Shown: positions 1 through 64,000 of the stretch, piece by piece
How the letters are laid out: the number at the start of each line of letters is the position of its first letter
Numbering within the stretch: the stretch's first letter is position 1
DNA from: Candidatus Krumholzibacteriia bacterium
GTDB lineage: Bacteria > Krumholzibacteriota > Krumholzibacteriia > JAJRXK01
Length of the DNA stretch: 64,000 bases
Direction of reading: 5' to 3'
Assembly (NCBI GenBank): GCA_041484665.1
Contig: JBGPIA010000016.1
Location: forward strand, 1-64,000
The notes under the pieces: model-generated
Told to the model about the DNA's origin: nothing
The model's database searches: none
What the model saw: only the letters and a program-made list of their open reading frames with translations
Program-made: the position numbers and the translations under genes

Positions 1-152
1 GCCACCGGCACCTGCTGAAGCTTCGCGAAGCGATCCAAGTGGAACTTAAGATCGAGCCGAGTGAGCAGCCATTCGAGGAAGAGGTGGCGTAGCCAACCGA
101 CGAGCCGTGGAGATTTCCAACTAGGAATGGGCTTGACTCGGCGCTCGAGGAG

Positions 153-647
153 ATGCGCCACATCGGAGATCAGGTCAAGAAAGATGGCGGACCAGAGGCA
201 TTGGTTCAGCGTGCGGAAGAGCAGAGCTATCGAATCGCGAATCAGGAAGGCCAACTTCAGCATTACGAGTCACGTTTGAGAGAAGCCGGGCTGGGAAAGG
301 GTGAACGGCCTTGCTGGGTTAAGCCGGATGGCACGATCGAGTACCTGTATGATGTCGTTCTCGCGAGCAATGGCATTCGGATGCGAGAGCGCCGCGAGGG
401 CAAGCGAGAACGCGAGCGCGCGCTACTTCCGATGCCGACCGTCGACCCGAGCGAGGTGCTCAGCCCGTCTGAGTTTCTGCGACGCACGGAGCCTCTTTAC
501 GACTCCAGTCTTGCAGCTAACTGCCGTTTCTTCGTTGTGATTTATGACGCTACGGGACCCGCAGAGAAAGACCTGTACAAGTCGCTCCTGCAGACCGTCG
601 AGGGTCATTTCTACAAGAGGCTAGACCGTGGACCCGCACCCTTCTGA
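153..647 (+). CDS. Hypothetical protein, probably the C-terminal part of a longer gene
   Basis: 164-aa ORF with a coiled-coil-like start and a PCW...YLY...CRFFV...VEGHFY tail. The frame is also open from base 3 apart from a TAG at 90-92. The region looks more A/T-rich than the rest of the window. Confidence 0.55.
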   Translation: MRHIGDQVKKDGGPEALVQRAEEQSYRIANQEGQLQHYESRLREAGLGKGERPCWVKPDGTIEYLYDVVLASNGIRMRERREGKRERERALLPMPTVDPSEVLSPSEFLRRTEPLYDSSLAANCRFFVVIYDATGPAEKDLYKSLLQTVEGHFYKRLDRGPAPF

Positions 648-873
648 CAGCGTGGCGGCTTTGCGCGCACTCCGGGTGGCCCTGGAGGAGTTGGATGTCG
701 CCGCTGCGGAGTACCACCGGCATCGTCAGAGCCTGATCGCGTCCTCCAGGCAGTCGCTGGGTGACCCCGCCGCACACCACGGTGTTTGGTCGCGCGCCCT
801 CGCTGTTGTGCGACATGGGTGGCGGTGGTTGGGCGAGGGGCTTCGAGATGGTAGAGGCCAGGACATTCGCTAA
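628..873 (+). CDS. Small hypothetical protein
   Basis: 81-aa GTG-start ORF overlapping the end of the upstream gene; helical-looking, no recognised motif. Confidence 0.3.
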   Translation: MDPHPSDSVAALRALRVALEELDVAAAEYHRHRQSLIASSRQSLGDPAAHHGVWSRALAVVRHGWRWLGEGLRDGRGQDIR

Positions 874-1275
874 GGTGGGTGGTGCCCGTGCCCTTGCTGG
901 TCCTAACTGCGACTTGCTTCGACGCGCGCGAAGGGAAGAGATCTCGCGACGCCCGGTGGCCCGCGGCGTAATTTGCACCCGCTTTCCAGCCTGCGCGTCT
1001 AAGTTTGACCAGCGTCCCGTTCGGGCCCCCGGATGCTCATTTAGCGTCAAACGCCCGAGGGTCCCGAAGGTAGAAACCGAGACATCGAGACCGCGCGGCC
1101 CCTTTCCGAGGCTTTCATCCGGGCCCCCGTCCGCTACGCTCCTCGGAACGTAGACGCAGTCCGCCCGCGGCCCTCGCAAACCCTGCGAATTCCAGCACAT
1201 AAAGCAACCCCGCCTCGACCAGGAGACAGGGTCTGCGTCAACCACTGGAGCGTCAAATTCCAAGGCCAGATCACC

Positions 1276-1326
1276 CGGCTCCCCGGGTGGGACTCCAACT
1301 CGCGACCCTTTGTTTAACGGCCGACG
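1276..1326 (-). pseudogene. Degenerate 3' half of tRNA-Asn(GTT), probable att-site remnant
   Basis: Minus strand reads CGTCGGCCGTTAAACAAAGGGTCGCGAGTTGGAGTCCCACCCGGGGAGCCG. This is colinear with the anticodon (GTT), T-arm and acceptor 3' half of bacterial tRNA-Asn. No D-arm or 5' acceptor strand; stems contain mismatches. Confidence 0.6.
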
Positions 1327-1434
1327 GTACATTCTCTGGTGGCGCGGAGCCCGCCAGAACCCCAACCCACGCTCCGCCGCCCCATCGACCCACCCACCGA
1401 GGTGCCCTCCCCTCGGCCGTTCAACGCGCCCCGC

Positions 1435-2460
1435 CTACTGCTTCCCTTCCTTCGGCGGCGCCTCCAGCTGCTCGAGCATCCGCTTCGCGCGCCGGTTCTC
1501 CGGGTCGGCGGCCAGCAGCTTGTGCAGGATCTCGATCGCGGCCGCGCGGTCGCCGCGCGCGACCTGCACCTCTGCCATCATGGCGGGGATCGCGGTCGAC
1601 TGCGGGTTGTATTCAGCGTTGAGGTGCAGCAGGGCCAGCGCTTCGTCGTTCTTCCCTTCGGTAGAGAACTCGCGCGCGGCCTCACTGATCCCCCACTCGC
1701 TCAAATCAAACCACCCATACTCGGCGTTGTCGTGCAGGTGCCGCACCTCCGCAATCGCCGAGTCGACCCCCGCGGCGGCCATGGCCGCATGCAGGCGGCC
1801 GGAGAGGGTCTGGGGTTTCGGCTGCCCGTGGTGGCAGGTCACGCACGTCACCTCCACGGGCGGCGTCCCGCGATTGGGGATCTTTGCCAGCAGCTCCTCG
1901 TTGAGCCGCTTCGTCATCACGAGCATGGCGCGCGCGGTCACTTTCTCGGGCTTTTGATCGGCAGCGAAGTCTTCGCGGCCGTTCGGCGCGTCGTGCTCGC
2001 CCACGTGGCAGAACTCGCAGCGCACCCCTAGCGCGAAGCTGAACCCACGCATGGTCTGGATCAACTGCGGGCGCGGGATGTCCTTGGGGAGGAACTGCAG
2101 ATTTTGCGGTGGGGGCGGAGCTGCGGGCCGACCTCCCGGCGCTGTCCCCGCCGGTGCGCCTGGCGATGCGCCCGCAGGTCCGCCCGCCGGTGCACCAGGC
2201 GGTGTGGCTGGCGGGGCGGTCGGCTGCGCGGCCGGCGCTGCACTCCGCGTTGCGCCCGGCGGCTTCGACGGCGGGTGAGTCGGCGGCGTCGCCGGCGGAG
2301 CAGCTGGCTGCGCCTCGGCCGGTCTCGGCGCTGCCGGCTGCGGAGCGCCGGGTGCGGCGGGAGCGCCAGCCGCGGGAGTCCGCGTGGCGACGGTGGCGAG
2401 CAGCCCTCCGGTCAGCAGCAGGGCGGCTGCAGCCGAAACGATGGCAGAGCGGTTGCGCAT
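1435..2460 (-). CDS. Exported di-haem c-type cytochrome (reaction-centre cytochrome c subunit-like family) with Pro/Ala linker and C-terminal TPR
   Basis: CEFCH and CVTCH haem motifs, NLQFLP...QTMRGFSFALGV family motif, signal peptide, GGAGG RBS before ATG 2460. Confidence 0.85.
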   Translation of the reverse strand: MRNRSAIVSAAAALLLTGGLLATVATRTPAAGAPAAPGAPQPAAPRPAEAQPAAPPATPPTHPPSKPPGATRSAAPAAQPTAPPATPPGAPAGGPAGASPGAPAGTAPGGRPAAPPPPQNLQFLPKDIPRPQLIQTMRGFSFALGVRCEFCHVGEHDAPNGREDFAADQKPEKVTARAMLVMTKRLNEELLAKIPNRGTPPVEVTCVTCHHGQPKPQTLSGRLHAAMAAAGVDSAIAEVRHLHDNAEYGWFDLSEWGISEAAREFSTEGKNDEALALLHLNAEYNPQSTAIPAMMAEVQVARGDRAAAIEILHKLLAADPENRRAKRMLEQLEAPPKEGKQ

Positions 2461-2590
2461 GAAGCCTCCACAGGGTTGAGTCCGGGCCGACCACGGTACC
2501 GTTTCGCGCCGGACAGCACAACTTGCCCGCGCGCACACGTGCGGACCCGCTCACCAGCCCGCGAACGGGATGGCACGCGCAACCGCGTTC

Positions 2591-3121
2591 TCAACCGCCC
2601 GCACGGAACCGCGCGCCGCTCGCTAGCGGGACCTCCGGGTGCCCGATGCGGTCCAGTGCCGCCGTGAGGGCCTCGAGCTCGTTGCGCTTCAGGTGCCGCA
2701 ACGCTCCCCGCTCGAGTGCCGCCAGCGCGCCATGCGTGCGAATGGCCAGCCTCTCACCTTCGTGGGTGAGCTGGACTACGAACGAGCGCCGATCGCGCGG
2801 CGCCACCGTGCGGCCGACTAGGCCGCGCCCCTCGAGCCGGTCGAGAACGCTCGTCAAGGTCGAGCGGCGGTGCTCGAGCGCGCGGTGTAGCTGCCCGACC
2901 GTGCTCGGTCCCGCTTCGACAAGGTGGGCGAGGATGTGGCTTTCGGCCTGAGTGACGCCAAGCGCCGCATGTCGATCGAGCCACAGCCCGACGCGGTGCG
3001 TGGCACGGTGGAGCTGGGGGATCAAGAGCAGCGTGGAACGTGCCGGCACGCCGCCTCGGCCTGCGGCTGTCGGCGTGGTGCCGGGCCGATTCGTGGAGCG
3101 CGTCTTCGCGGAGCGCGTCAT
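2591..3121 (-). CDS. MarR family transcriptional regulator
   Basis: LGVTQAESHIL...STLTSVLDRLEGRGLV...DRRSFVVQLTHEG winged-helix signature; ATGA overlap with the upstream gene. Confidence 0.88.
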   Translation of the reverse strand: MTRSAKTRSTNRPGTTPTAAGRGGVPARSTLLLIPQLHRATHRVGLWLDRHAALGVTQAESHILAHLVEAGPSTVGQLHRALEHRRSTLTSVLDRLEGRGLVGRTVAPRDRRSFVVQLTHEGERLAIRTHGALAALERGALRHLKRNELEALTAALDRIGHPEVPLASGARFRAGG

Positions 3122-3708
3122 GGGGTCGGCCTGGAGGAGGTGCCCAGCAGGCGGCCGTTCAGCGCATCCTCCCAGTGCGGCGCCTCGGCGGGGAAATGCG
3201 CGAGCCAGCGCTCGATGAAGTCGTTGCCGGCTGCCGTGAGTGCAGTATACCGATACCAGACCTCGGCCGACGAAGCCGCAGGCCCGAAGGCCACGACGTG
3301 GATGCGGATCTCGCAGGTCACGAGCCCTGGCCTCACCACGACGTAGGCGACCCGGCACTCGACCGGATCGTAGGTGGTCATCACCCAGATGTTGTCGTCA
3401 CCGCCGCGACCGCGAGTTGTGAAAACGGCCCCATCCGGATTCTGGGCCGCCGGCACCGGGGCGATGAACTTCGGCTCCCAACCGACGGCCCATTCGGCCT
3501 CTCTCACCGGTCCAAAGAGCGGAAACACGGCCGCCGCCGGGCCATGCAGGCTCAGCCACATCGAGCGGTACTCCTGCCGAAGGACAGCTGCGACCGCGAC
3601 CGAGTCCGGCGACGCTCCCGGCCCGGCGTGCTCGGTTGGCCCGCCGCCGGCCGCCGGCGTGGACGCGAGCCCCGCAAGCAGCCATCCCAGCAGCCATGCG
3701 CTTGCCAT
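3118..3708 (-). CDS. Exported SRPBCC/START-like hypothetical protein
   Basis: Signal peptide, VFPLFGPVREAEWAVGW motif, GAGG RBS before ATG 3708. Confidence 0.7.
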   Translation of the reverse strand: MASAWLLGWLLAGLASTPAAGGGPTEHAGPGASPDSVAVAAVLRQEYRSMWLSLHGPAAAVFPLFGPVREAEWAVGWEPKFIAPVPAAQNPDGAVFTTRGRGGDDNIWVMTTYDPVECRVAYVVVRPGLVTCEIRIHVVAFGPAASSAEVWYRYTALTAAGNDFIERWLAHFPAEAPHWEDALNGRLLGTSSRPTP

Positions 3709-3768
3709 CGCCTCATCCTCCCCGGTTGTGCGCGAGCCGCCGCGCCCACACTGTAACGAATGTGGAAT

Positions 3769-3782
3769 ATACGATATCGTAT
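3769..3782. promoter_or_regulatory. 14-bp perfect palindrome, probable MarR operator
   Basis: ATACGATATCGTAT in an A/T-rich patch about 60 bp upstream of the SRPBCC-marR operon. Confidence 0.55.
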
Positions 3783-4004
3783 TACACGGCCATGCGCCGA
3801 CGCAAGCCAATTTCCCCGGACGCGTGGTGCTGTTGGGCAAGTAGGTTCGTCGGGCACGGGGCAGGGCGGGCGACGGGCCCTCAATCCGGCTGCTACACAG
3901 CGCGCCGGGAAACCCGCGGAGCTAGCGAGACATCTTTGGCGTGACGACGTACCCCTTGGCGTCGGCGCCGGCGGCTTGCCCTTGCGGTATCAGCGTTGAG
4001 CCGA

Positions 4005-4770
4005 TCAGCTCGAACCGTCTCGATGCCTGTCCGGTCCACGACCGGGCGCCCCGCCGAACATCCGCTGCGCGAGCTCGAGGTCCTCTTGGGTATCGATCTC
4101 CAGGCAATCCAGGTCGCTTAGATCCACGGGAAAGATCTCCTCGCCCGCGCGAAGGAGCGCCACGAACGCCGCTTCGTAATACTCCCCGGTGCGTCCCTCC
4201 TGGGCGATGCGGCGCTCTAGCTCAACGAACAAGCGCGTGGTGAATGCGGCTGAGAACACCTCGATCCCCATCGACTCTCCCGCCGCCAGCGCTGCCGGAG
4301 TCTCCTTGCTCAGATCGGTGATCTGGCCACGTGTTCCGAGCGTGACCTTCATCTCCTCGTCGCCCAGCGAGCCGCGCGTACGCAAGGCGAGGCGATTCGG
4401 GCGGCCGTCGTCCAGCATCCGTCGAATGACCGCCGGATCGAACAGGATGTCGCTGTCCATGAGCAGGATCGGGCCTTGCGCCGCATCGCGCGCCAACCAC
4501 AGCGAATACGCGTTGTTCGTGCTCGCGTAGGCAGGATTTCGGACGAAGCGGAAGTCTGTCGCTGGAAACTCCACGGTCAGGACGTCGCGCAGGCGGTCCC
4601 CCTCGTATCCATCGACGATCACGAATTCGTTCAGTCCATGGGCGACCAGGATGGTCACGGCGCGGGAGACGATGCTCTGGCCTGCCACCTCAAGCAGGCA
4701 CTTAGGCCGCCCATCGGTCAGCGGCCGCAGCCGCTGTCCGCGCCCGGCTGCGAGTAGGACGACCTGGATG
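4005..4770 (-). CDS. Phosphocholine cytidylyltransferase-family (LicC-like) NTP transferase; start uncertain
   Basis: VVLLAAGRGQRLRPLTDGRPKCLL, NNAYSLWLA, LMDSDILF, EEMKV, GESMGI and EIDTQEDL motifs. No canonical start codon directly before the domain. Confidence 0.85.
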
Positions 4771-5673
4771 TCAAACCGCCTTGAACGCCTGGCTCTCCAG
4801 TTTGCGGGAAGCGCCGGCGTGGGTGAGCAGCACGACGAGTCCCCAGCCGTTCCCCACAACGAGCGCGCTGAGCACGTAGAGGTCGAGACGATGGAATAGG
4901 CCCGCCAGCACGATGCATGCTGAGTGCATGGTAGGGCCGGTCAGGAGCGCCATGCGCAGGACGGGATAGTTGTAGCGCGCCCATTGCTCGGTCGACCACT
5001 GGTCCAGAACGCGTGGATGGGAGACCGGCGGTACGGTCGAGCGCCACAGCGCGCGGAATGCGGCGTACAACACGATCAGGGCGCGGTCCTGACGGTGTAT
5101 TCCCTCGAGCTTCCACCGGCGGGCTTGCTTCTGCATGGCCGCCAGCTCCTCCTCGGGACCGCTATGCTGCTGGTAGACGATCTGCATCCACTCCAGCCGT
5201 TTCCGCTCGACGACCGCGCACCACCAGCCCACACAGACGAGCGCCGCGAGCGTCAGCATCAACCAGATCCACCGCGATGGGTGCTCCACCATCAGCCCGC
5301 AGCCGATTCCGAGGAACACGGCGATGCCGCTGAGGTGATCGATCACGCCGTCGAGGATGTAGCCGGCGAACGACTTCGTCCCCGTCAACCGGGCCAGCTG
5401 CCCGTCGGCGCAGTCCAGCACGTTGCAGACGAAATAGGCCAGCGCGGCGTAGCGCGACGCGTCGGCATCCCCGCGGGCGAACAGCAAACCGGCGGCGACG
5501 CCCGCGCCCAGCCCCAGAAGACTGAGTTGGTTCGGGGTGACGGGGCTGCGCTGCAGGAGCTTGACCAGCAGGAAGGCGATGGGCCTGAAGATCCAGAGAT
5601 CGAGGTACTCCTCCACCTCGACGCCCTTGAGCGACCGCAGGTACTCGGCGTACAGGGACCGAAGCGCGACCAT
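4771..5673 (-). CDS. CDP-alcohol phosphatidyltransferase family membrane protein
   Basis: TPNQLS and DCADGQLARLTGTKSFAGYILDGVID match the DxxDGxxAR...GxxxDxxxD signature; several TM segments. Confidence 0.92.
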   Translation of the reverse strand: MVALRSLYAEYLRSLKGVEVEEYLDLWIFRPIAFLLVKLLQRSPVTPNQLSLLGLGAGVAAGLLFARGDADASRYAALAYFVCNVLDCADGQLARLTGTKSFAGYILDGVIDHLSGIAVFLGIGCGLMVEHPSRWIWLMLTLAALVCVGWWCAVVERKRLEWMQIVYQQHSGPEEELAAMQKQARRWKLEGIHRQDRALIVLYAAFRALWRSTVPPVSHPRVLDQWSTEQWARYNYPVLRMALLTGPTMHSACIVLAGLFHRLDLYVLSALVVGNGWGLVVLLTHAGASRKLESQAFKAV

Positions 5674-5686
5674 GCCCGGCTCGCTC

Positions 5687-6826
5687 CTAGCTGGCCTTTG
5701 CCAACAGATCGGGCAACAGCTCCTCGAAGGCGGCGAGCAGCCGGGCGTTCTCTTCGGTGGTCCCCAGGCTCACACGAACGCAGTCACAGAACTGCGGCTG
5801 GGTGAAGAATTTCACGAACAGCCCGCGCTTGGACAAGGCAGATCGCAGCGCCGGCACGATCGAGACCGGAAACCTCACGAGCAGGAAGCAGGCCTGGGAC
5901 TCGTAGACCCGCACGCACTCGAACCTCCGGAGGAACCGGGTCATGCGCTCGCGGTCCTGCTCGATGCGAACCTGGATCCTTGCGTAGTATTCGGGGCTGT
6001 CCAGGGCCGCCAGCGCGAGCTTCTCCGAGATGCGGTTGTAGCCCAGGTTGCGCGAGCAGAACCCGCGGAAACGGTCCAGACCCCGTCCCGCGATGCCGTA
6101 GCCGATGCGCGCACCGGCCAGCCCGTAGAGCTTGGAGAACGTGCGCAGGATCAAGAGGTTCGGGTACTCGTCCGCGAGGCTGGCGAGGTCGCCGCTCTCC
6201 ACGCCGTCGAAGCCGTGGTACGCCTGGTCGAGGATGACGGTCGTGTCCCGCAGGCTCTCCAACAGATCGCGCAGCGTTGCCCCGGCGATGGCGTTGCCCG
6301 TCGGGTTGTTCGGGGAGGCGATGAGCACCAGCCGGGGGCTCGTCTGCTTGTGCAGCCTAATCAGCGCCTCGAAATCGTAGACGTATGCCGTGGCGGTCTC
6401 GATGAGCGGATACTCGACGGTGACGCCCTGCACGTCCTCGGCGATGGCGCCGTAGTACCACCAGGACGCGCTGGGGATCATCAGCCGCTGGCCCTCGCGT
6501 ACGAAGTGCTGGGCAGCCTGCTTCAAGAGGTCCTCGCAGCCGTAGCCGAGGACGATCCGCGTGTCGTCGACCTGATGGACCTCGCCCAGCCTGCGGGACA
6601 GATCGCTGTAGTATCCCTTGTTGAACGCGCGCGTATAGTTGAAGAGCAGGGATGGCTCGATCTCGCGCAGCGTTTGCATACAAGCCGGCGCCGGACCGTA
6701 TCGATTCTCGTTGCGATCCAGCAGGACCGCCCCCGGCGGGGCTTCCACCAGGGCGGGGACATTTCGCCGGATGGCGACCAACTCTGAGCTGGCAGCTGCA
6801 GCAGCGCGTAGGTGGACCGCCTTCAT
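5687..6826 (-). CDS. PLP-dependent class I/II enzyme, HisC/CobD-like (aminotransferase or amino-acid-phosphate decarboxylase)
   Basis: LDRNEN, SPNNPTG, DQAY and RTFSKLYGLAGARIGY (PLP lysine) motifs. Confidence 0.9.
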   Translation of the reverse strand: MKAVHLRAAAAASSELVAIRRNVPALVEAPPGAVLLDRNENRYGPAPACMQTLREIEPSLLFNYTRAFNKGYYSDLSRRLGEVHQVDDTRIVLGYGCEDLLKQAAQHFVREGQRLMIPSASWWYYGAIAEDVQGVTVEYPLIETATAYVYDFEALIRLHKQTSPRLVLIASPNNPTGNAIAGATLRDLLESLRDTTVILDQAYHGFDGVESGDLASLADEYPNLLILRTFSKLYGLAGARIGYGIAGRGLDRFRGFCSRNLGYNRISEKLALAALDSPEYYARIQVRIEQDRERMTRFLRRFECVRVYESQACFLLVRFPVSIVPALRSALSKRGLFVKFFTQPQFCDCVRVSLGTTEENARLLAAFEELLPDLLAKAS

Positions 6827-7068
6827 GAGCCTCTATTCGCTGAGGTGGGTGCGTGGGCGACCCCGGCTTCTCGAAGGAGCCAGGCTACAGAGCCCGGCGG
6901 ATCAGGTCAAGTCGCTTCGGCGGCCGGGCGCGGCGGCCGAAACGGATCCTGCGCGTGCCAAAGGCGCGGCCCCCCTCCCCCAACGATCATAGAACCGGGG
7001 CGATGGTCGTGGGCTGACCCGACCCGCGAGCCAGGAAGTGGCCCCCGCGCCTTCCGGTCACCCCGGGC

Positions 7069-7413
7069 TTGATTCTCCGCGCGGCTCTCGGAGAAAATCC
7101 TCCGCCAAGGTCCCACGCGAAGGGCGAGCCGCTGATCGAAGCGCTGCTCGATGCCGGGATCGTACGGTTGCGACCGGCGCTGGTGACCGTGGGGGCCACC
7201 GTCTTCGCCCTCTTTCCCCTCGCTGCGCACGGCAGGCCGCTGTGGGAGCCGTTGTGCTACGCCCAGATCGGGGGCCTGACCGTGGAGACTTTCATCACGC
7301 TGCTGCTCGTCCCGGTGCTCTATTCCATCTTCGTGCCCGATCTGAAGATCGTTAAGTGGGAGACCCGGCACGTGGCGACCGAAGGCGGTCAAAGTAGCGC
7401 CGTGGGTCCATGA
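7069..7413 (+). pseudogene. C-terminal remnant of an AcrB/RND efflux permease
   Basis: EALLDAGIVRLRPALVT...LWEPLCYAQIGGL...TLLLVPVLYSIF matches RND TM11-12; the rest of the ~1000-aa gene is absent. Confidence 0.8.
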
Positions 7414-7461
7414 TCGTTGGGAGCGGCTCAGCCCGCGCGGCGGCGGAGATCATCCGCGCCG

Positions 7462-9162
7462 TCACTTGATGACCGTCAACTTCCTCGTCGCCGCGAAGGC
7501 GGGCCGACCGCCGGAGCCGGAAATCTCGACTGCGATCCGATAGAGGTAGACGCCGCTCCCCAGCCCTCTGGCATCGAATTCGACCGTCTTCTCCCCGGCG
7601 TCTTCCACCCGATCCACGAGCCTCGCCACCTGCGCTCCGCGCGAATCGTAGACGCGTAGCGTTACGTGGGCCCGAGTCGGCACCGCGTAGCCGATCGTGG
7701 TCAAGGGATTGAACGGGTTCGGGCGGTTCTGCCGCAACACGACGCCCCGGCTGACCACCTCTCCTTCGACGGCCGTGAGCGGAGATCGGGGGGCCTCGTC
7801 GGCTCCCATGTAGGGCCCCAGCGGGTCGCGGACCTCGCCGTCGATGTCGTCGGGGACGCCGCCAAACGGCGTCCCGCGCAGGACCGTGTCTCCCAGCGAC
7901 GCCCCGGCGAGGTGCAAGTCCACGCTGGAGGTAAACGTGACGTCCCGCGACACGGACTGCAGGTCCTTGCCGCTCGCTGCCCTCAGCGCAGCGAGGTCGA
8001 CCTGGTCCACGCCCCCCCATCTCGCTATCCAGGTTCCGAGCACGTGGAGATCGTTGAACTCCGAGGTGCCGATTCCCGCCGGAGCACTCGCATAGTACGC
8101 ATAGCCCAAGCCCGTATTGATGAACATGTTGTCGACGACATCGATGGACCCGGAGCTGCCCCCCGCCTCGTAGAACGGCACGCCCGATACCGCCGAGCCG
8201 TTGTTGAGAACGGTGTTGTAGTAGAAGTCGAGGTAGCGGCCCGAGAAGACGTACAGACCATTGGCAATCTCCCGGACGACGATGAAGTTGTTGGCGATCA
8301 GCCCTCGACTCAGCGTGGCCGCGATGCAGTCCGTGAAGGTGATCCCACCCCCGGTGTGCACCTCGACCTTGTTCTTTCTGACCACCAGCGGTCCCCTGCA
8401 GCTGTAGAGCCCGATGCCCTCGTACGATGTCGATACGACATTGCGCTCGACGACCGGGGAGTCGTGCAGATTGAGGAAGATGCCGTTGGTGAGGGAGCCA
8501 ACCGTGTTCCCGGCGACCTGGGTGCCCGCGGCCAGGAGATTCGAGAGGCCCTTCAGGTACACTGCATAGCTGCCCCCGGTGAATGAATTCCCGGTGATCG
8601 CCACATTGCTGAGCGTATCTCCACCAGCGAAGATCGCAGCACGGTCGGGATCGGTATAGCCGGCGCCGCCGAAGCCGCTGAAAACGTTCTCGTTGAATTG
8701 GATGTCGTCCACGGGGCCCTTCAGCGTGACGAGGCGACGGAAGCCTGCGCCGAACCCGGCGGAGGAGAACGTCATGCGGGCGAAGCGAACATGATGGGTT
8801 CCGCTCAGCCGCACGACGAAATTGTTGGCGGCCGACGAGGCGGCGAATTGGAGGACGACGCTCGCAGCGTTTCCGGTCTCGGATTGGAAGAGTATGCCGG
8901 CTGCGGCGCTGGTGCCGGCGACCAGGGGAATGTCGAGCTGCTCGGTGTAAGTGCCGGGTCGGACGCGAAAGTCGACCGGGCCCGCGACGCCGCTGGCGCT
9001 CAACGCAGTGACGGCGGCCGTGAACGTCGCGTAGCTGGGGGAAGCCCCGCCGATGGTGTAGGTGCCTGCGAGCTGGGCGCGGGAAGCGTTTGTCCAGAGG
9101 GCGTGCGCTAGTATCGCGCAGGCGAGCATCCGGCCCAGGGGTCTGTGGTGCTGGGGCTTCAT
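7462..9162 (-). CDS. Secreted right-handed beta-helix protein with FlgD/T9SS-like C-terminal domain
   Basis: LAGTYTIGG start, Asn-rich parallel beta-helix repeats, DIDGEVR..PYMGADE, QNRPNPFNPLTTI...SGVYLYRI; RBS before ATG 9162. Confidence 0.85.
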   Translation of the reverse strand: MKPQHHRPLGRMLACAILAHALWTNASRAQLAGTYTIGGASPSYATFTAAVTALSASGVAGPVDFRVRPGTYTEQLDIPLVAGTSAAAGILFQSETGNAASVVLQFAASSAANNFVVRLSGTHHVRFARMTFSSAGFGAGFRRLVTLKGPVDDIQFNENVFSGFGGAGYTDPDRAAIFAGGDTLSNVAITGNSFTGGSYAVYLKGLSNLLAAGTQVAGNTVGSLTNGIFLNLHDSPVVERNVVSTSYEGIGLYSCRGPLVVRKNKVEVHTGGGITFTDCIAATLSRGLIANNFIVVREIANGLYVFSGRYLDFYYNTVLNNGSAVSGVPFYEAGGSSGSIDVVDNMFINTGLGYAYYASAPAGIGTSEFNDLHVLGTWIARWGGVDQVDLAALRAASGKDLQSVSRDVTFTSSVDLHLAGASLGDTVLRGTPFGGVPDDIDGEVRDPLGPYMGADEAPRSPLTAVEGEVVSRGVVLRQNRPNPFNPLTTIGYAVPTRAHVTLRVYDSRGAQVARLVDRVEDAGEKTVEFDARGLGSGVYLYRIAVEISGSGGRPAFAATRKLTVIK

Positions 9163-9276
9163 GCTGGATCCCCTCGTCGAGGCAAGGAATTTCAGGGGTA
9201 TGCTCGAGTATAACACGGTGCAACCGCGGGCGAGGGGCCCGGGACGTGATGGGGAGCTGAAGCACTGCTGCATCGA

Positions 9277-10965
9277 ATGTGCTACGCTTCCCTCATGGCT
9301 GGGGCTGATGCGCTCACGTATCGGACCGCGACCGGCGCCGGCGGGCCACGCAACTTTCGTCGGATTGCCGTTGCGGTCCGGCTGCCCCTGCCCTGCGCGT
9401 GCCTCTCCCTCGCCGTGCTGCTGGGCACCGGACCCGCGGCGGCCGGACCCACGGGCGCGCGCGAGCTCGCCATCTCACCGCTGTTTGTCCCTGCCGCGCC
9501 AGCCGCTCGCTTGCCGCATACTGAAGACCCCACCGTCGTGCGCGAGCGCCTCGTCGTGGTCGACCTGGCGACGATCGCTCCCCGCGCCGCGGCGGCACCG
9601 TCCATGGATCAACTTCCCGCGGACCTTTTCCTGAACCTCTTCGACGATGCCGCGTTTCTCGTTACGCGCATCCGTGGCGAGGTCCGCTCGCCGTCGAGCT
9701 ACACGTGGTGCGGACGGATCGCCGGAGACGACCGTAGCCTGGTGGTCCTCGCGGGCGAGCATGGCGTCATGATGGGCAGCGTTTCCCTCTTCGGTCACAA
9801 CACCTTCCGGATCCGCTATGCGGGGGGTGGGCACCACGTCATCGCGGAGGTCGAGTTTCCCCGTACGCGTTCCTGCGGCATCGCCGCCGTGCCGGAAGAC
9901 TTCGATGGACATCCGGGCTTCGCGCTCTCTGCAGCGGCAGGCGCGGTCGCACCCGCCGCAACCGCCGACAGCGAGATCGACATCCTGGTGGCGTACACCG
10001 CAGCCGCCAGAGTCGGAGCGGGCGGCACCGACGCGATCAGGGCCCTCAGTGCGCTCGCCATGGGCGAGACCAACGCGGCTCTGCTGAACAGCCAGGCCGG
10101 GGCCCAGCTGCGTCTGGTCCAGTGCGTTGAGGTCTCCTACGCGGAGAGCGGCAGCTCCCCGACCGACCTGGCGCGGCTCGCGAACAGGGCCGATGGCACC
10201 ATGGACGAAATCCATTCCATCCGCGACGCGTACGGCGCGGATCTGGTGAGCCTTCTGACCCATACAGGAGATTATCTCGGCTACGCGTACATCACTGCGA
10301 CTCCACAAACCGCGTTCAGCGTGGTGGGTTGGGGCTCTGCCACGGCGCCGGCGTACATCTTCGCCCACGAGGTGGGACACAACCTGGGAGCCGGCCACGC
10401 CCGGCCCGTGGGGCCCGCCGGCAAGTTCGACTACTCCTACGGCTACTGGGATCAGCACGATCCATCCGCGTGGAGGACGATCGTCGCTCAGTATGGTGGC
10501 GAGCTGATCCCCTACTACTCCAACCCGCGGGTCGCCTTCAATGGCCAGCCGACAGGTGTCGACGCATCCGACGTCGCGAACTCGGCGGACAATGCCCGGA
10601 CGGTCTCGCTGCATGCCTCGTTGGTGTCGAACTTCAGGACAGCCGTCGTCGGCACCGATCCTTCGGTGCACTCCGGGCGATCGGCGTCGCCCTTCACGCT
10701 GTGGCCGAACCATCCGAATCCGTGCAATCCCAGAACGGTCATTCCCTACGTGCTGCGCAGCCGCGAGCACGTGGACTTGACGATCCTGGACGTACGGGGA
10801 AGGCGGGTCCGCAGACTGGTGGGCGCGGTCCAGGATGCAGGCCGGTACTCGCCCATCTGGGACGGGTTCGACGACGACGGGGTGGCGGCGCCGTCCGGGG
10901 CCTATCTGTACCGCATCGCGGTGGGGGGACTCGCCCAGAGCAGGCGTCTGGTTCTCCTGCGATGA
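9277..10965 (+). CDS. Secreted M12/reprolysin-like zinc metallopeptidase with FlgD-like CTD; start uncertain
   Basis: HEVGHNLGAGH zinc motif, IDILVAYT, RDAYGADLV, YYSNP, and a C-terminal PNPCNP...WDG...SGAYLY domain. Confidence 0.9.
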   Translation: MCYASLMAGADALTYRTATGAGGPRNFRRIAVAVRLPLPCACLSLAVLLGTGPAAAGPTGARELAISPLFVPAAPAARLPHTEDPTVVRERLVVVDLATIAPRAAAAPSMDQLPADLFLNLFDDAAFLVTRIRGEVRSPSSYTWCGRIAGDDRSLVVLAGEHGVMMGSVSLFGHNTFRIRYAGGGHHVIAEVEFPRTRSCGIAAVPEDFDGHPGFALSAAAGAVAPAATADSEIDILVAYTAAARVGAGGTDAIRALSALAMGETNAALLNSQAGAQLRLVQCVEVSYAESGSSPTDLARLANRADGTMDEIHSIRDAYGADLVSLLTHTGDYLGYAYITATPQTAFSVVGWGSATAPAYIFAHEVGHNLGAGHARPVGPAGKFDYSYGYWDQHDPSAWRTIVAQYGGELIPYYSNPRVAFNGQPTGVDASDVANSADNARTVSLHASLVSNFRTAVVGTDPSVHSGRSASPFTLWPNHPNPCNPRTVIPYVLRSREHVDLTILDVRGRRVRRLVGAVQDAGRYSPIWDGFDDDGVAAPSGAYLYRIAVGGLAQSRRLVLLR

Positions 10966-11244
10966 GGCAGGCGCCCTCAGGCTGACGGCTCGCGGGACGT
11001 GCTGGTCACCTGCCGCGAAAAGCGTCATGCAACGTGCGGGCGCACGACGCAACGCGCGCCCAACATGACAATCCCGCGCCAACGGTCGTAGCATCGTTGG
11101 TCTAGATCCCAGGGCGGCACTGCTTCACTGGGGACGGCACAGCCTCGCTGCCCAACACGGCGTTGAAATGGGCCCGCCCGGGCGCCGCGGCGCCCCCTGA
11201 AGTTCACGCCTTCCCCCCGGTTCCTTTCCCATGAGGTTCCAGCT

Positions 11245-11904
11245 ATGGCTCAGCCTGCAATCCACCCCATCGGTCGCGCGACCAGTGTCTTCGCTTCGCC
11301 TCGCAAGCCCTTCAACAAGCTCTTCACGGTGCAGCTCGCACTGGTCGCCGTCGGGTTGCTCGTGGGGCTCGCGCCGCAATCGCACGCGCAAGAGCCCTTC
11401 CTGGGCGAGATCAAGCTCGTGCCCTACAACTTCGCGCCCAGAGGGTGGGCGTTCTGCGACGGGCAGATCCTCTCGATCGCGCAGAACACCGCGTTGTTCT
11501 CGCTGATCGGTACCACGTACGGTGGAAACGGCCAGACCACCTTTGCGCTGCCCGATCTGCGCGGCCGCGTGGCGATCGAGGTTGGGCAGGGGCCGGGCCT
11601 GAGCAACTACGACCTCGGTCAAGTCGGTGGGGAGGAATCCCACACGCTGACCCAGGGCGAGATGCCCGCGCACACCCACGTGGCCGCGGCGGACGCAAGC
11701 AATGGAAGCGCGGACACGCCGACGGGCCTGCTGCCTGCGCGCAACCCGGCGGGCATCCCCGCCTATGGCGGCACGGCCAACGCGGCCCTCTCCGCCCTCG
11801 CCATCGCGCCCGCTGGAGGAAGTCAGCCGCACAACAACCTGCAGCCGTACCTCGGGCTGCACTACATCATCGCGCTTGAAGGCATCTTCCCGTCCCGAAA
11901 CTAG
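11245..11904 (+). CDS. Phage tail-collar domain (MdpB-like) protein with predicted signal peptide
   Basis: EPFLGEI...NFAPRGWAFCDGQILSIAQNTALFSLIGTTYGGNGQTTFALPDLRGR...HNNLQPYL...IIALEGIFPSR. Confidence 0.9.
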   Translation: MAQPAIHPIGRATSVFASPRKPFNKLFTVQLALVAVGLLVGLAPQSHAQEPFLGEIKLVPYNFAPRGWAFCDGQILSIAQNTALFSLIGTTYGGNGQTTFALPDLRGRVAIEVGQGPGLSNYDLGQVGGEESHTLTQGEMPAHTHVAAADASNGSADTPTGLLPARNPAGIPAYGGTANAALSALAIAPAGGSQPHNNLQPYLGLHYIIALEGIFPSRN

Positions 11905-11939
11905 CAGCGCGCGCGAAGCGCGATGGAAGGACCCGGCTC

Positions 11940-13388
11940 ATGAACTTCACGAAATGGATCGCCGGGGTGGGCCTTCTCCTGCTGCTGCCAACTGGCGCGG
12001 GACCGGCACATGCCCAGGCGATCTTCTGGACCGATACCAACTTCCCCTCTCCCCTGGCCGGCAAAGCCGACCCGGTCGGCGCAAACCTCACGTCGGTCGC
12101 CCTTGGCGCAGGGACCTTGCCGGGAGGGCTCGCCTTCGACCCGGTGGGCGGGAATGTCTACTGGGTGGAGTCCGCCTTCTCGAACGCGCGCGTGCTGCGC
12201 GTGGGTCCGAGCCTGGGGAACATCACGCCGGTGGTCACCGGCGGATCGGTCTTTCGCGGCCTGGCGGTGGATGCGGTCAACGGCCGTCTCTACTGGACCT
12301 CGAGCAATCTCATCGTGGGGTCGAAGATCCACCGCGCCGGGCTCGACGGCTCCAGCCCCCAGGTGGTGCTCGACTTCGCCCCAGGACCCGCAAATCCACG
12401 CGGCATTGCCGTGGACCCCACGGCCGGCTTCATGTACTGGGCAGACTTCGACCTGGCGCGGATCCGGCGGGCAACTCTTGCAGGCGGTGCCGTGACGGAC
12501 ATCCGCACTCTGGGCGCCGGGAGCGGCGCCTGGGGCGTGGCGGTCGATGTGCCGTCGCAACAGATCTACTGGACGGAGTACAACACCGGCACGATCCGCA
12601 GCGGGAGCCTGGGTGGCAGCGACGTCACGACCCTGGTCTCCGGCCGCTCCAATCCTACCTACCTCGCGCTCGCCCCGACGGGCGGTAAGCTCTACTGGCT
12701 GGAGGCGGGGGCAGGCGCGCAGCGGATGGGACGCGCGGATCTCAACGGAGCGAACGTCGAGACCGTGCCAATCCCGATCGCCACCTACGGCGGCATCACC
12801 TTCGCGCCACTGGTCCCCACCAGCGTGCTGCTCACGAGGTTCGAGGCAGGCACCGTCCAAGAGGGGATCGAGCTGCGCTGGCAGTTCGGCAACTCCGGCG
12901 AGGTCACGAGCGCGGTCGTGGAGCGCCTCCCGGCGGCACCGGGCACATGGCAGCCCGTGACGCTCGAGCGCCACGACAGCGGCGGCATGGTCGTCGCGAT
13001 CGATCGCAGCGTGGCTGCGGGCCAGGCCTACGACTATCGGCTCGTCGTCACGACGGCCGATGGCCGGTCGGACACCTTCGGTCCGATCCACGCCACTGCG
13101 GGGAGTTCGCTCGTCGCGTTCACGCTCGAGTTACTCGCGCCCAACCCCACGCCTGGCGCGGTGCACGTGGCGTTCGCCGTGCCGCGGCAAGCCGCGGTGC
13201 GGGTCAGCATCTTCGACGTGCGCGGCCGCGAGGTCGAGACCCTCGTGGAGGGCACGAAGGCGCCGGGACGCTACGAGGTCCTCTGGTCGGGCACGACCCG
13301 GACCGGCCGGGCAGCCGCCGGCACGTACTACGTGCGGCTCGAGGCGCCCGGAGCCCACTTCGTCCGCAAGTTCGCGCTGCTGCGATAG
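11940..13388 (+). CDS. Secreted YWTD (LDL-receptor class B-like) beta-propeller protein with FlgD-like CTD
   Basis: Repeats IFWTD, VYWVE, LYWTS, MYWAD, IYWTE, LYWLE; signal peptide; PNP...FDVRGREV...AGTYYVRL. Confidence 0.88.
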   Translation: MNFTKWIAGVGLLLLLPTGAGPAHAQAIFWTDTNFPSPLAGKADPVGANLTSVALGAGTLPGGLAFDPVGGNVYWVESAFSNARVLRVGPSLGNITPVVTGGSVFRGLAVDAVNGRLYWTSSNLIVGSKIHRAGLDGSSPQVVLDFAPGPANPRGIAVDPTAGFMYWADFDLARIRRATLAGGAVTDIRTLGAGSGAWGVAVDVPSQQIYWTEYNTGTIRSGSLGGSDVTTLVSGRSNPTYLALAPTGGKLYWLEAGAGAQRMGRADLNGANVETVPIPIATYGGITFAPLVPTSVLLTRFEAGTVQEGIELRWQFGNSGEVTSAVVERLPAAPGTWQPVTLERHDSGGMVVAIDRSVAAGQAYDYRLVVTTADGRSDTFGPIHATAGSSLVAFTLELLAPNPTPGAVHVAFAVPRQAAVRVSIFDVRGREVETLVEGTKAPGRYEVLWSGTTRTGRAAAGTYYVRLEAPGAHFVRKFALLR

Positions 13389-13560
13389 GGACGTGACGCC
13401 TGGGGCGGCAGACCGACTGCCGCCCCGGGAGCCCTCGTCCTCCCACTCGCCAAGCTGCTCCGCAAGGCCGACTTCTTGCATCCGCGGGAGACCGGGCTCG
13501 CGCCGGACGGCACTGTCCGGCGGAATCACCAGCAACCCGCCACCCCGACGAGAAGCGACC

Positions 13561-15321
13561 ATGCTCCCGATGCGCCGCCCGTTGTACGCCCAAGGCGCGT
13601 CCGCGCTTGCAACCTCCGCGCGATGGGCAGGCTCGGCCGCCCTGGTCGTGCTGGTCGCGCTGGCCACGCTGACCGCGGTGGGCGCCACGCGGGTCAGCGC
13701 CGCTACTGCCGCGCTCGCACCGGCGCAGCCAACCGCGCACGCACCCGCACGCGCGGCCAGGCACGCGGCCACGCCTGCACCCGCGCGTCCGGCCGGCGCC
13801 GCAGCCCGCATCCAGAAGCTGCAGGAGCAGCTCGTCTTGGAGCCCTCCAACGCGCACCTCCACACGCAGCTCGGCGGCCTCTACCTGCAGGAGCATCAGC
13901 TCGAGCAGGCGCGCGACGAGTTCCTGGCGGCGGTCCAGGCAGCCCCGGGCGATCCGGCCGCCCTGCTCAATCTGGGAGTGTGCCTGCTCGAAATGAAGCG
14001 CTACGGCGAGGCCGCGCAGCTGTTGACCGCTTGCACGACGCTCGCGCCCGACTCGGCGCGGGGATACGAGCTGCTGGCAACCGCGCAAGCCAAGGCGGGG
14101 GACGTGGGCGCGGCGCGGCAGACGTGGGAGCGGGGACGCGATCGCACCGCGCTGCCGTTGTCCGATCGTGTCGTGTTCACCCAACACATCGCGCAGAGCT
14201 GGCTCGACCAAGGCAAGCTGCCCGAGGCGGCGGACGCCCTCGAGCATGACCCCAGGCTTCTGGCGACTGGAGAGGCGCGGCCGCTGCGGGCCATGCTGGC
14301 ATTCGCGTGCCTTTCCATGGCCAAGGAGGCCAAGCAGGCAGGTGACGAGGGACAGGTGCTGCAGGCCTGCCAGCGTGCGCGCGCCGCGGGCACGACCAAT
14401 CCAGCGGCGTTCACCATGCCCGCCGAGCTGCACTTGGCGGCCGGCCGGCTGGACGAGGCCGACGCTCTCCTGAAGGAGGCCGCCTCCTCGCTGCCGCATG
14501 AGGCCGCGATCCCCTTCCTCCAGGGGCGCGTGGCCGAGCGGCGCGCCGACCTGCCGGCGGCTGCCCGGGCCTACCATGAGGCGGCGCAGCGCGACGCCAG
14601 CCTCCCCGGCGTGCAGGCGGCGCTGGGCTGCGCCCTGGCGCAGCTGGGAGACGACAGCGCAGCCGCGCAGGCCCTGGCGCGCGCGGCCAAACGCGGCGAA
14701 GGCGGCGCCGCCGTCAGCTTCAACCTGGGCATCGTGCTGAGCCGCCAGCAGCGCTGGGCGGAGGCGATCCCCTATCTGAACCGCGCAGTGGAGAGCGACC
14801 CCGACCTGAAGGATGCCTACCGCGCGCTGGGGACGGCCTGCCGCAAGGCCGACCGCTACCGCGAGGCGGTCCAGGCCTACACGAAGCTGCTCGAGCGTTT
14901 CGGCCCCGACGCAGGCGATCTCCGCCAACTCGGCTTCGCGCTGGCGAAGCTGCGGCGCCACGCGCAGGCCAGCGAGAGCTACGCCAAGGCCGCGCAGCTG
15001 GAGCCGCGCGACTTCGCCACCCACTACAGCCTGGGCCAGTCGCTGCTCGAGCTGCAGCGCTACGACAAGGCCGCCGACGCGTTCGCCGCAGCATCGGCCA
15101 TCGACCCCCAGAGCGAGATCGCGCACTTCAGCTTGGGGATCGCCCACCAGAGGGCGCAACGCTACGCGGATGCCATCGCCGACTACGGGCAGGCACTACA
15201 GCTGCAGGCCACCTACCGCGCATATATCAATACTGCGGTCTGCTACAAGGAGCTCGGCCAGAAGCAGAGCAGCGAGAAGTACGTCAAGCTGGCCGCCGAG
15301 CTGAAGAAGAAGAGCGGGTGA
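13561..15321 (+). CDS. Exported tetratricopeptide-repeat protein
   Basis: Hydrophobic N-terminus followed by many TPR units (e.g. ALLNLGVCLL, SFNLGIVL, HYSLGQSL, HFSLGIAH). Confidence 0.85.
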   Translation: MLPMRRPLYAQGASALATSARWAGSAALVVLVALATLTAVGATRVSAATAALAPAQPTAHAPARAARHAATPAPARPAGAAARIQKLQEQLVLEPSNAHLHTQLGGLYLQEHQLEQARDEFLAAVQAAPGDPAALLNLGVCLLEMKRYGEAAQLLTACTTLAPDSARGYELLATAQAKAGDVGAARQTWERGRDRTALPLSDRVVFTQHIAQSWLDQGKLPEAADALEHDPRLLATGEARPLRAMLAFACLSMAKEAKQAGDEGQVLQACQRARAAGTTNPAAFTMPAELHLAAGRLDEADALLKEAASSLPHEAAIPFLQGRVAERRADLPAAARAYHEAAQRDASLPGVQAALGCALAQLGDDSAAAQALARAAKRGEGGAAVSFNLGIVLSRQQRWAEAIPYLNRAVESDPDLKDAYRALGTACRKADRYREAVQAYTKLLERFGPDAGDLRQLGFALAKLRRHAQASESYAKAAQLEPRDFATHYSLGQSLLELQRYDKAADAFAAASAIDPQSEIAHFSLGIAHQRAQRYADAIADYGQALQLQATYRAYINTAVCYKELGQKQSSEKYVKLAAELKKKSG

Positions 15322-15330
15322 CCCGCGGCG

Positions 15331-18300
15331 TCAGCGCAGGAGGACCATCTTGCGCGGCGTACCGTGACCGTCGGCGACGAGCCGGTAGACGTAGGTGCCG
15401 CTGGCGACGGCATTGCCGCCATCATCACGGCCGTCCCACACGATGTCCTGCGCTCCAGCACGCTGGACGCCGTCCAGCAACGTGCGCACGCGACGCCCGC
15501 GCAGATCATAGATGCGCAGCGTCGCGGGCCCATCCTGTGGAAGCGTGAACGCGATGCGCGTGCTGGGATTGAACGGGTTGGGGACGTTCTGGGCCAGCGT
15601 CAGGGTGCGCGAGGCGGGCGTGGGAGGCGCCGCGGTGGGACTGCCGAGCTGGATCTCGAAGTTGTCGATGGCCCAGCCCCAGCCGTTGACGAAGTCGTCG
15701 GCGAACAGGCGCAAGCGCAGCAGCACCGTCTGCCCGGGCGTGAACACGTTGAGCAGATCGAACCGGTGGTGGCGGAACATCGAAGGGTCGCCGTTGGCGC
15801 CGGCGTTGAACGCAGCGAACCACGCCGGATCCCGCCAGCAGTCATAGCCGGCCTCGATGGGAATCCAGGTCACTCCGTCGGCCGAGCCCTCCAGCACGAC
15901 ATAGTCGTAGAAGTTCGGGTCTCCGAAGACGCTCCCCACGTCGCCGGGCTCCACAATGGCGATCTCGTCGAAGGCGACGTAGGCTTCGGCCTGGGCTACA
16001 CGGATGGGGACCTTCAATCGATAGAGCAGGGTCTGGTTGTCCGCGTACGGGTGGCTCGAGTGGATGGCGCCGCTGCCGAATCCAGCGACGCTCCCGACGG
16101 TGAACCCGTTTCCGGAGAAATCCGACGTCGCGCTGTCGAAGTTGTTCTGGTAGGCGAAGACCGGCGCGCCCAGCACGATCACGTCGATCGACTTGTGGAC
16201 CGATTCGTAGATCGTCCCGCCCTTGAAGCCGCGAGCGAACACGGTGCGCGTCCCAGCGCCGACCACCGGCGTCTGCTCCAGTGCATCCTGGTGGAGGGTG
16301 TTGGCCGGCAGCGTGGTGAGCCGCGCGCCGTCGACGAACACCTGGGTCGAGTCGTACTCGGAGCGCAGGTTCAAGTCGATGGACAGCTGCCCATCGGGAC
16401 CCTGGTACAGCTGGTCGATCAACGGACGGAAGGTCTGGCCGGCGATCAGCTGGGGCAGCGCGACGCTCCAGATGCCGCGGCCGTGCGTCCCCAACACGAC
16501 CTCGTCCTCGCTCTGGACGAGCTTCCACACGGCGACGTTGGGGAGGCCGTTGTCGGCCGCGCTCCAGCTCGCGCCGTCATCGAGCGACTCGAACAGCCCG
16601 ATCTCGGTACCCGCCCACATGTGATTGGGATCGTCGGGGAAGACCAGGAGATCGTACACGGCAACGTCCGGGAAGCCGTTCGTGCTGGGGGATCCCGAGG
16701 CGAACCCCGTGATGTCCTGCCACGCGGCGCCGTAAGTGGTCGTCCGCAGGATCTTGGGACGCCCGGCAAACGAGAACAACGTGTAGGCGGTCCCCGCCTG
16801 GGTGGGGTGAGTGGCCAGCCCCGAGATGCCGCCCATGGTCATGGCGGAGTAGTTCGTCGTCGGCGCGAAGGAGGTGCCGCCGTTGGTCGAGACGAAGATG
16901 CTCCCGCTGCCGTCCATGCGCTGGCCCGCCCACACCACCGACGGACTTGCGCGTGAGATCTGGACGGCGGCGAACGACGAGATGGGCCCCCATTGCACGG
17001 TGATCGGGGCCAGCGTCCAGCTGCCCCCGAAATCCACCGAGCGCCAGACGCCCGAGGAGCCTACGGCGAACAACAGGTCGGGACTTGCGTTGGTCTTGGC
17101 GATCTTGGTGATGAACGGCGCGGTCGCGCTGCCAATGTTGGTGAGACCGTTGGTGGCCGATCCCCACGACAACCCGCCGTCGAGCGAGCGCTGCAACCCG
17201 TTGTACTGGTATCCGCCGATGATCTTCTGCGGATCGTCGAAGTTCCAGGATGCTTCGTAGCCGTCGCCGCCGATGGCGAAGCTCCACGGATCGGTGCGAG
17301 CGGGATCGATGGACGAGAACCACGTTCCGTTGTCCTGCATGCCGCCGATGTAGGCGCTGGCGCCGGGGCGCTTGTCCACGCCGTAGAACTGCGTAGTGGT
17401 CAGCCCGTCGATGGGCGCGGACCAGCCCGTCGCCTGGTCGCTGGAGAGGCCCACGCCGCCGTCGTTGAGGTTCACCAGCCGCCAGCTTCCAGCCGTCCCG
17501 GGGATGACCACCAGGTTGTGGTTGTCCACGTGCACGGGACCAACCAACAGCAAGCTCGACGTGCGCAGATTGCTGAGGCCTCCCGCCATCTGGATCTTCC
17601 ACAGGCGGATGCCACCTACGTAGACGATGTTGGGATCGGTCGGGTGGCAGACGATGGTGTTGTCGTACCAGCCCTGCGCCCCGAGCCAATTGGGCTCTGG
17701 GCCGCTCTCGGACGTGCGCGCCCAGCTGGCGCCGGAGTTCCGCGAGATCCACAGCTCCGCGTGGGAGGCCCCTTCGGCCGCCGCGTACAGCAGGTTGACG
17801 TCGGTGGGGGAGATCGCCAACTCGAAGCGGCCCGTGAAGTCGGTAATGCCGGAATTGGTCAGCACCCAGGTCGTGCCGCCGTTGGTGGACTTCAGGATGC
17901 CCTTCTCGCGCACGGTGGCGTACAGCACGTTCGCATGGCCGAGTGTGGCCACGATCTGCAGCACCCGCTTCACGCGCCCCCCGGCTCCCAAGTCGGTTTC
18001 GGCGTACACCTCGGTCCACGAGGTGCCGCCGTCCACCGACTTGAAGATGCTGGAACGGGGGGCCAGGGCCTCCTTGTAGCGGCCGGGAGTCGCGGCCACC
18101 AGCACGGTGTCGGGACTGTTCGCGCTGACGACGATCCGCGCGATGTTGTTGAACGACACGTTGTCGATGGTCGAGGCCAGATGCGTCCAGGTCTGACCGC
18201 GGTTCGTCGACTTCAGGACGCCGTTCCCATTGACGGTGTCGATATTGTAGAAGCTCTCGCCGGTTCCCACGTACAGCACGTCGTGGTCGCTGGGGGCCAT

Positions 18301-18831
18301 GGCGATCGCCGAGCACGCCAGAGTGGGGAAGCCGGCCGTCAGCTCGGTCCAGATCGCCCCGGCATTCACGGTCTTCCAGACGCCGCCGCCCACGCTGCCC
18401 AGAAACCAAGTGTTCCCGGTGGGGTCATCTGGATCGACCACCAGCCCGCGCGCGCGCCCGGCGACGTTGCCCGGACCGCGGTTCACCCAGGTCAACGTCG
18501 CGGACGGTCCCTTTTTGGCACGCAGGGCCGCGCTCAGCTCGCGGATGCGATACCCCGGGCGGTACTCCGGCAGCGTTCGGTCGCTGGGAATGCGCATCTC
18601 GTAGAGGATGCGCGCGAACTCGTCGGGATTGTCCGGCTCCGCCGCCCGCCCGCGCCCCGCGGGGTCGGTCCCGGCGTCGACCGCGTTCGCGTCCTGGCCG
18701 GCGGGCAGCGCCGCGTGCCGCAGCGTCACGGCAGGCGGCTGGGGCGCGCCCGAGCGCGAGGGGATCCGGGCGAGAACCAGCAACGAGAGGGAAGCGGCGG
18801 CGATGAGCGGGCCGCGGCGGATCCAGCGCAT
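15331..18831 (-). CDS. Large secreted BNR/VPS10-like beta-propeller (glycosyl hydrolase-like) with FlgD-like CTD
   Basis: GPGNVAGR, repeated SxDGGxxW/STNGGxxW Asp-boxes, GGMQDNGT, GTHGRGIW, QNVPNPFNPSTRI...WDG; RBS before ATG 18831. Confidence 0.9.
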   Translation of the reverse strand: MRWIRRGPLIAAASLSLLVLARIPSRSGAPQPPAVTLRHAALPAGQDANAVDAGTDPAGRGRAAEPDNPDEFARILYEMRIPSDRTLPEYRPGYRIRELSAALRAKKGPSATLTWVNRGPGNVAGRARGLVVDPDDPTGNTWFLGSVGGGVWKTVNAGAIWTELTAGFPTLACSAIAMAPSDHDVLYVGTGESFYNIDTVNGNGVLKSTNRGQTWTHLASTIDNVSFNNIARIVVSANSPDTVLVAATPGRYKEALAPRSSIFKSVDGGTSWTEVYAETDLGAGGRVKRVLQIVATLGHANVLYATVREKGILKSTNGGTTWVLTNSGITDFTGRFELAISPTDVNLLYAAAEGASHAELWISRNSGASWARTSESGPEPNWLGAQGWYDNTIVCHPTDPNIVYVGGIRLWKIQMAGGLSNLRTSSLLLVGPVHVDNHNLVVIPGTAGSWRLVNLNDGGVGLSSDQATGWSAPIDGLTTTQFYGVDKRPGASAYIGGMQDNGTWFSSIDPARTDPWSFAIGGDGYEASWNFDDPQKIIGGYQYNGLQRSLDGGLSWGSATNGLTNIGSATAPFITKIAKTNASPDLLFAVGSSGVWRSVDFGGSWTLAPITVQWGPISSFAAVQISRASPSVVWAGQRMDGSGSIFVSTNGGTSFAPTTNYSAMTMGGISGLATHPTQAGTAYTLFSFAGRPKILRTTTYGAAWQDITGFASGSPSTNGFPDVAVYDLLVFPDDPNHMWAGTEIGLFESLDDGASWSAADNGLPNVAVWKLVQSEDEVVLGTHGRGIWSVALPQLIAGQTFRPLIDQLYQGPDGQLSIDLNLRSEYDSTQVFVDGARLTTLPANTLHQDALEQTPVVGAGTRTVFARGFKGGTIYESVHKSIDVIVLGAPVFAYQNNFDSATSDFSGNGFTVGSVAGFGSGAIHSSHPYADNQTLLYRLKVPIRVAQAEAYVAFDEIAIVEPGDVGSVFGDPNFYDYVVLEGSADGVTWIPIEAGYDCWRDPAWFAAFNAGANGDPSMFRHHRFDLLNVFTPGQTVLLRLRLFADDFVNGWGWAIDNFEIQLGSPTAAPPTPASRTLTLAQNVPNPFNPSTRIAFTLPQDGPATLRIYDLRGRRVRTLLDGVQRAGAQDIVWDGRDDGGNAVASGTYVYRLVADGHGTPRKMVLLR

Positions 18832-19033
18832 GGATGCTTCCTCGAGGTGAGGGGGTACAGGTGAAGACCGGCCGGCTCCTGGCGCCCAGGCGCTGGCGAT
18901 CGGCCGCGGGCGCAACCCCACCGAGCGCGCGAAGGACATAGCGCCCGTCCCGGGTTGGTCCCAAGCCTAACCCGGGAAGGGGTCCGATTTCCAGTCTCCT
19001 GCGGCTGGGGGGGGCCACCGTCGACACCCCGGG

Positions 19034-20419
19034 TCAACGCAGCAGCAGGATGCTCCGGCTGGCCGCGCGCGCTGCACTCTCCACTCGCACGATGTACACC
19101 CCTGCTGCCACGCGCTGCGCGCTTGCATCGCGGCCATCCCAGAGAACCGCGCCGCTCGCCCCCGCCAACTGGAGGACGCGAACGCGCCGCCCTGCCAGGT
19201 CGTGGATCGTGAGCAGCGTCGTCTCGTCGGTGCCTGCGGCCGGGCCATCGGCGGCGATCTGCGGCTGCGCGGCGAACGTCAGATGGACGCTCTGCCGGAA
19301 CGGATTCGGAAATGCTTGCAGCGTCAGCATCGCACGCACCGGTGGGGCGGGCGGAGCGCCCACGTAGGCACAGCCCTCACCCAGCGCGCCGATCAGAGCC
19401 CCGCAGGGGCTGCGTCCCGGAAGGCATGCCGAGGCCTCGCCCAACGTGTACTCGCCGTCGGGCGTCGGCGCTGCGGCGCACGCCGCCGGTGCGCAGAACA
19501 GGGGATCTAAGGTCAGCGTGAGGTCGTACTGCGCGGTGGAGGTGCCGTCGAAGAAGGCACGCGCGGGGTCGATCAGCGAGCAGTAGAAGTGAAAGCTTCC
19601 GCTCACCTGGACGTAGACATCCATGCCGGTCGGACCAAAGGGGTAGCAGTTGCCCCATACGATGCAACGATTGAACTGGACGTCGGAGTCCCGGATGGAG
19701 AAAACCCCGCCGGATCCCCCTGAACCGTGGTTGCTCGTGATGGTCGTGCCGTTGAACGTCACGATCGACTGATTGCAAAAGACCCCGCCGCCCTCGTTGC
19801 CGTGGATGGCGCAATCGGTCACCGTCGCCAGCGTGCCGATCAAGCTCAGCGCACCCCCCGAGCCGCCCGAGTTTCCCTTCAGCACGCAGGCGGTCACGAT
19901 GATGTGGGACTGATCGGCGCTCACGGCGCCGCCGGAGCTCTGCGCCCGGTTGCCGACGAAGACGCAGTTGCGCACGTAGGGTCCCGAGAAGTTGCGGCAG
20001 CGCATCGCTCCGCCCGTGCCGGTGGTGAAATCTCCCACGGCCACCCCGTGGGTGACGGTGAACCCCTCGATCCGCGCAGGCCCGGGCAACTCGCCGCTGT
20101 GGAAGTCGAAGGCACGGTGGGGCTCGCTGTCTGATCCTCCGCAGTCGATGATCGTGGCGGCCGGTCCGGACTCGGACAGGACGACGATGCTCTTGCCGCC
20201 GAAGTCGATGTCGCGATTGCCGCTCCCGGAGTAGGTTCCGGCCGCGACCAGTACCGTATCGTCGGTGGCGGCCGCGGCGATCGCGAGCTGCAGCGTGGAC
20301 GCATCGGCCGGAACGTGCACGGTGGCCGCCTCGACCGAACGGGCGCCCCAGGGCACACCGATGCAAAGCCATAGCAGACGAGCCAACGACAGGCCGTTTT
20401 GCCGTCGACGAGCACTCAT
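19034..20419 (-). CDS. Secreted right-handed beta-helix (pectin-lyase fold) protein with FlgD-like CTD
   Basis: ATVHVPAD...DTVLVAAGTYSG..NRDIDFGGK, GGA repeats, DPLFC, PNPF...WDGRD...GVYIVR. Confidence 0.85.
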   Translation of the reverse strand: MSARRRQNGLSLARLLWLCIGVPWGARSVEAATVHVPADASTLQLAIAAAATDDTVLVAAGTYSGSGNRDIDFGGKSIVVLSESGPAATIIDCGGSDSEPHRAFDFHSGELPGPARIEGFTVTHGVAVGDFTTGTGGAMRCRNFSGPYVRNCVFVGNRAQSSGGAVSADQSHIIVTACVLKGNSGGSGGALSLIGTLATVTDCAIHGNEGGGVFCNQSIVTFNGTTITSNHGSGGSGGVFSIRDSDVQFNRCIVWGNCYPFGPTGMDVYVQVSGSFHFYCSLIDPARAFFDGTSTAQYDLTLTLDPLFCAPAACAAAPTPDGEYTLGEASACLPGRSPCGALIGALGEGCAYVGAPPAPPVRAMLTLQAFPNPFRQSVHLTFAAQPQIAADGPAAGTDETTLLTIHDLAGRRVRVLQLAGASGAVLWDGRDASAQRVAAGVYIVRVESAARAASRSILLLR

Positions 20420-20525
20420 GACCAGCCTCCCTTCCTCACCAGGAACACGCCAGGGCCCTCCAATGGCAGGCCAGCGGCGCAAGAAACCTTCGCTTGGCGT
20501 AGTCTGCAGGCCTGCGGCCCAGGAA

Positions 20526-20559
20526 GCCGTGTTCTCGGGTAGGCCGTATTCTCGGGTAG
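20526..20559 (+). repeat. Two tandem 17-bp direct repeats in a divergent intergenic region
   Basis: GCCGTGTTCTCGGGTAG followed by GCCGTATTCTCGGGTAG (one mismatch). Confidence 0.75.
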
Positions 20560-20619
20560 GATCGTGTGCGTCCTGAGGAGCCGAGCGCGCTCGTGCGCGC
20601 CCGGGGGGGAGGACCGCCC

Positions 20620-21282
20620 ATGGACTTCGACACCCGCGTCAAGCTTGCTGTCTATCGCGCGTTCGCCGCGACCGGGCAAGCGCCTGCCGGGGGCGAGCTG
20701 GCCGCCGAGCTGGCCGTCACGCCGGCGGAGATCCACGCCGCGTTCCAGCGCCTGCGCGCCAAGCGTCTGCTCGTCCTGGAGAGCGATGGGGCCAGGATCC
20801 GGATGGCTCCACCCTTCTCGGCCGTCCCAACTCCGTTTCGGGTGGGCGCCGCGGGACGGAGCTACTTCGCCAACTGCGTCTGGGATGCGTATGGCGTGGC
20901 CGCCGCCCTCCACTGCGATGTCGACGTCCGGGCGAGCTGCGGCTGTTGCAAGGCACCGATGGAGCTGGCCGTCCGCGACCGCAAGCTCGTCCCAAGCGCC
21001 GGCGTCGCCCACTTCGCGGTGCCCGCAGCGCAATGGTGGGAAGACATCGTCTTCACCTGAAGCACGATGCTCCTCTTCCGGTCGGAAGAGCATGTGACGC
21101 TGTGGTGCGAAGCGCGAGGCCTTCCCCTCCGCCCGCTCGTCTCCCTCGACCAGCTCTGGGAGCTGGCCCTCGCCTGGTACGAGAATCGGCTCACAGAAGA
21201 GTCGCGCCGGCCCGGGCCGGCGGAGATGCGCCAGATCTTCGCGCGGCTGGGGCTCTTGGACGCGTTCTGGGAGGTGCCGTGA
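20620..21282 (+). CDS. MerB-like organomercurial/organometallic lyase, predicted selenoprotein (UGA 21058-21060 = Sec147)
   Basis: N-terminal wHTH, MAPPFSAVPTPF, NCVWD (equivalent to MerB Cys96/Asp99), SCGCC. ORFs 20566-21060 and 21067-21282 are in the same frame, joined as DIVFT-UGA-STMLLFRSEEH, where UGA aligns with MerB Cys159. SECIS-like hairpin follows. GGAGG RBS before ATG 20620. Confidence 0.85.
21063..21096 (+). promoter_or_regulatory. Bacterial SECIS-like stem-loop
   Basis: CAC-G-ATGCTC-CTC-TTCC-GGTC-GGAA-GAGCAT-GTG folds into a long bulged stem. Its G-first apical loop lies about 20 nt after the UGA. Confidence 0.75.
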
Positions 21283-21433
21283 CCGGGCTGCCCGTGGACC
21301 GGATCCGCGCATTCTGGCGCGTCATCGGGCGCGATCGGGGACCTTGCGGCCGCCGTCCTGGGGTGTGAGTCTGTATCCTGGTTCCAGCGATCGGAGGCGC
21401 GCTGACCATGCCGGAGACGGAGGGACCTTGACC

Positions 21434-21931
21434 ATGCTCGAAGCGATCAAGCGACTTCTCAGCGGTCAGGCCACCGGCCAGGCCGCGCGACCGCAGCCCG
21501 ATCGTGCGGGCGAGTCGGACGAGCAACGCCTGCGCATTGCCGCATGCGCTGTCCTGCTCGAGATCGCCCACGCCGATGGCGAGTTCACGACGGAGGAGCG
21601 CGCTCACATCGAGGCGGCGCTGGTGCGCCACTTCGATCTCTCCACGACCGACGCGCGCGAGCTGATGGCGCTCGCCGAGGAGCGGCGGCGTGGGGCCGTG
21701 GACCTCTACCAGTTCACGTCGCTCCTGACCGCCGGCTACGACGAGGGGCAACGGCTCCTGCTGGCGGAGCTGCTGTGGCGGGTCGTATATGCGGACGGCA
21801 AGCTGTCGCAGCACGAGGACTACCTCATGCGCAGGCTCGCCCACCTGCTCGACCTGCGGCCTGGCTACCTCGCAGTGGCGCGCAACCGGGCGGTGCCCAG
21901 CCCGCCGGAGTCGCCGCCCGCCTCATCGTAG
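21434..21931 (+). CDS. TerB family (tellurite-resistance-like) protein
   Basis: AACAVLLEIAHADGEF...DLYQFTSLL...LWRVVYADGKLSQHEDYLMRRLAHLL. Confidence 0.88.
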   Translation: MLEAIKRLLSGQATGQAARPQPDRAGESDEQRLRIAACAVLLEIAHADGEFTTEERAHIEAALVRHFDLSTTDARELMALAEERRRGAVDLYQFTSLLTAGYDEGQRLLLAELLWRVVYADGKLSQHEDYLMRRLAHLLDLRPGYLAVARNRAVPSPPESPPASS

Positions 21932-22018
21932 TAGCGCCCGCACCACGTTTCCTTGCGCCGGAGCTCCCGGGCGCTTGCATCGTGCCGATCACGGCTGCGA
22001 CGATGCCCCGCTGGTCCG

Positions 22019-24418
22019 TTACCGTGGGGGAGCGCCGCTGTTCCCGTCAGCCTGCGCGTGCTCCAGCGAGTCCATCCGTGCCTCGACTTTCAACGCCTCG
22101 GTTTCGTTGCCCAAGGCGTGGAGCGTCTGGGAGAGCCCCTGCAACGCCCTCATGGTGTTGGCGTCATCCGGCCCGAGGGCAGCCTTCAACGCGGTGACCG
22201 CCCGTGCGTAGAGCGCGCCGGCGGATGCGTAGTCCTCCAGATCGTAGTTTGCTCCGGCGAGGTTGATGAGGCTGGAAGCGATGTCCGGATGCCCGGGGCG
22301 TAGTGCCTTCTCACGGATCGAGAGCGCTCGCTCGTAGAGACGCCGGGCCTCCTCGGCCTCCCCAAGCTTCGACAAAACATTCGCTAGATTGGTGAGGCTC
22401 TGTGCAACCGTCGGGTGGTCCGGTCCATACGCCTTCTCGCTGATGGCGAGAGCACGCTCATTGAGACGTCGGGAGCCCTCGACATCGTCGAGGTGGAGAA
22501 GAACACTCGCCAGATTGGTCAGGGGCGCCGCCAGATCGGGATGATCGGGCCCCAGAGCCTTCTCCTTGATCGCCACCGCCCGTTCGAGCAGCGGCCGCAT
22601 CTTGAGGTAGTCCGGGTCCTTCTGCCGAGCGTAGGTGATGGCGAGATTGATCAGAGTATTGGCGACGTCCGGGTGGTCGGATCCCAGGGTCTTCTCGCGC
22701 ATCGCCAGCGCGCGCTCGAGCAGGGATCTGGCCTGGGAGAGATCCCCCTCCTGTTGCGCGACCAGTCCCAGGTTGTTGAGACTGCGCGCGACCTCGGGGT
22801 GCTCCGGACCGAACGCGCGCTCGCGGATCGCCAGCGACCGCTGGTAGGCAGCCTTGGCCTCGGCCACGTCACCGTGTGCTAAGAACAGCGCACCGATGGA
22901 ATTGAGGGCCATGGCAACCTCGAGATGCTCGGCTCCCAGCGCCGCCTCGCGCAGCGCGAGGGCCTGCTCGAGCAGCGGTCGCGCCTGGTCGTAGAGACCA
23001 AGCTTGCGGTAGACGTCGCCCATCGTGAGCATCAGGCGGGCCTGGACGAGCGGCTCCTTGGGGAACCGCTCCCCGATCCGCTCGGCTGCCTGGTCGAGCA
23101 CCTGGCGCACGGACACATCGCGCCCCATCTTCGCTGGATCCACCGCGCCGAGCATGTCCGACAGGAAACTCGTGACCGCCTCCGACTCGTCCCGCGCCCG
23201 CTCGGCGCGGACGCGCTGGCGGTTCGACTCGACGAGGGCAAACGCAAGACTCAGCAGCACGACCCCTGAGACGGCAAGCGAAGTGCGGTGACGTTGGGCG
23301 AACTTGCGCAGGCGATAGGTCACGCTCGGAGGTCCCGCCAGCACCGGCTGGTTGTGGAGGTGGCGCTCGAGATCCGCCGCGAGCTCGGACACGGACTGGT
23401 AGCGCCGCGCGGGCTCCTTCTCGAGCGCCCTCATCACGATCCAATCCAGGTCGCCGCCGAGCTGGCGCCGCAGCGCGGACGGCGATGACCTGCGCCGCGT
23501 CGCGATGTCGTCCGCCAACTCGCCAAGCGAGCCGGCGCGCGTGCTGGGCTTGCTGGGCTCCTCCTCGCGGATCGTCCGGGCGATCGTCTCCCAGCTGGCT
23601 TGGCGCGTGATCCGGTCGCCCAGCGGCAGTACTCCCGTGAGCAGCTGGTAGAGGAGGACTCCGAGCGAATAGACGTCCGTCGTCGTCCCGATCTCCCCCG
23701 GCGTCGCCGCCGCCTGCTCGGGGCTCATATACCCCGGCGTTCCGATCCATTGGCCCACCGCCGTGAAGAGCGTCGGGTCGGTGGACTGCTGGGTCGTGGC
23801 CTTCGCCACCCCGAAGTCGATCACTTTCGGCAGGGGGTCGCCGTCGTGATCGGCGACGAGAACGTTGCTGGGCTTCACGTCGCGATGGATGATCCCGCGC
23901 TGGTGGGCGTGGTGGATCGCATGGCACACGAGGACGAAAAGCTCGATGCGCTTGGCGATCGAGAGCCGCTCGCGGTCGCAATACTCAGTGATGGGGATTC
24001 CCTCGACGTACTCCATTACGAAGTAGGGTCGCCCCTGCTCGGTCGCCCCGGCGTCGTAAACCTTCGCGATGTGCGTGTGGTTCATCAGCGCGAGCGCCTG
24101 GCGCTCCGCCTCGAAGCGCGCGATCACCTCGCGCGTGTCCATGCCAAGCTTGACCAGTTTGAGAGCGACCGTCCGCCGGATCGGCTGCTCCTGCTCGGCG
24201 AGGTAGACGGTGCCCATGCCGCCCTCACCGAGCAGCCGCAGCAGGCGATACGGGCCTACACGCGAGGGACGGGCGCGGTCCGATGCTGCCCCCGCACCCG
24301 GGTCCGTCTGCGAGCCATGCGGCGGAGCTCCCGCGGCTCCACCGCTCGCGCCCAGCGAGCGGGTCTTCTCGTCGGATTCGTTGCCGGCGATGGGGTTCTC
24401 GGGCGTGGGATCGAACAC
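22019..24418 (-). CDS. Hanks-type Ser/Thr protein kinase with C-terminal kinesin-light-chain-like TPRs
   Basis: LGEGGMGTVY, VALK, HRDVKPSN, IDFG, GTPGYMSPEQ, DVYSLG; one TM segment; repeated LGPDHP..A..LxNL units. Confidence 0.93.
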   Translation of the reverse strand: MFDPTPENPIAGNESDEKTRSLGASGGAAGAPPHGSQTDPGAGAASDRARPSRVGPYRLLRLLGEGGMGTVYLAEQEQPIRRTVALKLVKLGMDTREVIARFEAERQALALMNHTHIAKVYDAGATEQGRPYFVMEYVEGIPITEYCDRERLSIAKRIELFVLVCHAIHHAHQRGIIHRDVKPSNVLVADHDGDPLPKVIDFGVAKATTQQSTDPTLFTAVGQWIGTPGYMSPEQAAATPGEIGTTTDVYSLGVLLYQLLTGVLPLGDRITRQASWETIARTIREEEPSKPSTRAGSLGELADDIATRRRSSPSALRRQLGGDLDWIVMRALEKEPARRYQSVSELAADLERHLHNQPVLAGPPSVTYRLRKFAQRHRTSLAVSGVVLLSLAFALVESNRQRVRAERARDESEAVTSFLSDMLGAVDPAKMGRDVSVRQVLDQAAERIGERFPKEPLVQARLMLTMGDVYRKLGLYDQARPLLEQALALREAALGAEHLEVAMALNSIGALFLAHGDVAEAKAAYQRSLAIRERAFGPEHPEVARSLNNLGLVAQQEGDLSQARSLLERALAMREKTLGSDHPDVANTLINLAITYARQKDPDYLKMRPLLERAVAIKEKALGPDHPDLAAPLTNLASVLLHLDDVEGSRRLNERALAISEKAYGPDHPTVAQSLTNLANVLSKLGEAEEARRLYERALSIREKALRPGHPDIASSLINLAGANYDLEDYASAGALYARAVTALKAALGPDDANTMRALQGLSQTLHALGNETEALKVEARMDSLEHAQADGNSGAPPR

Positions 24419-24528
24419 GGCACCCCCTGAAGAGCTCTCTGCGCCGAAGCGCTACGTTGCGCGGTCAGGTCGGCGGGCGCGTCTGGCGCTGCGCGCGCGC
24501 CCTCGCCGTTACCACGCTTCGCGCCGCG

Positions 24529-24578
24529 CGGGACTATCTCACTCTCTGCACGGCACGGGACGATCTCACTCTCCGCGC
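24529..24578 (+). repeat. Imperfect tandem duplication with a 27-bp period
   Basis: CGGGACTATCTCACTCTCTGCAC and CGGGACGATCTCACTCTCCGCGC, encoding AESEIVP twice on the minus strand. Confidence 0.7.
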
Positions 24579-24944
24579 TGCGCAGCATGAACCAGTTCTG
24601 GACACCGAGCACCCAGCCTTCCGCCGTGACCCGGAAACCGAAGCGCTCGTAGAACGAGACATTTTCCAGCTTGTCGGTCTCGAGGTAGGCGAGCGATTTG
24701 CGGGCATCCATGTCCGCGCAGAAGGCCCGCAGCAACGCGCTGCCGACGCCCGTGCCCTGCAGGTGGCGCTCGACGCCGACGGGGCCAAGATGCCAATGCG
24801 GCTGCGCCGGATCCTGGCGGGACCAGCCTGCGGCCCAGCTCAGCATCCGGGTCGTCCCGCCCAGGCCGCTGCCAGCCACCAGCGCGTGGAAAAGCCTCAG
24901 CTTCTTGCCGGTCGTGGCCTGGCAGCGGCCGGATCTCGACCTGC
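24530..24944 (-). pseudogene. N-terminally truncated GNAT acetyltransferase
   Basis: PHWHLGPVGV...QGTGVGSALL...AYLETDKLENVSFYERFGF; the frame closes at about 24945 with no N-terminal half. Confidence 0.75.
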
Positions 24945-25189
24945 GTCAAGCGGCCCTCCCTATCGCGTCGGGCACGAGCACCAGTTTCGTGGACCCGGCG
25001 CTGGCGGTCTACAACGTTCCCGGTCGCCGGATGCGCTTGTTGGCCGATGGCGAGCAGACGGTGGGTGAGCACGCCATCCACTGGGACGGCCGCGGCTCCG
25101 CAGGCTCCTCGGTCGGCGACGGGCTCTACTCGGTGCGGCTCGATACCGCGAGCCACTCTACGACCGAGCTGGACGCTGTGATCCGCTGA
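24940..25189 (+). pseudogene. Orphan FlgD-like C-terminal domain fragment
   Basis: LAVYNVPGRRMRLLADG..TVGEHAIHWDGRG..G..VGDGLYSVRL resembles the CTDs elsewhere in the window, with no cargo domain. Confidence 0.65.
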
Positions 25190-25223
25190 TTTAATATGAC
25201 CGCTGACCGCGCGACCGCCGCGC

Positions 25224-25949
25224 CTAGCGCCGACGGCCGGTCAGGCGCAGCAGCATCAGAAAGAGGTTGATGAAGTCGAGGTACAGTCGCAGCGCGCCCA
25301 AGATAGCCAGCTTCGCTCCCGAATCGCCCACCGCGGCGCCCGAGCGCTGCATCTCCTTCAACCGTTGCGTGTCGTAAGCCGTCAACCCGACGAAGATCGC
25401 GATCCCAACGTAGGTAACAATCCACATCAGGGCTTCGCTGTGGAGCAGCATGTTCACGAACGATGCCAGGATCACGCCGATCAACCCCATGAACAGCAGG
25501 CTGCCCCAGCTGGAGAGGTCGCGCTTGGTGGTCATGCCATAGAACGTCATCGCCAGGAACATGGCGCTGGTGATGAAGAACGTGGCGGCGACCGATGCTC
25601 CGGTGTAGACCAGCAGCACCGTGGAGAGCGTGACCCCCGTGAGGGCCGAGTAGCCGACGAACAACAGAGCGGCGGTGCTGAAGGCCAACTTCTGGATGGC
25701 TGCCGACAGCACCACGACCAGTCCGAGCTGTGCGATGATCAGCCCGAAGAAGAGCAGCCGGTTTTGGATCAGGGCCCGCAGCAGGGTCTCGTTCCCGGCC
25801 ACCTGGTGGGCCACCAGAGCGGTGACGGCCAACCCGCCCGCCATCCAGGCGTAGACCCGCGTAAGGAACCCCGTCTGCTCCTGGACGACCGTAATTGGGC
25901 GGCCCGCGGCCGTCGGGCGCGTGCGGGACTCCTCGAATCCGTTGGACAT
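25224..25949 (-). CDS. Bax inhibitor-1/YccA family membrane protein
   Basis: FLTRVYAWMAGGL, TTKRDLSSWG, LTAYDTQRLK, GALRLYLDFINLFL; AGGAGG RBS. Confidence 0.93.
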   Translation of the reverse strand: MSNGFEESRTRPTAAGRPITVVQEQTGFLTRVYAWMAGGLAVTALVAHQVAGNETLLRALIQNRLLFFGLIIAQLGLVVVLSAAIQKLAFSTAALLFVGYSALTGVTLSTVLLVYTGASVAATFFITSAMFLAMTFYGMTTKRDLSSWGSLLFMGLIGVILASFVNMLLHSEALMWIVTYVGIAIFVGLTAYDTQRLKEMQRSGAAVGDSGAKLAILGALRLYLDFINLFLMLLRLTGRRR

Positions 25950-26299
25950 CGTCGCCTCCTGGAATGAGCGCCGGCCGGAAAGGGGAGCCCGCCGGACGGT
26001 AGGATGATAGTATGTCACCCACCGATGCGCGAGCCGCAGGGGACCCAGGGCTCGAGCGAGCCCATGGCGCCGCCGTGGGGATGCCGATTTCGCAGGATCA
26101 ACCGCCGACCCCTCCCGCTGAGGGGGGCCACAACCGCTCTGGGCCCTGCGGCGCGGGGCAGCCGACGGAATCCGATGCCCATTTTGTAAAAAAGCGGGCT
26201 CCGCGCGTAACCTTTCGCCGATGCGATCAGTAAGACGCCCAAGGCCCGCAGGGCATCACCCGTCCGCGTGGTCACCCCCGAAGCAGGTGCACGAGTCGC

Positions 26300-28570
26300 A
26301 TGGCGCCACCAGAGCTCGGGCGTAACCGCGCCATTCTCCCTGCCCTGACGATAGCGCTTGTCCTGTACGCCCCAGCTCCGGCGTCGGCGCAGGTCACCGC
26401 CGCATACGGTCCACCGATCGAGGTGATGCACATCGACGGCGAGATCCGCGTCGATGGAGCACTCGATGACCCCGTATGGAACGCCGTGCCGCGGATCGAC
26501 GGCTGGCTCGAGACGAACCCTGGCGACAACCTGCCGGCCTCGGTCGGCTGCAGCGCCCGCATCGCGTACGACGGCGAGTTCCTCTACGCCGCGTTCGAGT
26601 TCGACGACCCCGATCCGCGGGCCATCCGCGCGCCGCTGGGCGATCGTGACAACGTTCCGAGCTCCACGGACTACGGCGGCATCATCCTGGACGCGCGCAA
26701 TGACGGGAAGACCGCGCAGATGTTCCTGGCCAACGCGCGCGGCATCCAGTACGACGCCATCACGAGCGATGCGTCCGGCGAGGACAACTCGCCCGACTTC
26801 TTCTGGGAGGCGGCCGGTCGCAGCACCGCTCGCGGCTGGCAGCTCGAGATGCGCATTCCATTCTCGTCGATCCGCTACGTGGGATCGAACCCGCAACAGT
26901 GGGGCATCCTCCTGTACCGGAATCGTCCGCGCGATTTTCGCTACCAGTACTTCTCCTCGCGCCTTCCACGCGACCGCCCTTGCTTCGTCTGCAACGGCCG
27001 GCCCGTGGTGGGACTGCACGATCTGCCCTCCGGCAGTCACTGGGTCGTGGCGCCGTACGCGAGCGCGAGCCAAGGGGCGCGCCCACAAGGCGACCTGGGC
27101 TCACCACTGCGGTGGGACGACGCGAAGTACGAGGGCGGCGCGGATCTCAAGTGGCTGCCGAATCCCGAGACCGTGGTCGATGCCGCGATCAATCCCGATT
27201 TCTCGCAGATCGAGTCCGACGAGGGCAAGATCACCGCCAACGAGCGGTTCGCGATCTATCAACCCGAGAAGCGGCCGTTCTTCCTGGAAAGCGTCGACCT
27301 CTTCTCGACCCCGATCACCGCCGTCTATACGCGGAGCTTCACCGACCCACGCTGGGGAGGACGGGCGACAGGCGGGTCCGAAACGATGAAGTATACGGTT
27401 CTGGTCGGCCAGGATCAGGGTGGCGGCAGCGTGGTCCTGCCGGGGCCGCGCGACTCCCACTCCGCCCACCAGGACTTCCCCTCCTGGGTCGCGCTCGGAC
27501 GCATCCGGAAGGACCTCGGGCTCTCTTCCCTGAGCCTCCTCTACTCGGGGCGCGAGATCGAGGGCGGCGGTTCCAATCGCGTCCTGGGACCCGATTTCCA
27601 ATGGCGGCCCAACGAGCAATCGACGCTGACCGGGCAGCTGCTCTGGAGCGCCAGCAAGACGCCGGATCGGCCGGCCCTCGCCTCGCAATGGGATGGCCGG
27701 GAGCTGAACGGCCACGCCGCCGAGGTGTGGTACTCCTGGGCCAACCGGCGATTCGATTTCTTCGGAGTGTACGACGATGTGGCGAACGATTTCCGTGCCG
27801 ACAACGGCTTCGTCCCCCGCGTCGGCTATCGCTCGGGCCGCATCGACACCGGTCGCACCTTGCGACCCAAGTCAGGTCCGGTGCGACGGCTGCGGCTGTT
27901 CCTGCAGGGGGAAGCCAGCGATGACCGCGATGGCGTGACCCTCACGCGTTGGATCGGTCCGGGCTTCGGCATGGACGCCCTATGGAATTCGTTCGTCCGC
28001 GTCGAGTTCAACCGCGACGAGGTCCGGGGGCAAGAGAATCTGCACCAGCGCTTCTTCGTGGCTCCGCAACTCGAGATCCGGCCCGGGAAGATCATCAACG
28101 ATCTGATCATGAGCGGCTCGTTCGGTGATCAGATCGACTTCGACAACGATCGCGATGCGACGGGCGGGGACCTCCAGGCGAGCGTGGACCTGCGCCCGAC
28201 CGACCGTTTGCGCGTCACGATGTCGTACCGCCGCCGCTGGTTGAATGTCGACGCCGGTACGGCGGGCAAGGGTCGCTTGTTCACAGCCAAGATCCCGCGC
28301 GTACGCGCCGTGTATACGTTCAGCTCGCGCGCCTGGCTGCGCCTGATCGGCGAGTGGAGCGATGTCGATTTCCGCCCGGAGCTCTGGACCTTCGCGGTCG
28401 ACCCGAAGAGCGGCGATTTCGGTGGGTCGGCGGTCTTCGCCTACAAGCTGAATTGGCAGACGGTCCTCTTCCTCGGTTACTCCGACGCCCGGTCGCTCGA
28501 CGATGGCGGCGTGATGCGCCCCGCCGAGAAGCAGGGGTTCTTCAAGCTCTCGTACGCCTTCCGCGGCTGA
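26300..28570 (+). CDS. CBM9-like/DUF5916 outer-membrane protein
   Basis: VDGALDDPVW, LEMRIPFSSIRY, NPDFSQIESD, EKRPFFLE, and a C-terminal FFKLSYAF beta-signal-like end. Confidence 0.88.
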   Translation: MAPPELGRNRAILPALTIALVLYAPAPASAQVTAAYGPPIEVMHIDGEIRVDGALDDPVWNAVPRIDGWLETNPGDNLPASVGCSARIAYDGEFLYAAFEFDDPDPRAIRAPLGDRDNVPSSTDYGGIILDARNDGKTAQMFLANARGIQYDAITSDASGEDNSPDFFWEAAGRSTARGWQLEMRIPFSSIRYVGSNPQQWGILLYRNRPRDFRYQYFSSRLPRDRPCFVCNGRPVVGLHDLPSGSHWVVAPYASASQGARPQGDLGSPLRWDDAKYEGGADLKWLPNPETVVDAAINPDFSQIESDEGKITANERFAIYQPEKRPFFLESVDLFSTPITAVYTRSFTDPRWGGRATGGSETMKYTVLVGQDQGGGSVVLPGPRDSHSAHQDFPSWVALGRIRKDLGLSSLSLLYSGREIEGGGSNRVLGPDFQWRPNEQSTLTGQLLWSASKTPDRPALASQWDGRELNGHAAEVWYSWANRRFDFFGVYDDVANDFRADNGFVPRVGYRSGRIDTGRTLRPKSGPVRRLRLFLQGEASDDRDGVTLTRWIGPGFGMDALWNSFVRVEFNRDEVRGQENLHQRFFVAPQLEIRPGKIINDLIMSGSFGDQIDFDNDRDATGGDLQASVDLRPTDRLRVTMSYRRRWLNVDAGTAGKGRLFTAKIPRVRAVYTFSSRAWLRLIGEWSDVDFRPELWTFAVDPKSGDFGGSAVFAYKLNWQTVLFLGYSDARSLDDGGVMRPAEKQGFFKLSYAFRG

Positions 28571-28667
28571 ACACCGCCCGACCCAGGAAGCGGTCGGCTG
28601 CCATCTTCCAGTGGCACGCGCGTTTTCCCCCGCCGGGGGCCCGGGAGCGGAGCGCGCGAATTTCCGC

Positions 28668-28703
28668 TTGACACCTCGACCATCTATGCTATTGTGATCT
28701 ATG
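28668..28703 (+). promoter_or_regulatory. Sigma70-type promoter with overlapping ATCTATG direct repeats
   Basis: TTGACA (28668-28673), 16 nt, TGc-TATTGT (28690-28695); ATCTATG at 28682 and 28697; ATG at 28705. Confidence 0.6.
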
Positions 28704-28704
28704 T

Positions 28705-29046
28705 ATGAACCGAGAGCCGCTGCTCACAGGCCAGATCGACATGCTCCTGTTGTCGGTAGTCGCGCGTGGGCCGAGCCATGGCTACGCCATCATCGAGCAG
28801 CTACGGCTGCGCAGCCGTGGCGCCTTCGAGCTGCGCGAGGGAACGGTCTATCCGGCGCTGTATCGGCTCGAGCGAGCCGGACTCTTGAGCAGCGCGGTCG
28901 GCCACGTTGCCGGGCGCCCGCGCCGCACCTATCGGCTCACCGGGGCCGGCCTCGCCGCGCTGCGCGAGCGCCGGGACGCCTGGCGGGAGCTCGTCCGCAG
29001 CGTCAACGCCGTTCTGAAGGGCGCGCCGACGCTGCGACATGGATAG
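28705..29046 (+). CDS. PadR family transcriptional regulator
   Basis: GQIDMLLL...HGYAI...EGTVYPALYRLE...RRTYRLT. Confidence 0.92.
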   Translation: MNREPLLTGQIDMLLLSVVARGPSHGYAIIEQLRLRSRGAFELREGTVYPALYRLERAGLLSSAVGHVAGRPRRTYRLTGAGLAALRERRDAWRELVRSVNAVLKGAPTLRHG

Positions 29047-29662
29047 CCCCATCGAGGTCTATCTGCATGCTCTGCGGCGAGCGCTGCGCCGCAATCCGCT
29101 GCTCGCTCGCCGCGTTCTGGAGGAAGTTGCCGACCACCTCGCCGAGGCCGCCGCCGCCGGAAGGAGAGCTGGCATGGATCCCCGAGAAGCCGAAGAAGAC
29201 GTCGTCCGACGCATGGGCCCCGCGGATCGGCTTGCGCGGCAGTTCGACCCGTTCGACTTGCCGCTGAAGGTCTTGTTGATCGTCGCGACGTTGGCCACCG
29301 TCGCCGTGGCGCTCTGGCTGTTCACCGTCATCACCTTCGTCCTGCCGTCGCGCGATCCCGGTCACATCCGCATGTGGCTCTGGATCGCCATCGGCTTCCT
29401 TGCCTACAGCGGCCTCAGCGCGGCGTACCTGGTCCGCGGCCCACGCAGCGCGTGGTTGAAGTGGCTGGTTCTGGCTTCTTCGCTCGCCGCGATCGGGCTC
29501 GGCGTGTTCGGCGTCGCGTCGATGGTCCGGGTCGCAAACTCCGGGGGCCACTTCGAAGGCTACATCGTGCTCATGAGCGTGATCCTCTGCGGGCACGGCC
29601 TCGCCGCGATCGGCTACACGCTTGTCACCGCCCGGATCGTCCGCGCCGTTCGAAGCGCCTAG
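29039..29662 (+). CDS. PadR-partner membrane protein (HAAS/permease-prefix domain plus about 4 TM)
   Basis: IEVYL..LRRAL...LEEVADHL...AEEDVVRRMG followed by hydrophobic helices; overlaps the padR stop. Confidence 0.8.
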   Translation: MDSPIEVYLHALRRALRRNPLLARRVLEEVADHLAEAAAAGRRAGMDPREAEEDVVRRMGPADRLARQFDPFDLPLKVLLIVATLATVAVALWLFTVITFVLPSRDPGHIRMWLWIAIGFLAYSGLSAAYLVRGPRSAWLKWLVLASSLAAIGLGVFGVASMVRVANSGGHFEGYIVLMSVILCGHGLAAIGYTLVTARIVRAVRSA

Positions 29663-29675
29663 CCCAAAGCTGTCC

Positions 29676-30894
29676 ATGCTGTTCCGTGGGTTCGAGTCTG
29701 CCCTGCTTGCCGTCGCGATCGCGGTGCGCCCCCTGTCGGCGGCCGCCGCCGAGCCAGTCGACGATGCGGTGCGCATGGAGATGGATCACGGGCATGCCCC
29801 CGGGATATCTGTTGCGGTCGTGCAGGATGGCAAGCTCGTCCTGGCGCGCCGTCACCGTCCGTCAGCTCCTGAGCCATACGGGGGGCATCCCCGACTACAC
29901 GCGGGTGCCCGGCTTCATGAGAGGACTGTGGCTGGACGTGTCACCGCAGGATGTCATCGAGAGCGTCGCCGCGAAACCGCTCGACTTCGAGCCCGGCACG
30001 CGCTGGTCGTACAGCAACACGGATTACTTCCTGCTCGGCATGATCGTCGAGAAGGCGAGCGGCAGCACCTACGCGCAGTTCCTGCACGATAGGATCTTCG
30101 AGCCGCTCGGCATGACGTCGACGCAGATCAACGATCTCGGTGAAGTCATTCCCAAGCGCGCCGCGGGCTACGCCTGGGGGCACGACCGACTGCGCAATGA
30201 GGAATATGTGAGCCCCAGCCAGAAGTGGGCGGCAGGAGCCGCCGTATCCAGCGTGCAGGACCTCGCGCGCTGGGAGATGGCGATCGCGTCCGGCAAGCTG
30301 CTGCGCGCCGAGAGCTGGCGCGCCATGGAGGCTCCGGTGCACTTGAAGGATGGCACGCAGAGTCACTACGGTTTCGCCAACGAGCTCGAAGTCGATCACG
30401 GTCACCGCGTGGCGGGGAACCAGGGTGGCGCTCCCGGCTTCGACGCTACGCTCCTGCGCTATCCGGACGACGGGCTGAGCGTCATCGTGCTGACGAACCT
30501 GCGCGGGGCGGAGTCGCGCGTGCTGGCGCGGCGAATCGCGTCCCTCTATCTGCCCGTGCTCTCCGTCGCCGGCAACCGTGGTATCGAGGATCCCGATCCG
30601 CGATTCACCGAGCGCTTCACGGCTGTGCTCGAAGCCGCTGCGCGGGGTGAGGTCGACGAAACGCAATTCACCCCGCAAGGGCAGACCGAGGTCGTGCCGA
30701 TGATCCGCCGCGCCGGCCCGCAGTTCATCGGCCCGCTGGGTATCCTGCAGTCGCTCACGCTGCTCGAGAGCCGCGCCGGCGACCACGGGCGCGTGCTGCG
30801 CTACCGCGCGTCCTATGCTTCAAGATCGATCATCTGGACGATCGAGATCGACGCGAGCGGGGAGATCGCCAGCATGGATCCGCAGCCAGAGTAG
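29676..30894 (+). pseudogene. Serine hydrolase (beta-lactamase class C-like) with an internal frameshifting deletion removing SxxK
   Basis: One frame gives the signal peptide and PGISVAVVQDGKLVLAR. Another continues WRAVTVRQLLSHTGG...FEPGTRWSYSNTDY. The GYG...SxxK segment between them is missing. Confidence 0.85.
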
Positions 30895-30970
30895 CCGTCC
30901 TGCGCGTGGATGCCGTGCTGCGTCTGCGACCCAGCGGCCGCAACCGGGCCGGCGACAGGCGTGCCCAGCA

Positions 30971-33187
30971 TCAGGGCCCTGGCGCGTGCGCCAGCCACTC
31001 CCGGATCTGCTGCGCCATGGGGTGCCCGGGGTACAGCTGCAACAGGCGCTCGAGGTGCGGACGGGCAGCGGCGGGGTTGCCCGCCCCGATCATCAGCGAC
31101 GAGACGTCGAAGAGCGCCTGCTGCGAATCGGGTTGCAATGCCACGGCCTGCTCGAGCAGCGCGACCCCTTCGCTTAAGCGCCCCAGTCGAATCAGGATCA
31201 GCCCCCGGTCGAAGGCAAGCTGATACGAGTGCCGCCCCGTGCTCCAGTCGGCGTCGGCGGCGGACAACGCTCGCTCGTAAGCGTGACGTGCCTCGTCTGC
31301 ACGCTGCAACGCCTCCAATGTGACGGCGTGCTGCAGCCAGTGGTGGTATTGCCCTGGGCCTCGATCGCACAGCAGCTGCGTGTGCAGGACCGCCTCGGCG
31401 TAGCGCCCAGTGCGCATCAGGGCCTCGGCCCGGTACGCGTGGAACTCGAGCTTGTCTGGGCGGATGCGCAGCGCTGCGCCGAACGCGCTTGCGGCCGAAT
31501 CGTACTGCCCGGCCTCCATGAAGATGTGCCCGAGCATCTGCTGGGCATTCACGTTGTAGGGGGCGGCGGCCGCCGCCCGGGCGAACCAAGGACGGGCTTG
31601 CGCCGAGCGCCCGTTGCGCAGATGCCAGAAACCGATTGCGACCTCCGTGCGCCCGTGCCCCAGCGGGAGGTCCGCCAGGCGCTCGATCGATCGCGGCTCC
31701 GAGTGATTGATGGCGACCCACGGCGCCGTGTGCATCAGGGACAACAAGAGCCCCGCCAGCAGAAGCTGGACGAGGACGCGGCGCTCGCGCACGCTGGAGG
31801 CCATCCCGAAGATCGCCGCCGCAGCGTAGGCGACGCCCGCGGGGGCAAACGCGTCCCAGTCGCGGGCGTAACCGAGCGTCGGATCGGGGGTCACTGCGCT
31901 GGCGGCCAGCAGCAGCCACGCCGTCCCTCCCAGGAACACGGCGCACGGAAGACTCACCGTGCGCCGGCGCAGCACCATCACCGAGACCGGCAGCAAGAGC
32001 GCGGCTCCCAGCGGTCCGAGCAACTGTTGGCAGTTCACGAAGTCCCTGACGTGCCGCAGCGTGAAAAAGTATGCGACGGGGGTCTCCCCTCCGGCCAGCG
32101 TCTGCGTCTGCTCGCGCAGGTTGAGCAATCCCGCCCAGACGGAGTACCCCGGTGAGAGCCGCGCCAGCGCCAGGTGCAGCGCCGTCGCCAGCCCCGCAGC
32201 GAGCACGAGATCGACGAGCGCGCGGCGCGGCGCCCGGCGCAGACCACTGGCGGCGAGCACCATGAGCGCGGGCGCGAGGACCAGGTTGGATACGTGCAGC
32301 GCCACCAGGAACAGGAAGAGCGCCAGCGGCACGAGGAGGCGCAGGCGCCCTTGCAGGGACAGCACACCGGACGTCAGAAACGTACCGAGCGCGAGGGCCG
32401 GGAAGGCGTAGTTCTCGATGTAGCCGTAGAAGAGCTCGGCGTACCCTTGCGCCAAGAGCACCAAGGCGACCAGCAGGGCAACGGCGCCAGCGCCAGCGCC
32501 GGGCGTGGCGGAGGTCGCCGATTCCGCGCCGGCGGCCGGCGAATGGGAGATCGCGGCCGCCGCGCGCACACAGATTCCGGCGAACGCCGCCGCCACGAAC
32601 GCAAATAGCGCGCCGCTGACCACACTTCCAACCGCGACTGCCAGCATGGCCAGGCGGGCGTCGCCTTGGTAAGGACCGCGGCCAGTGAGCGCCAGCGCGG
32701 CGCGCAGCAGTCGCTGCTGCAGCCACATCGCCAGCGGCTCACGCGTGTGGAACTCGACCCCTTTGGGCAGATCGGTGAGCAGCGGCCAGCCGTCCCCCAG
32801 CACGGTCTGGTGCGAGCGGAGCAGCCAGAAGATCGCGCCGCAGGCGAGCGCCAGGATCGCTGCGGCGAGCCGGGGCCGTGCCTCGACCGTCCGGCCGAGC
32901 CGCTCGACTGCCCGCTCCAGACGTCGTGCGCGTCCCAGGAGCACCCACAGGCCCAGCCCACCCAGGCCCACCCACGCGACAATCGCCGCCCATCCGGGCA
33001 GGTAGGCGTATTGATGGAATCCCCAGAAGCTGCGGCGCAGGGAACCGCGTGCGGCGATCTGCAGCGCAAGCGTCGCGAGCAGGAGCACCAAGGCGACGAT
33101 CCGCAACCCCCTGGGCAGAGCAGCGCGCGCGGAGTCTGCGATGGCCAGCGCCGGACCGCCGGAGTGTGAAGAGCGCGTGTGCGCCAT
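30971..33187 (-). CDS. Polytopic membrane protein with C-terminal TPRs (possibly GT-C glycosyltransferase-like); start uncertain
   Basis: Many TM segments, FYGYIENY and YARDWD motifs, TPR-like C-terminus. Confidence 0.7.
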   Translation of the reverse strand: MAHTRSSHSGGPALAIADSARAALPRGLRIVALVLLLATLALQIAARGSLRRSFWGFHQYAYLPGWAAIVAWVGLGGLGLWVLLGRARRLERAVERLGRTVEARPRLAAAILALACGAIFWLLRSHQTVLGDGWPLLTDLPKGVEFHTREPLAMWLQQRLLRAALALTGRGPYQGDARLAMLAVAVGSVVSGALFAFVAAAFAGICVRAAAAISHSPAAGAESATSATPGAGAGAVALLVALVLLAQGYAELFYGYIENYAFPALALGTFLTSGVLSLQGRLRLLVPLALFLFLVALHVSNLVLAPALMVLAASGLRRAPRRALVDLVLAAGLATALHLALARLSPGYSVWAGLLNLREQTQTLAGGETPVAYFFTLRHVRDFVNCQQLLGPLGAALLLPVSVMVLRRRTVSLPCAVFLGGTAWLLLAASAVTPDPTLGYARDWDAFAPAGVAYAAAAIFGMASSVRERRVLVQLLLAGLLLSLMHTAPWVAINHSEPRSIERLADLPLGHGRTEVAIGFWHLRNGRSAQARPWFARAAAAAPYNVNAQQMLGHIFMEAGQYDSAASAFGAALRIRPDKLEFHAYRAEALMRTGRYAEAVLHTQLLCDRGPGQYHHWLQHAVTLEALQRADEARHAYERALSAADADWSTGRHSYQLAFDRGLILIRLGRLSEGVALLEQAVALQPDSQQALFDVSSLMIGAGNPAAARPHLERLLQLYPGHPMAQQIREWLAHAPGP

Positions 33188-33454
33188 GCGGCCCCCTACT
33201 GCAGCCTGAAGTGCTGCAGCGCCGACGCAGTGTCTGTCGCACCCGTGACGTCGACCGCTTGCGCCCGGATGTCTGTGGGCCCGGCGCGAGTCGGCGAGTC
33301 CGCGCCCGTCCATTGCACGCCGTCCCCTGGCCTGCGCTGGATGGTGCGCGGCGCGCCGTCGTGCTCCTAGCATCGGCGAACGAGCACGGAGTAGCTAGTG
33401 TCATTCTAGAGTCCGGTGCTTGTATGGCTCCGTTGCCGCGCGTAGTCTCTGTGC

Positions 33455-34980
33455 ATGCCGTCGATCCCCGCAGCAGCGTCGCACGTTTCCGCCTACCTGC
33501 GTCGCGCCGTGACGCCCTCCAGCGGCAGCACCGGGGTGCCGCTCTCGCCTGAGATCCACCGCGACCTGAGCCGCAGGCTGGCCACCGTGGCGCTCTGCTA
33601 TGCGGGCGCGTATCTGCTCGCCTATGGGACGGAGCACGTGCGCATGCTCGTCGGAGGGCAGTCGGAGCACTCACCCCTGTCCCTGGTCATTGCCCTCGTG
33701 TCCATCGCGAGCGGTATCCTGGTGTTCTTCGCGGCGCGCGTGGGCAAGCTTCCGCCGGCATCGTTGGCAAATATCACCCTCGCCTTCCAGGTGTTGGGCG
33801 CTGTGGGGATCATGGGAGGCTCGTGGGGTTGGGAAGGACACTTCGACCTGTACCAGCGTCACGTCTGGCAAGCGATCGGCTCGCCGGATCTGGCGTTTCC
33901 CCAGGGCTTCGTCGATCGGCTGGTCGCCGCCCGGCTGCGCATCGTCTACCTCGAGGGGGTGACGTGGGTGGGCGTGTGGCTGCTGATCGTGCCGATCCTC
34001 GTCCCCATGACACCGCGGCGCACGCTGCTGGCGGTGCTGCTGACTGCCGGTGCGGTCCCGGCCATGCTCGGGTTCTCGGTGGGAGCACACGGCGCACCTG
34101 CATCGATCCGGCCATGGGTCGCCGACCTGCTTCTGGACACCAGCGTGCCGACCTTCATCTGCGCCGCGATCGCCGTCTTCGGCTCGCGCGCCGTGTACCG
34201 TCTGACACGGGATCTCTCGCGCGCCCAGCAGCTCGGGAGCTACCAGCTGGTGGAGCGGATCGGCGTCGGAGGCATGGGCGAGGTGTGGCGCGCCCGTCAC
34301 CAGCTGCTCGCGCGCCCGGCGGCCATCAAGCTCATCAGGCCCGACATCCTCAGCGGGCCGGATCCGGCGTCATCCCGCGAGATGCTCCGCCGCTTCGAGC
34401 GCGAGGCGCAGGCGACCGCTGCTCTGCGCTCGCCGCACACGGTGGAGCTCTACGACTTCGGCATCGCGCAGGACGGCACGTTCTACTACGTGATGGAGAT
34501 GCTCGACGGCTTCGATCTGAAAACGCTGGTCGAGCGGTTCGGCCCGGTGCCGGCATCGCGCGCGATCCATCTGCTGGGACAGGTCTGTCACTCGCTGGAG
34601 GACGCGCACCGGTCGGGTCTGGTGCACCGCGACGTCAAGCCCTCGAATATCTTCATCTGCCGGCGCGGTCTCGACCACGACTTCGTGAAGGTGCTACGAC
34701 TTCGGCCTCGTGAAGAGCGTGGACGGCGCCGACGCCTTTGGCAACGCTCCGCAAGCACGTGCACGATGCGCTGGTTCCTCCGTCGGAGCGCCTGGGCGAG
34801 CCGGTCGCGGCGCCGTTCGAGCGTCTCGTGCTCGATTGCCTGCGCAAGAATCCGGCGGAGCGCCCGCCGAGCGCCGCCGCAGTGGCGACGCGTCTCTCCG
34901 AGTGCGCTGCGTCCATCGGCCCGTGGATGCCGTTGGAGGCCGAGACGTGGTGGAAGCACAACGCGCCCGCGCCCGGCTGA
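33455..34980 (+). pseudogene. Membrane-anchored Ser/Thr kinase, frameshifted and internally deleted
   Basis: IGVGGMGEVW, AAIK, HRDVKPSN intact. An extra base at about 34696 shifts VKVL|DFGLVK. Subdomains VIII-X are absent, and CLRKNPAERP lies in a different frame from DFG. Confidence 0.85.
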
Positions 34981-35963
34981 GCTCCGCAGAGCCTGTCGGC
35001 CCGATCCGGCGCCAGATTGTCAGACCGCGCGAACGTCCCTGCAGGGGGCTTCCCTGGACTCGTGCCGCGCAGAGGTGACCTGTCGAGCCCTTCCCGCCCA
35101 CCCGCTGCGCCTGCGGATCCTACCCGCCCCATCAGGCAGACGCCTCCCCACGGGCGGCCACCCTGGTGGCCGGACGACTCCGGCAGGAGGGCCAGCAGGC
35201 GCATCGGGAACGGAACGCGTCTCGCCCGGGCCGCGGCCTTGAAGATGGAATGGACTTCGACCGCTTTCCAGCCCGCGGGCTCGAAGAACGCCGGACCTTC
35301 AGGCGGCCCGAACTGCAGGGACGAGCTTCCTTGCGCCAGGCGCTGACCCCAGCTCTGCTGCGCCATCTTCAACAAGCCTGGCGAAGTGAGGTCAAGCGCC
35401 CAGCGATGGATCGATGCGTGGGCGGCGAGATCGCGCGCGAGCCCGAGGACATCCTCCCGCGCGAAGTAGATCAGCAGTCCTTCGGTCACGATCAGAGCAC
35501 TCTGCGCCGAGCTGCCCAGGCGGGCGAGCAGCTCGCGGCGGGCCGCGCCGTCCGCCAGGTCGAGCCCGACGCGCTGAAGTCTGCACACCGGCGTCTCACC
35601 GCCGAGCATTTCCTCCTTCTCCACGAGGATGTCCGGAAGGTCCACTTCCACCCAGCGCAGCGACGGCGGCAGCCGCAGACGATAGGGGCGCGCGTCGAGC
35701 CCTGCCGCCAGGTTCACCACCGTGTCGCAACCCTGCTCGACGCAGGCGAGGATGGCGCGGTCGAAGAGATGCGTACGCAACGCCCAGGCCCATTCTCCCG
35801 TGCGGGCAAACTCCCGGGCGATCTGCGCGCCGCGCTCGCCGGCGAGCTTGCGGGCAAAGGGGTCGTGGAACAGCGCGTCGGACCGCTCGGTCTCGATGGC
35901 GCGGTGCGTGGCGACCCAGCGCGCTGTGTCGGAGATGTTGCGGATGAGCGGTTCGTCGTGCAT
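34653..35963 (-). CDS. SAM-dependent methyltransferase (LCM family); domain ends at about 35120, stop apparently lost
   Basis: SDTARWVA..RA.E..R.DALFHDPFA, VVNLAAGLDARPYRL, EVDLP, TEGLLIY; AAGGAGG RBS. The tail overlaps the kinase remnant antisense. Confidence 0.85.
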   Translation of the reverse strand: MHDEPLIRNISDTARWVATHRAIETERSDALFHDPFARKLAGERGAQIAREFARTGEWAWALRTHLFDRAILACVEQGCDTVVNLAAGLDARPYRLRLPPSLRWVEVDLPDILVEKEEMLGGETPVCRLQRVGLDLADGAARRELLARLGSSAQSALIVTEGLLIYFAREDVLGLARDLAAHASIHRWALDLTSPGLLKMAQQSWGQRLAQGSSSLQFGPPEGPAFFEPAGWKAVEVHSIFKAAARARRVPFPMRLLALLPESSGHQGGRPWGGVCLMGRVGSAGAAGGREGLDRSPLRGTSPGKPPAGTFARSDNLAPDRADRLCGAQPGAGALCFHHVSASNGIHGPMDAAHSERRVATAAALGGRSAGFLRRQSSTRRSNGAATGSPRRSDGGTSASCTCLRSVAKGVGAVHALHEAEVVAPSRSRGRDRAGR

Positions 35964-36025
35964 GGCTGCCTCCTTGCGGCGCCCCCTGCGGTGGAGCAGG
36001 CCGCGACAGGCCAGGCCGCGGCGTG

Positions 36026-37492
36026 TTAGGCCGCGGCGTGCTCGATGGGCGTGGCGACATACCACTGGTTGCCGGACGAGTCCGCCAGGGCGGCGACGCG
36101 CGCGCCGTAGGGTTGGTCTGCGGGCGAGGCCAGCGAGGTTGCACCGGCCTCGATGGCGCGTTGGTACCAGGCGTCCGCGTCGTCCACGTACAGGAAGAAT
36201 TTCGTCGGCATGGGCTGGCACTGGCCGTGTGCCTCGCCCATCTCCACCACCGAGTCGCCGATGCGGACCTTGGCGTGGAGGATCGTGCCCGTGGTCGACC
36301 GGTGGAGGGCCAGCTCCTGCGCGGCGAAGGCGCGCTTGAGGAAATCGACCACCTGGTCGGCGCCTCGCGGGTGAAGAGATGGAGTGATCGTGCGCAAGCC
36401 AGGGGGTGCGAGCCCGGTGGCCTTGTTCGTTGCGATGTACCAGTGGTTGCCGGCCAGATCGCGGACGCTGCCTTCGCGGTCACCGTAGTCCATGTCCGTT
36501 GGCGGCTTGATGGACGTGGCGCCCGCGGCGATCGCGCGCTGGTACACGGCGTCGGCGTCGTGGACGTAGAGATGGATCGCCGTCGGCATGGGCGTCCCGC
36601 TGAAAGCCTTGCCGCCGCCGATCATCACCATCGAGTCGCCGATCCGGTACTCGCCGTGGATGCCCCCCTGGGACCCCGTCCCCAGGACTTTGCCTTGCGC
36701 GCCGAAGGCCTGCTCCACGAACCCGATCAGCTCCTCGGCCTCGCGCACCGCGAGATACGGCGTGACCGTGTGGAAGCCTTCGGGAATGGGTCGCGTCCGG
36801 CGCGGCGCGTCCGCCGTGGGTGCGGCGCCGGCTCCCTGCCCGCGCATCAGCGCATCGAAGCGCCGCTGCATCTCGGTCGGTGCGACCTCCTCGGTGCGCA
36901 TGGAGAGGATCCAGGTGAGGCCGAACGGGTCAGCCACCTTTCCGGAGCGCTCTCCGTAGAACTGATCCTCGACCGGTCGGGTGAGACTCGCGCCGGCCGC
37001 CACGGCCCGACGGGCGAAGGCGTCCACATCGTCGACCTGCAGATGGATCTTCACCGGTGAGCCTCCGATCGCCTGCGGGCTGAGCGCGCCGTAATCCGGG
37101 AACTCGTCGGAGAGCATGATGGTGGATTGGCCGATGCGAAGCTCGGCGTGGCCGATCCGCCCACCGGGGTCGGTCAGGCGGTACAGCTCCACCGCGCCAA
37201 ACGCCCGCGCGTAGAACTCGATGGCGGCCGCTGCGTCGCGGACGCACAGGTACGCGGTGGCGGTCTGGCGAGCCGGGGGTGCGGCGACCACGTCAGTTGC
37301 CATGGAGGCTTTCCTGTCGATCTCGCCGCGAAGCCGGGAACGGAACGCGGGGCGCGGCAAATCGCGCAGGTCGTCAGCGATACGCACGAGCGGGGCGACC
37401 GTCGCGTCCACGGGGGGTGGCGCGGCATGCGGATTGGCGAGCAACGCCGTCAGCGCCGCGTCGAGTTGGTCGGACTGGGACGGCTTAGCCAT
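36026..37492 (-). CDS. Triple VOC/glyoxalase (PhnB-like) protein with N-terminal anti-sigma-like segment
   Basis: Three repeats of YL..AFGA..H.E/K.RIG.S...YG.R...D..G..W preceded by a roughly 65-aa helical segment; overlaps the sigma stop. Confidence 0.88.
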   Translation of the reverse strand: MAKPSQSDQLDAALTALLANPHAAPPPVDATVAPLVRIADDLRDLPRPAFRSRLRGEIDRKASMATDVVAAPPARQTATAYLCVRDAAAAIEFYARAFGAVELYRLTDPGGRIGHAELRIGQSTIMLSDEFPDYGALSPQAIGGSPVKIHLQVDDVDAFARRAVAAGASLTRPVEDQFYGERSGKVADPFGLTWILSMRTEEVAPTEMQRRFDALMRGQGAGAAPTADAPRRTRPIPEGFHTVTPYLAVREAEELIGFVEQAFGAQGKVLGTGSQGGIHGEYRIGDSMVMIGGGKAFSGTPMPTAIHLYVHDADAVYQRAIAAGATSIKPPTDMDYGDREGSVRDLAGNHWYIATNKATGLAPPGLRTITPSLHPRGADQVVDFLKRAFAAQELALHRSTTGTILHAKVRIGDSVVEMGEAHGQCQPMPTKFFLYVDDADAWYQRAIEAGATSLASPADQPYGARVAALADSSGNQWYVATPIEHAAA

Positions 37493-38066
37493 TGCCTTCA
37501 CCTATCCGCGCGCGCAAGTTCTGCAACGCACGGAACTGGAGCTGCTTGATCGCGCCTTCGGACCGTTGCAGGGCATGGGCGACCTCGCGGATGCTCTGCT
37601 CGCCGGCGAAGCGCAACTCGATGACACGGCGCTGATCGGCCGGGAGGCTCTCTACCAGTTGGAAGAGCTCGGCGCGCCGCTCGACCTCCGCGAGCTCGGC
37701 CGCGGCCGGCTCGTGCGGAATCTGCCCTTCCCGCGCCTCTTGCGTCGCTTGCCCCTCTTCGGACACCGGGTTTTGGCGCTCGCGAGCCGCCCGCTTCCAG
37801 CGGTCGGCGACGGCGTTGGCGGCAATCCGCAAGAGCCAGGCCGACAACGGGATGCCGCGCCACTCGAAGCGTGGAAGGCCTGCGAGCGCCTGATGGAACA
37901 CGTCGGACGTCAGGTCCTGCGCCACATCGCGGTCACGGACGCGGCGCGCGATGAAGGCATAGACACGGTCGAAATGGCGCTCGTAGAGCGCGGCGAAGTG
38001 GCGCGGGTCCCGCTGTGCCGCTTCCACGAGCTGCCGCTCATCAGGTTCGTGCCCGGGCGCCTTCAA
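37485..38066 (-). CDS. ECF RNA polymerase sigma factor; TTG start inferred
   Basis: FAALYERHFDRVYAF, AQDLTSDVF, AWLLRIAAN, LPADQRRVIELRF...EVA....SEGAIKQLQFRAL. Confidence 0.88.
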   Translation of the reverse strand: MKAPGHEPDERQLVEAAQRDPRHFAALYERHFDRVYAFIARRVRDRDVAQDLTSDVFHQALAGLPRFEWRGIPLSAWLLRIAANAVADRWKRAARERQNPVSEEGQATQEAREGQIPHEPAAAELAEVERRAELFQLVESLPADQRRVIELRFAGEQSIREVAHALQRSEGAIKQLQFRALQNLRARIGEGNG

Positions 38067-38451
38067 GGGTTCTCCGTCCGACGTCTTCCTCGGCGACTTG
38101 CCACTGGATAGTAACTGCGATGGCGGCGAAAGGTTACGGTGCGGATGGGGGGCACTTTCCGGGGGAAGGGCTGCCGGCGCAGCGCGCCGGCGGGGCGACC
38201 TTCCGACAACATGGGGCCGCGGTGCGAGAAACCGCGCCTGCGCCTGGGGGCGTGCTGGCGCGGCGGGCGGCCCGTAGCGCAGAGGAGATCCCGCATCTCT
38301 CCACCACCCCTGCCCGCCGCGGCTTCCAGCCGCCGATTCCAGTCGCGACTTCAAGCCGCCGGTTTCAGTCGCGCCGTCCCCCTGCCCCGTCGCGCTGTCC
38401 CGTCCGGCGGCCCCTTCCCACGGCCCCTGCGGCTCCCGTACCATTCCACCC

Positions 38452-39030
38452 ATGGCTGAGGATCTGACCGCCTGGTTCCGTCAGCTCTCCGACGGTGATG
38501 CCGGATCGCTGGACCGCATCGTGCGCGTGTTGTACGCCGAGCTGCACGAGCTGGCGCGCTGGCGTCTGCGCGACGAGCGTCGCGGCCACACCCTCCCCGC
38601 GACCGCGCTGGTGAACGAGGCCTACCTGCGCCTTGCCCACCAGAATCGCATCGCCGCCGGGAGCCGCACGCAGTTCTTCGCGGTGGCCTCGAACACCATG
38701 CGCCGCGCACTGGTCGACTACGTACGCACCCGCGCCCGCTTGAAGCGCGGCGGGGGCATGGAACGCGTCCCGCTGGAGCACGCCGAGGCGCTGCTCACCG
38801 ACGAGGAGGCCGACGAGCTGCTCGCGCTGGAAGACGCTTTGGGCCGGCTCGCCCAGCTGAATCCGCGTGGGGCCCAGGTCGTCGAGCACCGCTTCTTCCC
38901 CGGTCTTTCCGTCGAGGAGATCGCCGAGTTGCTCGGCGTATCATCGAAGACCGTGCAGCGCGACTGGATCGCAGCGCGCGCATGGCTCCGCAAGGAAGTG
39001 GCCCGGGACCTCGGATTGCCCGAGCGACGC
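38452..39030 (+). CDS. ECF sigma factor of the Ser/Thr-kinase-associated (ECF43-like) type; no stop codon, frame runs into the next gene
   Basis: LYAELHELA...ERRGHTLPATALVNEAYLRL...FFAVASNTMRRALVD..R...KRGG...TVQRDW..ARAWL. Confidence 0.85.
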
Positions 39031-39312
39031 GCGGCACGTGGACGGTGCCTGCCCGATGACCGCCGCGGACGAGCGCCCCGCCCCAGCGCCGCGATTTCCA
39101 AGCCCTCCACCGGGAGCGAATGGTCTACAATCATGGGAGCCATCTTGCGAGAGGTCGCTTGGCCGCCCCCTGGCAATCCTCGGATCGCCGGCGGATCGGC
39201 GCCACAGCGCTCTCTCTGCCCGCCGACCCACCTGTCGGGTCGGATCGCTGCAACGCATCTCGAGGTTGTTCCCCCCGAACGGCCGTTCGCACCATCAGCT
39301 CCGGGAGATATC

Positions 39313-42300
39313 GTGCGTACAACTCGGCGCATCGCCGTGCTCTCTCTGCTCTCGCTCGGCCTTCTGCTGACCCTCAGCCCACCCACCCAAGCCGCCGAGG
39401 GCACGCCCGAGACCCCCTCGGCGACGACCATCGGGGCGGCCGGCGTCGCGGAGCCCGTCAGCGCCGTCATGCAGCGCCAGGCTGAGCTGGAAGCTGCCGG
39501 GCGGGCGGAGCGGGATGTGGAAGAGGAGATCGAGCAGCCCGATCGTTCCCACTTGCCCCAGAATCCGGATTCGCAACCCGTCCCCCAGCTCCCCGAGCTG
39601 CCCCCGGGATTCAAGCCGCAGCCCGGCGAGGTCAGGACGCTCAGCCCGCAGACGGTCGGGACGAACTTCACGGGCGCGACTCTCGCCGGGATCAACCCGA
39701 CGCTGTCGTTCCCACCGGATTGCATGGGCGTCGTCGGGCCAACGCAGTACGTCGTGTTCGTGAACGGACGCCTGGTGACGTTCAACAAGGCGACCGGGCT
39801 TGCCGACGGCGTCCTCAACGCCGACCCCGATGTGTTCTTCTCCTCGGTCCGGAACGGCTCGATCACCAGCGATCCGCGGATCCGGTACGACCGTCTGACC
39901 GCTCGCTGGATCCTGGTGATCATTAATGTCTCGACCCCCAACCGCATCCTGCTCGCCGTAAGCGATGCTGCGAGCGCCGGCGTGGTCACTCCCAGCACGG
40001 TGTTCACCTTCTGGTTCATTCCGATCGCCTCCACGCCACCGGCGATCTCGAGCACGTGCCTCGCGGACTACCCGACGCTGGGTGTGGACGCGAACGCCCT
40101 CTACATCGGTACGGACAACTTCTGCGGCTCCCCCCAGGCGTTCAACAGCACCGATGGATACGTCGTCCGCAAGAGCTCGGTCCTGGGCGCCGGCCCAATC
40201 ATCTTGACCGTGTTCCGCGGTCTCGCCCCGACCGCCACCTCCGCTGGTCCTTATGCGCCCCAGGGAGTGGACAACTTCGACCCGGCTGCCACGGAGGGCT
40301 ACTTCATCGGCGTGGACAACGCCACGTTCGGCACCCTGATGATGCGGCGCGTGGCAAACCCCGGTGGAACCCCCACGATCTCCACCAACATCTCCATCAC
40401 CGTCCCGGCGACGACCTTCCCGAACCGCGTTCCCCACCTCGGCAATACCGGCGGGGCCAACGGCCAGCTCAGCGCGTTGGACGACCGGTTGTTCGCCGCC
40501 CATCTCCGCAGCGGCCGGCTCTGGACGGCGCACAACATCGGCGTGAACAACACCGGCGCTGCCAGCGGCTCCATCACGCGCGACGGATCGCGGTGGTACG
40601 AGCTGAGCGTCCCGGTCGGCAGCGGCATGCCGACGGTGGTCCAGGCGGGGACCGTGTTCACGGCGTCGGCCACGAACCTGAACGACCAGCGGTACTACTG
40701 GATCCCCTCGATCATGGTCTCGGGACAGGGGCACGCGGCTTTGGGCTTCAGCACGGCGGGGACGAACGAGCGGGCGAATGCGGCCGTTGTCGGCCGCCTG
40801 CTGGGTGAGCCCGCCGGGACGATGGAGACGCCCGTCCTGTTCACGAGCAGCGCGACAGCCTACAACCCGCCCAGCGACCCGGGCGGCGCGAACGGCCGCC
40901 GATGGGGCGATTACTCCTACACGAGCGTCGATCCGCTCGACGACCAGACGATGTGGACCGTCCAGATGTTCACCGACGCGACGAATTCGTACGGAGTGCG
41001 CGTCGCGAAGCTCATCGCGCCGCCGCCGGCCATGCCAGGCTCCATCGCCGACGTCAATGCCGGTCAGAACCCGGTGGCGGTGAGCCTCACCGGCGTGTCG
41101 GCCGCCGGATCGGGCTTCTACGACCCCGGCGCGGATCTGCCGGGCGTCCCAGCGTTCCACCACGTCTCTGTTGGGGTGAGCAACGGCGGCGCAACCGGCA
41201 CTCCTCCCAGCGTCGTCTCGGCCACGTACGTGGCCCCGGCGACGATCGCGCTCGTGCTGGACGCCGCGTCTGCGACTCCCAACCTGGCCGGCGAGAAGTA
41301 CACGGTGACGGTGAAGAACCCGGACGGGCAGACGGCCTCGGCGGCAGTGCTGCGGGTGGTCGGCACCGCGCCGGTCGCGACGATTGCCGTGGGTCCCGGC
41401 CTCCCCGAGGGCAACAGTGGGACCACCGCGTTCGAGTTCACCGTCAATCTCTCCTCGGCCGCGACAGCCCTCGTGACCATCGACTACCAGACGGGTGACG
41501 GCACGGCCACCGTGGCCGACAACGACTACCAGGCAGCGACCACCGCGATCACCATCCCGTTCGGGCAGGCCACCGGCACCATCATCGTGAACGTCAACGG
41601 AGACAACAAGTTCGAGACGGATGAGTCGCTCGTTGTCACGCTGACCGCAGCGACGAGCGCCACCCTCGGAGCAACCGTCACGGCCAGCGGAACGATCCAG
41701 AACGACGACAGTCAGCCCGCGATCAGCATCGCAGCCGCCGTGAGCGCCGCAGAGGGCAACAGCGGCAGCCCACCCTTCGTACTCCCCGTCTCGCTCTCGA
41801 ATCCGAGCGCGAGCCCGGTCTCGGCTCACTACGCTGTTTCGGATGGCACGGCCACACTGGCGGACAATGACTATGGGGCAGCGAGCGGAACGGTGACGAT
41901 TCCCGCCGGCCAGACGTCGGGTGCGATCACGGTGGATGTCGTCGGCGACACCAAGCACGAAGCCGACGAGACGTTCGGGGTCAGTCTCTCGGGCCCCTCG
42001 GGCGGGACCTTGGGCAACGCGTCTGCAAACGCGACCATCACCAACGACGATCAGCCGCCGGCCGTATCCATCGACAGCATCGCTCTCGCGGAGGGCGACA
42101 CCGGCACGCAGGCGTTCGTGTTTACCGTCTCGCTGTCGCAGGCGAGCGGCCTGCCGGCGGCGGTCGATTTCGCCACGGCGGACGGCACGGCGCTCTTGGC
42201 GAACAACGACTACCAAGCGGAGTCGGGCACGCTGAGCTTCGCCCCGGGCGTCGTCTCACAGCCCGCGTCCGTGCTCGTCAACGGGGACCAGATCCTGGAG

Positions 42301-43353
42301 TCCGATGAGACGTTCGTGGTCAACCTGACCAATCCCGGCGGTGCCCTGGCCGGCTCGCTCCAGGGCACCGGCACGATCCTCAATGACGATGGCGTCCCCG
42401 CGCTCTCGGTCGGCGGCGTGGCGCTGCCAGAAGGAAACGCCGGGACGACCCCCTTCGTCTTCCCGGTCAGTCTCTCCAATCCGACGGATCAGATCGTGAC
42501 GGTGCACTACCAGACCTCCGACAGCACCGCGACCCTCGCCAACAACGATTACCAGGCGGCGAGCGGCACGCTGATCATCCCGGCCATGACCTCCACCGAG
42601 ACCGTCACCGTGCTCGTCAACGGCGACGTGTGTGGCGAGCCGCAGGAGACATTTAGGCTGCGGCTGTCGGTGCCGACGGGCGCGGCGCTCGGCAGCGGCA
42701 CCGGGGTCGGCACGATCCAGAACGACGACGACGCCACTGCGCCGGATGTGACCGTGGTGTCCCCCAACGGCGGGGAGGTCCTGGACGTCGGCAGTACGGC
42801 GGACATCCAGTGGACCGCGACCGACGGTATCGGCGTGACGGGTGTGGACGTTCTGTTGTCGCGCGACGGCGGCGTTACATACCCCGAGCTGCTGGCGTCC
42901 GGCATCGCGAATACTGGATCGTTCCTCTGGACGGTGACGGCCCCTTCATCGGCGACTGCGGATGCGCTCGTCCAGGTGAAGGCGCACGACGCGGGATGCA
43001 ATACGGGTATGGATGTGAGTGACGCGGCCTTCCAGATCTTCAGCGTCGTGACCGCGGTGCCGGAAGGCGGACCGATCACCGAATTTGCGCTCGGCCTGGT
43101 TCGTCCCAACCCGACCGGCGGCCGGGCGGAGATCGATTTCGAGCTGCCGCGCGATGCAACCGTGCGGCTGAGCGTCGTGGACGTGCGCGGTCGCGAGGTG
43201 GTGAAGCTGGTGGACCGCACGTTGGCGGCGGGCCGATACCGGAGCAGCTGGAACGGGCGGACCGTTGGGGGCCCCGCGGCGCGTGGCGTGTACTTCGTCA
43301 GCTTCGAGGCAGCAGGCCGCAAGTTCCATCGCCGACTGGTGCTGGTGCGCTGA
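39313..43353 (+). CDS. Large secreted protein with four Calx-beta domains and FlgD-like CTD
   Basis: GGGAG RBS, GTG start and signal peptide; PPD..G.VGP, RWGDYS; four EGN/EGD...F.V.LS...DY...E.DE..TI.NDD-type units; VVSPNGGE; PNP...RGVYFV. Confidence 0.88.
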   Translation: MRTTRRIAVLSLLSLGLLLTLSPPTQAAEGTPETPSATTIGAAGVAEPVSAVMQRQAELEAAGRAERDVEEEIEQPDRSHLPQNPDSQPVPQLPELPPGFKPQPGEVRTLSPQTVGTNFTGATLAGINPTLSFPPDCMGVVGPTQYVVFVNGRLVTFNKATGLADGVLNADPDVFFSSVRNGSITSDPRIRYDRLTARWILVIINVSTPNRILLAVSDAASAGVVTPSTVFTFWFIPIASTPPAISSTCLADYPTLGVDANALYIGTDNFCGSPQAFNSTDGYVVRKSSVLGAGPIILTVFRGLAPTATSAGPYAPQGVDNFDPAATEGYFIGVDNATFGTLMMRRVANPGGTPTISTNISITVPATTFPNRVPHLGNTGGANGQLSALDDRLFAAHLRSGRLWTAHNIGVNNTGAASGSITRDGSRWYELSVPVGSGMPTVVQAGTVFTASATNLNDQRYYWIPSIMVSGQGHAALGFSTAGTNERANAAVVGRLLGEPAGTMETPVLFTSSATAYNPPSDPGGANGRRWGDYSYTSVDPLDDQTMWTVQMFTDATNSYGVRVAKLIAPPPAMPGSIADVNAGQNPVAVSLTGVSAAGSGFYDPGADLPGVPAFHHVSVGVSNGGATGTPPSVVSATYVAPATIALVLDAASATPNLAGEKYTVTVKNPDGQTASAAVLRVVGTAPVATIAVGPGLPEGNSGTTAFEFTVNLSSAATALVTIDYQTGDGTATVADNDYQAATTAITIPFGQATGTIIVNVNGDNKFETDESLVVTLTAATSATLGATVTASGTIQNDDSQPAISIAAAVSAAEGNSGSPPFVLPVSLSNPSASPVSAHYAVSDGTATLADNDYGAASGTVTIPAGQTSGAITVDVVGDTKHEADETFGVSLSGPSGGTLGNASANATITNDDQPPAVSIDSIALAEGDTGTQAFVFTVSLSQASGLPAAVDFATADGTALLANNDYQAESGTLSFAPGVVSQPASVLVNGDQILESDETFVVNLTNPGGALAGSLQGTGTILNDDGVPALSVGGVALPEGNAGTTPFVFPVSLSNPTDQIVTVHYQTSDSTATLANNDYQAASGTLIIPAMTSTETVTVLVNGDVCGEPQETFRLRLSVPTGAALGSGTGVGTIQNDDDATAPDVTVVSPNGGEVLDVGSTADIQWTATDGIGVTGVDVLLSRDGGVTYPELLASGIANTGSFLWTVTAPSSATADALVQVKAHDAGCNTGMDVSDAAFQIFSVVTAVPEGGPITEFALGLVRPNPTGGRAEIDFELPRDATVRLSVVDVRGREVVKLVDRTLAAGRYRSSWNGRTVGGPAARGVYFVSFEAAGRKFHRRLVLVR

Positions 43354-43364
43354 GTCTCACCTCC

Positions 43365-43988
43365 TCAGCCGGCGAAACCCTTGGTGCGCAGGATCTCGTC
43401 GATGCGGGCGCGATGGGTCGCTTCCCAGGCCTCCAGGGTCTCGGCCGCGTCCCGGGCGGCGCGGGTCTGCGCTCCCTTGAGAATGGCCTCTCGCCGCGCG
43501 ACCGGCACGACCACGATCCCCTCCTCGTCGGCGACTACGATGTCGCCGGGCGCCACCTGCACCCCACCACAGCGCACCGGGCCGTTGAGCACCCCGATCG
43601 CATCCTTGGCTGCGGGGAAGGGGAGCACGCCCCGCGCGAAGACCGGGAAGCGCTTTTCGCGCACTTCGGCGAGATCGCGGATCACACCGTCGATGAGGAA
43701 GGCAGCAATCCCACGTTTCTGGGCGACTGCGCACACGTTGCCACCCGCAACCGCGTAGTCCACATCGCCCGCCTCCACGACGATGACCGAGCCGGGCGCG
43801 GCGCGGTAGATGGCGGCGTGGAGCATCAAGTTGTCCCCGGGGACGCAGCGCACCGGATAGGCTGCCCCGGCGACGCGCGGCATCCCCGGCCACAGCGGCC
43901 GGATACCGATGTCCATGACGCGGTCGCGGGTCAGGACGTCGGCGAGCGTGGTGGGGGAGAGTCCGCGGAAGGCAGCAGCGTCGGTCAT
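43365..43988 (-). CDS. RraA family / HMG aldolase-like protein
   Basis: GDNLMLHAAI, IDGVIRD, PGDIVVADEEGIVVVP; GGAGG RBS. Confidence 0.9.
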   Translation of the reverse strand: MTDAAAFRGLSPTTLADVLTRDRVMDIGIRPLWPGMPRVAGAAYPVRCVPGDNLMLHAAIYRAAPGSVIVVEAGDVDYAVAGGNVCAVAQKRGIAAFLIDGVIRDLAEVREKRFPVFARGVLPFPAAKDAIGVLNGPVRCGGVQVAPGDIVVADEEGIVVVPVARREAILKGAQTRAARDAAETLEAWEATHRARIDEILRTKGFAG

Positions 43989-44146
43989 TGTTCCTCCGAG
44001 CTGGTCGCGAAACCTTGTGGAGTGCAAGGGTCAAGCCGGCGATCGAGCCCGGCGCTGCACGCGGCAGGCACGAGCCGGGGACTTCGCGGACGTGCGGGCC
44101 TACCGCACTGCCCGACCAAGCAGCGCGCAGCAGCGGGCGGGCGCCC

Positions 44147-45961
44147 TCAACGCGTGTACTTGTGGTCGCGGCACCAGGCCGTGACGGTGGCCTCGAGGCC
44201 GGCTACGTCCGCAGGACGCGTGGTGAGCCGCTGCGCATCTCCGTGCCCCAACGGGCGCTCGGAGACCTGCCAGTGCGCCGAGTCATTCGCATCGATCTGG
44301 AAGACCTGTTTCTCGCCGCCCTCGTAGAGGGCGCCCTCCGCTGTGCCGTTGCGCAGGCGCCCGCTGAAGCACAACACGCGCCGGTCGACCGCCGGCCGCA
44401 GCAGCGATGCGGCGTCAGGTGAGAGCGTCTGGGGGTCGATCCCGAACCAGTCGAGCGCCGTGGCGGAGATATCCACCGTTGCGCAGAGCCGCGCATCGCT
44501 GCCGGGCGCACGGTCGGTCCGCAAAGCGAGAGGAATCTGCGTTACGGGCTCGTCCACCTGGTACCCGTACCACACCTTGCCATCCTGGTACATCGATCCG
44601 TGGTCCGCCGTGAGCAAGATGTCGATGGCCCCCGCCCACGGCCGTTGCTCCAGCTCGGTCAGAAACCGGCCGAACGCCGCGTCGAAGGCCAAAATGGCCT
44701 GCAGGTACGACTGCCGCAGCTCCTCGACCCGCCAGGCATCACCTGGCTCGTAGCGATAATCGCTGGCGCGGATCCTCGCCTCAGCATCGCGCCGCTCTTC
44801 CGTTGTCCTTTCCGCGGAGAGCCCACTGGCGTGCTCGATCTCGGCTGCCGCACCTTGCACGCTATGGGGAAAGAGATGGATGAGGAGGAAGAAGGGGCGT
44901 CCCCCCTGCGCAAGATCCTCCAACTCCCCCAGCGAGCTCCGCAACGGGCCCTGCTCCGGAAACGGCGCATTGGCGATCGTGCGTATGGCCGCCAGACGGT
45001 CCTTGCGCCGGCCAGGGACCTTCACGGTCTTGCCTGCTGGCGGCGTGTACACGAACACGTTGTACTCCAAGCCGAGCCAGCGAGGAAGGGCGGTGTAGTT
45101 CTGCGAGAGGTACAGCGTGCGCAACCCGTCGTAGTGGTAACACTTGGTCTCGGGTAAAGCGTTCTGGTGACACACCACGAGCCGTGTACGTACCCCATGG
45201 CTCTGGAGTGTTGCGAGGAGATTGTGGTCCCGATCGGAGTTGGAGGCCTCGATGCGACCGGAGTAGAGCGTGGTAAACGCCCCGAGGGTGTAAGGGCAAT
45301 TCGAGTAGGCATTGGTGAACGCCGTCGAGCCTTTGATGAACGCGTCGAGATTGGGCGTGACGATCGGCGACTCCGGGTTGAGAGCGGAGATGTACTTTGC
45401 ACCCATTCCGTCCACGACCATGACCACGAGCCCCCGCTTGGACGGCGGGAGCGACTGGGAGACCGCCACATGCTGCGGCGCGGGGCGCAGTGCCCGCGCG
45501 GCTTTCACCGCTGGAAGCGCGGCCACGCTGGCGACCAGCAGCACCATGGCGATCCCATCGATCTGGGGTAGCCGCGCGTGGGATCGACGTTCCACGATGT
45601 ATCCGAACAGCGCGGCGGCCGCGAACACGACGAGCAGAAGTTCCTGCCGATCCGCCCGCACCAGCCACGGATCGGCCACGATGGTGACCGCCGCTGCGAA
45701 GAGGATCGCGAACGGAGAGCTGTGGAACAGCCGGGGCACGAGATCGAGTCTGCGCACGAGCCGTAGCAGCAAGAGCAGCAACGCGGCGGCCGCCACAGAG
45801 ACGCCCGTGAGCAGGAAGAACACGCCCGCCAGCGTGACGGTGAGCGACTTGACGTCGGTCTCCAGCAGACGCGGGCTCAGGAAGAGCAGGGTGAGCGCTA
45901 GGGCAGCCAGAATAAAGTGCACGCGCGCGAGAAAAAACAGCCCCCTGCGAGAAAGCACCAT
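44147..45961 (-). CDS. Membrane-anchored sulfatase/alkaline-phosphatase-superfamily (LTA synthase-like) transferase
   Basis: Five N-terminal TM segments; VVMVVDG, TPNLDAF, AYSNCPYT, PFFLLIHLFPH, LLTADHG. Confidence 0.8.
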   Translation of the reverse strand: MVLSRRGLFFLARVHFILAALALTLLFLSPRLLETDVKSLTVTLAGVFFLLTGVSVAAAALLLLLLRLVRRLDLVPRLFHSSPFAILFAAAVTIVADPWLVRADRQELLLVVFAAAALFGYIVERRSHARLPQIDGIAMVLLVASVAALPAVKAARALRPAPQHVAVSQSLPPSKRGLVVMVVDGMGAKYISALNPESPIVTPNLDAFIKGSTAFTNAYSNCPYTLGAFTTLYSGRIEASNSDRDHNLLATLQSHGVRTRLVVCHQNALPETKCYHYDGLRTLYLSQNYTALPRWLGLEYNVFVYTPPAGKTVKVPGRRKDRLAAIRTIANAPFPEQGPLRSSLGELEDLAQGGRPFFLLIHLFPHSVQGAAAEIEHASGLSAERTTEERRDAEARIRASDYRYEPGDAWRVEELRQSYLQAILAFDAAFGRFLTELEQRPWAGAIDILLTADHGSMYQDGKVWYGYQVDEPVTQIPLALRTDRAPGSDARLCATVDISATALDWFGIDPQTLSPDAASLLRPAVDRRVLCFSGRLRNGTAEGALYEGGEKQVFQIDANDSAHWQVSERPLGHGDAQRLTTRPADVAGLEATVTAWCRDHKYTR

Positions 45962-46298
45962 AGTCGTGGTGAGCCTGATGCGGGGAAGTGGATAGAATCC
46001 CGGGGCCGACGACGGTCAGTCTAGGCTCGTGCCAACGCACGGGTCAAGCGCGGGCACGGGCCGGCAGCGCCTCAGCGCCCAGGCTCGGCGCCGGAATGGG
46101 CCTGGCCCCCAGCGGGAAGCCAGCTGTTGCGGACCAAGGCCGGGCCGACCGAAGGCACCCGCCCGCGATCGGCCGGGAAGCCCGCGAGCCCGCCGGCTTC
46201 CGGGATCTGCGGAACTCCACAGCGGGCGGCCGGCGGCGAGCCTGCGCAGCACCTTCTAGAAGCCGCGCGGGCTGCACCTCCTGGAGGCGTGCGCCGCA

Positions 46299-46349
46299 TA
46301 GTACGAATCGTACTAAACGCTTGACGGTCCCACTTGCATCGCGTACTCT
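46299..46349 (+). promoter_or_regulatory. Perfect inverted repeat plus sigma70 promoter for a probably leaderless mRNA
   Basis: TAGTACGA-A-TCGTACTA (46299-46315); TTGACG (46321-46326), 17 nt, TACTCT (46344-46349); ATG 7 nt after the -10 box with no RBS. Confidence 0.7.
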
Positions 46350-46355
46350 TCGGGC

Positions 46356-47621
46356 ATGAGGACTCTCGGAGATTACGGACGTTGCCTACTTACGGTGATC
46401 GCGGTGATCTCTCTCGTTCTTGTCGTCAGCTCCGCGACGGGGGGGTCGGACGGCTCCCTGGCCCCGGCGGCGTCGCGGGACCCGGCCCCACCTTCGGCCC
46501 GGCCTCCCCTTGCGCGCGTGCCGATCGTCTTCGCGCGCAACCAGGTCAGAGTACCTGTTTCGGTCCAGGGCTCGGCCCCCTTCCAGCTCATCCTCGACAC
46601 CGGGATGCCGACCCGGGGAATCCTGCTCCACCGCACCGAGCGCGTGGATGCGCTCGGGCTGGACTTTGCGGACGCCGACTCCCTGACCGGGGCGGGCGGC
46701 GCCGGCCAGACGGTCGCCTCGCGCGTGGCGACCGCATCGCGGATCGAGATCGGTGGCTTTGCGATCTCCAATGTCCCGGTGATCGTCCTGCCGGCCCGAT
46801 CCGGGCTCCCGCTCGATACGGATGGGGTGATTGGGTCGGAGCTGTTCGGGAAATTCGCGGTGCGTGTCGACGTCGACGAGCAGCGGCTCGACTTGTTCGA
46901 CAGCGCGACCTTCGAGCCGCCGCAAGGCAGCACGGTCGTGCCACTGCGCGTCCGGCACGATATGGCGTTCGTGGATGCGCGCGTCACAGTTGGTTCCGGC
47001 GAGCCGGTGACGGCCGACCTCGCAGTCGATCTGGGCGCCGGTCACGCGCTCTGGCTCAACGCGGCTTCCGACGGCAGGCTCGCGCCGCCCCCGGACGCGA
47101 TCGCGACAACGCTAGGGCACGGCCTCTCCGGAGAAGTGCGCGGCCATGTCGGACGCGTGCGCCGCGTCGAGCTTGGGAACTTCGCCTTCGAGGGCGTTGT
47201 GACGGTCTTTCCGGTGCAGGAGCACCAGCACCCCGGTGGCTTCGATTTTCGCGACGGGTTCGTCGGTGCGGAGCTGCTGACCCGCTTCGATGTCACCTTC
47301 GACTACGCGGCAAAGCGCCTGGTTCTGGAACGCGGAGGCCGGATCGCGGAGCCGTTCGAATACGACATGACCGGCATGGTGCTCGATCCACGCGCGCAAG
47401 ACCGCCGCCCGGTGACCGCCGTGCTCGCAGGATCACCCGCCGAGCAGGCCGGAGTCGTCGCGGGCGACGTGCTCGTCGCGGTCGATGGCCAGCGGGTCTC
47501 GGCCCTCGGTCCGGACGACCTCGCGCGCACCTTTCGCAGGGACGACGCCGAAGTCCGGGTAACCCTCGAGCGTGGCGCGACGACGATCGAGAAGCGGCTG
47601 CGGCTCCGGCGGTTGGTGTGA
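46356..47621 (+). CDS. Exported double retropepsin-like aspartyl protease with C-terminal PDZ domain
   Basis: ILDTG...DGVIG and VDLGA...DGFVG domains, then SPAEQAGV..GDVLVAVDG. Confidence 0.88.
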   Translation: MRTLGDYGRCLLTVIAVISLVLVVSSATGGSDGSLAPAASRDPAPPSARPPLARVPIVFARNQVRVPVSVQGSAPFQLILDTGMPTRGILLHRTERVDALGLDFADADSLTGAGGAGQTVASRVATASRIEIGGFAISNVPVIVLPARSGLPLDTDGVIGSELFGKFAVRVDVDEQRLDLFDSATFEPPQGSTVVPLRVRHDMAFVDARVTVGSGEPVTADLAVDLGAGHALWLNAASDGRLAPPPDAIATTLGHGLSGEVRGHVGRVRRVELGNFAFEGVVTVFPVQEHQHPGGFDFRDGFVGAELLTRFDVTFDYAAKRLVLERGGRIAEPFEYDMTGMVLDPRAQDRRPVTAVLAGSPAEQAGVVAGDVLVAVDGQRVSALGPDDLARTFRRDDAEVRVTLERGATTIEKRLRLRRLV

Positions 47622-47679
47622 ATCGGATCCGTCGACGCTGGAATGCGCGGAACCGGCGCGAACGACCACGATCGATCCC

Positions 47680-48234
47680 ATGCGAGCGCTGAGCGAGCTC
47701 GAGGGCTGCGTGCTCGGGCACCTCTGGAAGCACGGCCCATCCACGGCGTATGCGATCCGCAAGCAGCTGCTCGATTCGCCGTCATCACATTGGAGCGGCA
47801 GCGCCGGAGCCATCTACCCACTGCTTGCGCGGCTCAAGAAGCGCGGGATCGTCGACTCGCGCAAGACCTCGCGCGGTGATCGCCAGACCTGGTTGTATGC
47901 AATGACGCGGCCGGGACGCGATCTCTTCATGGCCTGGCTCGCGCCACCGCTCGATCGCGATGTCATTTCGATTGCCCCGGACCCGTTGCGGACACGCATG
48001 TTCTTCCTCGGCGCCCTCTCGCCGAGCCGCCGCGCGGCCTTTCTCGCTCAAGCCCGCGAGAAGCTGGCTCTGTACATCGATGAACTCGCACCGGGACCCG
48101 CTGTCGACCAATTCGACCGCCTGGCGATTCGTGGCGCAGTGCGTTCCACGCGTGCCCGGATCGCGTGGCTGAAGGACGTGCAGCGCACGTTGGCACGGCC
48201 AAAGCGCCGACAAGGGCGTGGACGTCCGTCTTGA
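47680..48234 (+). CDS. PadR family transcriptional regulator
   Basis: GPSTAYAI, WSGSAGAIYPLLARL, YAMTRPGR, and a C-terminal helical domain. Confidence 0.85.
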   Translation: MRALSELEGCVLGHLWKHGPSTAYAIRKQLLDSPSSHWSGSAGAIYPLLARLKKRGIVDSRKTSRGDRQTWLYAMTRPGRDLFMAWLAPPLDRDVISIAPDPLRTRMFFLGALSPSRRAAFLAQAREKLALYIDELAPGPAVDQFDRLAIRGAVRSTRARIAWLKDVQRTLARPKRRQGRGRPS

Positions 48235-48302
48235 CGTCGCGGCGGGCGGGGCGGTAGCGTAGCGTGGTTGGTTTGGCCACGCCGCGGTAATCGGTACCCT
48301 CC

Positions 48303-50852
48303 ATGTCAGATGGCGCCCTACGGAAGACCGAGTGGTGGGTCCCCCCGGTGCGGCGGGCCGCCCTGGCCGTTTTCCTCGCCGTTCCGGTCGTCTCGCTCCT
48401 CGTCCGGCCGCTCGCCGGGCGCCTCGTCTGGACGATTGCGATCGCGGCTCTGCCCCTTTTCATCGTTCTCGTCGGCTACCATCGCTGGCGCCGCATCTGT
48501 CCGCTGGCCTTCTTCAGCCAGATCCCGGTTCTCCTGAGGCGACCCGGCACGCGACGCGCGTCCCCCTGGCTCCAGGCCAACGCCTATTACGTCAGTTTCG
48601 CGGTCTTTTTTGTCTCGCTCTGGATCCGTCTGATCGCGACCAACGGGAACGGCCCGGCCATCGCCGCCTTCTTCATCCTCATCGCCCTGGCTGCGCTCCT
48701 CTTCGGCGTCCTCTTTACGGGGAAGACCTGGTGCAACTACGTCTGCCCGCTCTCGTTCATCGAGAAGGTCTACACCGAGCCACGCGGACTGAGGGAGACG
48801 CCGAACTCGCAGTGCGCCAAGTGCACGGCCTGCAAGCCAGCGTGCCCCGACATCAATGAGGAGAACGGCTATTGGCGCGAGATCGAGTCGTCCGCCAAGC
48901 GATTCGTCTACTTCGCATATCCAGGGATCATCTTCGGCTTCTACTTCTATTACTACCTGCAGTCCGGAACCTGGGACTACTACTTCGGCGGACGGTGGAC
49001 CTACGAGCCCAGCGTTCTCTCGACCTCATTCTTCCCTGGGTCCTCTGGTTCGACCGCCGGGTTCTTCTTCCTACCGCGCGTGCCCCGGGCCCTCGCCTCG
49101 GCCCTCACCTTGGCGGTGTTCGCTCTTCTGAGCTTCGCCTTCTTCGCGAAGCTCGAGCCGGCCGTCGGGCGGTGGCTGCAGCGTCACGACCAGGACGCGG
49201 AACCCCACCGCGCACGGCACATCCTCGTGTCCGTCTCCGCTTTCGTTTCGTTCGTCACCTTCTATACGTTCGCCGGCCAGCCCACGCTGCGCTTGATCCC
49301 CTGGATGCCCCAGATCTTTGGGATCGTCATCGTGCTCGTGGCCAGTCTGTTCCTCGCCCGCCGCTTCGACCGAACCCGGCAGTTCTTCGCGGAAGAGACG
49401 GTAGCGCGCAGCCTCCTCAAGCGCTGGGAGTGGACCGATCTCCGGCCGCCGAAGGCCCTTCACGACGCGTACCTGATCCACACCGTCCGCTCTCAGGAGC
49501 GGGCCATGGGCTACACCCGGCTGCTCGAGATCTACACGGAGGCGCTGCGCGAATCCCTCGCGAGCGGGCTCGTCACGCGCGAGGAGGTGCAGCAGCTCGA
49601 GGCGCTCCGCGGCCGGCTCCAGATCAAGCCGGCCGACCACGAGCGGATCATGGCCGCGCTCGCGGAGGAGGAACGCGCCCGGCTCACCGATCCGGCGAGG
49701 CATCTCTCGCTCGAGAAACATCTGCAGCTCAAGACCTATGCTCGCGCGCTGGAAGGACACCTGGGACGTGTTCTGACGGCAGAGGATCCGGCCTTGGACC
49801 CCGCCATCGGCCGCTTGCAGGCCGAGTACGGTGTCACGCCAAAGGAGCACTCGACGGTCCTCGATCAGATCCTGGGCGGGGGCCACGTCCTCGCGGAGCA
49901 GCTCGCCGGGGAGGTCAGCGTCGTCGAGCGCGCCTCGCAAACGATCGGGGCTCTGGAGGCGGAGCCGACGCCCGCGCACGCGCTTTTGGCCGACCTGCTG
50001 CGCCGCCGCCGCGTCCGTGCCGTCGATCGCCTGCTGAGCGGGCTGCACTTCCAGTCCACCGAGGAGCTGCGCCGTGAGGTCCGCGAGGGGCTCACCTCCG
50101 ATGACGCGCCGCGCCGAGCAGCCGCCCTCGAGTTGCTCAGCGGGGGCGCGCCCGCATCGATCGCCGAGCGCCTGCGCGCCGCGCGCGGCGAGGCCGCCTC
50201 CCAGGAGACGCCGGGGGGCCTCGCGGACCGGCTACGGGCGGAGACGGTAAGCCTCGACCCGTACGCGCGCGCGGCCGCGATCCACGCTCTCGCCTTGCGC
50301 GGCGGCGCCGATGAGGCAACGCTCGAGCACTTGATCCGCGATGAGCACGAGATCGTGCGCGCGACGGCGCTGCGCGCGCGGGTCCTGGCACGGCCGGAGG
50401 TGGGCCAGGGGAGCGGACAGGCGGGTCCCGCCGGCATCGAGAGCATCCTCGCGCTGCGCGCGGTGCCGATCTTCTCCCGGCTCACCCTGGAGGGCCTGGC
50501 GCGGCTGGCCGGTTCGAGCGCCGAGGCCATCCTCGCCCCGGGAGAGGTCGTGTGCCGGGAAGGTGAGCCGGGAGAGGAGGTCCTCGTCCTGCTCGAGGGC
50601 GAGCTCGAGGTCGTGCGTGGTGCCGGACCGACGGAGGAGCGCCTCGGCGTCGAACGCGTGGGTGGCGTCATCGGAGAGATGGCCGTCCTCGACCCGGCTC
50701 CACGCGCCGCCACAGTCCGCGCCGGCGCGCCGGGAGCGCGGATCATGCGCCTGGCGGGCGGTGCGTTCCGCGACGCGCTCGCAGCCGATCCTTCCGTCGC
50801 CGAAGGCGTGATGCGCACGCTGGCGCGTCGCCTGCGCGGGATCAGCAAGTGA
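48303..50852 (+). CDS. Membrane 4Fe-4S (NapH/NosR-like) protein with HEAT-like repeats and C-terminal cNMP-binding domain
   Basis: WRRICP, WCNYVCP, CAKCTACKPACP; TM segments; VCREGEPG...LEGE...IGEMAVLD.APRAATV. Confidence 0.85.
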   Translation: MSDGALRKTEWWVPPVRRAALAVFLAVPVVSLLVRPLAGRLVWTIAIAALPLFIVLVGYHRWRRICPLAFFSQIPVLLRRPGTRRASPWLQANAYYVSFAVFFVSLWIRLIATNGNGPAIAAFFILIALAALLFGVLFTGKTWCNYVCPLSFIEKVYTEPRGLRETPNSQCAKCTACKPACPDINEENGYWREIESSAKRFVYFAYPGIIFGFYFYYYLQSGTWDYYFGGRWTYEPSVLSTSFFPGSSGSTAGFFFLPRVPRALASALTLAVFALLSFAFFAKLEPAVGRWLQRHDQDAEPHRARHILVSVSAFVSFVTFYTFAGQPTLRLIPWMPQIFGIVIVLVASLFLARRFDRTRQFFAEETVARSLLKRWEWTDLRPPKALHDAYLIHTVRSQERAMGYTRLLEIYTEALRESLASGLVTREEVQQLEALRGRLQIKPADHERIMAALAEEERARLTDPARHLSLEKHLQLKTYARALEGHLGRVLTAEDPALDPAIGRLQAEYGVTPKEHSTVLDQILGGGHVLAEQLAGEVSVVERASQTIGALEAEPTPAHALLADLLRRRRVRAVDRLLSGLHFQSTEELRREVREGLTSDDAPRRAAALELLSGGAPASIAERLRAARGEAASQETPGGLADRLRAETVSLDPYARAAAIHALALRGGADEATLEHLIRDEHEIVRATALRARVLARPEVGQGSGQAGPAGIESILALRAVPIFSRLTLEGLARLAGSSAEAILAPGEVVCREGEPGEEVLVLLEGELEVVRGAGPTEERLGVERVGGVIGEMAVLDPAPRAATVRAGAPGARIMRLAGGAFRDALAADPSVAEGVMRTLARRLRGISK

Positions 50853-52270
50853 CAGGGAGCCTTGCCGCGGACCGGTCAGCGACCGAAACCCTGGCCTACG
50901 ACCTCGTGGTCGTGGGCTCGGGACCGGCCGGCGAGAAGGCCGCTGTCCAGGTGGCCTACTTCGGAAAGAGCGTCGCGCTCGTCGAGCGAGAGCCGGTGCT
51001 CGGTGGCGCGGCGGCCAACACAGGCACGCTTCCCAGCAAGACACTGCGCGAGACCGCGCTGATGCTGTCGGGATTCCGGGCTCGCGGGCTTCACGGCGTG
51101 GATCTCTCCGTCCGACGTCGCGCCTCGGTGCGCGATTTCCTGCAGCGCGAGCACCAGATCTCCGATGCGGAGCGCGAGCGCGTCGCGACAAATCTCCTCC
51201 GCCACGGGGTCACGCTGTACCACGGTGAGGCCGCATTCGTCGATCCGCACACCGTACAGGTGACTCCCGCCGGCTCTCCGCCCATTCGGCTGCGCGCCGA
51301 GATCATCCTGATCGCCACTGGCACCGCAGCCAACCGCCCCGCGAGACTCCCGTTCCACGATCCACGCGTCTACGACTCGGACACCATCCTCACCCTGAGC
51401 CGCCTGCCCGCCACCCTCGCGGTCCTGGGAGCGGGCGTGATCGGCAGCGAGTATGCCTGCACGTTCGCCGCCCTGGGTGTGGAGGTTCTCCTGATCGACG
51501 GACGCACCACGCTGCTCGGTTTCCTGGACGCGGAGCTTTCGGCCTCCCTGCGCCGGCGGATGGAGAAGATCGGAATCAGCTTCTTCATCCCCGACGACAT
51601 CGTCGCCTGCGCGCCGGGGGCGGCGGGACTGCGCTTGGAGCTCGCCTCCGGGCGCTCGCTGGGACCCGACGCGTTGCTGGTGACGGTGGGCCGGGAGGGC
51701 AACACCTCCCGCCTGAACCTCCAGGCGGCGGGCCTGGCCGCCGGCGAGCACGGCCTGCTCAAGGTCGACGACAGCTTCCGCACCTCCGTCCCGCACATCT
51801 ACGCCGCCGGCGACGTGATCGGCTTCCCCGCGCTCGCCTCGACCGCCATGGAGCAAGCGCGGATCGCGATGGTCCACGCCTTCGATCTCAAGTACAAAGA
51901 GCATCTGGCCCCGATCCTCCCCTACGGGATCTACACCATCCCCGAGGTATCAATGGCCGGCGCGACCGAGGAGTCGCTCCGCCATAAGGGCGTGGACTAC
52001 ATCCGCGGAATGGCGAGCTACGGACAGAATGCGCGCGGGCAGATCATCGCCGACGAAGAGGGCTTCCTGAAGCTCCTCTTCCGGCGCGAGGATATGAGGC
52101 TGCTCGGCGTCCACGTCATCGGCGAGCTGGCTTCGGAGATCGTCCACATCGGACTGGTCGCGCTCCTGTGCGGCGCGACCGCCGACCTCTTCATCCAGAC
52201 CTGTTTCAACTATCCGACACTGAGCGAGCTCTACAAGTACGCCACCTACGACGCAATGGGCAGGCGCTGA
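50849..52270 (+). CDS. sthA: Soluble pyridine nucleotide transhydrogenase
   Basis: GSGPAGEKAA, NTGTLPSKTLRE, YDSD, GAGVIGSEYA, GDVIGFPALAS, FNYPTLSELYKYA; no CxxxxC redox pair. Confidence 0.9.
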   Translation: MTGSLAADRSATETLAYDLVVVGSGPAGEKAAVQVAYFGKSVALVEREPVLGGAAANTGTLPSKTLRETALMLSGFRARGLHGVDLSVRRRASVRDFLQREHQISDAERERVATNLLRHGVTLYHGEAAFVDPHTVQVTPAGSPPIRLRAEIILIATGTAANRPARLPFHDPRVYDSDTILTLSRLPATLAVLGAGVIGSEYACTFAALGVEVLLIDGRTTLLGFLDAELSASLRRRMEKIGISFFIPDDIVACAPGAAGLRLELASGRSLGPDALLVTVGREGNTSRLNLQAAGLAAGEHGLLKVDDSFRTSVPHIYAAGDVIGFPALASTAMEQARIAMVHAFDLKYKEHLAPILPYGIYTIPEVSMAGATEESLRHKGVDYIRGMASYGQNARGQIIADEEGFLKLLFRREDMRLLGVHVIGELASEIVHIGLVALLCGATADLFIQTCFNYPTLSELYKYATYDAMGRR

Positions 52271-52416
52271 GGCCGCTGGGCAGGATGCGCGCGGCGGGTC
52301 CTCGACGGGGATCCAACTCTTTGTTTCAGCAACCGGCTGCCGGCATGAGGTGGACCTTGCTGAGGCTGGCCCAGGCCACGCCTGACGCCATGGACTCGCC
52401 CCTGGCCATCCGGCAA

Positions 52417-53055
52417 TCAGAGCTTGTAGAGCCCGTCCCGATTCGCCCCGAGCAGACCGGCCTGGTAGGAGCGCTCGTCAACCGGTGAGAGCCGCCTGGC
52501 CATCGATGGTGGGACGAGCCGCACCCGCCGGACCGCGTCGAGGCGCTCGGCGATGAGCTCGAGGTGTTCGTCGTCCGTCATCCAGTTGAACCGGTCGAAC
52601 GCCCGGAGATTGAGCGGCACCGTATACCCCCGGAGCGTCTTCTCCCGTTCCACGTTGTAGAATTGCTCGAAGTAGGACATCACCAGCTCGCGCAGATCGC
52701 GGTAGACCGGCTCGCGGTAGGTAAGGCCGGAGAAGTTCGATTTGGCGATTGCACCCCAGCAGCCCTTGAGCTTGTACACCGCCAGCAGATGGTCGTCGTC
52801 CCGATCGTTCGGGAGCATCTCCACGATGAGCGGTGGATACCCCAGGTTGCGCAAGACCGCTGCCGCAAACAGCGAGCCGTCGAAGCAATGGGCTGTCCGG
52901 TCACGGAGCACGCTCCGTGGGGAGCGGTATCGCGCGTCGGCACTGTAGGGAAGCTCCAGGAGGAATGATTGTATCTTGTGGGGAGTGTTGAGACCTTCCA
53001 GAAGCGCCAGCTCGTCAGGCGTCAGTGCAGCTGCAGCGACCGCTGCCCGTTTCAT
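52417..53055 (-). CDS. Conserved hypothetical protein (transglutaminase/papain-like Cys-His)
   Basis: SPRSVL....AHCFDG, DDDHLLA, WGAIAKSN, YREPVYR..RELVMSY. Confidence 0.78.
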   Translation of the reverse strand: MKRAAVAAAALTPDELALLEGLNTPHKIQSFLLELPYSADARYRSPRSVLRDRTAHCFDGSLFAAAVLRNLGYPPLIVEMLPNDRDDDHLLAVYKLKGCWGAIAKSNFSGLTYREPVYRDLRELVMSYFEQFYNVEREKTLRGYTVPLNLRAFDRFNWMTDDEHLELIAERLDAVRRVRLVPPSMARRLSPVDERSYQAGLLGANRDGLYKL

Positions 53056-53479
53056 GGTAACTGTCTCTCGTTCCCGCCGGGCCCCATGGCTGCGGTTGGG
53101 GTGCCGACTCAACGTAGGGGAGGCGAGGGGAGCCCGGAAAGCGGCGTGGCTCCACCGCCCTCAGGTTCACCGCCCCCAGAGAGCGCAACCACGGTTCCCA
53201 CTCCCACGCCAGCGAGACCACCCCAGAACCACCACTTGCTGAAGAGTCCGCCTTCAGGGAGGGTCACGCTCAGAGCGATTCTGGACCCAAAACCAGGGGA
53301 GCATCCAGCAGGATCTTTTGATCCGCCGTCCCGGGACGCACGCTGCGGCGCTCGACACGGGCCCCACCACGGTCGGCGCCACGCCGAGCCGGGAGCGGAT
53401 CGGCATCAGCGGGGGCCGGCGTTCGGCGCGGCGACCTCGAGGCTCAAGGGTTGGGGGCGGGCCGTGGACCGGACCCCTC

Positions 53480-54260
53480 TCACCGCAGGTGCAGGAGATC
53501 GTGCTCGACTGGAATCTCCGCCGACTCCGGGGTGGAAGCCCTGAAGTGCGCCTCGATCACGCCGGCAATCACGCGGTGGCCGTACTCATTGGGGTGCCCA
53601 TCGAACGACATCGGGTAGGGTTGGGGCCCGGCCGCCAGCTGGGCCTGGAGCGGCTGCAGGGCATCGACCTGAGCACGATGAGCCGGATCCCGTCGCGGGC
53701 CGCGACCTGCTGCATCCTGAGAATCGCTTCGAGCGCAATCCGCTGCCCCTCGCGGATCCTTGGGTCCTCGAGATCGAGGGCCGACAACCGATGCACGGAA
53801 GTGAAGACGGTCCGGGCATGCTCGGCAAAACATCTTCGCGACACGTTTCGCGATCGGCTCGGACTCCTCCGCTTCCATTAGAGCGTGCACGCGTTGGGGA
53901 TCCTGGCTCTTCAGGTCCGGGAGTTGCCCACGATCATGGACAATCTTGAACGCATCGAAGAAATCGTTGCCCGAGTCGAGCGCCTCGATGACGATGGCCG
54001 GTTTCAGCCGGAGCGCTTCGTCCCAGAGGATGACACTGTGGACGGGGCAATTCGTGGTCTCGCAGCGCAGGATTCGGTCGGGATCCGAGACGCTGGTCGG
54101 GAATCACTGGAGAGGTGATCGCGGGGTCCCAGGGAGAGCAGAGGACGAGGCGTACCTGGGGTGACATCGGAGCAAGGAGCGCAAGGGTCAGTTCGATGTT
54201 CAGCGCGCAGATGAGCGCGAGAGCGGCCGCGAACATCGCTTTCTTCCGATTCAGGGCCAT
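53480..54260 (-). pseudogene. Decayed SGNH/GDSL-type hydrolase (AlgJ-like)
   Basis: An N-terminal TM plus IPDQRLGSRPNP, then LDLEDPRIREG...GIRLIVL and DGHPNEYGHRVIA in different frames; the GDS block is missing. Confidence 0.65.
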
Positions 54261-54390
54261 TCACGCTTCTCCCGCGCGTGAGGGTGGCCTGATGGTCGAC
54301 CGTGGTACGCTGGAGAAAGCTCCGCCGCCAGGTGCCGGCTGGACGGCAGCATGAGGGTCGCAGGAGCATTCGGCTCGAGGCGCCACCCCA

Positions 54391-55944
54391 TCACTGCGGG
54401 ACCCGGCTCAGCCTGCGTCTGAGCTGTGCGAGATGAAGGTCCTGGGGCTGCAGAAAGCTGGGATCGATGGCCTCGATCCAATGGTCGGAGTACTCCGACC
54501 TGTTCACGCCGGACATGGCGATGATCGTCAGCTGCGGATAGGCGGGAATCGGCATGGGCTGGTCCGTTGCCCGGATGTTCCAGAAGGTCTCGCGCGCGGC
54601 CGAATGGGGTCCCCACCCAGCGGCGGGGCCACCGTTGACCCAAAGACGGGTTCCGGGTCCGACGTCGAGGTCGGTGAAGAGGTTCTCGTAGGGGGCTCCA
54701 GTGTGATGATCGAAGCAGAGATCGACGCCGCGTCCCTTGGAGAACACGTTTCCATTCGAGAGGGCGTCGACGGTCAGATCATGGGTGAATCGGGTTTCGA
54801 TGCGGAAGCCGGTAACGAGGACATCGTTCGGACCCTCCAGGGAGATGCCATGGTGCCCCGTGATCTCGCCCGCGCGCCGATCGTTTGCGAGGCGGACTCC
54901 CGAGATGGTGCCGAAGCAGCTCGGTCCATCCGACACGATCCCGCTGTCGGCATCCAGGATCTCGACATCGCAGATCCAGAACTGGTGGATGTGCTCGAGG
55001 AAGATACCGTTGTTTCCCGGCTCCACCAGGTGGCCTGCATAGGGGACGGGAGCGAACTCGATCGACAGCTCCTCGATGCCCACCTCCGTCACGGTCGGCT
55101 CGTGGGAGAAGACCGTGGGCTTCCACTCGGGCCGCACGTCCACGCGGAGCGGGCGCTCGATGATGATGGCGGTCTGCTCGACCGCGAGGATCGGAGTCAC
55201 GAAGTCCACGAGCCGCTCATGCGCCCACTTCACCAGGTCCGGTCCGGGCTCCACGGGTCGGGTGTGCAGATGCTCCCAGAGCGATCCGTCCGTGGCGTAT
55301 TGGACGAGTCGAACCAGCTGACCCGCAGCGAGGCCGTCGGTCGTCGAGAGGACGAGACGATGGTCTCCCCGTTTGGCTGGCTCCACCACGTCCGCAATCC
55401 GGGTTCCCCGGTCCTCTCCGGTGAGCCAGATGAACCCTCCGCCCCATGACCAATAGCCATTGTCTCCATGCGACGCGGGCGCCGGGCCGAGGATCTCACG
55501 AAGGGACTTCGGGAAGTAGAGGGTCGTCCTTCCCGGGCCTTCCCCGCGGAGAACGAGACCGGGGCGGTCGATCCGGAGCACCTGTGTCAGCAGATAGCGC
55601 CCTTGCGGAATCGCCACCGCGCCCCGCTTGACGGCTGCGATCGCTTCGAGGAAAGCCCTGCTGTCGTCGGAGACACCGTCACCCTTGGCTCCAAAGTCCC
55701 GCACATTCGCCGCCACGGGTGGGTGGGGAATGGGCCGCTGTCCCATGCCGTAGCCGGCGAAGGAGAAGTCGGGAAGTCGCCCGGCAGCATCCCAGCGCTC
55801 CCCGGCCTCTCCCCAGAGTCCGGAGTGGCGAATCGGCGCGGCCGGCGGTTCTGATCGGCGGAGGAAGTGAACCAGAGCCCCAGCGAGGAGGCCCAGGAGG
55901 GCGAGAACGGTGACGACTCGCAACGCCTTCATCATCGTCGTCAA
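54391..55944 (-). CDS. Exported pectate-lyase-superfamily (beta-helix) glycoside hydrolase-like protein
   Basis: LPDFSFAGY, NVRDFGAKGDGVSDD...AI...G.V.IP.GRY, DHH..APYENLF. Confidence 0.85.
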   Translation of the reverse strand: MTTMMKALRVVTVLALLGLLAGALVHFLRRSEPPAAPIRHSGLWGEAGERWDAAGRLPDFSFAGYGMGQRPIPHPPVAANVRDFGAKGDGVSDDSRAFLEAIAAVKRGAVAIPQGRYLLTQVLRIDRPGLVLRGEGPGRTTLYFPKSLREILGPAPASHGDNGYWSWGGGFIWLTGEDRGTRIADVVEPAKRGDHRLVLSTTDGLAAGQLVRLVQYATDGSLWEHLHTRPVEPGPDLVKWAHERLVDFVTPILAVEQTAIIIERPLRVDVRPEWKPTVFSHEPTVTEVGIEELSIEFAPVPYAGHLVEPGNNGIFLEHIHQFWICDVEILDADSGIVSDGPSCFGTISGVRLANDRRAGEITGHHGISLEGPNDVLVTGFRIETRFTHDLTVDALSNGNVFSKGRGVDLCFDHHTGAPYENLFTDLDVGPGTRLWVNGGPAAGWGPHSAARETFWNIRATDQPMPIPAYPQLTIIAMSGVNRSEYSDHWIEAIDPSFLQPQDLHLAQLRRRLSRVPQ

Positions 55945-56080
55945 CTCGACCTCTCACAACGGAAAGGCCGGGCCCAGTGCCGGATCGGTGATCGCCGGGA
56001 GTCGCCAAGCGCTGCGGTACGCGTTCGTTCGCAGCACCCGGCTTCTTCAGGCCTCACGCCGGATCTCGATGACGAGGGCG

Positions 56081-57469
56081 TCAGCGGTTGCCGCTGAGAG
56101 CATCTTTGAAGGATCCCCAGGAGCGCGTCGAGCTCGGCGCACCGGTCTCTCCCTCGCCCGGCGGTGCCATGTCGGCAGTCGCGTTGTCGATGACGAGCAC
56201 CCAATCCTGAGCGGAGGGGGGCATGAAATCCCGGGGGCCGCTGTTGGGCAAGCTCCCCACGAGTTGGTTGCTCCCATCCGCGGGGTCGTACCACCACACC
56301 TTCGCGGCATTGCCAGAAATCCGCCCCATGTCGATCCGCAGCGACCGCCGCACCGGAGTGTAGACGAGCAGCGTGTTTCCGTCCGTGGTCCGCGCGGCGG
56401 GCGCGTAGTCCGCGGTGTCGACGTTCCCGTATCCCGCTGTGAGAGCTGTGTGGGAGTAGTCGGGAACCAGCAGATCCCACCGGCGGGAGCGCAGCAGCCG
56501 GCCGAACGCGGCCATCGCTTGCGTGCCCTGGGAATCCAGGACGGTGTCCCAGCTGCTGGTGAAGTCCCAGATCGGTCCAACCCCGAAGAACTGGCCCACG
56601 GCACCACCCAAGAGCGACCAGTAGGCTTGGGAACGGATGCATGCGGGCGTCCAGCCCGACTCGAATTCGTACTGCCCCTCGATCAGGACGAACGGCCGCG
56701 CAGGAGAGCGCTGGTAGTCGGTGCGAAGCTGCAGCGGGCTCTGGATGCAATCGGCGTAGGTCGTATTGAAGTCGAGCCATGGCCGGTCGTAGCAGTCCAG
56801 GGCAGAGGAGAAGCGCTGGCAGTGCGCGGTGTGCAGGTGGTTGGGGTCGGTGTCGCGGATACCCAAGGCAACGGCGTCAACGACGGCCAGTGCACCAAAC
56901 GCGGAAGCATCGGCGTCGCCTCCGTGCACCCAGATGATATTGGGCTGATTCGCGTAACGACTCCCCACCCAGCGGCCGTACGCGCGCATGGCAGTCGTGC
57001 CGTTCTGCTTCATCTGCGCGCACCAACCCGAGTTGTTGCAATTGAAGCCGATGTAGGCGGGAGCCAGGAACACCGTGAAGCCACGGAGGTTTGCCTGCTC
57101 CAGCACCCAGTCGGCGTGGGCGAAGTAGGCCTCGTTCGGCGTCGCGAAGTTCCCGGGGGTGAGGAACGGAGGCGCGCCGTAGGCGTTGTTGGAACTTCCG
57201 GTGCTATATCCGACGGAGACGATGAGGGACAACAGGAGCGTGTTGAACCCCTTCGCCTTGCGGTCGTCCAGGTAGAGGGTCGCGTCCTCGCGGGTCAGCC
57301 GTGCGATGAGATGCCAGGGCGAGTCGGCGTTGAAGAAGATCGGTTTACCCTGCTGGTCGATGATGCTGTGGCTACCTGCGGCGACGTGCAGCGGGTAGCT
57401 GGGCGCTGCCCATGCCGGGCCCCCCACGACCACGGCAAGCGCCGCGGCGCCGATGATCCATCTCTTCAT
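56081..57469 (-). CDS. Secreted DUF4038 (GH140/apiosidase-like) protein with collagen-binding-like domain and SWGxxK tail
   Basis: PIFFNADSPW, YLDDRKAKGFN, PNEAYF, NIIWVHGGD, EGQYE, WYDPADG, DWVLVI, STRSWGSFKDALS; GAGG RBS. Confidence 0.85.
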   Translation of the reverse strand: MKRWIIGAAALAVVVGGPAWAAPSYPLHVAAGSHSIIDQQGKPIFFNADSPWHLIARLTREDATLYLDDRKAKGFNTLLLSLIVSVGYSTGSSNNAYGAPPFLTPGNFATPNEAYFAHADWVLEQANLRGFTVFLAPAYIGFNCNNSGWCAQMKQNGTTAMRAYGRWVGSRYANQPNIIWVHGGDADASAFGALAVVDAVALGIRDTDPNHLHTAHCQRFSSALDCYDRPWLDFNTTYADCIQSPLQLRTDYQRSPARPFVLIEGQYEFESGWTPACIRSQAYWSLLGGAVGQFFGVGPIWDFTSSWDTVLDSQGTQAMAAFGRLLRSRRWDLLVPDYSHTALTAGYGNVDTADYAPAARTTDGNTLLVYTPVRRSLRIDMGRISGNAAKVWWYDPADGSNQLVGSLPNSGPRDFMPPSAQDWVLVIDNATADMAPPGEGETGAPSSTRSWGSFKDALSGNR

Positions 57470-57599
57470 GCTGCGATCCTCACGGAAGCTGGTGCAGTTC
57501 GAGATGGGTGCTCCCCGCCCGCGAGCGCGGTCTGATCGGGAGATGCCGCGTGGGCAGCAACGCTTGCTTGGTAGAGTACCACGAAGCAGGCCCAGCGTG

Positions 57600-57823
57600 C
57601 CAGCCGCCTCCACGTCCTTTGGGCACCGGTTCCGCAGGTTCGGCTTGGGCCGGCTGAGCTGTTGAAGGCCCGCAAGGCCCTCCTCCTCGCAGCGCTCCTC
57701 GATGCGGCAGAACGGGTCGCTCGCGAGACCCCGCTACCGACTGGCCTCGCTCGCGTGGCCCAGGGCGACAGCCAGATCTAGCACTCCCATCTTCTGTTGG
57801 ATAAGCTCCGTCCGGGTCGTCAC
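57600..57823 (-). mobile_element. Degenerate N-terminal remnant of an IS481-family transposase
   Basis: Hand translation from GTG 57823 gives MTTRTELIQQKMGVLDLAVALGHASEASR*RGLASDPFCRIEERCEEEGLAGLQQLSRPKPNLRNRCPKDVEAA. This is colinear with the IS481-type HTH N-terminus (K.GLL.LA..LGNVS.AC...SRD.FYR.K...SR.KP...NR). It has an internal TAG and no DDE domain. Confidence 0.7.
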
Positions 57824-57943
57824 CGGTTCATCCCGTTTGGTTTGGGTTGAAGTTCCCCACAAGCGTACCCGGACGACCCGCCCTCCGCTAGGCCGGGCGT
57901 CGATTCAAGTCGTAGCAACCGCTCAGGAGAGTAGCGTGCCATC

Positions 57944-59521
57944 GTGACCCGGCCCTCCGCTCGATCCGGCCGGTTTGCCGCTGTGGTGGCCGCAGGCATC
58001 CTCTTGAGCCGCCTGGCCGGGCTCGTGCGTGAGCGGATCTTCTCCCACTACTTCGGGCTCTCCGACGCCGGCGACGTCTTCAAGGCGGCCTTCAAGATCC
58101 CCAACCTCCTGCAGAATCTCTTCGGCGAAGGGGTGCTCTCCGCTTCGTTCATCCCGGTCTACGCGCGGCTCCTCGCGGAAGGCGACGAACAGGAGGCCGA
58201 TCGCACCGCCGGTGCGGTCTTCTCCCTGCTCGCCCTGGTCGTCGCAGTCCTCGTCCTGGTCGGCGTGCTCGCCGCGCCGTGGCTGGTCGACGCTGTCGCA
58301 CCGGGGTTTGCCGGGGAGAAGCGGGCGTTCCTGGTCCGGCTCGTAAAGATCGTGTTCCCAGGGACCGGGCTGCTCGTGATGTCGGCCTGGTGTCTCGGCG
58401 TCCTGAACAGCCACCGGCGGTTCTTTCTCTCCTACTCCGCACCACTGGCCTGGAACGCGGTGATGATCGGCTCGCTGCTGGCTCTCGGCGGCCGCGCCGG
58501 GCAATATCGGCTCGCCGAGCTGACGGCCTGGGCGTCGGTGGGCGGGAGCGCGTTGCAGTTCCTCGTGCAGCTCCCGGTGGTCCTGCGCCTGGCCCCGGGT
58601 CTGCGGCTCGGGCTGGGGCTGCGGTCGCCGCACGTGCGGCAGGTCGTGAGCAGCCTCGGCCCCGTCCTCCTGAGCCGTGGCAGCGTGCAGGTGAGCGCCT
58701 ACATCGACAACCTGCTCGCCAGCTTTCTCTCCACCGGGGCCGTGACTGCGCTCTACAACGCGCAGACGATCTACCTACTCCCCGTGAGCCTCTTTGGCAT
58801 GTCGGTCTCGGCCGCGGAGCTGCCCTTCATGTCCGGTACGACCGGAGAGGCGAAGGAAGTGAACGCCGCGCTGCGGGAGCGCCTGAACGTGGGCCTGCGG
58901 CGTATCGCGTTCTTCGTCGTCCCCTCCGCCATGGCCTTTCTCGCTCTGGGCGACGTCGTCACTGGGGTGATCTACCAGACCGGCCGCTTCGGTCGCGCCG
59001 ACTCGGTGTACGTCTGGGCGATTCTGGCGGGAGCCGCCATCGGCCTGCTCGCCACCACCGCAGGGCGCCTGTACGCCTCGACCTTCTACGCGCTGCGCGA
59101 CACGCGCACGCCGCTGCGTTGTGCCGTCGTACGCGTGATCCTCACGACGGGATTCGGGTACTTGATGGCCTTCCCCCTGCCGGACCTGCTGGGAATCGGG
59201 CAGCGTTGGGGCGTGGCCGGCCTCACCACATCCGCCGGCATCGCCGGGTGGGTCGAGTTCTTGCTGCTTCGTCGCGCGCTGAACCGGCGCATCGGGCCGA
59301 CGGGATTGCCCGGCCGCCTGCTTGCCCGGCTCTGGGTGGCCGCGGCTTGCGCCGCCGCCATCGCCTGGGGCGTGAAGCCCGGTATGCCGGCGCAACGACC
59401 GCTGTTCGCAGGGCTCTGCGTGCTCGCGCTGTATGGTGTCGCGCACTTGAGCCTGACCTGGATCCTGCGGGTGGAGGAGGCGCGATCGCTCGTGGCGCGG
59501 ATCGTGCGGCGACGTGCTTGA
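57944..59521 (+). CDS. murJ: Lipid II flippase MurJ (MviN)
   Basis: SRLAGLVRE, AFKIPNLLQNLFGEGVLSASFIPVY, LYNAQTIYLLPVSLFG, FYALRDTRTP. Confidence 0.93.
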   Translation: MTRPSARSGRFAAVVAAGILLSRLAGLVRERIFSHYFGLSDAGDVFKAAFKIPNLLQNLFGEGVLSASFIPVYARLLAEGDEQEADRTAGAVFSLLALVVAVLVLVGVLAAPWLVDAVAPGFAGEKRAFLVRLVKIVFPGTGLLVMSAWCLGVLNSHRRFFLSYSAPLAWNAVMIGSLLALGGRAGQYRLAELTAWASVGGSALQFLVQLPVVLRLAPGLRLGLGLRSPHVRQVVSSLGPVLLSRGSVQVSAYIDNLLASFLSTGAVTALYNAQTIYLLPVSLFGMSVSAAELPFMSGTTGEAKEVNAALRERLNVGLRRIAFFVVPSAMAFLALGDVVTGVIYQTGRFGRADSVYVWAILAGAAIGLLATTAGRLYASTFYALRDTRTPLRCAVVRVILTTGFGYLMAFPLPDLLGIGQRWGVAGLTTSAGIAGWVEFLLLRRALNRRIGPTGLPGRLLARLWVAAACAAAIAWGVKPGMPAQRPLFAGLCVLALYGVAHLSLTWILRVEEARSLVARIVRRRA

Positions 59522-59754
59522 GAGTGGATCGAATCCGGGAGGGTGACGCGGGCGGACGCGCTCGCAGCGCCGGTGGCACGAATGGAACCCCGCCGCTGCC
59601 GTGACAACGGCCGGGAGGCGCGCCGTTTTCAGGCAGGACAGCGAGCGGCCACCTGGCTGGTGCTCAAGCAGCGAGCGTGCATGGAATGTGCGGGGTCACG
59701 GCGCGCGTGCCTTGCGGCGCGCCGCCTCATCCGGTCCGGTCCAGGAGGAGAACC

Positions 59755-59925
59755 CTAGGGTTGCCCGAAGATGTCGTACGTGCTCGAGGGCCCGCTCTTG
59801 CTGTTCGGAGGCCCGAAATTCGTGAACAGAGTCACGTCCTTCAGGTTCTCATGACGGCGCACGACCGGCGGCTCGTAGCGACGCTTCGGCGGTTGCCCTG
59901 GGGTCTGCGCAACGTTGCTCTCCAT
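59755..59925 (-). CDS. Small RiPP-type precursor peptide with lasso-like (RRE-binding) leader
   Basis: MESNVAQTPGQPPKRRYEPPVVRRHENLKDVT-LFTNFGPPNSKSGPSSTYDIFGQP: KRRYxxPxV...L..VT leader, AAGG before ATG, extended -10 (TGA-TACACT) upstream. Confidence 0.72.
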   Translation of the reverse strand: MESNVAQTPGQPPKRRYEPPVVRRHENLKDVTLFTNFGPPNSKSGPSSTYDIFGQP

Positions 59926-60445
59926 AAGGTGCCTTGTCGATTGCCCCCAGAACCCGAGAAGCACAGTGTGTCGCCCATTGAGTGTATCACGACTTCACAT
60001 TGCAAGCAGGGCCACGAGCGGGATCGCGGGCGATCGTGTGGTGGAATCCGCGGTCCGGCTCCATCCGCGCGCCGCGCGCGATACAATCGCACCGTTTGAG
60101 GACCACTCGACGACACCGGGAACGACCCTCCACCAACGGGAGCCGCTGGTAAGCGGCGGGCACGGCGCGCCCCCCGCTGCGCCGCACGCTGTCCGATCGT
60201 CCCCTGCCGCGCGCCCGGCCGCCGCACCGTCAGGTCCTTCGTGCAGTCCACCGCGCACTCGCGGCACTTCTCTGTAGACCTGCTGGACGAGGGCCCCGGG
60301 GCCTCCGCAGCCGAGCTCATCGCAAGGCGCAAGCGCCGGCTCCGCGTCTCTTGGAGTCTTCGCCGAACCTTTCGGCTGCGCCGCCGTAGTGGACCTGGCC
60401 ACTGATTCGTCCCACAGCACATCAGCCTTCAGGAGACAGAGCCCC

Positions 60446-61621
60446 ATGGATGCGGACGATTTCCGGCCCGCGTTCGGCTTGGCGAGGAAGCCGCGCACAA
60501 CTGTCCTTGCCATGATCGCAATCGCTGCTCTTCTAGCCAGCTCCGCCGCGTCGGCACAGGTGCAACCGCAGGCCACCTCCGATGTGAAAATGCTCATCGA
60601 AGACGGCCGCAAGCAACTCCGCGAAGCCCACGCAGCGGGGACGGAAGCGGCCTACCAGGCGGCGGAAGACACCTTCGATCGCGCCGTGGCGCTCGACCTG
60701 AAGAACGGCCTTCCGCTCGCCTATCGCGGCGCTGCCAAGCTCGAGCGCTCGGGCTGGCTGGCGGCGAAGGGGAACTTCGACGCCTCCGGGACGTTGCTCG
60801 AACAAGCCAGCGCGGATCTGGACCGCGCGGTTGCGCTCAGCCCGGACGATCTGAGCGTCCGCCTGCTGCGCGGCACGAGCTACGCGGAATTCCCTCCCTT
60901 TCTCAAGAAGGGCCCGCTCGCGAGGGAGGATTTCGATGCGGCGGTACGGCATCCGCAATTCGCTGCGCAGAGCGCCGAAGCCCGCGCGCGCGTCTATCTC
61001 ATCTCCGGCAAGCTCTTCGCCGCCGCAGGAGAGTCCGACAAAGCGAAGGAGGCGTGGAGCAGCGCGGTCGCGGCCGGCCCACAGACGACTGCGGGAGCAG
61101 CGGCGCAGCAGGAGCTGAAGAAACTCGAGCTTCCAGCGCAGGCAGCCGACTCGCAGGGGCGCCGCCGTGAGGACCGTTTCCCACAGATCAGCGAAGAAAC
61201 GACCCCGGTGATCGTCGCCGCCAGCGTGACGCTCCCGGGGCATGTGTTCTCCGACGATCCGAGCACCTGGCATCCCAAGATGCGCGAATTCCTCGACCAC
61301 CTGAAGCTCCAGCCCGGTTTGCTCGCCATGCACCGCCTGGCGAGTCTCGACCATCCTGGAATGCTGGTGATTCTCACCTGGTGGGAGAACAAGCGCGCGC
61401 TGAACAACTGGTTCTACAGCGACGTGCACCAGGGCATGATCGATTGGGTCTACGGCGGGCCCGGCGCAGCGAGTGGAAACGCTTTGGCCGGAGATTTAGG
61501 CGAGAGACAGATGAAAGAGGCGGGGCAGGTCGCGATGGAGATCTTCACGACGCTGCCCGGCGGAATCCAGTATGGCGGCGGCCTGGGCCCCAAGTTGCCG
61601 GAACGCCCGCGCTCGCGGTAG
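60446..61621 (+). CDS. Exported TPR-like protein fused to an ABM/DUF4188-like monooxygenase domain
   Basis: AGGAG RBS, hydrophobic signal, helical repeats, then QPGLL...LVILTWWENKRALNNWFYSDVHQ. Confidence 0.72.
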   Translation: MDADDFRPAFGLARKPRTTVLAMIAIAALLASSAASAQVQPQATSDVKMLIEDGRKQLREAHAAGTEAAYQAAEDTFDRAVALDLKNGLPLAYRGAAKLERSGWLAAKGNFDASGTLLEQASADLDRAVALSPDDLSVRLLRGTSYAEFPPFLKKGPLAREDFDAAVRHPQFAAQSAEARARVYLISGKLFAAAGESDKAKEAWSSAVAAGPQTTAGAAAQQELKKLELPAQAADSQGRRREDRFPQISEETTPVIVAASVTLPGHVFSDDPSTWHPKMREFLDHLKLQPGLLAMHRLASLDHPGMLVILTWWENKRALNNWFYSDVHQGMIDWVYGGPGAASGNALAGDLGERQMKEAGQVAMEIFTTLPGGIQYGGGLGPKLPERPRSR

Positions 61622-61725
61622 ACCGCGCATCCTGCGGGTCGAGCGCCGCCGGGACAAGCATCTCGCGCGCGGCTGCGGCCAGGCAGTACCATCACAGCCC
61701 CGACCCTTCTCGTCAGGAGACCCTC

Positions 61726-63069
61726 ATGGGCGCAAGACTCCTGCCTGCCCCCGTGGCCCTGTTGCTCGGCGTGCTCTGCACGACGGCTACCTCCACGGCC
61801 TGGGCCGACTCCATCGACATCCCCGCCGCGCGCGAGTGCTTCCGTGCCGCGCAGAGCGCCTGCTCCCGCGACGCCGGCCAGCTCTGGGGAGTTTCGCTGT
61901 GTGGGCCCATCCTGCTCGTCGACCCGCAAACCCGCGCCCTGGTGGCGAACCAGGCCGACGCACAAGGGCATCTTACGGCGCGGGACAGCGTGTTCGTGGG
62001 CAACCTCCCCAAGGAGGAGGTCATCGCGAACACCGCAGTCACCTGGGCCGGCGTGAAGTGGACGATGGTGATGTGGCCGCTGCCCGACCGGCCGGCTGCA
62101 CGGCTGCGCCTGGTGATGCACGAGCTCTTCCACCGCGTTCAGGACGATCTCGGGCTGCCCGCGACGAGCCCGCCGAACCCGCACCTGGACAGCCACGACG
62201 GGCGGCTCTGGCTGCAGTTGGAGTGGAGGGCATTGCGTGCCGCGCTCGCGGCCTCGGGCGATGCCCGCAGCCACGCGGTCTCCGACGCGCTGCTGTTCCG
62301 CGCCTGCCGTCGCGCCAGCTTCCCAGATGCGGCCGCGTCCGAGCGCGCCCTGGAGATGAACGAGGGGCTCGCGGAGTACACCGGGGCGCGCCTGGCCGCA
62401 GCATCCGATGCGGCGCTGGGCGAGGCGGCTGCGCGCGGGGTCGAGCGCGCCGCCGAGCGGCCGAGCTTCGTGCGCTCGTTTGCCTATGTCTCCGGCCCGC
62501 TCTATGGCGCGCTGCTGGACGCGGTGCGGGCCCGTTGGCGCGCGGATCTCACCCCGCAGAAGGATCTCGGGGAATTACTAGGCGCTGCACTGGGGATCGC
62601 GCCTCTGCCAGCGAGGTCTGCTGCCGATCTGGTGGCGCTGGCGACGCCGCGGGCCGCCGCCTACGCTGGCGACGCCCTCAAGACCGCCGAGGATGCGCGC
62701 GAGAAGGACCGGCAGCGGCGCATCGCCGCCTATCGCGCCCGACTGATCGATGGGCCCGTGCTGGTGGTTCCGATGGGCAAGACTACGCGCTCTGGTTTCG
62801 ACCCCAACAACGTCATTCCCCTGGAGAAGATGGGCACGATCTACCCGACGTACGATCTGAGCGATGAGTGGGGCGTCCTGGAGGTTAAGGACGGTGCGCT
62901 GACGCTGGGCGACTTTGGCAAGGATGCGCGCGCCCAGGTGGCTGCCCCCGCCGACCCGCAGGCGCGTCCGCTCCAGGGACCGGGGTGGAAGCTGCAGCTC
63001 GCTCCCGGCTGGACGGTCGTGCCAGGGCCGCGCGCCGGGGATTTCCAGCTGGCGAAGAAGAGCGGATAA
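61726..63069 (+). CDS. Exported hypothetical protein with HExxH motif (possible metallopeptidase)
   Basis: Signal peptide, LWGVSLCGP, MHELFHRVQ, NEGLAEYTG, RSFAYVSGP; AGGAG RBS. Confidence 0.78.
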   Translation: MGARLLPAPVALLLGVLCTTATSTAWADSIDIPAARECFRAAQSACSRDAGQLWGVSLCGPILLVDPQTRALVANQADAQGHLTARDSVFVGNLPKEEVIANTAVTWAGVKWTMVMWPLPDRPAARLRLVMHELFHRVQDDLGLPATSPPNPHLDSHDGRLWLQLEWRALRAALAASGDARSHAVSDALLFRACRRASFPDAAASERALEMNEGLAEYTGARLAAASDAALGEAAARGVERAAERPSFVRSFAYVSGPLYGALLDAVRARWRADLTPQKDLGELLGAALGIAPLPARSAADLVALATPRAAAYAGDALKTAEDAREKDRQRRIAAYRARLIDGPVLVVPMGKTTRSGFDPNNVIPLEKMGTIYPTYDLSDEWGVLEVKDGALTLGDFGKDARAQVAAPADPQARPLQGPGWKLQLAPGWTVVPGPRAGDFQLAKKSG

Positions 63070-63124
63070 GCCTGCTCCCTGGACGATGCATCCTGCGCCA
63101 GCTGGCCGCCTGGCTGGCGCGCCG

Positions 63125-64000
63125 CTAGTCGACTCCCTGCGGCGCCTCCTCTGTTCCCGCGTCCTGCTCCCAGAAGAACTTCATCCGCGCTCGCGGGTGG
63201 TTGCCAACCTCGTCCATGCTCATCGCGTCGAAGGCGCGGCCATTGGCGACTGTCCAGCGTATGCTCTCCGAGTTGCGGATATCCTCCAGCGGGTTCTTGT
63301 CCAGCACCAGGAAGTCGGCGATCTTGCCCTGCTCCAGCGAGCCGATGTCGCCGCTCATGCCCAGGTAGCGCGCGCCGGCCAGGGTCGAGGAGCGGATGGC
63401 CTCCAGCGGGGTCATGCCGCCCTGTTGGAACATCCACATCTCCCAGTGCGCACCCAGACCCTCGCGTTGCCCGTGGGCGCCCAGTTGCACGCTGACGCCG
63501 CTATCAAGCAGTTTCTTCGCCCCTTGGGCGTTCTTGAGGTAGCCGTATTCGTCCTCAGGCGCGCTGAAAGAGCGGCGTGACCGCTCATCGATGATCTGGC
63601 GCGGCACGAAATTGCCCAGGCGCTCGTCCTCCCATACGTGTGTGTGCGCGTACCAGTAGTTCTCGCCCCAGATGCTCCCGTAGCCCACGATCAAGGTTGG
63701 TGTGTAGCCTACCTTGCTCTGGCTCCACAGCTGGACGACGTCGGCGTACAGCGGCGCTACCGGGATGGAGTGCTCGACGCCGGTGTGGCCGTCCACCACC
63801 ATCGTCATGTTGTGCTCCCACAGGGAGCCGCCCTCCGGCACCACCATCATGCCCAGCGAGCGTGCCGCCGCCAGCACCTGCTGGCGCTGATCGCGTCGTG
63901 GCTGGTTGTAGCTCTTCACGCTGATCGCGCCCACCGCCTGCATCCGCCGCACGTGCATGATGGCGTCGCTGAGGCTGTCTACTTCGGCTTTGAAATCGCC
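63125..64000 (-). CDS. Amidohydrolase family protein (3' part; start lies outside the window)
   Basis: KSYNQPRR, EHSIP, GAHGQREG, GMTPLEAI..ST..GA..LG....GSLEQGKIADF.VLD.NPL. Confidence 0.88.
   Translation of the reverse strand, partial: GDFKAEVDSLSDAIMHVRRMQAVGAISVKSYNQPRRDQRQQVLAAARSLGMMVVPEGGSLWEHNMTMVVDGHTGVEHSIPVAPLYADVVQLWSQSKVGYTPTLIVGYGSIWGENYWYAHTHVWEDERLGNFVPRQIIDERSRRSFSAPEDEYGYLKNAQGAKKLLDSGVSVQLGAHGQREGLGAHWEMWMFQQGGMTPLEAIRSSTLAGARYLGMSGDIGSLEQGKIADFLVLDKNPLEDIRNSESIRWTVANGRAFDAMSMDEVGNHPRARMKFFWEQDAGTEEAPQGVD

Follow-up and report, generated by a model that had tools for sequence, protein, structure and literature searches.

Organomercurial lyase (MerB) binds R-Hg+ through Cys96 and Cys159, Asp99 protonates the carbon, and the resulting Hg(II) passes to MerA (PMC10114901). 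About half of the MerB-encoding genomes lack MerA (PMC8261052), and both the origin of MerB and the selective pressure acting on it are described as open questions (PMC8261052, PMC10114901). A selenocysteine (Sec) form of this fold has already been published, namely SaoL, a MerB-like organometallic lyase selenoprotein (Haft & Gwadz, bioRxiv 10.1101/2022.07.06.499078); the passages of that preprint on SaoL report no biochemical assay.

SaoL is also the only Sec-MerB named in the available sections of two reviews (PMC13188914, PMC9312934), and the word 'MerB' is absent from the main text of PMC2398784 and PMC12013277. In the literature within reach, which did not extend to Haft & Tolstoy 2025, the family table of BSepDB or the deep-Sep supplements, we found SaoL as the only Sec-MerB and nothing on the clade described below. 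BSepDB (PMC13326102) may file members of this clade under SaoL.

Gene model

The window analyzed here, a stretch of 64,000 nucleotides from a Candidatus Krumholzibacteriia bacterium, contains one intact 220-codon MerB-fold gene at 20620-21282 on the plus strand. Under translation table 11 this gene appears as two same-frame ORFs, the first ending at 21060 and the second covering 21067-21282, with TGA-AGC-ACG between them. When TGA is read as U, a single ORF of 220 residues results, which contains one TGA in frame at codon 147 (21058-21060) and ends with another at 21280-21282. The first-pass annotation had joined the two ORFs in this manner, and the translation bears it out; the residues that it had listed, Cys86, Asp89 and the UGA at codon 147, are all present in the sequence, with a C86-U147 spacing of 61. 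The features of the locus are as follows:

20620..21282, plus strand: MerB-fold gene of 220 codons, predicted selenoprotein with Sec147 (translation, Pfam, fold model, profile alignment)
20608..20612, plus strand: Shine-Dalgarno-like GGAGG, seen in the sequence 7 nt before the ATG, function putative
20620..20814, plus strand: N-terminal winged-helix domain, residues 1-65 (structure match; the MerB/MerB2 superposition covers this domain too)
20875..20877, plus strand: Cys86 codon, equivalent to MerB Cys96 (profile alignment)
20884..20886, plus strand: Asp89 codon, equivalent to MerB Asp99, the proton donor in MerB (profile alignment)
20938..20949, plus strand: C107-G-C109-C110, with C107 equivalent to the structural Cys117 of MerB (profile alignment); putative metal site with H158
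21058..21060, plus strand: in-frame UGA, predicted Sec147, equivalent to MerB Cys159 (homologue codons, profile alignment, contigs)
21073..21090, plus strand: SECIS-type hairpin, stem 21073-21079 with 21084-21090, GGUC loop 21080-21083, 19 nt past the UGA
21187..21279, plus strand: conserved C-terminal extension of the clade, about residues 190-220, lying past the region aligned to MerB/MerB2
21434..21931, plus strand: downstream, co-oriented TerB-family gene (PF05099, 105.6 bits)

Residues 66-188, a stretch that includes the UGA codon, match the Pfam MerB family (PF03243) at 94.6 bits (gathering cut-off 27). The N-terminal part alone scored 59.9 bits and the C-terminal part alone 15. This gene is the sole PF03243 match in the host genome (G000), the assembly of which is 93.65% complete.

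A sequencing or assembly error that turned TGC or TGT into TGA was ruled out, because contigs from three of four runs (X3, X8 and X10), none of them flagged as a possible source of the window, span codon 147 and keep it unchanged, no differing letters being listed for these assembled contigs. In run X4, a 151-nt contig covers the codon and ends 20 nt beyond it. No sigma-70 promoter or terminator was found at the gene. The divergent intergenic region upstream holds a direct repeat of 12 nt in two copies 18 nt apart (20531-20561).

Comparison with MerB and SaoL

The AlphaFold model, computed from a 63-row alignment, reached a pLDDT of 97.6. All 11 Foldseek matches at E ≤ 0.001 were MerB or MerB2. 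The VIA structure search likewise returned a common fold with Bacillus MerB2 (PDB 5C17; Z 19.4, rmsd 3.2, 187 residues aligned) and with MerB of plasmid R831b (PDB 3F0O, 3F2F, 3F2G; Z 15.1, rmsd 4.2, 183 residues aligned), and the matches after these were to winged-helix domains only. Identity to MerB/MerB2 was 16-23%. In the profile alignment, C86, D89, C107 and U147 fall on MerB Cys96, Asp99, Cys117 and Cys159, with the register at the Cys159 column fixed by the C160S entry 3F2G. The first three MerB residues thus have their equivalents, the predicted Sec occupies the Cys159 column and Cys160 is absent; the placement of Sec at the second catalytic Cys position, proposed from the single sequence, agrees with this alignment.

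Among 146 Sec forms, 143 have C86 and 145 have D89; H131 never varies, W88, W139 and W140 are nearly invariant, and residue 146 is T in 142, N in 3 and S in 1. Because of the 16-23% identity and these residues of the clade's own (W88, H131, W139, W140), the pocket may differ from that of MerB. Residues 1-192 of the model align to MerB2, and the structural alignments stop at residues 192-194. In contrast to MerB and MerB2, the clade carries an extra conserved C-terminal extension of about 30 residues, in which G211, L212, F216 and W217 are nearly invariant.

The N-terminal domain raises the possibility of a one-component metal sensor, in which the winged helix would bind DNA and the Sec site would sense metal. 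Residues 1-65 match LexA (Z 9.9) and give weak MarR_2/GntR Pfam hits, and two Cys-form relatives (P0146 and P0266) have a C-terminal extension that resembles, by eye, a LuxR-type HTH. However, MerB itself has a superposed winged-helix domain, at the start of helix 3 the surface positions are variable and the core conserved, and no conserved neighbouring target gene was found. We regard a sensor as quite improbable.

Membership of classical MerB (EC 4.99.1.2) was rejected (16.1 bits against a cut-off of 200 for NF033555, and 29.5 against 193 for NF009710), and canonical-type MerBs group apart in the tree. Membership of SaoL (NF040728) was rejected as well, at 45.8 bits against a cut-off of 140. 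This profile exceeded its cut-off in none of 301 Actinomycetota genomes; the best score there was 61.8, canonical-type MerBs scored alike, and the comparison had no true SaoL as control. The profile of SaoC, a marker of SAO, matched neither the host genome nor any control genome.

The clade and SaoL have in common PF03243, the Cys/Asp/Sec triad and the truncation at the UGA by gene callers, and both have Sec at the MerB Cys159 position, to which Sec162 of SaoL aligns (10.1101/2022.07.06.499078). They differ in motif, which is TU in the clade (T146 in 142/146) and CU in SaoL. They also differ in setting: SaoL lies in a nine-gene SAO locus, whereas the clade lacks that locus and any conserved neighbour. 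SAO was reported from 52 of 15,511 genomes, all of anaerobes (10.1101/2022.07.06.499078), whereas the clade occurs in several phyla. The first-pass annotation had likened the protein to SaoL, which holds for the Cys-to-Sec substitution; the score and the motif place it in a different clade. None of 63 clade members reached a dedicated NCBIfam 20.0 model. Sec in the MerB fold is not new, and the clade described here represents a separate, uncurated family of predicted selenoproteins.

H158 is present in 40 of 42 Sec forms having both C107 and C110, and in 0 of the 104 others. This suggests that C107/C110/H158 (20938-20949 and 21091-21093) may be a vestigial second zinc-type site, a reading confounded by kinship among the sequences; such a site agrees with the treble-clef origin proposed for MerB (PMC10114901, section 7). 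Position 154, the codon of which lies inside the hairpin, is Cys in 15/48 Cys forms and Arg in 146/146 Sec forms. It is possible that the constraint of the hairpin RNA on this position reshaped the zinc-type site.

Codon 147 across homologues

We compared the codons at column 147 in related loci. Of 153 loci fetched, 151 cover this column (35 GTDB, 6 from the own phylum, 30 Actinomycetota and 80 metagenome loci); the codon is TGA in 145, TGC or TGT in 6 and TAA or TAG in none, where one gene is counted twice (L036 and L059) and the metagenome loci include close kin. The alternation of Cys and UGA that a selenoprotein had led the first-pass annotation to expect was thus observed. TGA was found in all 35 GTDB loci covering the column and in 18/18 strong Acidobacteriota loci (L193 repeats L010), and four further intact UGA genes occur in Actinomycetota beyond the pooled set. 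Three copies (L165 in G275, L079 in G204 and L041 in G035) carry frameshifts or extra stops; L165 also lacks the hairpin.

A database search gave 2785 matches at E ≤ 1e-5. Of 269 database proteins examined, 199 stop exactly one column ahead of 147; these truncated forms include a 147-aa NCBI entry that bears the name 'organomercurial lyase'. Among 59 near-full-length proteins without UGA, column 147 holds Cys in 48, and the rest have W (5), G, L, Y, A, H and one gap. Homologues with Trp at this column, which the first-pass annotation had named as evidence against Sec, were examined. Each of the 80 metagenome relatives of entry P0004, where Trp was called, carries TGA, and the Trp of P0004 is for this reason most likely an alternative-code gene call; we infer the same for P0005 (G) and P0125 (W), which, like P0004, would be such calls on short contigs. 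P0059, P0079, P0091 and P0127 form a separate tight subgroup with Trp or Leu at 147 that has also lost Cys86 (shifted C-S-A-W-D), and this sister subgroup is probably non-catalytic.

These data bear on the possibility that the UGA is a true stop, either in a pseudogene or between two coupled genes, the second of which starts anew at the ATG two codons on, or that it is read as Trp, Gly or Cys. An ATG does stand at +3 in 135/146 sequences, databases call a form of 146-150 aa for clade members, and W or G appears at the column in a few entries. However, the column never holds TAA or TAG, and a split would delete the Cys159 equivalent. A second gene restarting at ATG 21067 was rejected, because the +3 ATG is replaced by ATC or ATT in 11/146 sequences and the spacer is invariant. 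Recoding to Trp or Gly was rejected on the TGA codons of the relatives, including 80/80 for the W entry, and on the tRNA complement of the host, where the only tRNA with a TCA anticodon is tRNA-Sec; the gene itself also ends in TGA. We consider a true stop or another recoding highly improbable.

The Sec machinery presupposed by the first-pass annotation is encoded in the host genome, with selA, selB (including the SelB wing domains) and selD over cut-off and tRNA-Sec at 73 bits. The selD of this genome (C10:74967, L004) is itself a selenoprotein gene, with an in-frame TGA, a GU motif and a 10-bp hairpin about 20 nt past the UGA. Among 35 GTDB hosts with the UGA gene, selA was matched in 30, with 28 of these scores over cut-off; four of the other five have tRNA-Sec at 65-73 bits, and the fifth, G012, a small MAG of 2.1 Mb, showed no clear Sec gene. 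In Actinomycetota, selA matches were found in 204 of 301 genomes and in 26 of 29 hosts of an intact single-UGA gene. Of the remaining three hosts, G030 and G417 have tRNA-Sec, and none was seen in G361 (unpublished). The host counts include kin, which are not independent, and the unpublished genomes G010 (L016), G208, G361, G418, G513 and G635; after removal of the three unpublished Actinomycetota genomes, 26/26 UGA hosts have selA or tRNA-Sec. Cys forms occur in selA-positive genomes too (4/5). In the own phylum, co-occurrence with selA is uninformative, since selA is present in 152/155 genomes. Judged from the sequences, UGA 147 is read as selenocysteine with a probability that we estimate at about 0.96.

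The hairpin downstream of the UGA

The hairpin consists of a 7-bp stem and a GGUC loop 19 nt downstream of the UGA, with a folding energy of -10.1 kcal/mol, and its lower stem can extend over 21067-21093. The published SECIS model (PMC13188914, section 5) specifies a G-led loop of 3-9 nt, a stem of 4-16 bp, a distance of 16-37 nt from the UGA and an MFE ≤ -7.5, and the hairpin conforms to it in loop, stem, spacing and MFE. With the bacterial SECIS consensus (PMC13188914, legend of Fig. 2A) it has in common a 4-nt loop starting with GG, a 7-bp upper stem and the 19-nt spacing, and it differs in the unusual degree to which its primary sequence is conserved across phyla.

Codons +6 to +8 are TTC (144/146), CGG (144/146) and TCG (145/146), and the loop is GGTC in 145/146 sequences; the hairpin codons are fixed at synonymous sites, even though six codons exist for Arg and six for Ser. 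In the 7-bp stem, compared across 121 distinct sequences, 96.5% of the cells pair, and two-sided changes were found in 5/7 pairs, mostly in the outermost pair and with 1-4 double changes in each inner pair. None of 500 shuffles, which ignore relatedness, reached the observed values, and slid controls were 45-67% paired. The folding z-score taken alone was modest (-1.6 to -2.3, and 0.02 for a 63-nt stretch). The motif is absent from 6/6 loci with a Cys codon and decayed in a few UGA loci (L145, L165, L203 and L205). An Rfam search of the hairpin region returned no match at E up to 1. The GGUC loop presumably resembles that of E. coli fdhF.

Two distant MerB-like genes (L163 in G253 and L210 in G616) have UGA at both the Cys96 and the Cys159 columns and Glu at the Asp99 column, and in both the second UGA is trailed by the same GGUC hairpin.

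Distribution and genomic context

A quick tree of 118 rows placed the protein in an all-Sec clade of 36 rows (SH-aLRT 100), where its nearest relatives, at 67% identity, come from other lineages. The tree rows comprised 60 of the 145 UGA loci or other UGA rows plus the window protein, with redundant, partial and unpublished rows and SaoL left out, and non-Cys full-length proteins were grouped under the Cys label. The Sec/non-Sec labels need 7-10 changes on this tree; because well-supported branches force only 1-2 of them, repeated switching between Sec and Cys is unsupported. Within the own phylum, a match was found in 8 of 155 genomes (6 UGA, 1 Cys and 1 fragment), and in 0/9 of the own family. 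Intact UGA forms occur in 29/301 Actinomycetota and 17/201 Acidobacteriota genomes (seeds included), and the records of relatives name Thermoanaerobaculia, Chthoniobacterales, Pyrinomonadaceae, Gaiellaceae, Cytophagia and others.

The gene is flanked by a divergent gene for a FlgD-Ig-tailed protein and by the co-oriented TerB-family gene. Upstream, several secreted-looking proteins with FlgD-Ig-like C-terminal tails are encoded at 11940-20437 (one was scanned). TerB was rejected as a conserved partner, as its homologue is found in no other fetched locus, and a conserved operon was rejected, as the largest neighbour cluster covers 8/152 loci, mostly close kin. No mer or sao family was found among 135 flanking ORFs (loci L007-L080, rough coding score), and three of these ORFs are metal-related (ArsR, CDF and a chromate transporter). 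Queries with MerA, MerR and the DF family gave no hit in the clade's loci, whereas the MerR query hit 3/5 canonical-type merB loci fetched as controls; the flanks are short, with at least 1 kb on both sides in 87/151 loci and at least 3 kb in 35/151. In contrast to classical MerB, none of the clade's loci examined had a mer-operon location, although neither this location nor a MerA partner strictly defines classical MerB. By sequence comparison, the clade is separate and widespread, patchy in its distribution and without conserved neighbours.

MerA scored over cut-off in 3 of 60 UGA hosts, and a fourth host has a cut fragment just under it (up to 22 candidates scored per genome); MerT was found in 4/60. 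In a published survey, MerA was present in 7.8% of genomes (PMC8261052). The host genome, at 93.65% completeness, has no MerA over cut-off (best 326.7 against 454 bits). No merR-operator-like site was found upstream of the Sec gene. A scan of 136 upstream regions gave one loose full match and one dyad, and the loose pattern hits the genome at least 30 times.

The first-pass annotation had described the gene as stand-alone, with no mer or sao genes nearby. This is correct at the locus. On another contig, at the end of C12 (155-2391, minus strand; loci L191/L192), the genome has a mer-like cassette lacking merA and merB. The cassette comprises an operator-like dyad, a regulator of MerR type (140 against 151 bits), a Cys-form member of the DF (seleno)protein family and a MerT-MerP(HMA) fusion; a transposase-like start comes next. 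The fusion, of 491 codons, has an in-frame UGA at codon 360 in a UxxC motif with a less clear hairpin, and is a second candidate selenoprotein. Action of the Sec gene in trans with this cassette is possible but unsupported, given that the region upstream of that gene holds no operator-like site.

A Cys-form relative annotated as merB (L180:5995-6678) lies on a Sphingomonas plasmid, with no mer genes in the 12 kb shown; its neighbours are enoyl-CoA hydratase, CoA transferase and keto-acid cleavage genes.

Proposed activity

On the mechanism that we propose, SelB acting on the GGUC hairpin would insert Sec at UGA 147, a step well supported by the sequence, and Cys86, Asp89 and Sec147 would form the metal site, as the computed fold and residue equivalences predict. 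The thiolate and the selenolate might then grip an organo-soft-metal(loid) cation R-M+, Asp89 could protonate the carbon, and R-H would leave while the metal stays on the S/Se site. Cell thiols or other carriers would then accept the metal, or the enzyme would let go of it slowly. Since selenols are for the most part ionised at neutral pH, a proton relay from the Cys159 position to Asp99 would need another source, for which the invariant H131 is a candidate. By analogy with MerB, we slightly favor protonolysis of a carbon-metal(loid) bond on this thiolate/selenolate/Asp site. The genomic context, which shows no tie to mercury, and the chance that the pocket differs from that of MerB count against this reading. 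Because the gene is lone and scattered, in hosts mostly without MerA, its product probably serves broadly in the detoxification or salvage of trace organometal(loid)s. Among single substrates, organomercury is the foremost candidate, though a tentative one.

Since most hosts lack MerA, the metal must either be handed to thiols or other carriers or remain bound. This borders on another possibility, a stoichiometric scavenger or chaperone for soft metals (Hg, Cu, Ag, Au, As), in which the Cys/Sec pair would be a high-affinity trap without turnover. The lack of MerA in most hosts fits this reading, as does the binding of other metals by MerB variants, such as Cu by D99S (PMC8261052, PMC10114901). 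For SaoL, Haft and Gwadz raise binding, as opposed to catalysis, as a reason for Sec, and the point that Hg-Se affinity could block turnover has been raised (10.1101/2022.07.06.499078). However, Asp89 is retained in 145/146 Sec forms, and the equivalent Asp in MerB donates the proton, although it also binds the product Hg as a ligand; moreover, just 3/135 flanking ORFs are metal-related. A pure scavenger thus seems doubtful to us.

The protein might instead be a redox selenoprotein, in which a Cys86-Sec147 selenosulfide cycle reduces a small substrate on a reused MerB fold. Prokaryotic selenoproteins are thought to be mostly redox proteins (PMC9312934), 16/48 Cys-form relatives have C-x-x-C at 86/89, and the neighbours of the Sphingomonas plasmid relative are genes for CoA transferase and keto-acid cleavage rather than mer genes. 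Sec forms, however, keep Asp and never have Cys at position 89, and no reductase or thioredoxin neighbour recurs in the loci. A redox role appears unlikely to us, and MerB-type protonolysis remains the reading that we favor.

Implications

Gene callers cut a large MerB-fold clade just ahead of its second metal ligand. A published survey of MerB (PMC8261052) requires Cys159 and, in the genomes that it sampled, which are other than ours, lists no MerB for Acidobacteria or Verrucomicrobia (Table 1). A screen of this kind would discard the clade's entries, because they end before column 147.

A bolder and rather unlikely proposal is that the protein demethylates methylmercury independently of MerA, as a selenoenzyme of soil and sediment bacteria, and retains the released Hg on its selenium. 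If so, a common MerB-type gene would exist where the Cys159-based survey lists none (Acidobacteria, Verrucomicrobia), and environmental demethylation potential would be undercounted and dependent on selenium supply.

The clade supplies an unusually conserved bacterial SECIS, and its natural Sec, Cys and two-Sec variants of one 220-residue protein make the question of the substrate directly testable. If organomercury is cleaved, a selenium-dependent route escapes the surveys of methylmercury degradation; if it is not, the clade points to non-mercury chemistry behind the evolution of the MerB fold.
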